From the human T2T-CHM13v2.0 reference genome, Homo sapiens: a DNA stretch of 64,000 nt. Shown piece after piece: positions 1 through 64,000 of this stretch. The stretch lies in the NCBI RefSeq assembly GCF_009914755.1, contig NC_060925.1. One strand, 5' to 3'. Below the pieces are notes generated by a model. It had not been told where the DNA came from, did no database searches, and saw only the letters and a program-made list of their open reading frames with translations. Positions within the stretch are counted from its first letter, which is position 1. The number at the start of each line of letters is the position of its first letter. The position numbers were made by a program, and so were the translations under genes.

Positions 1-75
1 ATTACTGGGCCAAATCCATCAATTATACTTCAAATCAGCTTTTCAGTGAGTGATTCTTTAAGAATGAATAGCCAG

Positions 76-1830
<1,755 letters not shown>

Positions 1831-1913
1831 GCATCTGGCCTGTTTGTGCTCTTAACCACTATGCTATACCGGTTCTCAGGGACCAGTTTCTGGGGTACCC
1901 AACCCCACCTTAC

Positions 1914-1991
1914 CTCCTCCACATCTTCATCCAACTGCTCATTAGGATCCACTTCTCTTACTAAGTCCTGTAATTTCTTCTTGGTCAATAC
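1914..1991 (-). CDS. TAF12: TAF12 coding exon (start of histone-fold region), VLTKKKLQDLVREVDPNEQLDEDVEE; gene continues beyond the left edge of the window
   Basis: Minus strand reads taactttag|GTA TTG ACC AAG AAG AAA...GAG GAG|gtaagg. 78 nt, phase 0/0, and directly continues ...SPENNQ from the previous exon, matching the known TAF12 protein. Confidence 0.97.
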
Positions 1992-3235
1992 CTAAAGTTA
2001 ATTGGAAGAAGACTTTTCAACCAGATATTAAGGAAATGAAACAAATCATTACCCTGTAATGAAGAAAGGCTGTCAAATTGTTGGTTTTAGTTTCCACTTT
2101 CCAATGAGTTCACAGTCTGGCCTACCTGACTATGCTGCTGTAAGACTACACTCTCAAGACAGAAGTAACTTAGGGAAAGGTGGAAAGAGCAGTTTGAAGA
2201 CAGGCCAGCATCCAGCTGTCAGGCAGTATATTTCAGCCTCATGTCTTTTTCTCACTGTGTCTCTTCACATGTAGAAATTTGCAATTCTCTGACCACCACA
2301 AATTGTACCATGCCCCTTGCCTTTAGACAAGTTTGTTTTTTTGTTTTGTTTTGTTTTTGAGACAGGGTCTTGCTCTATTGCCCACTGGAGTGCAGTGGCA
2401 TGATCATGGCTTACTGTAGCCTTGACTGCCAAGCTCTCCCACCTAAGCTTCCCAGCTAGCTGGGACCATAGGCACGTGCCATCATACCTGGCTAATTTTT
2501 TTTTTTTTTTTTTTTTTTGAGAGACAGGATCTCGCTATGTTGTGCAGCCTGCTCTTGAACTCCTGGCCTCAAGTGATTCTTCCACCTCAGCCTCCCAAAG
2601 TGCTGTACACACTCTTCCTCTCTTCTTCCTTCTTGCTTAGCTCATGGTGCCTCTTTCTGATGCTTTTCCTAGCCCATCCCAGTAAAGGTAACCACTTACT
2701 TCCTCCTTTGGCCTCTACTGTATCCTGTGTACCCTTTATCATTGTGCATATTTATATACTTCCCTGTTTCTGACTTAATAGGCTAAAAGCTCCCTGAGGG
2801 CAGCCTTCATAAAGGAAATGTCATGTTACATACGTATGCCATTAAAAAGTAATCAAAAGAAAGCCAGGCACAGTGATCTGTGCCTGTAGTCCCAGCTACT
2901 CAGCAGGCTGAGGCAGGAGGATCACTTGAGGCCAGGAGTTAGAGACTGCAGTGAGCTATGATTGTGCCACTACACTCCAGCCTGGGGAACACAGGAAGAC
3001 CTCATGTCTTAAGAAACAAACAAAAAAAAGGGCCTGGCACAGTGGCTCACGCCTGTAATCCCACCACTTTGGAAGGCCGAGGTGGGAGGACTACCTGAGC
3101 CCAGGAGTTCAAAGACCAGCCTGGGCAACATGGCGAGACTGCATCTCTATTTAAAAAAAACATCTACAAAATGGCTGGGTGCAGTGGCTCATGCCTGTAA
3201 TCCCAGTACTTTGGGAGACCGAGGTGAGCGGATCA

Positions 3236-3532
<297 letters not shown>

Positions 3533-4324
3533 TCAGTGCCCATTTGAGTCTCTTCCAAGTGTACTTTCCTTTCTTTCCTGCTCTAAACCTTCTAGTAAAA
3601 TTCCACTGAAAAAAAAAAAAAAAAAAAAAAGCCGGGTACGGTGGCTCATGCCTGTAATCCTAGCACTTTGGGAGGCTGAGGCGGGTGGATAACCTGAAGT
3701 CAGGAGTTTGAGACCAGCCTGACCAACATGGCGAAACCCTGTCTCTACTGAAAATACAAAAATTAGCTGGGCATGGTGTGGGTGCCTATAATTCCAACTA
3801 TTAGGGAGGCTGAGGCAGGAGAATAGCTTGAATTGGGAGGAGGAGGTTGCAGTGAGCCAAGATTATGCCATTGCACTCCATCCTGGGTGATAGAGCGAGA
3901 CTCTGTCTCAAAAAAAAAAAAGAGAGAGAGACAGACAGAGGAAAAAAAGAAAAACACCAAAAGACATACACTAAAATGCTAACCATGGCTATTTTAGGGT
4001 GGTGGCATTAGAATTATAGGCTATTTATTCTTTGTGTATTTCTGAAGTTTCTGTGATGAACACATATAACTTTTGAAATAAGGAAAAAAGAAAAAAAATT
4101 TTTTTTTTTTTTGAGACGGAATCTCGTTCTATCACCCAGGCTGGAGTGCAGTGGTGTAATCTCGGCTCACTGCAACCTCTGCCTCCCGGGTTCAGGTGAT
4201 TCTTTTGCCTCAGCCTCCTGAGTAGCTGGGACTACAGGTGTGCACCACCATGCCAGGTTGATTTTTGTAATTTTAGTAGAGATGGGGTTTCAGCATATTG
4301 GCCAGGCTGGTCTCGAACTCTTGA

Positions 4325-4630
<306 letters not shown>

Positions 4631-5874
4631 TGATCCGCCCACCTCGGCCTCCCAAAGTGCTGGGATTACAGGCTTGAGCCACCATGCCCGGCCGAACCCA
4701 GAAATTTGAGGCTACAGTGAGCTATGATTATACCATTGCACTCTAGCCCAGGCAACAGAGCAAAACCCTTTCTCTAAAAAAAATGAATAAATATTTGTTA
4801 ATGATGTCTCATATCTATCCATTCTTCTTCATTCTATCATTATCACCTAATTCGAGCCTTCACTACATGTCTTGATTTATTGCAAAAATCTTAGAATTGG
4901 TCATCCACCCAGTCTAACCCCCTTTTCTACCCATCCTGTCCCCTTACTGCCAAGTTAATCCTCTATAGGACACACTATTTTTATTATGTTACTTTTACTC
5001 CTTTATTAAATATCTGCAAAGATTGTATATTGCCTAAAAGTTCCAATGGAAATTGACTAGTACAGGTCCACTATGTTCTGCCCTACCTATACAATTTTAA
5101 ATTCTGTCTTCTACAACAGACTCCATATTCAACATAGGTTGATATCCTGACTGCCCAACCCGCTCTCATTAATCTTTGCAAGTCCCTCCACTCATTCCCT
5201 TGAAATACTGGGCGAACTCATCCATTCTACACAGCCTACAAAAAACAAGTCAAAGGGATTATACTTATTTCTTGTGGCTCTGGAGGGCAGAATCAGAATT
5301 ATGGGTAGAAAGAATGGAGCAGATTTTAGAATCACTGCAGAAAATTAATAATGGCAGCAATTGGATGAACTAGAAGATGGAATGACTAGAAGCAAGAGTA
5401 CTTTTATCATAGGAATAATGAATCAATTTATTATTTTATTTAACAACTACATGGTTAACATGTATATAAAGCACTTATCAAAATGAAAGGAAAAAAACAC
5501 CTTTCATAGGCAAGGTATTGTGTTAGTGTGTACAGATGGATGGATGGATGTATATATGCATACACACAACCACATACAATACAGTAATTAATAAACATTG
5601 TACATGATAATTTGCTAAAGAATGTTCCCAGAGGAGTATACATTCAGGACAACTTGAATCTGTGTCTCCTGAATTGGGAGTCCTCAAATTTGGCCCAAAT
5701 AAACTCTCTACTTATATTAAAACAAACAAAAAAAGTTAGAAATCCAAAAGAGGGAAAAGACCTTTTCGGCTAAGAGAAAAAAGCAGCATCTGAGATGGAC
5801 ATCTCTTAAAGTATTACAGATTGAAATAATAGGTAAGAAGTGGCTACAGAGAAGAAAGAGTAAGAGGATGATAC

Positions 5875-6042
5875 CTGATTGTTTTCAGGGCTAAGACGAC
5901 CTCCTGCCCCAGGAGTGCCTGGTATCTTTACCACTGCAGTACTATTGGCCATGGAGCCTTGTGGAGGGGTGCTGGCTGGTTCCGGTTTTATGGATGAGAA
6001 ATTGGAGAGGTTGATTAGGGCTGAGGGGCCAAACTGGTTCAT
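5875..6042 (-). CDS. TAF12: TAF12 exon 2, canonical coding part (MNQFGPSALINLSNFSSIKPEPASTPPQGSMANSTAVVKIPGTPGAGGRLSPENNQ). Second in-frame Met at 5952 is the start of the short TAFII15 form
   Basis: 56 codons matching the TAF12/TAFII20 N-terminus; ATG at 6042; donor CAG|gtatca at 5874. Confidence 0.97.
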
Positions 6043-6126
6043 AATCTGCCGAGCTTTGGACTTCAGCTCATAGAGCTTATCGAGATCCTGTTTCTTTTTG
6101 GAGCTGTGAGGACCAAGGCCAATTAA
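6043..6126 (-). other. TAF12: 5' part of TAF12 exon 2: 84 nt, 28 stop-free codons in frame with the canonical ATG (LIGLGPHSSKKKQDLDKLYELKSKARQI). UTR in the canonical mRNA, coding in N-extended isoforms
   Basis: Acceptor cttttcttctccag|TTAATT (AG at 6128-6127); 84 nt is exactly 28 codons to ATG 6042. Confidence 0.9.
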
Positions 6127-6647
6127 CTGGAGAAGAAAAGCACAAGAATTAGCTCTAGAAGAACCTGTAATAAAGGATGAATCTTGAGAGTAAAAAGAGG
6201 CCTGGTGCAATGGCTCACAACTGTAATCCCAGCACTTTGGGAGGCCCAGGTGGTAGCATCACTTGAGCCCAGTAGTTCAAGACCAGCTTGGGCAACATAG
6301 CGAGACCTAGTCTCTACCAAGAAAAAAAAAAAAAAAAAAAAGTAAGTAAAATGAGGTCTGTTAGACTTTGAGGGTTCTTCAGTATATATGGAATGGTGAC
6401 CATTTAATATCCACAGGTTAAAAATTGAGGGAATGAAGAATGTTTATTACTCTCAGCTGATATTTAGAAACCATCTCATTTCCAAATATTAAGTGAAATA
6501 GTCCACAAAATTTAAACAAGGAAGCAAGTAAATGAAATGAAGAATCTTATGTACAAAAATAAACTAGGGCCGCGTGCAGTAGCTCATGTCTGTAATCCCA
6601 GCATGTTGGGTGCCTGAAGTGGAAGGACCACTTGAGACAGGAGTTCA

Positions 6648-7025
<378 letters not shown>

Positions 7026-7906
7026 TTAGCTGGACATGGTAGCATGTGGTCCTAGCTACTCAGGAGGCTAAGGCAGGAGGATTGCCTGAGCCCAAGAAGT
7101 TGAGGCTGCAATAAGCCATGATCACACCACTACTGCATTCCAGCCTAGGTGACAGAGTGAGACACTATCTAAAAATAAAATGAAATAAAAATAAACTAGA
7201 GGCTGGGCACAGTGGCTCATGCCTGTAATCCCAGCACTTTGGGAGGCCGAGGTGGGTGGATCACCTGAGGTCAGGAGTTTGAGACTAGCCTGACCAACAT
7301 GGAGAAACCCCAACTCTACTAAAAACACAAAATTAGCCGGGCGTGGTGACACACGCCTGTAATCCCAGCTACTTGGGAGGCTAAGGCAGAAGAATTGCTT
7401 GAACTCGGGATGCAGAGGTTGACGAAACTCCATCTCAAATAATAATAAAAATAAATAAATAAATAAATAAATAAACTAGAATAAGCAAGACATTTTTGAG
7501 AACTTTGTAAAAATAGTTAAGTACTACATGCATTATTTTTAAAGTATCAAATAATGTTAAATTCAAATAAGTCATAGCACAATCACATCCTTTAAAAAAA
7601 TCAGTCACAAAGCTTAAGAATACAGACTAGTTCATTCTGGCATTTCAAACATGCTTAAGTCTATGTCAGGGCTATGCCCAATAAACATAACTTTTAGCAG
7701 CTGTTAAAAGTAAACTCCTCTTTATCAAGAGCAATTTTTCTCTGAGTGTTAGCAATCTAAGTACATGCAGAGACCCTAGTCTGGAGCAGCTGAGACTCCT
7801 GAATCTTAGAGTCATGAGGCTGACTCTGTGGACGTCAGCTTGGGTGTCATCACGATCAGAAGCACATTCACCAAGTTCTGCTCACAGTAGCCTCAAACTT
7901 ACTTAC

Positions 7907-7978
7907 AGCTATCTGAGTGTCTAGATCTTTAATTACATCAGCAACAGCTGTGAGCCCGGTGAAATGAGAGGCAGCCAT
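7907..7978 (-). CDS. TAF12: Alternative TAF12 coding exon (exon 7907-7991) encoding MAASHFTGLTAVADVIKDLDTQIA
   Basis: catttacag|gtagcttttgaaaATGG (A at -3, G at +4), 24 sense codons, then GCT|gtaagt consensus donor at 7906. Phase 0, so in frame with exon 2; lies in unique, non-repeat sequence. Confidence 0.75.
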
Positions 7979-8412
7979 TTTCAAAAGCTACCTGTAAATG
8001 AACAACTGGCATCAAGCACCATCCTTGCCATGGAACCATTTTAGTTGAATGGCCTGGTACATCTTCACCAACCAGGATCCAAGCAAACTGGATGTGGAGA
8101 AATATATCTCCTTTTCCTTAGTGGGAGCCAAGACAAACATCTCCATCTCTTTCATAAGCAACTTTGAAAATTAATTAATGATGATTATGGCACATATAGA
8201 CCACCTTCTTATAAAATGAATGTCTGCTGTTAGGGATAAACTAACAGCATATGGAATATTTTATTGGGCAAAATTGTGGGATATGAGCCTGCAGGAATTA
8301 TATCAATGGCCTTCAGAACTTGGTAAAAGTTGGCAATATAAATGTCTACTGTATCTATCCTACTCTTGTCCCTAGTCCTGAGTTCCTCCTCACCACACTG
8401 TCTGACTTTCTA

Positions 8413-8787
<375 letters not shown>

Positions 8788-9219
8788 CTAAGTATGTACT
8801 GGTTAAAAAACCAAGATTAACTAGGCTGACTTGCTGGCCAAGAACCAGCTGATGGGGACAGCAGAGTATTAGGATCACTTGTTTGTTTTAACCATATGTG
8901 GCCTCCTTCTCCCCTACCCACAAACATTACCAATAGAAGAGTCAGGATAGAAACCTTTCTTAACATGGTAATAGCTGTTCTAATATTATAAAAGCAAACT
9001 ATTTTCCCAAAGCAAGTTCTATGCAAAAGCCTCATTAAGGATCATCAAACTGTATCCTCATCACTCTAGCCTCACACTGAACATACTTTATCTCTCAAAA
9101 ACATTCCCACAACCTTCAAGGGACTTCCCAAATAATACTGAGTATTGCACAAAATAAGTGGAGACTTTTTATAACAGAGATTTTTGAGTAAGAATTTGTT
9201 ATAACATCTAGAGACATAT

Positions 9220-11701
<2,482 letters not shown>

Positions 11702-11884
11702 CTAAGAAACTCGACAAAAATTTACTGCTGTCACTGACCTTGCTGAAAAGCAAACAATACTTCTGAATTTTAAATAATTCTGACTAAGCAAACGATTTCT
11801 TCCTATAAAAACTAAACGAAACAAAAGCAGATGATAACCAGACACCCCCTGGTGCCAGACTAACACTACCCTTAGGTTCTAAAC

Positions 11885-12640
11885 TATTTCTTGATATGGC
11901 AAGATTTTAAAACTGTAACACATTTGATGGGTGGTAATACATAGGCTTATACAACTGTCGAACTCCTCCCATTGAGCATTCAAGATCTGTGAATTTTACT
12001 GTATGTAAATTATACTACAACTAAGAACAATAACTCAAACACCCCTCCAGCTTCCCAGGAAAAACACTGTACTACTAGATATTTATCCGACAGAAAGGAA
12101 AACCTGAGCTCGAGACCAGCCTGGTCAATATGGTGAAACCCCATCTCTACTAAAAAAATGCAAAAATTAGCCAGACACGGTGCAGGGGGTGGGGGGGGGG
12201 GGGGGGGCGCCTGTAATCCCTTGGGAGGCCAAGGCATGAGAATGGCTTGAACCCAGGAGGTGGAGGTTGCAGTGAGCCGAGATTGCGCCACTGCACTCCA
12301 GCCTGGGTGACAGAGCAAGACTCTGTCTCAAAAAAAACCCTAAAAAGCTGGTCACAAAAAAAACACATATTGTACGATTACATTTATATGAAATGTCCAG
12401 AATAGGCAAACCCATAGACAGAAAGTAGATTAGTTGTTGCCTATGGCCAGGGCATGTAGGAGAGGAATAGAGACTGGCTGCTAATGGGTATACGGTTTCT
12501 TTTACGGGATACAAAAATGATCTAAAATTACATTGTGGTGATGGTTGCCAACCCTGATTATATTAAAAAAAAAACCCACAGAATTATACACTTTAAATCA
12601 GTGATTTGTGTGAAATGTGAATGATTTAAATAAAGACTTT
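11885..12640 (+). mobile_element. Old L1M (L1MC/L1ME-like) 3'-UTR fragments interrupted by an Alu
   Basis: catttatatgaaatgtccagaataggcaaa...gtttcttttacgggatacaaaaatgatctaaaatta...tatacactttaaa are typical L1M 3'-end motifs. Confidence 0.65.
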
Positions 12641-13826
12641 AAAAAAAAAAAATGAGGAGGCTCACGAAATGGTCTCCAAGAGAAATTGTTCAATGAATGA
12701 AAGCAAAACATAGAATGGGAGAATATTTTGTTATTGTTTATTGAAACACATGTATTGCCGGATGCGGTGGTTCATGCCTACAATCCCGGCACTTTGGGAG
12801 GCCAAGGCAGGCGGATCACCTGAGGTTGGGAGTTCGAGACCAGCCTGACCAACATGGAGAAACCCCCTCTCTACTAGTAATACAAAATTAACCAGGCGCG
12901 TTGGCGGGCGCCTGTAATCCCAGCTATTTGGGAGGCTGAGGCAGGAGAATCGCTTGCATGGAGAGGCAGAGGTTGCAATGAGCCAAGATTGCACCACTGC
13001 ACTCTAGCTGGGGTGACAGAGCAAGACTCCGTCTCAAATAAATAAATGAATAAAACACACATACACAGACATACAGTTGTAAATTCATAAATTATTCCTG
13101 GCAAGATACATAAGAAACTGATAACAGAGGGAGGTGGGGGAATGGTGGTATCTGGGTGGCCTATGGGACCAAGAACGTCTTATTTTTCACTGTACACCCT
13201 AAATCCTGTATTATGTGCATATGTTACCTATGGAAAAAATTAAGATAAACTACTATTTGAATTTTTTTCTCTGCAGAAATAGATCATACTCACCCTTTTC
13301 TTCCTGTTTTTTGTTTCTGAGACACAGTCTCACTCTGTCACCCAGGCTGGAATACAGTGGCCATGATTTTGGCTCACTGCAACCTTGGCCTCCCGGGTTC
13401 AAGCAATTTTCCTGCCTCAGCCTGAGCATCTGGGATTACAGGCACGTACTACCACGCCTGGCTAATTTTTTTGTATTATTAGTAGAGATGGAGTTTTCCC
13501 ATGTTGGCCAGGCTGGTCTCGAACTTCCAACCTCAAGTGATCCACCCACCTCGGCCTCCCATAGTGCTGGGATTACAGGCGTGAGCCACTGCAACAGGCC
13601 TTGGGTTTTTTGTTTGTTTGTTTGCAGAGATAGGTCTTGCTGTTGCCCAGGCTGGAGTGCAGTGGTGAAATCACAGCTCACTGCACCCCCAAAATCCTAG
13701 GCTCAAGCAATAATCTTGCATCAGCCTCTTGAGTAGCTGGGGCTACAAGTGCAAACCACACCTGGCTAATTTTTCTATTTTTTTTTAAAACACGGTGTCT
13801 TGCTATGTTGCCCAGGATGGCCCTGA

Positions 13827-19570
<5,744 letters not shown>

Positions 19571-20321
19571 ATCCTCCCTCCTTTTAAACTGTGGTTGACT
19601 GGCTGAGGATGACAAGCCCTAATTGCTTCCCTTTAACAACCTTGTACTTCAAACAGAAGTCTAGCTGCAACCCTATTATTGTATTGAGAGGGTCTAATTT
19701 TTCATAGGGTAGGAATTAAGGAGACCTTGGCAATAGTTGTAAGACCCTGGTATTCTCTGTGCATCTATTCCATTAACTGTTTTTTTTTTTTAAAAAAAAC
19801 AAAACAAAGGTGAAGAGAAAGGGGAACAGAAGAAAAGGTAGCCTTCAAAACCTTTTTTTACCTCTGAAATGTTTAGTAATTTATTATTTAAGCAAAATAC
19901 TGGAATCAAGAGGACTGGCCTGATGGCATAAAAGCCCTATACTGTGGTGCATGACTTCACTTAATGACTGGTTTTTCTACCTGGCTGTTTCTTTCCTCTC
20001 TGGCTTCTAAATGTATCTAAATGAGCTCATATTTCCCAGCCTAAATAAGCTAAAAAGGATCAATTATTTGCAGTCTGTGAGACTCGAGAGCAATAGAAAT
20101 GCAAGATTTTTTTCCAGTGTGCAATTAGGATTGGTTAGTTGAGGCTCCAGCTGCTTTTGACTTATCAAAAAGGCAGTATAGGCCACATGTGGGACCCCAC
20201 GTCTGTAATCCCAGAACTTTGGGAGGACAACATGGGAGGACTGTTTGAGGTTAGGAGTTGGAGACCAGCCTGGGCAACACAAAAAGATCCTGTCTCTAAC
20301 AACAACAAAAGGTAGTATAGT

Positions 20322-20465
20322 GTATAGTACAGTGGTCAAGGATATGAACCATGGTAGCAGTATCTGGGTTTAAGTACCAACTGTGCCACTTTTCAGCTGT
20401 ATTGAGCAAGCTACATAATCTCTTTATGCCTCAATTTTCTCATCTGAAAAAATTAAGTTAATAAT
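20322..20465 (+). mobile_element. MIR fragment
   Basis: ctgggtttaagtaccaactgtgccact...ctctttatgcctcaattttctcatctgaaaaa MIR core. Confidence 0.6.
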
Positions 20466-20611
20466 GAAGTACAGGGTGGGCTTGGTGGCTCACACCTATA
20501 ATTCTAGCAGTTTGGCAGGCTGAGCGGGAGGATCACTTGAACCTAGGAGTTTGAGACCAGCCTGGGCAACATAGTGAGATCTGGTCACTACAAATAAAAA
20601 AAAAAAAATCA

Positions 20612-20824
<213 letters not shown>

Positions 20825-21412
20825 CTACTATGGGGTCTGAGGTGACGGAATGGCTTGAGCCTAGGAGTGCGAGGCTGTAGTACATTGTGATAGGCCTGTG
20901 GCTAGCCACCATGCTCCAGCCTGGAAAATAAAGCAAGACCCCATCTCTCAAAAAATACCAGTGTTTCATTTCACTCATCCTGCTGCTAACCCAACACACA
21001 TATCCATGTGTGCTGGCACCATATAAGTGTTCTGTATGACTTCAGAGATTAACAGAAGAATGGTGGATTGGAAAAAAATGGTAACAAGTGGTCAGCAGGA
21101 GGCTGATGAGAGTTACTGTGGAAAACCCAAATCAAGAGGGCTGGATGCCATCTTTGGTCAGTTTCCACATCTGTAATTAGGAGTTGGCCCAGGCAAATTC
21201 TTTTTTTCTTTTTCTCTTTTTTGAGACAGAGTTTTGCTCTGTCACCCAGGCTCGAGCGCAGTGGCACGATCTTGGTTCACTGCAACCTCCGCCTCTGGCC
21301 AGACCAGGCAAATTCTAAAGTCCCTTTCAGCATTAAAAATCAGTGTAAAGGCCAGGTACAGTGGCTCACGCCTGTAATCCTAGAACTTTGGGAGGCCGAG
21401 GCAGGCGGATCA

Positions 21413-23446
<2,034 letters not shown>

Positions 23447-24419
23447 TTATAATGCAATGATTTTCTGATCGGGTATTTTGAAGTCCTATTATAATAAGTC
23501 AACGCTAGAGCCACAAATGAAATGAAGTACATTTTGCAAGTATAGGTAAGGATGTTAACTCAGGAATAAATTATCATTAATTAAACCATCAAGTACTTTG
23601 AAGTGGTGACATGGGCATCGGTATGCTTTCCCTTATAAGTTGGTATAAGTTAGTTTTGATCATTTATATATAATAGGCGCTTGCAAATAGTACAGGCTAA
23701 CCCTGGGGAAAAAATAGTAGTTTTAACTAAGCCCAATTCCCCCAAACATCTAGTTCATGATATAATTAACTGGAAAATCAATCAAATTTAAGCCCTTGTT
23801 TTTCAAATTACTTTTTTTTTTTTTCAGACAGAGTCTCATTCTGTTGTCCAGGCTGGAGTACAGTGACACAATCTCGGCTCATTGAACCTCCACCTCCAGG
23901 ATTCAAGTGATTCTCTCCCACCTCAGCCTCCAGAGTAGCTGGGACTACAGGCATGTGCCACCATGCCCAGCTAATTTTTGTATGTTTAGTAGAGACGGGG
24001 TTTTGCCATGTTGGCCAGGCGGGTCTCGAACTCCTGATCTCAGGTGACCCGCCCGCCTTGGCCTCCCAAAGTGCTGGGATTACAGGTGTGAGCCATCATG
24101 CCCAGTCCAAATTAGTCTTTCTTGGCCTCCTAAATCTAAAATTAAATGTCTTTCTACATTGCAAGGAAAAGCTCTACAAAGTTCCCGTTTTTCTATCTTG
24201 AATAATCTATGCTTCTGTGAAAACAGAATTTAGTTCTCAAATGCCACAATACATAAGTACCCTAATATGTTATAGTCCTTGACATTTAGAGGAGCCTTAA
24301 GAAGGAGGAGATGCTTTCATTCAATTATATGTTTTGTATAACGATTACTTCTATTTTGCTGATGGACAAACTGAGAGGAATCCACTTAGAAGAGTAGAAA
24401 AAAGTTTTAGAGGCACATG

Positions 24420-24556
24420 TAACTGGGGTTGGGTCACTGTGTGATTTCAGGCAAAGTAACCTCTCTAAACCTATTTCATTATCTGTACAACGGGACTGAC
24501 AATATCTAACTTGTGGGGCTGTGATAATTAAATCATAGAATACTCGATAGTGCATA
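24420..24556 (+). mobile_element. MIR fragment
   Basis: ctgtgtgatttcaggcaaagtaacctctctaaacctatttcattatctgtacaacggg MIR core. Confidence 0.6.
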
Positions 24557-25227
24557 AGCTGTGCCTCGTTAGTCTGAGTAGGTTTCAGAAAAAGATATTA
24601 ATATTGAAGGAAGTGACTGGTGCAAGTCTCCCCACCATCCTTATCCAAAAGCAGCCATCCCTAGTAAATGTTTGCACTAAAAATACAGGACACACTTATT
24701 TATGACTTTCCAAACAGCTTATTAAATAAATAAATAACACTGAGCTTTATTTAAAGGTTCCAGCCAGGTGCAGTGGCTCATGCCTATAAGAACATTTTGG
24801 GAGGCCAAGGCGGGAGAATCATTTGAGGCCAAGAATTCAACAGCAGCCTAGGCAACACAGCCAAACACTGTCTCTACAAAAAAACTTAAAAATTAGCTGG
24901 GTGTAGTGGCTCATACCTGCAGTCCCAGGAGGCTGAGGCAGGAGGAGTGCTTGAGCCCAAGAATATAGGTTGCAGTGAACTATGATTATGCCACTGCACT
25001 CCAATATGGGCAACAGAACAGGACCCTGTCTCAAAAACACAAAAATAAAAATAAAGGTTTCCTTACTATTAAGTGACATTTACTGTATTAATGTCAATAC
25101 AGTAACAACACTCAAATTATCAGAAACTGTAAAAATTTCCAGTTTTTACTGGAAATAAAAACTGGGCCGGGCGCAGTGGCTCATTTCTATAATCCCAGCA
25201 CTTCGGGAGGCTGAGGCGGGCGGATCA

Positions 25228-25649
<422 letters not shown>

Positions 25650-26365
25650 TCAGGAGGTATAGGTGGGAAGACTGCTTGAGCCTAGGAGGTTGGAGGTGCA
25701 CGGGGCCAAGACTGAGCCGCTGCACTTCAGACTGGGCGACAGAGAGAGAACCTGTCTCAAAAAAAAAAAAAAAAAAAAAATTCCCTCCTGAGTTTGAAGA
25801 TAAAGCAAAGATTCTAGAAGCATTTAAGGAACATTAACCAAGCATCTCATTTGCTACGCACAGAAGGGTACTGTATTAAAATTATGATCTAACTAACCAT
25901 TGCCTCACTGTAATCCTAAGCCTCTTTGAACCTTAGCCTTCTTAAATGTAAAATAGGAGTTTTTAAAAGATGATCTTTTGGGACTCTTCCATCACTGACA
26001 TTCTTTTATTTGAGATGCAGAGATCTGTGCTCATTCAGGGTTGAGTGGAATGGGATTTAAAGCACTTATCAAGTACATAACTGAGTTCCAACTGTTTTCA
26101 ACTTCACATCTGATTCCCAAGAATGAAGCAGAAAATGAAGATGTTTGCATATGGGCTTCCTAGATTGAGTATCTGACACAAGAAAAGCTTGCCAAGAGCC
26201 AAGTAGGCAGTGCGAAGGAGAAGTTGTCTTCCCCTGAATACGTCCTTTATCTCTCTGGGTTCAGGGAATACTGTGAAAAAATGGATCACTAAATCTTTTC
26301 CAAACCCTTTCCCTTTACTTTGTAGGCTGATCTCATATCCATGGTCCCTTAGATCCAAGGCTTTT

Positions 26366-26960
26366 AGGAGCTTGGGTACTCACAGCCCTGTTCCGAGACT
26401 CAGGAACTCGGAGTCTCAAAGCCCGGATCCCGTCCCCAAAGAAGCCCCAGTCTTCACTGCCCGCTTCTGTTCCCTTCCAAACTCAAGTTTTCTCTGTCTG
26501 CTTCTGCCCCTCAGGAACCTAAGTCTTCGCTGCCCCGTTTCTGAATCCTTAGGAGCCCGGGTCTTCACTGTCCCGCTTCTGCCTCTTAGGAGCCCAAGTC
26601 CTCACCGCTCCACTTTTACCTCTCCGGAGCCTGTGTCTTCACGCCCCGTTCCTTTCTGACCCTTTCCTCGTAGGAGTGCGGGTCCTCATAATCCTGCTCC
26701 TCTCAGACCACTTTCCCTCAGATGCCGGAGAACTCGCATCCGTCCCCGTTCCCTAAGTCCCGTCTTGGAGCCCGGGTCCCCACAGCCGCGTCTTCTCCGA
26801 GCCTGATCCTCTCAGTCAGTCCCTTCCCAAGAGCCTGAATCCTCACAGCCCCGTCTCGTCCACAACCTGGTCCTTCGAACACTGACCCACTGTAGGTCTG
26901 GGTCCTGACTCCCTCCTCCCGCTCTTGTTCCTCAACTGCCAGGGCCCAAGACTCACAGGC
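26366..26960. repeat. Degenerate ~37-bp tandem repeat (about 14 units, consensus ~AGGAGCCCRRGTCYTCACNGCCCCGYTTCTG) at the start of TAF12 intron 1
   Basis: Unit starts at ~26366, 26402, 26440, 26477, 26513, 26551, 26588, 26625, 26672, 26766, 26797, 26829, 26894 and 26941; spacing 36-38 bp in the core. Confidence 0.8.
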
Positions 26961-27060
26961 AGCAGCGTCTATCTCCCCATGATATGCAGAGACTGCCCCA
27001 GTGAAGCGTTCGTCTCAGCAGCCGGTCCGACTGCGCGGCCCTCCCCGACTACTTCCGGCA
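26957..27060 (-). other. TAF12: TAF12 non-coding first exon (TSS end approximate)
   Basis: CpG-rich; ends CTGCCT|gtgagt (donor 26956-26951); directly downstream (minus strand) of the ETS/NRF1 promoter motifs. Confidence 0.85.
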
Positions 27061-27360
27061 CCGCTCCCCGCCTCCAACCCGGAAACGCGCGGCTCTTCCG
27101 GCCGGCGGGCGCGCGCCTCGCTTGCGCAGGCGCAGACTGCCCTCCGACACGTGGTGGCGATATTGAGCTGTGTGTAGGTACACCCTGCAGCTTGCGCTTT
27201 TAACTGCTTGTGGTTGAGTGGCAGCATGAGCGAGCTCTGCGTATTCCAACCCGGCGTTAAGAATCCTTCACTAGCTTTTCTTCCCGACGCTGCTTATTTA
27301 TCTATCGGTAGCATGACGGGTAATTGACGCCCTCGGATGGCTTTGAGGTCGCCATTTTTG
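26990..27360. promoter_or_regulatory. TAF12 bidirectional CpG-island promoter
   Basis: ETS motif ACTTCCGG 27051-27058, NRF1 TGCGCAGGCGCA 27123-27134, E-box CACGTG 27148-27153, YY1 CGCCATTTT 27350-27358; high CpG density. Confidence 0.85.
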
Positions 27361-28454
27361 GTTGGTGCCTTTGTCTTGGTGTCAGGACTGGGATATCATC
27401 TGGGACACATTACCCCACAGGTATCCTGTTGGACCTCAACGAGGAAGTTGGCAACAGAGGAACCAGGAGATGAGAGAGATCGGTTGGTTGTGCCTGTGAA
27501 CTGGCAATTCAGTAGTAACAATTGAGTGCTTACTGTTTGCCGGGAATTGTGCTAATCCGCTTACCTCCGTTACGCCATTTAATCATTTAGAGGAGACCTG
27601 TGAGAGATTAAGCAAAGTTCTAGCTAATAAGTGCAGAGCCTCAGCTTGAACTCAGAACTCACTACTAAGCCAAAGCCTGTCCTGTAGCATTCTCTAATGC
27701 TTTCAGTTTTTCGGCTGTCAGATGCTTGGTGAGAACTGCTGTTATGTGGCTCACGCCTGTAATCCCAGCACTTTGGGAGGCCGAGGAGGGTGGATCACGA
27801 GGTCAAGAGTTCAAGACCAGTCTGGCCAAGATGGTGAAACCCCGTCTCTACTAAAAATACAAAAAATTAGCCGGGCGTGGTGGCATGCGCCTGTAATCGC
27901 AGCTACTCCGGAGGCTGACGCAGAGAACTGCTTAAACCTGGAGGGGCGGAGGTTGCAGTGAGCCGAGATCGCGCCACTGCACTCCAGCCTGGGCGACAGA
28001 GCGAGACTCTGTCTCAAAAAAAAAAAAAAGAGAACAGCTGTTATTTTTTACTGTATGCTGGAATGTTAGGCATGCAAGTAAGACCCAATTCCAGCATCTG
28101 TAAGGTTCACAGTAAGATGGAGAAGAACCCACAAACACACCAAAAATTGTATAAAGAGCTGTGACAGGCCAGAGTGAGCCACATAGAAATTAGGAAGAGG
28201 TGCCCAGATTGGTGCGGCATCCTGCCCTGTCTTTATATCTTCCTAATCCTCATCCTACCACGTTCCCAGTCCACCCTCTACACTGCCACCCAATCCAAAT
28301 TCTCAGATTCAAGTCCTCATGAACATTGGGCTCTAAGCTGTATTCCTAGCCTTATTTCCTTGCCACTGCTCTCCATTCTTTTTAGGGTCCGGCATACCAC
28401 TTTTTGTTGTTGAATGCCTATACATCTTTTTTAAGACCCAGGTTGAATGTATAT

Positions 28455-28880
28455 ACGTTCATTTGACAAGTGTTTGAGTCTCATTGTGTGACAAGCCTTT
28501 TGCTATGTGCTGAGTACATAACTGGTGGCTAAGACGGATGATCTCTGTCCTTAGAAAGTTTGCAACCTAGAGTGGGAAACAGACCATTAGCAACTGCACA
28601 AAAGGGTGATAGAAGAGAATACTGGAATAAGCCAGACTTATCTAGCTGGCTGATGGCCTGAGCCATGGTCTTCAGTAAGGAAAACACTTACTCAAGGACC
28701 AAGATGGCCAAGGTGGCTGGAGCTTTGGTAACCGGGAAAGACAATGAGTTTGGAGAGGTAGGCAGGGGTTTGTTATAGTCTGGACCTTTTAGCCTAGACT
28801 ATGATGGGGACTTGAGATTATATTCAGTATGCAATGGGAAGGTGTTGGAAGAACGGTGAAATTATGGCGATTGTTAAATG
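28455..28880 (-). mobile_element. L2 fragment
   Basis: ttcatttgacaagtgtttgag...ctctgtccttagaaagtttgcaacctag...tggagaggtaggcagggg...ggacttgagattatattc. Confidence 0.55.
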
Positions 28881-28998
28881 ATACAGGGTCTCACTCTGTC
28901 ACCAGGGCTAGAGTGCAGTGGCACAATCATAGTTCACTACAGCCTCAAACTCCTGTGTTCAAGCGATCCTCCTCCACCTCAGCTTCCCAAGTAGATGA

Positions 28999-29205
<207 letters not shown>

Positions 29206-29506
29206 TAGCCAGGATGGTCTCGATCTCCTGACCTCGTGATCCGCCTGCCTTGGCCTCCCAAAATGCTGGGATTACAGGCAGGAGCCACTGCGCCCGGCCT
29301 CTTCTTTTTTTTTTTTTTCTTTAAGAGATAAGGACTGGACACCCTGGCTCACGCCTGTAATCCCAGCACTTTGGGAGGCTGAGGCAGGAGGATCACGAGG
29401 TCAGGAGATAGAGATCATCCTGGCCAAAATAGTGAAACCCTATCTCTACTAAAAATACAAAAATTAGCTGGGCGTGGTGGTGCACGCCTGTGACCCCAGC
29501 TACTCA

Positions 29507-29611
<105 letters not shown>

Positions 29612-30097
29612 TCAAACAAAACTACAACAACAACAAAAAAACAGATAAGGCCAGGCCAGGCACTGTGGCTCACGCCTGTAATCCCAGCATTTTGGGAGGC
29701 CGAGGCAGGTGGATCACTTGAGGTTAGGAGTTTGAGACCAGCCTGGCCAACAGGGTGAAACCTACTAAAAATATTTTAAAAATTAGCCGGGTGTAGTGGC
29801 GCGTGCCTGTAGTCCCAAGCTACTCAGGAGGCTGAGGCATGAGAATCGCTTAAACCTGGGTGGTAGAGGTTGAAGCGAGCCGAGATCGTGCCACTGCACT
29901 CCAACCTGGGCAACAGAGTGAGACTGTCTGGGAAAAAAAAAAAAAAGAGAGATAAGGTCAGATGTGGTGGCTTTACACCTGTAATCCCAACACTTTGGGA
30001 GGCGCAGCAGGAGGACTGCTTGAGCCCAGGAGTTTGACCGGCCTGGGCAAGATAGGGAGACACTGTCTCTAAAAAAAAAAAAAAAAAATTAGCCTCA

Positions 30098-30316
<219 letters not shown>

Positions 30317-30478
30317 TCACAAGTTTATACAACACATCTGCTTCCTATTACAATGTAAGAGCTGTTTATTTATCTCCTTTCTCTTGTGACTTCTACTTTG
30401 TAAAGAGCAGGGAACTCCATGTATTATTAAAATATATTAAAGAAAGTAAAATACCTAACAGTCTATATTTTGTGTTGA

Positions 30479-30619
<141 letters not shown>

Positions 30620-30625
30620 TAGTAG

Positions 30626-30868
<243 letters not shown>

Positions 30869-30946
30869 TAGCCAGGATGGTCTCGATCTTCTGACCTAGT
30901 GATCTGCCCACCTCGGCCTCTCAAAGTGCTGGGATTACAGGCGTGA

Positions 30947-31159
<213 letters not shown>

Positions 31160-31627
31160 TAAACACTAAACTGTTCACAGTTTGGAGGAAGCATTTTCAC
31201 ATTTTATAACATCTCTGTGCTGTTTCAATTTCTTTACAATTGTCACATATTGTTTTTTTTTTATTTTCTTGAGACAAGATCTTCATCTGTCACCTAGGCT
31301 GGAGTGCAGTGGCATGATTATGGCTCACTGTAGCCTTGACTTCCCTGGCTCAAGCAATCCTTCTGCCTCAGCCTTTGGGGTAGCTGGGACCACAGGCCCA
31401 TGCCACGATGCCCAGTTAATATTTTATTTTGGGGTAGGGACGAGGTCTCTATATGTTGCCCATTGTGGTCTCAAACTCCTGGGCTCTCAAAGTGTTGGGA
31501 TTACAGGCATGACCCACAGCACCCGTCCATCATTATCCATAAAAAAAATGGGAACAGGCCGGGCACGGTGGCTCACGCCTATAATCCCAGCACTCTGGGA
31601 GGCTGAGGCGGGCGGATCACAAAGTCA

Positions 31628-31894
<267 letters not shown>

Positions 31895-32168
31895 TCATTT
31901 TTCACATTAATGCTATGCTGTACCTTATTCTACAACTCTTTTCACTCGATTTAAAAAAAAAAAATTCTAATACTCCTTCGAAGTGCAGCATATAGCATGC
32001 CACAATATGAACACACCATGACAATCAGCTTATGCGTGACCTTGTGACCTTGTGCTTCCACTGCACGCCTGCCTGGGCTGCTCCAAGGTGGTGGCTAGGG
32101 GTGGCACAAGTTACACATTTTCAATTTGGATAGGTTGTGATTCTTGTCTTCCCCAGTCAGATACCTAC

Positions 32169-32198
32169 AGCCGCTGAGAGCCGGTATTCCAACGCCAT
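32169..32198 (-). CDS. TAF12: Alternative upstream TAF12 first exon inside the RNU11 promoter region, encoding MALEYRLSAA
   Basis: Minus strand ctcATGGCGTTGGAATACCGGCTCTCAGCGGCT|gtaggt: 10 codons, phase-0 donor at 32168-32163, in frame with exon 2; CpG-rich context with ETS-like ACCGGAAG at 32251-32258. Confidence 0.6.
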
Positions 32199-32323
32199 GA
32201 GACGCCTTCTGTCGTGAGCAGTTGACAAGAAAGACCCAGCACTTACTGCAACCGGAAGGAGCGGTTCCTCCCTCGCTCGCGCAGCCGCTCTTCCCCGCCA
32301 CTCCCTCGGTGCCCGCCAGCACA

Positions 32324-32352
32324 TTCCCAGCAAGCCCTGAGTATATTTGCAT
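32324..32352 (+). promoter_or_regulatory. U11 distal sequence element: SPH/ZNF143 site plus octamer
   Basis: TTCCCAGCAAGCCCTGA 32324-32340 and ATTTGCAT 32345-32352, about 215-240 nt upstream of the U11 start, the typical DSE position. Confidence 0.85.
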
Positions 32353-32502
32353 ATCAACTCACTACATTTTTTTCTTCTAACTAAAAAATCGAAAGGACAA
32401 ATTCCAGATTCTCCTTGTGAAGTCTTCCTTTCAGTTCAGAAGAAATGGAATTCGCTCTTCAACTTCAGGAAGTTGAAATAAAGAGTTGCTTGGATTTTGT
32501 GT

Positions 32503-32521
32503 TCACCTTTACCAAAAAATG
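32503..32521 (+). promoter_or_regulatory. U11 proximal sequence element (SNAPc site)
   Basis: TCACCTTTACCAAAAAATG starting at -61 relative to U11 +1; fits the TCACCNTNA...AAA PSE pattern. No TATA box, consistent with a Pol II snRNA gene. Confidence 0.85.
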
Positions 32522-32563
32522 GATTTGGTAACACTGCCACCCTGCTTTGGTGACAGAGAAAGC

Positions 32564-32697
32564 AAAAAGGGCTTCTGTCGTGAGTGGCACACGTAGGGCA
32601 ACTCGATTGCTCTGCGTGCGGAATCGACATCAAGAGATTTCGGAAGCATAATTTTTTGGTATTTGGGCAGCTGGTGATCGTTGGTCCCGGCGCCCTT
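32564..32697 (+). ncRNA. RNU11: U11 small nuclear RNA (minor spliceosome)
   Basis: AAAAAGGGCTTCTGTCGTGAGTGGCACACG...AATTTTTTGG (Sm site ~32650-32659)...GGTCCCGGCGCCCTT matches human U11; an intact PSE and DSE indicate the functional gene. Confidence 0.97.
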
Positions 32698-32712
32698 TCT
32701 TTACTGTTATAT

Positions 32713-32728
32713 GTTAGGCGAAATATTA
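32713..32728 (+). terminator. Putative snRNA 3' box
   Basis: GTTAGGCGAAATATTA about 15 nt after the U11 3' end; loose match to GTTTN(1-4)AANARNAGA. Confidence 0.4.
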
Positions 32729-33314
32729 CGCGTTTGGAGTAAGTGGTGCTTTTTGTAACTGAAAAGAGATTCTGTGTGTGTTTTTTTTTTTTTTTAGAGG
32801 CTGCATAGTTATTTGTATGAACCGCAGGTGACCTAATTAGCAAGGTAATTCAGACCTGTATCCTAGCACTTAAGAAGTGGAAGTGGGATAACCCTGCGTG
32901 TTCTCGTGTGGGAGGCTAGCTTAAGCAACAAAGCAGGAAGGCCCCACCAACAAAAGAATTTAAAAATTATACGTGCGTGGTGGCGCGCGTATGAGGAAAT
33001 TATTTGGCAACTGTGTTACAGTATAGCAGCAAATGGAATAGACCTAGTCCCTGACTTTAGGAGACCTGCCTCAGCCCCCCGAATGGCTGGGACTACAGGC
33101 GTGCGCCTCCGCGCCCAGCTAATTTTTGCATTTTTGGTAGAGACGGGTTCACCATGTTGGCCAGGATGGTCTCCATCTCTTCATCTGGTGATCCGCCCAC
33201 CTCGGCCTCTAGGAGTGCTAGGATTACAGGCGTGGCCATCGCGCCCGGCCTGCAATGTTATTTTATGAAGCAGAGGAAATTGAAATTACCTTCACCAGGC
33301 CTTAGCAAACTTTT

Positions 33315-34745
<1,431 letters not shown>

Positions 34746-35055
34746 ATATATCGGGAGTCTCTCTGAGTCTACTCTGGCCCAAGAGGCTGCCAGACAATAA
34801 TTCAAAATAACAATAATAATAATAATAATAAAGACCATTGCTATGGCTCACACCTGTAATCCCAGCACTATGGGAAGCCAAGGTGAGAGGATCCCTTGAT
34901 GCCAGGAGTTCAAGACCTAAAGATATCTCTACAAATAATTTATAAAATTAGCTAGGTGTGGGCCAGTCATGGTGGCTCATGCCTATAATCCCAGCAGTTT
35001 GGGAGGCTGAGGTGAGTGGATCACTTGAGGTCAGGAGTTCAAGACCAGCTGGCTA

Positions 35056-35223
<168 letters not shown>

Positions 35224-35226
35224 TCA

Positions 35227-37233
<2,007 letters not shown>

Positions 37234-37267
37234 TGTTTGTTTTTTGAGACAGAGTCTTGCTCTATAG

Positions 37268-37417
<150 letters not shown>

Positions 37418-37559
37418 TAGTAGAGACGGGGTTTCACTGGGTTAGCCAGGATGGTCTCGATCTCCTGACCTTGTGATCTGTCCGCCTCAGCCTCCCAAAA
37501 TGCTGGGATTATAGGCGTCAGCCACTGCACCCAGCCTTTTTTTTTTTTTTTTTTTTTGA

Positions 37560-37858
<299 letters not shown>

Positions 37859-37975
37859 TAGTGGAGACGGGGTTTCACCATGCTGGCCAGGCTGGTGTTG
37901 AACTCCTGACCTCAGGTGATCTGCCCGCCTCGGCCTCCCAAAGTGCTGAGATTATAGGGGTGAGCCAGTGCACCT

Positions 37976-44038
<6,063 letters not shown>

Positions 44039-44057
44039 TCACGAGGTCAGGAGTTCA

Positions 44058-44570
<513 letters not shown>

Positions 44571-44744
44571 TTAGCTGGGCGTGGTGGTGCACGCCTGTAA
44601 TCTCAGCTACTCAGGAGGCTGAGGCAGAAGAATCATTTGAACCCAGGAGGTGGAGGTTGTAGTGAGCTGAGATCGTGCCACTGCACTCTGGCCTGGGCAA
44701 CAAGAGGAAAACTCCATCTCAAAAATAAATAAATAAATAAACAA

Positions 44745-45480
<736 letters not shown>

Positions 45481-45857
45481 AAATAATTTAAAAGGAAAGA
45501 TATTGAAGAGTAAGATTTTGGGTGTGCCTGTGATATCCCTGACACTGAGCTGGGAGGTGGTCACTGGCTCAGGGAGCTTACACGCTAATGAGCCAACAGT
45601 GCTTATGCCAAGTGTCCACATCATGCCTGGTAGAGCAGAAGTGCTCATAAATGTAGTTATTATTTGATAACCCTCAGCTCACTTTTGAAAGTAAGCAGGA
45701 TTCCAAATTAAACCACCTTGGAGAAGTCTTATGACACAATGGTGACATTCTGTCTCCCAGTAAAGAATCTGTTTTCGCCTGGGCTCGGTGGCTTACGCCT
45801 ATAATCCCAGGACTTTGGGAGGCCGAGGTAGGTGTATCACCTCAGGTCAGGAGTTCA

Positions 45858-46103
<246 letters not shown>

Positions 46104-46619
46104 TCACGCCTGTAATCCCAGCACTTTGGGAGGCTGAGGAGAGCGGATCGTTTGATGCTAGGAGTTCAAGACCAGCCTGGCCAACATAGTGAAACCCTGT
46201 CTTTACTAAAAATAAAAAAATTAGCTGGACATGGTGGCGCGTGCCTGTAGTCCTAGCTACTCAGGAGGCTGAGGCAGAAGAATCGCTTGAAAACGGGAGG
46301 TGGAGGTTGCACTGTGCTCCAGCTTGGGCAACAGAGTGAGACTTTGTCTCAAAAAAAAAAAAAGATTCCGTTTTTTTCTTTTTTGTACAGAACAATAGGA
46401 ACATACTAGCAAAAAATCTCATTGTAAATTTCTCAAATTGTTGTACTGATCAATGTGTAACCTGTGGGACACTAAATGGGACGCTGATTTATTTTTTTTT
46501 TAAGATTAACTGAAGCGCACCTCTGGAGGCTGAGGTTGGAGGATCCCTTGAGCCCAGGAGTTCCAGGCTATAGTGAATTATGATTGCACCATTGTACTCT
46601 ACCCTGAGCAGCGAAGTGA

Positions 46620-46830
<211 letters not shown>

Positions 46831-47037
46831 TAGCCAGGATGGTCTTGATCTCCTGACCTCATGATCTGCCCGCCTTGGCCTCCCAAAGTGCTGGGATTAC
46901 AGGTGTGAGACACCGCGCCCGACCGACCCTGTCTCTAAAAAAAAGAAAAAAAGCCAGGCGCGGTGGCTCACACCTGTAATCCCAGCATTTTGGGAGGCCA
47001 AGGCGGGTGGATCAGGAGATCGAGACCATCCTGGCTA

Positions 47038-47516
<479 letters not shown>

Positions 47517-47559
47517 TCAAAAAAAAAAAAAAAAAAAGAAAAGGAAGAAAAAAAGAGGA

Positions 47560-47743
47560 CAATTCTGGTATGAGGACCCCACGCCCTTGTTTTAAACTTT
47601 CCTGTAAAAACCTTTGTCCTTGGGACAGACTCGGGAACATGCCCAACTCTGCTGGTGTGTCTTCCTGGGTCAATTCTCACATTTGCCTTCCAATAAGCCT
47701 TTATCAAATTATTTCTGTCTCATCAGCCTTAAGTTTAGTTGCA
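47560..47743 (+). mobile_element. ERV1-class LTR 3' fragment
   Basis: ggtgtgtcttcctgggtcaattctcacatttgccttccaataagcc...tttagttgca resembles the R/U5 end of MER4-group LTRs. Confidence 0.5.
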
Positions 47744-48337
47744 TAATGGTCACCATCACAGATAAGTAGACTGAGGCCCAGAGAGAGCCTTAACAAAGGA
47801 ATGAAGGTCCTACGACAAGGGAGGCAGCACCGACTGGGCTCTGAGTTCTGTAAGGTGAGTGGGTGGTAAGTGTCAGTGGAAGGTTTGTTATTGTTGTTGT
47901 TGTTGTTTCGAGACAGAGTCATGTAGGCTGGAGTGCAGTGGCCTGATCATGGCTCACTGCAGCCTTAAACTCCTGGACTCAAGCCATTCACCCGCCTTGG
48001 CCTCCCAAAGTGCTGGGATTACAGCTGTGAGTCTCCGCAACCGGCCTTGCCTTTTGTTTTGGTTGCGGTGGTGGACCCTGGGTGAGGGTAGGGGTGCGGT
48101 GGGGTGGAGCAGGAGGTGATACACCTGACTGCTGCATCTAGATTCATCCTAGTCTTTTTTTTTTTTTTTTTTGCACCAACTGGCAGAATTTCCTCCCTTT
48201 CTCTCTCTGCCTCCTTTTCTGATTCACTCTCCATCTGTTAGTGGCTTCTGGCTTCTGAGAATGTGGATGCAGAAGGGTGGGGTAAGCTGTGGGGGGTGGG
48301 GAAGTAGATACAAAAATACAGGCAGTCCTTAATAGGC

Positions 48338-49445
<1,108 letters not shown>

Positions 49446-49489
49446 AGACCAGATGATGCTTGAAGTTTTTGTCTTTTAAAAAATCAGTT

Positions 49490-52045
<2,556 letters not shown>

Positions 52046-52619
52046 AAAAATAAAGGTCTTAATACTTGTTAATTACTATTACTGACCCCAGGAACTCTCT
52101 GAAGCACTTTTCATGCAGGTATCACCTTCTTTAGCACTCACATTATGTCTTATCGGAAACAGGTTTAGAGCTGTCAAGAAATTCCTCCAGAGTCGTTTAC
52201 ACTTCCAGCAGGGGAGTCAAGACTTCAACCCAGAAACTCACAAGCAGGAAAAACTTGGCAAACAGGCACGGGTCAGACAATGCTTAGGGCTTGCTCAAGG
52301 ACTCGTGACCAGTTACTGATCTATGCAGATCTTCTGATTGCAAACTGATAGCTGGATTGTAACTTGAAGGGTCCGATAAGATGTAAACTTCATAAAACAG
52401 GATTTGGGGAGGTAAATGGAGTAGAGTCCTCCAGAGGAGTCGAGAAAGCTAGCTTGGCCCTCAATTGTGGTTGAGGTGATTCTTTCATTTAGGGCCTATT
52501 TTCCTCATCTATGAGTGCGGGAAGGAGAGTTACTGGGGTCTCTAGCGACCTTTCCAACACTGATTTTCAAGGGCGAAAGAATTCTGCTTAGGTAAGGCCC
52601 AAATCCCTTGGCTAAGGTT

Positions 52620-53480
52620 AATCCTCGGTGGGACCGGCAATAGGGACGCGTCCCCTTTAAGGCGCCAGCTCTCCGGCGGCGGCGGCCGGAAGTGTTGAAG
52701 CCCGGCCTGGCGGCGGCGGTGGCGGTAGCTGCCGTGGCGGCCTCTGCGCATGCTCCGTCGCCTGCCCGCCCTGGCCGCTCGCCGCCCGCCCGCCCGACGG
52801 AGACGGTGAGGAGGGGGAGGGGTGGGCGCGCGGGCGCGGGGTGGGGTGGGGGCGGGGGGGCGGGCGCGGGGGCCGCGCGGCGGCCGGCGAGGGCGGGCGG
52901 GCGCGCAGGGGGCGGGGGGCTGCTGCCTCCGCGGGCGCCTCCCCACGCCCTGTGCGTGCCGCCGCCGCCGCCGGGGAGCGAGCGGACGTCGCGGCGCCGC
53001 GGGGGGGTGGGGGGACGCTGCCGCTGGGTCCGCCCGAGCCGCCGGGCCGCCCCCAGCGCAGCCGGCCGCGCCGCCGGGGCTCGGGCCCCAGACCAGGGCG
53101 GCGGGAACCGGCGAGTCCACCACTGGGGGGGCCCCGGCGCCCCCGGACCGAGGGGCCCGGAAGTACTCGGCTCAGGGGCCAGGAGGGGCCGGAGTGACTC
53201 CGGACTGAGAGGCCCAGGCGCCCAGGACCCCATCGAGGGGTCCGGGGAGCCTGGGGTATCCCCAAAGGCGGGGTCCGGGGAGCACCGGGCCCTTGGATGA
53301 GGAGCTGGTTGGAGGCCTGGGTCCTGCCCAGTGGGAGGGGGACGATAGGTGCTGGAAGCCCGGATGCCCGCCTGGGAGGAGACCCTCTCGGAGCCTTGGC
53401 GGGAGAGCAAGAGTACAGAGTGGGTTCTTCTGAGGAGAGCAGAGTCCAGCTTATCCCGAGGGGCGCGGTAGAGGCCTCGG
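52620..53480 (+). promoter_or_regulatory. GMEB1 CpG-island promoter
   Basis: Very high CpG/GC content; CCCTTTAAGG 52653-52662, ETS CCGGAAGTG 52686-52694, NRF1-like TGCGCATGCTC 52745-52755, GC boxes. Confidence 0.85.
52690..52805 (+). other. GMEB1: GMEB1 non-coding first exon (start approximate); intron 1 runs past the right edge of the window
   Basis: Donor ACG|gtgagg at 52806 followed by a G-rich intron start. Gene identity rests on recalled TAF12-RNU11-GMEB1 synteny; no GMEB1 coding exon is in the window. Confidence 0.75.
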
Positions 53481-53942
53481 CCACTCAGAACAAGGGAAAA
53501 AAGGGCAGGTTTTTTCCAAAGGCAGGGAAGGAAGAGGAGCTCTAAGGGGAAGTGAGCAGGCCCAGGTCTCCCCACAGATGAGCGCGTGGTAGGAAGACTC
53601 CTAGAGCCTCCTGAAGTACGAAAGAGCAGCGTCCAAACCTGAGGGGATGGAAGGTGTCTAGGTGCCTCTTGATGTCTAGGTGGAGAACAAAGTAACCCGC
53701 TCGGTCAGGGGATGGAGAAACCTATCTTTTTGAGAGAAGCAGAGATCGTTGAGGAAAGATGCTTAAGGTGTTCCCGCTTTCTGAAATGACAGGAATTGGC
53801 CAGGTGTTATCTAATTGAGGGGCAGGAGAGATGAAGGCAAAATCTCAACCCGAGGGTCTTTGGAGGATGATCCACAAGACAAGAGGGTGAAGTCTTGACC
53901 TAGACAGCAGAGCAGGCGCAGCCCTGGATTCTCTCAAGATGA

Positions 53943-54687
<745 letters not shown>

Positions 54688-55553
54688 TGATTCGCCTGCG
54701 TTGGCCTCCTAAAGTGCTGGTACTACAGGCGTGAGCCACTGCGCCCGGCGGGGGAAACTTATTCAATGGTTGCACCGTCTCCTAATTTGAGAGCCTTATA
54801 TCAAGGATGTATATTTAATATCTTACTTAAATGATTTTTTTTGGGTTCCTATTTACTTCAGCAAATACATTGTATAGGTAGCTTCTACTCAGCTTCATTG
54901 GGTTTATTGTGGGGGCAGTATTTTGGTCTTGCCCTAAGCCAAAGTCCACCGGACTGTAGCGGGATGACTCCAAATAACTCTTATCCCATCGCTCCCTCAA
55001 ACATCTACATAATAGTCTCCAGTCTGTGACTTAGAATTTCACCTCCTCTGGATACTTCCCTCAGTGTTTCTGCATAATTTACTTGTTGACCTCATTACAT
55101 CTTGTAGCACTATGGATCACCCACTGAATGCATGAGAAGAAATAAAGGGGATATCAAGGAGTTTTGGCCTCAAGTAATAATAAAGTTTTAACTTGGATTT
55201 TTCCCCCCGTTTTAAACAAAACTGTAGTTTAGAGTGGAAATTTCTTTTTTATTTTATTTTTTTGGGGGAACAGAGTTTCCCTCTGTTGCCCAGGTGAGAG
55301 TGCATTGCGGGATCTCAGCTCACTGCAAACTCGATCCTCTCAGCTCAGCCTCCTGAGTAGCTGGGACTACAGGTGCGTGGCACTGCGCCCGCCTAATTTT
55401 GTTAGTTTTCTGGCGGGCGCTGTGATTTATGCCTGTAATGCCAGCACTGTGGGAGGCCGAGACAGGCGGCCTCCCAAAGTGAGCGGCCTCCTCGGCCTCT
55501 CTTTAGCTCGAGTTCCAGACCAGCTTGGGCAACATGGTGAAACCCCGTCTCTA

Positions 55554-55712
<159 letters not shown>

Positions 55713-55875
55713 CTATGTCTCACTAAAAAATAAATAAATAAATATATAAAAAATAAAACGACTACACAGTCTTCAAAAGTTATAATAGAGTGTGGAATAA
55801 ATAAATATTTTGGGCTGGGCGCGGTAGCTCACGCCTGTAATCCCAGCACTTTGGGAGGTGGAGGCGGGCGGATCA

Positions 55876-56088
<213 letters not shown>

Positions 56089-56432
56089 TCAAAAAAAAAA
56101 TTAAATAAATATTTTGGGGTTAGAAAATTTCAGAAAATCTCGTACTCATTTTTACTTTTTTTTTTAACTTTTATTTTTATTTATTTATTTATTTATTTAT
56201 TTATTTTTGAGACGGAGTCTCACTCTGTCGCCCAGGCTGGAGTGCAATGGCGCGATCTTGGCTCACTGCAAGCTCCGCCTCCCGGGTTCACGCCATTCTC
56301 CTCCTCAGCCTCCCGAGTAGCTGGGACTACTCTCGCGCCACCACTCCCAGCTAATTTTTTTTTTTTGTATTTTTTGTAGAGATGGGGTTTCACCGTGTTA
56401 GCCAGGATGATCTCCATCTCCTGACCTCGTGA

Positions 56433-57044
<612 letters not shown>

Positions 57045-58605
57045 TAGTAGAGACGTGGTTTCTCCATGTTGGCCAGCTGGTCTTGAACTCCCCACCTCAG
57101 GTGATCCGCCTGCCTCGGCCTCCCGAAGTGCTGGGATTACAGGTGTGAGCCACTGCGCCCAGCCAGTATTACTCCTTTTTCATTACTAGTTCCAATGTCC
57201 TTCCCTGCAATCATGTGACACTTGTCCATTTTTCGTTTGTTTGTTTTTTTGAGATGGAGTTTCCAGGCTGGAGTGCAGTGGCTGTGGCGCGTTCTTGTCT
57301 CACTGTAACCTCCGCCTCCTGGGTTCAAGCGATTCTCCTGCCTCAGCCTCCTGAGTAGCTGGGATTACAGGCACCCACAACCACGCCTGGCTAATTTTTG
57401 TATTTTTAGTAGAGACGGGGTTTCACCATGTTGGCCAGGCTGGTCTCGAACCCCTGACCTTGTGATCCACCCTCCTTGGCCTCCCAAAGTGCTGGGATTA
57501 CAGGCGTGAGCCACTGCGTGCAGCCTGACACTTGTCCTTATTCAAACATAGCATCTTGCCACATTATAGACATTGGATTTTCAGGACACACAAAAATGAA
57601 TTTAGAGTGGGTCAGAAATCATTTGTTTAGTTTTCTGGTGGCTATATAAGCAGCGATGTGCTTAGTTTCAAAGTGTTGTTTTTGTCTTTGGAAATAACTA
57701 CAGGCTGGGCACAGTCGCTCAGGTCTTTAATCTCAGCACTTTGGGAGGCCGAGGTGAGAGGATTGCTTGAGCCCAGGAGTTTGACACCAGGCTAGGCAAC
57801 ATAGCAAGACCTCATGTCTACAAAGAAGTAAAGAAATTAGGCCAGGCGTGGTGTCTCATGCCTGTCCCAGCACTTTGGGAGGCCGTGGTGGGTGGATCAC
57901 GAGGTCAGGAGTTCAAGACCAGCCTGGCCAACATGATGAAACCCTGTCTCTACTAAAAATACAAAAAATTAGCCAGGCATGGTGGCGGGCACCTGTAATC
58001 CCAGCTACTCGGGAGGCTGAGGCTGAGACAGAATTGCTTGAACTAGGGAGGTGGAGGTTGCAGTGAGCCAAGACCCTGCCATTGCACTCCAGCCTGGGTG
58101 ACAGAGCGAGACTCCGTCTGAAAAAAAAAAAAAAAGTTAATGAAAAAAAGGAAAACAGAAATGAGCAGGGTTGGTGGTTGGTACCCATAGTGCCAGCTAC
58201 TCCAGAGGCTGAGGTGGGAGGATCACTTGAGGCCCCAAGGTCGGGGCTGCAGTGAGCCAAAAACACTGTACTCCACACTGGTCTGGGTGACAGAGGGTGA
58301 CCCTGTCTCAAAAAACAAAACGAAAGAAAACAAAAACCCAAAAAACTACGGAACAGTTAATTTTATTTATTTATTTATTTATTTTTTTGAGACGGAGTCT
58401 CCCTCTGTTCCCCATGTACAAAGGCACAATCTTGGCTCACCTGCAACCTCCGCCTCCTGGGCTCAAGTGATTCTCCTACCTCAGCCTCCCGAGTAGCTGA
58501 GATTACAGACATGGGCCACCACGCTTGGCTAATTTTGTATTTTTAGTAGAGATGGGGTTTCTCCATGTTTGTCAGGCTGGTCTCTTAACTCCCGACCTCA
58601 GGTGA

Positions 58606-59192
<587 letters not shown>

Positions 59193-59385
59193 TAGCCAGG
59201 ATGGTCTTGATCTCCTGACCTTGTGATCCACCTGCCTTGGCCTCCCAAAGTGCTGGGATTACAGGCGTGAGCCACCGCGCCCGGCCCCACAATAGTTAAT
59301 TCTTAAGCATTTCACATAAATTTGGCATATTTCTTTTACATGTGTTCACACAGAATTCCAGAGAGAGATCGGCCGGGGTGGCTCA

Positions 59386-59685
<300 letters not shown>

Positions 59686-60254
59686 TTAAAAAAAGAAAAA
59701 AGAATTCCAGAGAGAGTTGTATGATTTCACAATGCATACTCCAAAGCCCCGAACGATCAACTCACTCATCTTGCCTCAGGAGTTTTTGTTGCTGTAAACA
59801 AGAGCTACTTTTCCATTTACACTCAGCTTAGAGATGACCTTGCATTTAGAGTTGGTTTCAGGTTACCTGCAAGGAATATGGTATTTAGGGTAATGAGTGA
59901 TACTTAACCCAAACTTGCTTCTCTAAAGAAGGTCAGAATTGCCATGTTGAATCAGACCCATGACTTAGAGTGACATTGAGAGATGTATTGTGGATGATTA
60001 TAATTATCCTCTCTGATAAACTCTCAGAAGGCTAGAGAAGAAGCCAGAACATTCCTCTTGGGTACTAATGTATGGTGTGGGTAAAGAGTAAAATGTGAGT
60101 TCCTATTGAGGAAGGTATTAAGAAGTTAGTCAACCATCTATTCAGAATGTTGTAGAGGGGACTTAGCTTAGGGTAGAAAGTTGAAATTAGAAGCATCCTT
60201 CTAAATCTGCTTCTTTAACAATTAACTAACCCATTTTTTTTGCCTAAGGTATTA

Positions 60255-61220
<966 letters not shown>

Positions 61221-61798
61221 TAATTTTTTTTTTCTTTTTTTTTTGGAGATGGAGTATTGCTCTGTCGCCCAGGTTGGAGTGCAGTGGCACGATCTCAGCT
61301 GGGACTACAGGCGCCCATCACCACGTCTGGCTAATTTTTTGCATTTGTAGCAGAGACAGGGTTTCCCCGTGTTAGCCAGGATGGTCTTGATCTCCTGACT
61401 TTGCGATCCGCCTGCCTTGGCCTCCCAAAGTGCTGGGATTACAGGCGTGAGCCACCGTGCCTGGCCCATAATCTGTAATTTTTGAAAATTTAAAGCACAT
61501 TTTTGGAATAATGATTCCATAAGTTTGCTACTTGCCAAAGTATTACATCTTTTAAATTAAATGTGTTATAGCACGGTGCTTGACAATGAGTGCTAGCTCA
61601 ATAAAGGTTAGCTGATTCTTTTAATTCCGCCTACATTTTTATGGTTCAAATTTTGAAGATATTTATGGGTTCAGTTATTCTAGGATTAGATGGTATTTGT
61701 ATGCTTTATCACATTCCTTTTTGGCCTTTTCTAGACTCGAGGGTCTTAATTGTTTTGGTTCTACTGTTGGTAGCCAGCTGAACCAGTTCATTGATTTT

Positions 61799-62261
<463 letters not shown>

Positions 62262-62857
62262 CTAGTGTTTTTGTTTGTTTGTTTGTTTGTTTGTTTTTTG
62301 AGACGGAGTCTCGCTCTGTCGCCCAGGCTGGAGTGCAGTGGCGCAATCTTGGCTCACTGCAAGCTCCGCCTCTGGGGTTCGCCATTCTCCTGCCTCAGCC
62401 TCCCGAGTAGCTTGGACTACAGGGGCCCGCCATCGCGCCTGGCTAATTTTTTGTATTTTTAGTAGAGATGGGGTTTTACCATGTTAGCCAGGATGGTCTT
62501 GATCTCCTGAGCTCATGATCCGCCTGCCTCGGCCTCCCAAAGTGCTGGGATTACAGGTGCGAGCCACCGCGTCCGTCTCTTTTCTAGTTTTATATAATTT
62601 TATTTTGAGGCAGACTCTTGCTTTGTCACCTAAGCTGAAGTGCAGTGGCACGATCTTGGCTCACTGCAACCTCTGCCTCCTGAGTGGCTGGGACTACAGG
62701 TTCACGTTACCACACCCGGTTAATTTTTGTACTTTTAGTAGAGACAGAGTCTCACCATGTTGCCCAGGCTGGTCTTGAACTCCTGAGCTTAGGCAATCCG
62801 CCCACCTCAGCCTCCCAAAGTGCTAGGTATCAGCCACGGTGCCTGGCCCTTTTCTAG

Positions 62858-63007
<150 letters not shown>

Positions 63008-63151
63008 TAATTATGCCTGGCTAATTTTTGTATTTTTAGCAGAGACGGTTTCACCATGTTGGTCAGGATGGTCTCAATCTCTTGATCTCGTGATCCGCCC
63101 GTCTCGACCTCCCAAAATGCTGGGATCACAGGCATGAGCCACCACACCTGA

Positions 63152-63271
<120 letters not shown>

Positions 63272-64000
63272 TGAGTAGATGGGATTACAGGCGCCCACCA
63301 ACACACTTTGCTAATACTTATATTTTTAGTAGAGATGGGGTTTCACCCTGCTGGCCAAGGTGGTCTCGAACTCCTGACCTCAAGTGATCCACCGGTCTTG
63401 GCCTCCCAAAGTATTGGGATTACAGGTGTGAGCCACTGTGCCTGGCCCCTTTCTAGTTTTAAGGCTTCAAGTTGCAGGAGTTCATATTCTGTACTGTAAT
63501 ATCTTGCAGTTAATTTTTTCCCTGCATATCCAATAGTGTCATGTATCTCTTTTCCTTCTGTAGTTTCTCAAGAGCAGGTATTGTTGCTCCTCATATCTAA
63601 GGAATCTAACTCTAGCTGATGTGAGGTAGAGACTCAATATAATATTTGTTGAACTGGCCATAATGATGAGCCATAAGCTGTATAGCTTAGCCTAGCTGCC
63701 TAAGCAAATTTATATCCCTCCCAGATAGGAAGGCAGAAAGTTCTAGAAGGGGCCAGGCATGATGGCTCACACTTTTTTTTTTTTTTTTGAGTGGCAGTTT
63801 CACTCTTGTTGTCCGGGCTGGAGTCCAATGGCACGATCTCGGTTCACCCACCACAACCTCTGCCTCCCGGGTTCAAGCAATTCTCCTGCCTGAGCCTCCC
63901 AAGTAGCTGGGATTATAGGCAAGCGCCACCACGCCTGGCTAATTGTTTTGTATTTTTAGTAGAGATGGGGTTTCTCCATGTTGGTCAGGCTAGTCACCAA

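What the first reader, a model, noticed from the sequence alone, without database searches (positions are those of the whole stretch)
6043..6128. A 28-codon open adaptor in TAF12 exon 2 accepts three different phase-0 upstream exons: a switchable N-terminus
Seen: the exons ending at 32169, 26957 and 7907 each end on a codon boundary counted from their own ATG, and exon 2 starts in phase 0 with no stop before ATG 6042. With Met1 (6042) and Met31 (5952) this predicts up to five TAF12 starts. The adaptor has a basic patch (SKKKQDL) resembling the start of the histone-fold exon (TKKKLQDL). Inference: promoter choice, exon inclusion and start-codon selection together set the TAF12 N-terminus. Three exons sharing phase is about 1 in 27 by chance, and these were picked after the fact, so that statistic is weak.
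Basis: partly seen in the sequence, partly recalled or inferred. Interest (0 to 1): 0.7.

Follow-up and report, generated by a model that had tools for sequence, protein, structure and literature searches.

The report
Hidden ancient N-terminus of human TAF12
The 84 bases labelled as untranslated leader in front of the human TAF12 start codon are the second half of an old, conserved protein motif that is only read when a small upstream exon is spliced in, so the textbook 161-residue TAF12 is a shortened form.

Summary
The 28-codon open frame at 6043-6126 (minus strand) is real, but 28 open codons arise by chance in 19-30% of controls. Exon 7907-7991 (ATG 7978, 24 codons, phase 0) plus the adaptor encodes a 52-residue extension. 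Predicted TAF12 proteins of mammals, birds, reptiles, sharks, sturgeon, lamprey and hagfish carry it, and acorn worms and a starfish carry a recognisable motif. In lamprey and hagfish the human Met1 position is not Met, so there the extension is the normal N-terminus. It is better conserved than the accepted N-terminal tail and folds as two confident helices. Exon 26957-27032 cannot feed the frame in human, because its ATG meets an in-frame TAG after three codons. The 32169 exon is open but has several upstream ATGs and no counterpart in 143 proteins held. A 2022 paper lists this stretch as a strongly PhyloCSF-positive candidate non-AUG extension. Its Ribo-seq data show no in-frame footprints there. 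My reading: the stretch is leader in the main mRNA and coding in a minor exon-including mRNA. The SKKKQDL/TKKKLQDL likeness is not significant.

The parts
6043..6126 (-). The 'adaptor': the first 84 nt of TAF12 exon 2, 28 open codons (LIGLGPHSSKKKQDLDKLYELKSKARQI). It is 5' leader in the selected RefSeq mRNA and coding when exon 7907-7991 is spliced in. It encodes the loop and most of helix 2 of the conserved N-terminal motif.
   Evidence: frame. (70 of 103 hits cover it). (conservation). (PhyloCSF120 327.9 in the published table). (helix 33-56).
7907..7991 (-). Cassette exon ('exon 1b'), 85 nt, with an AG acceptor and a GTAAGT donor. ATG 7978-7976 sits in context TTGAAAATGG. It has 24 codons (MAASHFTGLTAVADVIKDLDTQIA) ending in phase 0, and is the start of the long TAF12 form.
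   Evidence: Its peptide precedes the adaptor in 35 of 143 proteins held. The hub table lists it as an exon of other RefSeq TAF12 transcripts.
5875..6042 (-). Accepted coding part of exon 2: Met1 at 6042 and Met31 at 5952.
   Evidence: Ribo-seq peaks of 1925 and 779 reads lie 4 nt after each A of ATG, and in-frame density rises from 43 to 118 reads per codon after Met31.
26957..27032 (-). Main first exon. It holds a 3-codon upstream ORF, ATG GGG AGA TAG (26980-26969), then ACG CTG CTG CCT in the adaptor's frame.
   Evidence: A Ribo-seq peak of 6000 reads lies at this ATG.
6063..6071 (-). Out-of-frame mini ORF, ATG AGC TGA, inside the adaptor.
   Evidence: MS*. Ribo-seq peak of 667 reads.
32169..32693 (-). 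Far upstream alternative first exon, antisense to RNU11. ATG 32198 (10 codons) and ATG 32324 (52 codons) are open in phase 0. Four more ATGs lie upstream.
   Evidence: Its peptides have no counterpart in 0 of 143 proteins.
6457..6474 (-). Human counterpart of the 'MVSKYQ' mini-exon that precedes the adaptor in predicted proteins of marmot, elephant seal, narwhal and a bat. In human it is followed by CT, not GT.
1914..1991 (-). Exon 3, the start of the histone fold (VLTKKKLQDLVREVDPNEQLDEDVEE).

Best explanation
The 84 nt have two uses. In the main mRNA (exon 26957-27032 joined to exon 2) they are leader. Ribosomes meet a 3-codon upstream ORF that ends in TAG, then start at Met1 (6042) or Met31 (5952).

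In a minor mRNA that includes the cassette exon 7907-7991, the strong-context ATG at 7978 opens a frame running through the exon's 24 codons and the 28 adaptor codons into Met1. This gives a TAF12 of 213 residues.

The added 52 residues are one unit, two amphipathic helices joined by a G-x-G-P-H loop. They are the ancestral N-terminus of TAF12 in deuterostomes. The exon junction cuts the most conserved piece, TQIA|LIG.

Selection on this long form is what keeps the 'leader' open and protein-like.

Shown: the frames, the splice signals, conservation as protein, the absence of Met at the Met1 position in lamprey and hagfish, and the helix prediction.

Inferred: that human cells make the 213-residue protein, probably in tissues or at levels that pooled Ribo-seq does not capture, and that the hairpin is a protein-binding module.
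For: Frames and splice sites.

With the 84-residue translation of exon 2 as query, 103 proteins scored E<=0.001, and by my count of that table 70 cover 100% of it, adaptor included. Identity is 94-99% in mammals, 83-86% in birds, 74-77% in sharks and 55% in sturgeon.

The exon-1b peptide directly precedes the adaptor in 35 of 143 proteins held. One such cluster is a 213-residue form with 243 member sequences, and another is a 212-residue bird form with 89.

A profile of the 52 residues finds lamprey (60% identity) and hagfish (42%). It also finds an acorn worm in a scan of 1.84 billion representatives. From that acorn worm, two more acorn-worm genera and a starfish were found.

In lamprey and hagfish the residue aligned to human Met1 is L or A.

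Squirrel long form against lamprey: exon 1b 14/24, adaptor 17/28, accepted tail 16-22/56, histone fold and C-terminus 92-93/105.

Invariant in 12 deuterostomes: Q22 I23 L25 P30 L39 L42 A49.

Short reading frames from other species run ...QIA then VSK, which places the same GTAAG donor at the same spot.

The AlphaFold model gives helices 12-26 and 33-56 with block pLDDT 81-89.

Independent nucleotide evidence: Fedorova et al. 2022 (PMC9789052, supplementary file 9) list these 84 nt plus 12 nt of exon 1 with a PhyloCSF score of 327.9 over 120 mammals.
Against: Pooled Ribo-seq from the same paper shows no in-frame translation of the adaptor. Outside the mini-ORF zone the three frames give 4.2, 6.4 and 2.1 reads per codon. 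The accepted coding sequence gives 43 in-frame reads per codon between Met1 and Met31. The paper's table has no proteomics count for the extension.

Most long forms in other species are automatic gene models. Only open frames get predicted, so the sample is biased.

I could not see which exons the human transcript with 7907-7991 joins, nor its annotated coding sequence.

No long form from a teleost or an amphibian was among the hits.

The fold rests on 12 sequences, and pTM is 0.34.
Confidence: 0.8

Rival explanations
1. Non-AUG start on the main mRNA. Ribosomes begin at ACG or CTG just after the TAG in exon 1 and make a 32-residue extension. This is the reading implied by the published PhyloSET list.
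For: The frame is open for 32 codons from the TAG and has a PhyloCSF score of 327.9. Predicted proteins of tamarin, rabbit and others read through the end of exon 1 into the adaptor, 7 of 143.
Against: There is no initiation peak at these codons: 6, 3 and 4 reads at the +4 positions, against 1925 at Met1. There is no in-frame periodicity. The conserved motif continues upstream into exon 1b, and the junction splits its most conserved part. This start would therefore make half a motif.
Confidence: 0.1
2. One reading: three different upstream exons (ending at 32169, 26957 and 7907) each supply an ATG that reads through the adaptor, so promoter and exon choice switch among up to five N-termini.
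For: All three exon ends are in phase 0 from an ATG. Other mammals' models show several different exons in front of the adaptor: MVSKYQ/E in 4, exon-1 read-through in 7.
Against: Exon 26957-27032 has an in-frame TAG in human. The 32169-exon peptides have no counterpart in 0 of 143 proteins, and ATG 32324 has four ATGs in front of it. The human MVSKYQ counterpart lacks the GT donor. Phase agreement is expected often, given several ATGs per exon.
Confidence: 0.05
3. The 84 nt are conserved only as an RNA leader element, through upstream ORFs or structure that tune Met1 and Met31 use, and are never translated in frame.
For: There is heavy ribosome occupancy at the two tiny ORFs, 6000 and 667 reads, and none in frame.
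Against: Substitutions are conservative at the protein level back to hagfish and starfish, where the stretch lies inside the only reading frame. PhyloCSF is strongly positive.
Confidence: 0.03

Closest known systems
TAF12 entry in the 'PhyloSET' of candidate non-AUG N-terminal extensions (Fedorova et al. 2022, Nat Commun 13:7910, PMC9789052). I read passages of the main text, one row of supplementary file 9, and parts 118-120 of file 5.
   Same: Same 84 nt (plus 12 nt of exon 1), same frame, and the same conclusion that the frame is under coding-type selection in mammals.
   Different: The paper treats it as a possible non-AUG start on transcript ENST00000373824 and notes no Ribo-seq rank. Here the signal is traced to an AUG in a separate conserved exon (7907-7991), and the motif is followed beyond mammals to jawless fish, acorn worms and a starfish.
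The 20 kDa and 15 kDa forms of human TAF12 from Met1 and Met31. The names are recalled. PDB entry 1H3O calls the molecule '20/15 kDa subunits'.
   Same: N-terminal variety of TAF12 through start-codon choice. Both starts show Ribo-seq initiation peaks.
   Different: Those two forms come from one mRNA by leaky scanning. The long form needs a different splice pattern and adds, rather than removes, a conserved folded element.
TAF12 of lamprey, hagfish, acorn worms and starfish (P0105, P0107, P0117, P0126, P0140-P0143).
   Same: They carry the same motif, hydrophobic helix, then TQIAL-x-G-P-G-P-H, then a K/Q-rich helix with DL-x-KL, ahead of a variable linker and the histone fold.
   Different: In these animals the motif is part of the only predicted protein. 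The invertebrate proteins have extra residues in front and a long Q-rich linker.
The field's view of TAF12 as 'a single HFD' (Antonova et al. 2019, Genes Dev, PMC6672047, passages read) and the solved human TFIID and SAGA structures.
   Same: Same gene, same histone fold (PF03847).
   Different: All 59 human chains in 34 PDB entries are the 161-residue form, and no PDB chain matches the extension profile better than E 0.85. The N-terminal motif is not mentioned in the passages read.

Membership tests
AUG-started N-terminal protein form made by including an alternative 5' coding exon | Upstream exon with an ATG whose frame runs without a stop into the main start codon | tested here: met
   ATG 7978, 24 + 28 open codons, phase 0 at both junctions.
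AUG-started N-terminal protein form made by including an alternative 5' coding exon | Usable splice signals on the cassette exon | tested here: met
   AG before 7991 and GTAAGT after 7907. The same donor position is seen in other species' read-through frames.
AUG-started N-terminal protein form made by including an alternative 5' coding exon | A human transcript that joins this exon to exon 2 | not testable with these tools
   The hub table lists 7907-7991 as an exon of other RefSeq TAF12 transcripts, but gives neither its partners nor its coding sequence.
AUG-started N-terminal protein form made by including an alternative 5' coding exon | The added peptide is conserved as protein | tested here: met
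   Published PhyloCSF score for the adaptor.
AUG-started N-terminal protein form made by including an alternative 5' coding exon | The added part is translated in human cells | tested here: inconclusive
   Pooled Ribo-seq shows no in-frame signal over the adaptor. The tissues are not resolved, and there is no proteomics count.
Non-AUG-started N-terminal extension | Open frame from the last in-frame stop to the annotated ATG, with coding-type conservation | tested here: met
   32 codons from the TAG at 26969. PhyloCSF 327.9.
Non-AUG-started N-terminal extension | In-frame ribosome footprints and an initiation peak at a near-cognate codon | tested here: not met
   3 to 6 reads at the expected positions, and the in-frame share is 101 of 305 reads.
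Non-AUG-started N-terminal extension | Conservation ends near the proposed start | tested here: not met
   The conserved motif continues for 24 more residues encoded by a different exon.
TAF12 / TFIID_20kDa histone-fold family (PF03847) | Match to the family profile above its cut-off | tested here: met
   Long forms P0024, P0105 and P0117 score E 6e-36 to 1e-31. The extension matches no Pfam family.
Leader with regulatory upstream ORFs | Short ORFs in the leader that ribosomes occupy | tested here: met
   ATG GGG AGA TAG (peak 6000) and ATG AGC TGA (peak 667). Any effect on Met1 or Met31 use was not tested.

The most novel reading that the evidence does not exclude
The 213-residue form is the ancestral TAF12, and the 161-residue 'canonical' protein is a jawed-vertebrate invention. 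The invention became possible through a new internal Met and skipping of exon 7907-7991. Inclusion of that exon is a regulated switch that adds a second functional module, a 52-residue helical hairpin, to TFIID and/or SAGA. That module has been missing from every biochemical and structural study of the human complexes.
Probability: 0.35. Interest if true: 0.7.

Novelty: new member of a known kind. Interest (0 to 1): 0.5.

Why it matters
TAF12 is a core subunit shared by TFIID and SAGA, and it is described as a single histone fold. All 34 solved human entries use the 161-residue form. A second element conserved from starfish to human would be a new handle on how these complexes are contacted or sorted, if it is present only when a small exon is included. 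The case also warns that a strong coding signature in a leader can come from an unannotated AUG-started splice form rather than from non-AUG initiation. That affects how lists of conserved 'non-AUG extensions' are read.

Tried and rejected
- **Internal repeat idea:** the adaptor's KKKQDL against exon 3's KKLQDL gives local score 23, reached by 469 of 2000 shuffles. Rejected as evidence.
- **Openness of 28 codons as evidence on its own:** rejected, since 19-30% arise by chance.
- **Pfam on three long forms:** nothing in the extension at E<=1 except a 0.33 chance match.
- **PDB by sequence with the extension profile:** best E 0.85, to cytochrome bc1 and talin. Treated as chance.
- **Literature on TAF12 itself:** a search on TAF12 with TAFII20 and TAFII15 listed 12 papers. 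Searches for TAF12 with PhyloCSF, for TAF12 isoform, splice or variant phrases (8 papers on plants and Candida) and for TAF12 with N-terminal-extension terms (top 15 without TAF12) gave nothing on a long human form. One search did list the Fedorova paper.
- **Peptide strings:** two searches found 0 papers.
- **Mudge et al. 2019 supplements:** no TAF12 in the 9 of 11 files searched.
- **Earlier findings of this scan:** not open to the session.
- **Not run:** a complex prediction, because I claim no binding partner.
- **Not possible:** I could not see cluster members, so I do not know whether a human 213-residue record exists in the databases.

Full report
**What is in the sequence**

TAF12 lies on the minus strand. 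Exon 2 runs 6126..5875 and follows an AG. Counted from its first base, the 84 nt before ATG 6042 read LIGLGPHSSKKKQDLDKLYELKSKARQI without a stop. The other two frames have stops.

Exon 7907-7991 has an AG acceptor and a GTAAGT donor. It holds ATG 7978 in the context TTGAAAATGG, followed by 24 open codons (MAASHFTGLTAVADVIKDLDTQIA) that end on a codon boundary.

Exon 26957-27032 holds ATG 26980, eight codons from the exon end, but reads MGR*TLLP. The TAG at 26971-26969 closes the frame.

Exon 32169-32693 has six ATGs. ATG 32198 (10 codons) and ATG 32324 (52 codons) are open in phase 0, and four ATGs precede 32324.

An open run of 28 codons is also weak evidence. It occurs in 3831 of 20000 shuffles of the 84 nt and in 6017 of 20000 random 84-nt stretches of the window.

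**Related proteins**

The translation of exon 2 (84 residues) was searched against longer proteins. It gave 103 hits at E<=0.001 among 202 candidates. By my count of the table, 70 cover the whole query, including the 28 'leader' residues. Identity to the query by group:

| Group | Identity |
|---|---|
| Mammals | 94-99% |
| Birds | 83-86% |
| Turtles | 82% |
| Sharks | 74-77% |
| Sturgeon | 55% |

I then looked at what precedes the adaptor in all 143 proteins held:

- The exon-1b peptide precedes it in 35. These include a 213-residue cluster with 243 member sequences and a 212-residue bird cluster with 89.
- A read-through of the end of exon 1 (...LLP then LIG) precedes it in 7. These include MGRQTLLP in tamarin and rabbit, where the human TAG position reads Q.
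- MVSKYQ or MVSKYE precedes it in 4.
- Anything like the 32169-exon peptides precedes it in 0.

A profile of the 52-residue extension (alignment A1) found 92 proteins at E<=0.01. Among them were lamprey at 60% identity and hagfish at 42%. The same profile found 36 proteins at E<=0.001 in 1.84 billion representatives. One of these is a 288-residue invertebrate protein. That protein is from the acorn worm Glandiceps. Its first 62 residues found four more proteins among 25 candidates: two other acorn-worm genera (three proteins) and the starfish Asterias.

No long form from a teleost or an amphibian appeared.

**What the alignments say**

In lamprey and hagfish the residue aligned to human Met1 is L or A. 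Their proteins begin at the exon-1b Met, so the extension is their normal N-terminus.

Squirrel long form compared with lamprey:

| Segment | Identical residues |
|---|---|
| Exon 1b | 14/24 |
| Adaptor | 17/28 |
| Accepted N-terminal tail | 16-22/56 |
| Histone fold and C-terminus | 92-93/105 |

After the histone fold, the extension is therefore the best-kept part of the protein.

Across 12 deuterostomes, Q22, I23, L25, P30, L39, L42 and A49 are invariant. The exon junction falls inside the most conserved piece, TQIA|LIG.

Short reading frames from other species run ...QIA and then VSK. This is the translation of the same GTAAG donor at the same place.

Pfam sees only the histone fold.

An AlphaFold model of the squirrel long form, built on 12 aligned sequences, gives helices 12-26 and 33-56 with block pLDDT of 81-89. 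Residues 69-103 are disordered, and pTM is 0.34.

**Published data on the same stretch**

Fedorova et al. 2022 (PMC9789052) list TAF12 transcript ENST00000373824.8 among 60 genes with a phylogenetically supported extension. The extension is 32 codons long. It consists of the 84 nt plus the 12 nt of exon 1 that follow the TAG. Its PhyloCSF score over 120 mammals is 327.9, and the table gives no Ribo-seq summary and no proteomics count.

Their pipeline removed extensions that overlap annotated coding exons. At that time, therefore, no human coding sequence was annotated over the adaptor. TAF12 appears in their Supplementary Fig. 2 as a gene with high coding coverage but no ranked extension.

I summed their per-base source data:

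| Region | Reads per codon by frame |
|---|---|
| Adaptor, outside the zone of a tiny out-of-frame ORF | 4.2 in frame, 6.4 and 2.1 in the other two |
| Met1 to Met31 | 43.2 in frame, 7.9 and 7.8 |
| After Met31 | 118 in frame |

Initiation-type peaks lie 4 nt after the A of each ATG:

| ATG | Peak reads |
|---|---|
| Exon-1 ATG (26980) | 6000 |
| Mini ORF ATG AGC TGA (6071-6063) | 667 |
| Met1 (6042) | 1925 |
| Met31 (5952) | 779 |

The ACG and CTG codons after the TAG carry 3 to 6 reads at the corresponding positions.

**Reading**

The frame is under strong coding-type selection, yet it is not visibly translated on the main mRNA in the pooled cell data. The conserved unit also begins in a different exon that has its own strong ATG.

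The simplest account is this. The 84 nt are leader in the main mRNA and coding in a minor mRNA that includes exon 7907-7991, and the long form is the older one.

Non-AUG initiation would produce half a motif and has no footprint support. A purely RNA-level role does not explain protein-like conservation in animals where the stretch lies inside the only reading frame.

What the hairpin does is not known. Two amphipathic helices joined by a tight loop suggest a binding surface, but that is inference.

**Known or new**

The coding signature of the 84 nt is in print, and long forms are predicted automatically in many species.

I found no paper describing a long human TAF12 or this motif. The searches were made, and the supplement search is. 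A review of TFIID evolution states that TAF12 'consists of a single HFD' (PMC6672047, passages).

All 59 human TAF12 chains in 34 PDB entries are the 161-residue form.

The Met1 and Met31 forms (20 and 15 kDa) are recalled knowledge. They are supported here by the PDB molecule name and the Ribo-seq peaks.

**Limits**

- There was no vertebrate genome DNA, so I made no codon alignment of my own.
- Gene models in other species are biased towards open frames.
- The human transcript structure and coding sequence for the cassette exon were not visible.
- The Ribo-seq data are pooled and mostly from cultured cells, so tissue-specific use cannot be excluded or shown.

Noticed in passing
window 26969-26980 (minus strand): The main first exon carries a 3-codon upstream ORF (ATG GGG AGA TAG) with the largest Ribo-seq peak of the whole leader (6000 reads). 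Predicted proteins of tamarin and rabbit read MGRQTLLP here, so the stop may be a recent change that closed an older in-frame start.
   Followed up: partly
window 6063-6071 (minus strand): A start-stop-like mini ORF (ATG AGC TGA) lies out of frame inside the adaptor and has a Ribo-seq peak of 667 reads. It overlaps the conserved codons for Y-E-L-K, so it may persist as a by-product of the protein sequence or may tune Met1 use.
   Followed up: partly
window 6457-6474 (minus strand): This is the human counterpart (ATG..CAG, MVSKYQ) of a mini-exon that precedes the adaptor in predicted proteins of marmot, elephant seal, narwhal and a bat. In human it is followed by CT instead of GT. A weaker GT lies six bases further on, still in phase.
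   Followed up: partly
window 5952 (Met31), minus strand: Ribo-seq shows an initiation-type peak (779 reads) at Met31 and a 2.7-fold rise of in-frame density after it. This fits substantial use of the second start, the 15 kDa form.
   Followed up: partly
P0119 (squirrel, 142 aa); window exons 7907-7991 and 1914-1991: One predicted protein joins the exon-1b peptide directly to exon 3 (…QIA then VLTKKK), skipping exon 2. Exon 2 is 252 nt and symmetric in phase, so this keeps the frame.
   Followed up: no
window 32169-32693 (minus strand) against RNU11 32564-32698 (+): The far upstream TAF12 first exon runs antisense through the U11 snRNA gene and through exon 2 of TAF12-DT.
   Followed up: no

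What the first reader, a model, noticed from the sequence alone, without database searches (positions are those of the whole stretch)
7901..7993. Hidden coding exon in TAF12 intron 1 giving a 52-aa N-terminal extension (213-aa TAF12)
Seen: AG acceptor at 7993-7992, strong Kozak ATG (gaaaATGG) at 7978, 24 sense codons (MAASHFTGLTAVADVIKDLDTQIA) and a consensus GTAAGT donor in phase 0, inside a non-repeat island in an Alu-saturated intron. It is too short for the ORF track. Joined to exon 2 it reads MAASHFTGLTAVADVIKDLDTQIALIGLGPHSSKKKQDLDKLYELKSKARQI-MNQF. Inference: the hydrophobic periodicity (V..VI..L..QI and L..LY.L...A..I) suggests a two-helix hairpin module absent from canonical TAFII20/15. 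This may be the ancestral reason the first 84 nt of exon 2 stay open.
Basis: partly seen in the sequence, partly recalled or inferred. Interest (0 to 1): 0.8.

Follow-up and report, generated by a model that had tools for sequence, protein, structure and literature searches.

The report
Ancient optional N-terminal module of TAF12
A small alternative exon in the first intron of human TAF12, together with the start of exon 2, encodes a 52-residue helical add-on that is conserved from corals to mammals but is missing from the standard 161-residue protein used in all TFIID and SAGA studies.

Summary
On the minus strand there is an AG at 7993-7992, the exon 7991-7907, an in-frame TAG at 7990-7988 and an ATG at 7978 in a strong context. 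Twenty-four codons follow, then a GTAAGT donor in phase 0. The first 84 nt of exon 2 are open into the known ATG at 6042.

The pattern alone is not beyond chance: shuffled introns give about one such candidate. Conservation is what makes it real. Predicted TAF12 proteins of mammals, birds, reptiles, frogs, sturgeon, sharks, lampreys and hagfish start with the same 52 residues. Human is 52/52 identical to macaque, capuchin, goat and ground squirrel.

A profile of the module also finds it at the N-terminus of TAF12 in amphioxus, tunicates, hemichordates, echinoderms, molluscs, a brachiopod, an annelid and cnidarians. AlphaFold2 predicts two helices, 12-26 and 33-56, at pLDDT about 80.

No Pfam family, solved structure or searched paper covers the module. 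The exon is not "hidden": RefSeq lists it, and "isoform X1" models exist in many species. Its function and its use in human tissues remain untested.

The parts
7992..7993 (-). Acceptor AG of the cassette exon. The pyrimidine tract before it is weak (12 of 20).
   Evidence: Exon 2's acceptor has 18 of 20 pyrimidines.
7907..7991 (-). Cassette exon of 85 nt, lying between exon 1 and exon 2 of TAF12.
   Evidence: The bounds equal those of the RefSeq alternative exon (hub table). It is single-copy in the genome.
7988..7990 (-). In-frame TAG upstream of the start. It closes the frame coming from exon 1.
7976..7978 (-). Start codon of the long form, in the context gaaaATGG.
7907..7978 (-). 24 codons: a variable head (residues 1-9) and helix 1 (residues 12-24) of the module.
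7901..7906 (-). Donor GTAAGT, in phase 0.
6043..6126 (-). First 84 nt of exon 2. Annotated as 5'UTR in the selected transcript. It carries 28 codons: the end of helix 1, the G-x-G-P-H turn and helix 2.
6040..6042 (-). Known start codon (MNQF) of the 161-aa form. It is an internal Met in the long form.
5875..6042 (-). Known coding part of exon 2. AlphaFold2 pairs its first residues (ALINL, long-form 59-63) as a short strand with residues 9-11.
26957..27032 (-). Exon 1 (5'UTR), with a 3-codon upstream reading frame (ATG 26980, MGR, TAG 26971-26969). The stop lies 25 nt of mRNA before ATG 7978 when the cassette exon is included, and 96 nt before ATG 6042 when it is skipped.
   Evidence: The distances were counted from the sequence.

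Best explanation
Exon 7907-7991 is a genuine and very old protein-coding exon of TAF12. When it is spliced between exon 1 and exon 2, its ATG (7978) opens a frame that runs through the first 84 nt of exon 2 into the known protein. This adds 52 residues and gives 213 aa.

These residues form a helix, G-x-G-P-H turn, helix hairpin. The hairpin sits at the N-terminus of TAF12 in cnidarians, lophotrochozoans, echinoderms, hemichordates, amphioxus, tunicates and all vertebrate classes sampled except teleosts. A variable low-complexity stretch of about 60-290 residues, measured from the module's end to the histone fold's second helix, joins it to the histone fold.

The long form is therefore the ancestral one. 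In jawed vertebrates a Met just after helix 2, together with skipping of the cassette exon, yields the truncated 161-aa 'TAFII20' that became the reference protein.

Shown: the sequence, the frame, the conservation and the predicted helices.

Inferred: the hairpin is a tethered docking module for another TFIID or SAGA subunit, or for a regulator. TRRAP is one candidate, by analogy with the yeast Taf12 N-terminus that binds Tra1. The long and short forms would then differ in that contact.
For: Sequence and frame.

Vertebrate orthologues starting with the same extension:
- squirrel P0025, a cluster of 243 member sequences
- bilby P0033
- duck P0050, a cluster of 89 member sequences
- cobra P0084
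- frogs P0110-P0113 and P0271
- sturgeon P0090
- sharks P0065, P0067 and P0069
- lampreys P0106-P0108
- hagfish P0292 and P0307

Of the 117 proteins stored (the query P0001 among them), 42 hold the cassette-exon motif, 73 the exon-2 5' motif, and 39 hold both.

Identity, squirrel to lamprey: 12/15 in the helix-1 core and 31/52 over the extension, against 16/56 in the known N-terminal tail.

Human is 52/52 identical to macaque, capuchin, goat and ground squirrel.

Lamprey and hagfish have no Met at the place of the known human start.

Invertebrates. The profile search found 2314 proteins, with the best 150 listed. A local profile of the module hit 17 of the 134 new representatives. It also hit 40 of 67 further proteins. 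The named hits include Branchiostoma, Ciona, Styela, Saccoglossus, Ptychodera, Glandiceps, Asterias, Diadema, crinoids, Holothuria, Haliotis, Patella, Gigantopelta, Lingula, Owenia, Nematostella, Actinia and corals.

Structure: helices 12-26 and 33-56, with pLDDT 76-89.

The exon is single-copy in the genome.

Against: - All orthologues are computed gene models. No transcript counts, ribosome footprints or peptides were available to me.
- The selected human transcript skips the exon (hub table).
- The exon's acceptor is weak, with 12/20 pyrimidines against 18/20 for exon 2.
- The 3-codon upstream frame in exon 1 ends only 25 nt before ATG 7978. This may lower initiation there.
- 0 of 19 teleost-named models carry the module.
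- No nucleotide alignments could be made, so synonymous versus non-synonymous change was not measured.
- No partner is known. Neither the profile search nor the fold search of solved structures found a relative of the module.
Confidence: 0.8

Rival explanations
1. The exon is conserved and able to code, but in human it is included so rarely, or translated so poorly, that the 213-aa protein is negligible. On this view it is a relic kept for another lineage or for a narrow tissue such as the germ line.
For: - The selected transcript skips it (hub table).
- Its acceptor is weak, 12/20 pyrimidines against 18/20.
- A strong-context 3-codon upstream frame ends 25 nt before ATG 7978.
- All 34 PDB entries holding the full-length human TAF12 chain carry the 161-aa form.
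- Teleost models lack the module, 0 of 19, so loss is tolerated in one large clade.
Against: 52 of 52 residues are identical between human, macaque, capuchin, goat and ground squirrel. Meanwhile the adjoining known coding part of exon 2 shows 1-2 changes (identities of 98-99% over 84 residues). That is the pattern of ongoing purifying selection in mammals. RefSeq keeps a transcript with this exon (hub table).
Confidence: 0.15
2. The exon is a non-coding 5'UTR exon. Its conservation reflects an RNA-level or DNA-level regulatory element, and the open frame is a by-product.
For: The bare ATG-to-donor pattern is expected about once per shuffled intron. The 28 open codons of exon 2 are unremarkable on their own: (61/64)^28 is about 0.26, my arithmetic.
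Against: The frame, the start and the splice phase are kept from lamprey to human. Replacements are conservative (I/V, K/R, D/E, T/S). Invertebrate proteins at 18-40% identity keep the same amphipathic helix, G-x-G-P-H/Y, helix pattern. Nucleotide-level conservation cannot explain that.
Confidence: 0.03
3. The extended proteins are an annotation artefact, spread from genome to genome by homology-guided gene prediction.
For: Nearly all are 'isoform X' or 'hypothetical' models. Several models in the lists are plainly faulty, with retained introns or fusions to neighbouring genes, for example P0002, P0056 and P0073.
Against: A predictor cannot create an open, ATG-started, in-phase frame that is not in the DNA. 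The frames differ by lineage-specific substitutions. In invertebrates and jawless fish the module is part of the retrieved model. Lamprey and hagfish also lack a Met at the place of the known human start.
Confidence: 0.02

Closest known systems
Human TAF12 forms TAFII20 and TAFII15. The names are recalled; the 161-aa chain is confirmed in PDB.
   Same: Same gene, same histone fold, and a nested set of proteins that differ only at the N-terminus.
   Different: Those two forms start inside the known coding region. The long form needs an extra spliced exon and adds a folded, conserved module rather than more disordered tail.
'Isoform X1' TAF12 models of about 213 aa in NCBI annotations of other vertebrates (P0025, P0033, P0050, P0065 and others).
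   Same: The same extension, residue for residue in mammals. The human exon is their orthologue.
   Different: They are computed models with no described function. The selected human transcript, and every full-length human TAF12 chain in the PDB (34 entries), have the short form.
N-terminal region of yeast Taf12, which binds Tra1 in SAGA (PDB 6t9i; passages of PMC8660637).
   Same: A structured element at the N-terminus of Taf12, joined to the histone fold by a flexible linker. This is a model for how the metazoan hairpin could work.
   Different: No sequence likeness. The alignment of the long form to yeast Taf12 starts at residue 47, and fungal-like representatives do not match the module profile (best E 2.7). 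That paper treats the yeast N-terminus as lacking in human.
TAFH/NHR1 domain of TAF4, the histone-fold partner of TAF12 (passages of PMC6672047).
   Same: A small domain, acquired in animals, carried on a disordered region of one half of the TAF4-TAF12 pair, and used to bind regulators.
   Different: It is a different protein and fold. A link between the TAF12 hairpin and TAFH is only an idea and was not tested.

Membership tests
TAF12 (Pfam PF03847, TFIID_20kDa), N-terminally extended isoform | The exon joins exon 2 in frame, with no stop before the known start. | tested here: met
   The donor is in phase 0, and 24 + 28 sense codons follow.
TAF12 (Pfam PF03847, TFIID_20kDa), N-terminally extended isoform | Orthologous extension present in TAF12 of other species, ahead of the histone fold. 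| tested here: met
   Pfam finds PF03847 downstream in the 5 long-form proteins scanned, and the listings give it precomputed for nearly all the others.
TAF12 (Pfam PF03847, TFIID_20kDa), N-terminally extended isoform | A human transcript contains the exon. | not testable with these tools
   Only the hub table (RefSeq exon 7907-7991 of another transcript). No read data were available here.
TAF12 (Pfam PF03847, TFIID_20kDa), N-terminally extended isoform | The protein is made and enters TFIID or SAGA. | not testable with these tools
   No proteomic data. The extension peptides were not found in the full text of the paper library. Supplements were not searched.
Upstream open reading frame or regulatory 5'UTR exon | The upstream frame ends before, or is out of frame with, the main start. 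| tested here: not met
   It is in frame and open through to ATG 6042.
Exon born from a transposable element (Alu or other repeat) | Many copies in the genome, and young age. | tested here: not met
   1 match in 3.1 Gb. The encoded peptide is kept to lamprey and beyond.
Any described protein domain family (Pfam-A) | A significant match of the 52-residue module to a curated profile. | tested here: not met
   in 5 proteins only histone-fold families pass. The N-terminal matches are far below cut-off (E 0.02 or worse); best PDB profile match has E 0.58.

The most novel reading that the evidence does not exclude
The reference human TAF12 is a truncated derivative. The ancestral animal TAF12 carries an N-terminal helical-hairpin docking domain that jawed vertebrates made optional through a cassette exon and a new internal start. 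The long form gives TFIID and/or SAGA a contact (for example with TRRAP, TAF4-TAFH or an activator) that no structural or biochemical study has seen, because all of them used the 161-aa protein.
Probability: 0.4. Interest if true: 0.8.

Novelty: new variant of a known kind. Interest (0 to 1): 0.62.

Why it matters
TAF12 is a core, double-copy subunit of TFIID and is shared with SAGA. The dedicated evolutionary survey of TFIID states that TAF12 "consists of a single HFD" (passage of PMC6672047). [quoted passage not shown] All 34 PDB entries holding the full-length human TAF12 chain carry the 161-aa form.

A second folded module, conserved from corals to man and switched on by one small exon, would be an unexamined handle on TFIID and SAGA assembly or regulation. 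It would also give a concrete reason to re-search existing proteomic and cryo-EM data.

It is also a clear case of a conserved "5'UTR" that is really coding sequence of another isoform.

Tried and rejected
- Self-association of the module: complex prediction with two copies of residues 1-62 gave no verdict (score 0.13, mark 0.32). It counts neither for nor against binding.
- Relatives among solved structures by sequence profile: nothing. The best E was 0.58, to designed three-helix bundles.
- Fold search of the module model in PDB: 0 matches at E <= 0.001. Only generic antiparallel helical hairpins came up.
- ESM Atlas search by features with residues 1-60: no usable hit.
- Pfam: no family on the module.
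- Module in fungal-like or other non-animal TAF12 representatives: none above noise (best E 2.7).
- Retrocopies or repeat origin of the exon: none.
- Literature: ten searches found no paper on a long TAF12 isoform or its peptides. One search was badly framed, because TAF12 was not required, and gave nothing useful. A 2026 preprint only says that TAF12 has several annotated alternative isoforms (passage).
- Earlier findings of this scan were not open.
- Rejected idea: that the hairpin carries the TAF4-TAFH binding motif. That motif is recalled from memory. By eye, the D-V-I-K-D-L-D stretch fails its last hydrophobic position. This was not formally tested.

Full report
**What is in the sequence.**

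- an AG at 7993-7992;
- an 85-nt exon from 7991 to 7907;
- an in-frame TAG at 7990-7988;
- an ATG at 7978 with A at -3 and G at +4;
- 24 sense codons;
- a GTAAGT donor at 7906-7901, in phase 0.

Exon 2 begins at 6126 and stays open for 28 codons before the known start at 6042. The exon bounds equal the RefSeq "exon of other transcripts 7907-7991" in the hub table, so the exon is annotated and not hidden. The table does not say where that transcript's coding region is set.

Alu-type sequence flanks the island on both sides. The exon has a single match in the 3.1-Gb genome, namely itself.

**Is it more than chance?**

Not by pattern alone. Intron 1 is 20,830 nt and has 7 GTRAGT sites. It holds one candidate with an ATG, at least 20 open codons, an in-phase donor and a nearby AG, and that candidate is this exon. 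Shuffled introns, however, give 0.985 such candidates on average. Twenty-eight open codons in exon 2 are also unremarkable.

**Conservation in vertebrates.**

I searched with the translation of exon 2 read from its first base (P0001) for longer proteins. This gave 103 hits among 202 candidates. Many cover the supposed 5'UTR part at 95-99% identity in mammals, 83-87% in birds and a marsupial, and 74-77% in sharks.

Fetched sequences start with the same extension:
- squirrel P0025, 213 aa, a cluster of 243 member sequences;
- bilby P0033;
- duck P0050;
- cobra P0084;
- frogs P0110-P0113;
- sturgeon P0090;
- sharks P0065, P0067 and P0069;
- lampreys P0106-P0108.

A search with the shark N-terminus gave 44 hits among 48 candidates.

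Of the 117 proteins stored at that point, 42 carry the cassette-exon motif, 73 the exon-2 5' motif and 39 both. The rest start at MNQF or at other, often faulty, upstream exons.

Human is 52/52 identical to macaque, capuchin, goat and ground squirrel.

Squirrel against lamprey:

| Region | Identity |
|---|---|
| Helix-1 core | 12/15 |
| Whole extension | 31/52 (60%) |
| Known N-terminal tail | 16/56 (29%) |
| Histone fold and C-terminus | 89% |

The extension is thus better kept than part of the accepted coding sequence.

Lamprey and hagfish have no Met where the human short form starts.

**Beyond vertebrates.**

A profile of 18 long forms (A1) against 1.84 billion representatives gave 2314 hits, with the best 150 listed. 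A local profile of the module alone hit 17 of the 134 new representatives.

An alignment of 12 of these (A2) retrieved named proteins: 744 hits, with the best 120 listed. The module profile hit 40 of the 67 new ones. By group, the named hits are:
- hemichordates: Glandiceps, Saccoglossus, Ptychodera;
- echinoderms: Diadema, Asterias, two crinoids, Holothuria;
- amphioxus;
- tunicates: Ciona, Styela;
- molluscs: Haliotis, Gigantopelta, Patella;
- the brachiopod Lingula;
- the annelid Owenia;
- cnidarians: Nematostella, Actinia and several corals;
- hagfish.

None of the 19 teleost-named models has the module, and neither does the one bichir model.

The shared pattern is an amphipathic helix, a G-x-G-P-H/Y turn, then T/S-P-x-Q and a second helix. 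A variable stretch of about 60-290 residues runs from the module's end to the histone fold's second helix. Fungal-like representatives do not match (best E 2.7). Arthropods and nematodes were not among the listed hits, so they remain untested.

**Structure.**

AlphaFold2 on the 213-aa squirrel protein with A1 puts its most confident stretch on the extension: helices 12-26 and 33-56, pLDDT blocks 78-89, whole-model mean 64. The module alone (A4) gives the same helices, mean pLDDT 75 and pTM 0.54. It also shows a short strand 9-11 paired with 61-63, which lies in the first residues of the known protein.

No significant relatives appear by fold, by PDB profile or by Pfam.

**How it most likely works.**

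Shown: splicing decides the N-terminus.
- When the exon is included, ATG 7978 is the first start of the frame and 213 aa follow.
- When the exon is skipped, the second-helix codons become 5'UTR and ATG 6042 gives 161 aa.

Inferred:
- The hairpin is a tethered docking module.
- The long form is ancestral, and the short form is an innovation of jawed vertebrates.

The yeast Taf12 N-terminus binds Tra1 through a flexible linker (passages of PMC8660637). This makes TRRAP one candidate partner, and the TAFH domain of TAF4 is another. Neither was tested.

The weak acceptor (12/20 pyrimidines against 18/20 for exon 2) and the 3-codon upstream frame ending 25 nt before ATG 7978 suggest that the long form is the minor product in human cells.

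**What is known.**

All 34 PDB entries holding the full-length human TAF12 chain carry the 161-aa form. The survey of TFIID evolution says that TAF12 consists of a single histone-fold domain (passage). A 2026 preprint notes only that TAF12 has several annotated isoforms (passage). Ten literature searches found no study of the long form or its peptides. Supplementary tables, where such peptides might be listed, were not searched.

**Verdict.**

This is a real, ancient coding exon and an undescribed conserved module of a core transcription factor. It is already present in databases as computed isoforms, and its function and its use in human tissues are untested.

Noticed in passing
window 26957-26980 (- strand): The upstream ATG of exon 1 (strong context) is in frame with exon 2 when the two exons are spliced directly. 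In human it stops after MGR at TAG 26971-26969. The tamarin and rabbit models (P0027, P0028) read MGRQTLLP straight into LIGLGPH, so the stop is a Gln codon there. Three near-cognate codons (ACG, CTG, CTG) follow the human stop in frame.
   Followed up: partly
window 6457-6474 (- strand): An ATG reading MVSKYQ lies about 330 nt upstream of exon 2. Marmot, elephant seal and narwhal models (P0016, P0023, P0068) splice this start onto LIGLGPH. In human the base pair after the sixth codon is CT rather than GT, so the donor seems lost.
   Followed up: partly
proteins P0293-P0317, P0118, P0119: None of the 19 teleost-named TAF12 models carries the module, although sturgeon and a partial paddlefish model do. 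This may be a loss in teleosts or a gap in annotation.
   Followed up: no
proteins P0106-P0108, P0292, P0307: Lampreys and hagfish lack a Met at the place of the human MNQF start. The short form as known in human could therefore not start there.
   Followed up: partly
long-form residues 9-11 and 61-63 (window 7946-7954 and 6010-6018, - strand): AlphaFold2 pairs a short strand before helix 1 with the ALINL stretch of the known protein. This hints that the folded unit reaches about 10 residues into the 161-aa form.
   Followed up: no
proteins P0002, P0056, P0057, P0073: Several bird TAF12 models are fused to a discoidin, CUB and LCCL domain protein. These are probably read-through gene-model errors.
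   Followed up: no

What the first reader, a model, noticed from the sequence alone, without database searches (positions are those of the whole stretch)
32163..32360. The U11 snRNA promoter region appears to drive a divergent, protein-coding TAF12 first exon (MALEYRLSAA-TAF12, 199 aa)
Seen: on the strand opposite U11, ~150 nt beyond the SPH/octamer DSE, is ATG GCG TTG GAA TAC CGG CTC TCA GCG GCT followed by a GTAGGT donor (32168). Splicing to the exon-2 acceptor (6126) keeps frame through 28 open codons into the canonical ATG, giving 10+28+161 = 199 aa. Known: snRNA genes use SNAPc/Oct-1/ZNF143 and a non-standard TBP/TAF complement, and TAF12 is a TFIID/SAGA subunit. Inference: one enhancer could co-regulate the minor-spliceosome RNA and an extended TAF12 proteoform, so that antisense transcription from an snRNA promoter is captured as an mRNA. 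A transcript like this may already be catalogued; its function and its link to U11 regulation are the open questions.
Basis: partly seen in the sequence, partly recalled or inferred. Interest (0 to 1): 0.85.

Follow-up and report, generated by a model that had tools for sequence, protein, structure and literature searches.

The report
Annotated upstream TAF12 exon beside U11
The start codon and splice site are really there, but they belong to an already annotated, probably minor upstream first exon of TAF12, and its in-frame reading into TAF12 is no more than chance would give, because the supposedly untranslated stretch it reads through is coding sequence of an old, conserved longer TAF12 form.

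Summary
Sequence facts confirmed. On the minus strand, ATG 32198 opens 10 codons (MALEYRLSAA), followed by a GTAGGT donor at 32168. Joined to the exon-2 acceptor at 6126, the frame stays open for 28 codons into the TAF12 start at 6042.

The exon is single-copy and RefSeq already lists it as TAF12 exon 32169-32693 (hub table).

- From the annotated 5' end, five ATGs come before 32198. One of them, 32324, is also in frame and open.
- An in-frame open ATG turns up in 12.5-27.6% of shuffled exons and at 10 of 38 mock donors.
- The 28 open codons have a specific cause. They are coding in a 212-213 aa TAF12 isoform that starts in exon 7907-7991 and is conserved without gaps from sharks to mammals.

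If that 85-nt exon is included, MALEYRLSAA becomes a 27-codon overlapping uORF. None of 109 stored database proteins carries the predicted junction, and no other species' alternative N-terminus maps to the U11-side exon.

A divergent promoter sharing the U11 enhancer is plausible from motifs and is a known kind (Anno 2011). It is untested here because I had no expression data.

Verdict: ordinary alternative first exon, low interest. The conserved long isoform is the more notable by-product.

The parts
32169..32198 (-). ATG plus 9 codons (MALEYRLSAA), ending in phase 0 at the exon end
   Evidence: The context is CGTCTC ATG G: no purine at -3, G at +4 (Kozak rule recalled).
32163..32168 (-). 5' splice site GCT|GTAGGT of the alternative first exon
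   Evidence: The exon end at 32169 is annotated in RefSeq (hub table).
32169..32693 (-). RefSeq-annotated alternative first exon of TAF12. Its 5' end lies inside the U11 gene on the opposite strand.
   Evidence: Hub table. The segment 32100-32360 is single-copy in the genome.
32322..32324 (-). Upstream ATG, in frame and open to the donor. It adds 42 codons and lies inside the SPH element.
32436..32438 (-). First in-frame stop upstream, 117 open codons before the canonical ATG in the spliced form
32241..32246 (-). Unannotated consensus donor GCA|GTAAGT upstream of the ATG. If used, the first exon would carry no start codon.
32252..32258 (+). ETS-type CCGGAAG within a CpG-rich patch (32100-32399, CpG o/e 0.81-0.94)
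   Evidence: motif recalled
32324..32352 (+). U11 distal element: SPH/ZNF143-like TTCCCAGCAAGC... (-240) and octamer ATTTGCAT (-219)
   Evidence: consensus forms recalled
32503..32511 (+). U11 proximal element core TCACCTTTA (-61)
   Evidence: consensus recalled
32564..32697 (+). U11 snRNA gene
   Evidence: RF00548, 137.2 bits, full length
6043..6126 (-). Exon-2 'leader': 28 open codons (LIGLGPHSSKKKQDLDKLYELKSKARQI), coding in the conserved long isoform
7907..7991 (-). 85-nt cassette exon with ATG 7978 (GAAAATGG) that encodes MAASHFTGLTAVADVIKDLDTQIA. Acceptor tttacag|GTA, donor GCT|GTAAGT.
   Evidence: Listed among the exons of other TAF12 transcripts in the hub table.
26957..27032 (-). Main TAF12 first exon. 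It reads ..HIMGR*TLLP in the exon-2 frame, so a stop blocks extension from the main promoter in human.

Best explanation
The segment is the 3' end of a single-copy, already annotated alternative first exon of TAF12. It sits 5.1 kb upstream of the main TAF12 promoter, back to back with the U11 snRNA enhancer.

Most likely mechanism (inferred). The factors bound at the U11 distal element (ZNF143/Staf, Oct-1), together with the adjoining CpG-rich, ETS-containing patch, support weak Pol II initiation in the antisense direction at about 32230-32320. The nascent RNA meets U1-type donors at 32246 and 32168 long before any poly(A) hexamer. It therefore escapes early termination and is spliced to the next TAF12 acceptors, exon 7991 or exon 6126, skipping the main first exon, which has no acceptor.

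The continuity of frame is a by-product (shown). The 28 codons ahead of the canonical ATG are open because they are coding sequence of a 212-213 aa TAF12 isoform conserved across jawed vertebrates, which starts in exon 7907-7991. Any upstream exon that ends in phase 0 after an ATG therefore yields an 'extended TAF12'. Gene models of other mammals show several such unrelated heads.

A 199-aa MALEYRLSAA-TAF12 could be made only from transcripts that start between 32199 and 32323 and skip the 85-nt exon. It would keep only the second of two predicted helices of the conserved extension. I expect it to be a minor, lineage-restricted by-product. The exon serves mainly as an alternative 5' leader.
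For: - The exon is in RefSeq (hub table) and the segment is single-copy.
- The U11 gene and its PSE, octamer and SPH sit at canonical distances.
- There is a CpG-rich patch and an ETS motif next to the SPH element.
- Donors lie at 32246 and 32168, and the first AATAAA is at 31428.
- ZNF143-dependent bidirectional promoters that pair U6.2, U6.9, RPPH1 and, by position, U12 snRNA with protein genes are described in PMC3082894 (passages).
- The leader is conserved as protein. 103 proteins match exon 2 at E<=0.001. 65 stored proteins carry the leader motif, and 31 of the 62 that have at least 6 residues before it begin with the exon-7907-7991 peptide. Human versus shark identity is 16/24 and 19/28 with no gaps in the leader, against 43/56 in the canonical N-terminus. 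The extension is found in mammals, a marsupial, birds, turtles, a snake, sharks, a ray and a sturgeon.
- Chance gives an in-frame open ATG in 12.5-27.6% of shuffles and at 10 of 38 mock donors.
- The other species' heads map to exon 7907-7991, to the main exon 1 and its extension, to a small exon at 6457-6486, or to intron read-through. The only hit in the U11-side region was a spurious plus-strand one for P0058 (32267-32344, E 0.07); none maps to the minus-strand exon 32169-32324.
- AlphaFold2 on 14 long isoforms gives two helices (8-26, 33-55) at pLDDT 71-81. The 199-aa form would lack the first.
Against: - I had no expression, CAGE, junction or Ribo-seq data, so the start site, the abundance and the acceptor used are all inferred.
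- The annotated 5' end (32693) does not fit a start next to the enhancer. I can only suggest that it comes from unstranded U11 reads or rare antisense read-through.
- The protein database is clustered at 90% identity. A human or primate 199-aa model could be hidden inside a cluster whose representative begins differently.
- The ATG has G at +4 and would be the first AUG of a proximal-start transcript, so some translation is likely if such transcripts exist.
- No primate genomes were available to test conservation of the ATG, donor and frame.
Confidence: 0.55

Rival explanations
1. The U11 enhancer drives a divergent mRNA whose first AUG is 32198, producing a functional 199-aa TAF12 proteoform that is co-regulated with U11 snRNA.
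For: - ATG, donor, phase and open leader are all present, and the exon is annotated (hub table).
- The motif layout is compatible with a divergent start.
- The known class of ZNF143 bidirectional promoters covers this layout.
- The retained 28 residues are a conserved, confidently helical segment.
Against: - The frame match is within chance.
- 0 of 109 stored proteins hold the junction. The only database protein with the 10-mer is an unspliced read-through of genomic DNA.
- No other species' model uses this exon.
- The annotated 5' end gives five earlier ATGs.
- Including the 85-nt exon destroys the frame.
- The head is unrelated to the conserved first helix.
- No paper links TAF12 and RNU11 beyond 3 papers that look like gene-list papers from their titles and abstracts.
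Confidence: 0.1
2. The annotated extent is right. Minus-strand transcripts start at or beyond 32693 and run antisense through the U11 gene and promoter. The long, uORF-laden first exon makes them poorly translated or purely regulatory or noise, and the U11 enhancer is not their promoter.
For: - The RefSeq exon is 32169-32693 (hub table).
- ATGs at 32649, 32630, 32367 and 32352 open 46-, 64-, 1- and 77-codon uORFs, and ATG 32324, in frame and open into TAF12, also comes before 32198.
- The plus-strand lncRNA TAF12-DT also covers the whole U11 unit (hub table), so this stretch is transcribed beyond the snRNA itself.
Against: - The 5' end falls 5 nt inside the U11 3' end. That looks like a boundary borrowed from U11 read coverage (inference).
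- GC content at 32600-32799 is only 0.41, which is not promoter-like.
Confidence: 0.2
3. The upstream exon mainly joins the 85-nt exon 7907-7991, so the U11-side promoter feeds the conserved 213-aa isoform. The 32198 ATG then acts as an overlapping 27-codon uORF that damps it.
For: - With exon 7907-7991 included, ATG 32198 opens a 27-codon ORF. It ends after ATG 7978, which has a strong context.
- Exon 7907-7991 has a good acceptor and a consensus donor and is the first acceptor met downstream among the annotated exons.
Against: The hub table does not say which exons are combined, and I have no junction data. If the main promoter also uses this exon, no special link to U11 is needed.
Confidence: 0.15

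Closest known systems
ZNF143/Staf-dependent bidirectional promoters pairing an snRNA-type gene with a protein gene: PARP2-RPPH1, MED16-U6.9, C19orf6-U6.2, and by position a U12 snRNA pair (Anno et al. 2011, PMC3082894, passages read)
   Same: An snRNA-type gene with an SPH/Staf site and octamer, and a protein-coding exon on the opposite strand within a few hundred bases of that site.
   Different: - U11/TAF12 is not named in that paper (0 occurrences).
- This is an alternative upstream exon, not the gene's main promoter.
- The annotated 5' end overlaps the snRNA gene instead of diverging from it.
- Occupancy and mutational dependence are untested.
Upstream-antisense transcripts made productive by a 5' splice site ahead of poly(A) signals (U1-PAS logic, recalled; related: PMC11230626, listing and abstract start only)
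   Same: Donors at 32246 and 32168 come before the first AATAAA at 31428 on the minus strand.
   Different: The sense partner is an snRNA gene, whose own transcripts end through Integrator and the 3' box. Nothing was measured here.
N-terminal isoforms created by alternative first exons or alternative starts, including the TAFII20/TAFII15 pair of TAF12 (recalled, not checked here)
   Same: The same body of the protein with a different N-terminus depending on the start used.
   Different: The known human pair differs by a shorter form. This would be a longer form with a 10-residue unique head and half of a conserved extension.
Conserved long TAF12 isoform (212-213 aa; 'isoform X1/X2' gene models such as P0025, P0033, P0050, P0069)
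   Same: It shares the 28-residue leader and everything downstream.
   Different: The conserved form starts at ATG 7978 in exon 7907-7991 and has a first helix.

Membership tests
Pol II snRNA gene with PSE and DSE (U11) | The RNA matches the U11 family over its full length | tested here: met
   RF00548, 137.2 bits against a gathering score of 39, model positions 1-134
Pol II snRNA gene with PSE and DSE (U11) | PSE near -55 and an octamer plus SPH element near -220 | tested here: met
   TCACCTTTA at -61, ATTTGCAT at -219, TTCCCAGCAAGC at -240 (consensus forms recalled)
Bidirectional promoter shared by an snRNA-type gene and a protein gene (Anno 2011 class) | Two start sites on opposite strands, diverging, less than 1 kb apart | tested here: inconclusive
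   The annotated exon start at 32693 overlaps U11 rather than diverging from it (hub table). A start at 32200-32320 would meet the criterion, but no 5'-end data were available.
Bidirectional promoter shared by an snRNA-type gene and a protein gene (Anno 2011 class) | A Staf/ZNF143 binding site between the two units | tested here: met
   SPH-like element at 32324-32341 (motif match only)
Bidirectional promoter shared by an snRNA-type gene and a protein gene (Anno 2011 class) | ZNF143 occupancy, and loss of both transcripts when the site is mutated | not testable with these tools
   Needs ChIP and reporter or genome-editing data
N-terminally extended proteoform from an alternative first exon | An in-frame ATG with no stop through the junction into the main ORF | tested here: met
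   However, this is expected by chance in 12.5-27.6% of shuffles.
N-terminally extended proteoform from an alternative first exon | The ATG is the first AUG of the transcript | tested here: not met
   With the annotated 5' end, five ATGs come first. It would be met only for an unverified start between 32199 and 32323.
N-terminally extended proteoform from an alternative first exon | Conservation of the ATG, phase and donor in related species | tested here: inconclusive
   0 of 109 stored proteins carry the junction, and none of 62 alternative heads maps to the exon. Only cluster representatives and gene models were seen, not genomes.
N-terminally extended proteoform from an alternative first exon | Evidence of translation (Ribo-seq, peptides) | not testable with these tools
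   No such data here. The peptide words are in no searchable paper text.
Conserved long TAF12 isoform | Starts in the exon homologous to 7907-7991 and reads through the exon-2 leader | tested here: not met
When the exon is included, the 32198 frame stops after 27 codons.

The most novel reading that the evidence does not exclude
The U11 enhancer doubles as the promoter of TAF12 mRNAs that encode N-terminally extended TAF12: 199 aa when the 85-nt exon is skipped, or the conserved 213-aa form, damped by the 32198 uORF, when it is included. Output of the minor-spliceosome snRNA would then be coupled to a distinct TFIID/SAGA subunit proteoform carrying a conserved helical module that has not been studied.
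Probability: 0.1. Interest if true: 0.6.

Novelty: new member of a known kind. Interest (0 to 1): 0.3.

Why it matters
If the U11 enhancer really fires in both directions, U11/TAF12 would join the short list of Pol II snRNA genes that share control elements with a protein gene. It would also be a handy natural case for studying how antisense transcription from an snRNA promoter escapes Integrator and early termination.

The 199-aa product itself is unlikely to matter. The more useful result is that the TAF12 '5' UTR' in exon 2 is conserved coding sequence of a long isoform that starts in exon 7907-7991. That isoform has a two-helix N-terminal module conserved across jawed vertebrates. I found no paper on it in four searches (and for the U11 link). 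All 34 PDB entries with TAF12 hold the 161-residue chain, which starts at the canonical MNQF.

Tried and rejected
- The search of earlier findings was not open.
Lists of SNAPc- or ZNF143-bound loci that might name RNU11 or TAF12 therefore went unseen.
- Retrocopies of TAF12 mRNA, which might preserve a 5' exon: exon 2 has only its own match in the genome.
- Repeat origin of the exon: rejected, since 32100-32360 has one match, itself.
- Catalogued spliced protein: a search with the 52-residue translation of 32169-32324 returned one hit, P0105. This is a 238-aa read-through of unspliced DNA from an unnamed contig, with TGA read as W, and is not a TAF12 model.
- Peptide words in print: 0 papers.
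- Literature on vertebrate TAF12 isoforms: the hits concern only fungi and plants, judged from titles and abstracts. 'N-terminal extension' plus TAF12 gave 6 papers on yeast, SAGA and other topics, none on this, judged from titles and abstracts.
- TAF12-DT: 2 papers that look like gene-list papers (listing only).
- Pfam: no family in residues 1-110 of the long isoform.
- The structure model is poor overall (mean pLDDT 49.8, pTM 0.30). Only the extension (pLDDT 71-81) is usable, so I did not run a fold search on it.
- No other eukaryote genome is held, so conservation in primates could not be tested.

Full report
**What is in the sequence**

On the minus strand the window reads tc ATG GCG TTG GAA TAC CGG CTC TCA GCG GCT | GTAGGT. 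The ATG is at 32198-32196 and the GT at 32168-32167. The ten codons give MALEYRLSAA. The TAF12 exon-2 acceptor is ttctccag|TTA at 6126. From there 28 codons (LIGLGPHSSKKKQDLDKLYELKSKARQI) run without a stop into ATG 6042. Exon 2 from that ATG is identical to residues 1-56 of the 161-residue TAF12 chains in 34 PDB entries. The arithmetic 10+28+161 = 199 is therefore right.

On the plus strand U11 is a full-length Rfam match at 32564-32697 (137 bits). Its PSE-like core is at -61, the octamer ATTTGCAT at -219 and an SPH-like element at -240 (consensus forms recalled).

The hub table lists 32169-32693 as an exon of other TAF12 transcripts, so the donor is already catalogued. With that 5' end, five ATGs precede 32198:
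- 32649 opens a 46-codon ORF.
- 32630 opens a 64-codon ORF.
- 32367 opens a 1-codon ORF.
- 32352 opens a 77-codon ORF.
- 32324 is itself in frame and open to the donor. It adds 42 codons and lies inside the SPH element.

The in-frame stop is only at 32438. A consensus donor GCA|GTAAGT at 32246 lies upstream of the 32198 ATG and is not annotated.

The hub table also lists an 85-nt exon at 7907-7991. It has a good acceptor, a GTAAGT donor and an ATG at 7978 in a strong context. Joined to exon 2 it gives a 24+28+161 = 213 aa protein. Placed after the U11-side exon, it shifts the 32198 frame into a 27-codon ORF that overlaps ATG 7978.

**Why the 28 codons are open**

A search with the exon-2 translation returned 103 proteins at E<=0.001 among 202 candidates. 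Many cover the leader fully, at 74-99% identity, from mammals to sharks; the sturgeon model does so at 55%.
- 65 stored database proteins carry the leader motif.
- Of the 62 with at least six residues before it, 31 begin with the peptide of exon 7907-7991. One of these is a cluster of 243 members (P0025, 213 aa), another a bird cluster of 89 (P0050, 212 aa).
- Human versus shark identity is 16/24 in that exon and 19/28 in the leader, with no gaps in the leader, against 43/56 in the canonical N-terminal part.
- A search restricted to the 52-residue extension found it in mammals, a marsupial, birds, turtles, a snake, sharks and a ray. A sturgeon model also has it.
- Pfam has nothing in residues 1-110.
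- AlphaFold2 on 14 such isoforms gives two helices (8-26 and 33-55) at pLDDT 71-81. The rest of the model is poor (mean pLDDT 49.8).

So the 'leader' is coding sequence of an old long isoform, which is why it carries no stop.

**Is the frame match more than chance?**

No. Dinucleotide-preserving shuffles of the first exon have at least one in-frame open ATG in 374 of 3000 trials (92-nt exon), 385 of 3000 (132 nt), 457 of 3000 (155 nt) and 828 of 3000 (525 nt). So do 10 of 38 mock GTRRGT donors on the window's minus strand.

Gene models of other species show the same effect. Unrelated heads are joined to the leader, and they map in human to four places:
- exon 7907-7991;
- the main first exon, 26957-27061, where human has a stop (..HIMGR*TLLP) at the position where tamarin and rabbit models read Q;
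- its extension, 26888-26956;
- a small exon at 6457-6486 (MVSKYQ, identical in human), or intron read-through just upstream of exon 2.

None of the 62 heads maps to the minus-strand exon 32169-32324. The only hit there is a spurious plus-strand one (P0058, E 0.07). The 10-mer occurs in one stored protein, P0105, which is an unspliced read-through of genomic DNA from an unnamed contig. The junction word occurs in 0 of 109 stored proteins. One caveat applies: the database shows cluster representatives at 90% identity, so a human model could be hidden.

**Is it a divergent promoter of the U11 enhancer?**

It is plausible but not shown.

For it:
- The segment 32100-32360 is single-copy.
- 32100-32399 is CpG-rich (o/e 0.81-0.94, GC 0.53-0.55) and holds CCGGAAG at 32252.
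- On the minus strand two donors lie roughly 50-130 nt below an assumed start at 32300, and the first poly(A) hexamer lies 872 nt below it.
- Staf/ZNF143 sites drive both directions at PARP2-RPPH1, MED16-U6.9 and C19orf6-U6.2. A U12 snRNA pair is listed by position (PMC3082894, passages). That paper does not mention U11 or TAF12.

Against it:
- The annotated 5' end at 32693 lies 5 nt inside the U11 3' end on the other strand. That is not a divergent layout. I suspect a boundary taken from U11 read coverage, but this is inference.

The snRNA TAF complex on U2 is TAF5, 6, 8, 9, 11 and 13, with TAF7 also found on U1, U4, U5 and U11; TAF12 is not named (PMC5493778, passage).

**Literature**

- TAF12 with RNU11: 3 papers, which look like gene-list papers from their titles and abstracts.
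- The three peptide words: 0 papers.
- TAF12 isoform phrases: 9 papers held, 8 listed, all on fungi or plants by title and abstract.
- TAF12 with 'N-terminal extension': 6 papers, none on a vertebrate long form by title and abstract.

**Verdict**

This is an ordinary, already annotated alternative first exon. A divergent origin at the U11 enhancer is likely but untested. The 199-aa reading is possible only for proximal-start, exon-skipping transcripts, and it has no support beyond a frame match that chance and the conserved long isoform explain. The long isoform, which starts in exon 7907-7991, is the more interesting by-product.

Noticed in passing
window 7907-7991 and 6043-6126, minus strand: A 52-residue N-terminal extension of TAF12 (213-aa isoform, start at ATG 7978) is conserved without gaps in the leader from sharks and sturgeon to human. 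It is predicted as two helices at pLDDT 71-81 and has no Pfam family. I found no paper on it. All 34 PDB entries with TAF12 hold the 161-residue chain starting at the canonical MNQF.
   Followed up: partly
window 26957-26982, minus strand: The main TAF12 first exon reads ..HIMGR*TLLP in the exon-2 frame. Tamarin and rabbit gene models read MGRQTLLP into the leader, so in human a stop sits where those models have Q.
   Followed up: partly
window 6457-6486, minus strand: A peptide FGNEMVSKYQ, identical or nearly so to heads of marmot, elephant seal, narwhal and bat TAF12 models (MVSKYQ joined to the leader), lies in the intron just upstream of exon 2. It is not in the hub's exon list for human.
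   Followed up: no
window 32157-32170, both strands: The plus-strand acceptors of the last exon of TAF12-DT (ccccag|T at 32157, tcag|A at 32161) and the minus-strand donor of the TAF12 exon (32168) lie within 12 nt of each other. The last exon of the lncRNA (32157-32765) covers the whole U11 promoter and gene.
   Followed up: no
window 32241-32249, minus strand: A consensus 5' splice site GCA|GTAAGT lies between the SPH element and ATG 32198. It is not annotated. Its use would give a first exon without any start codon.
   Followed up: no
window 6063-6071, minus strand: A minimal out-of-frame uORF (ATG AGC TGA) sits 29 nt before the canonical TAF12 ATG, inside the conserved leader.
   Followed up: no
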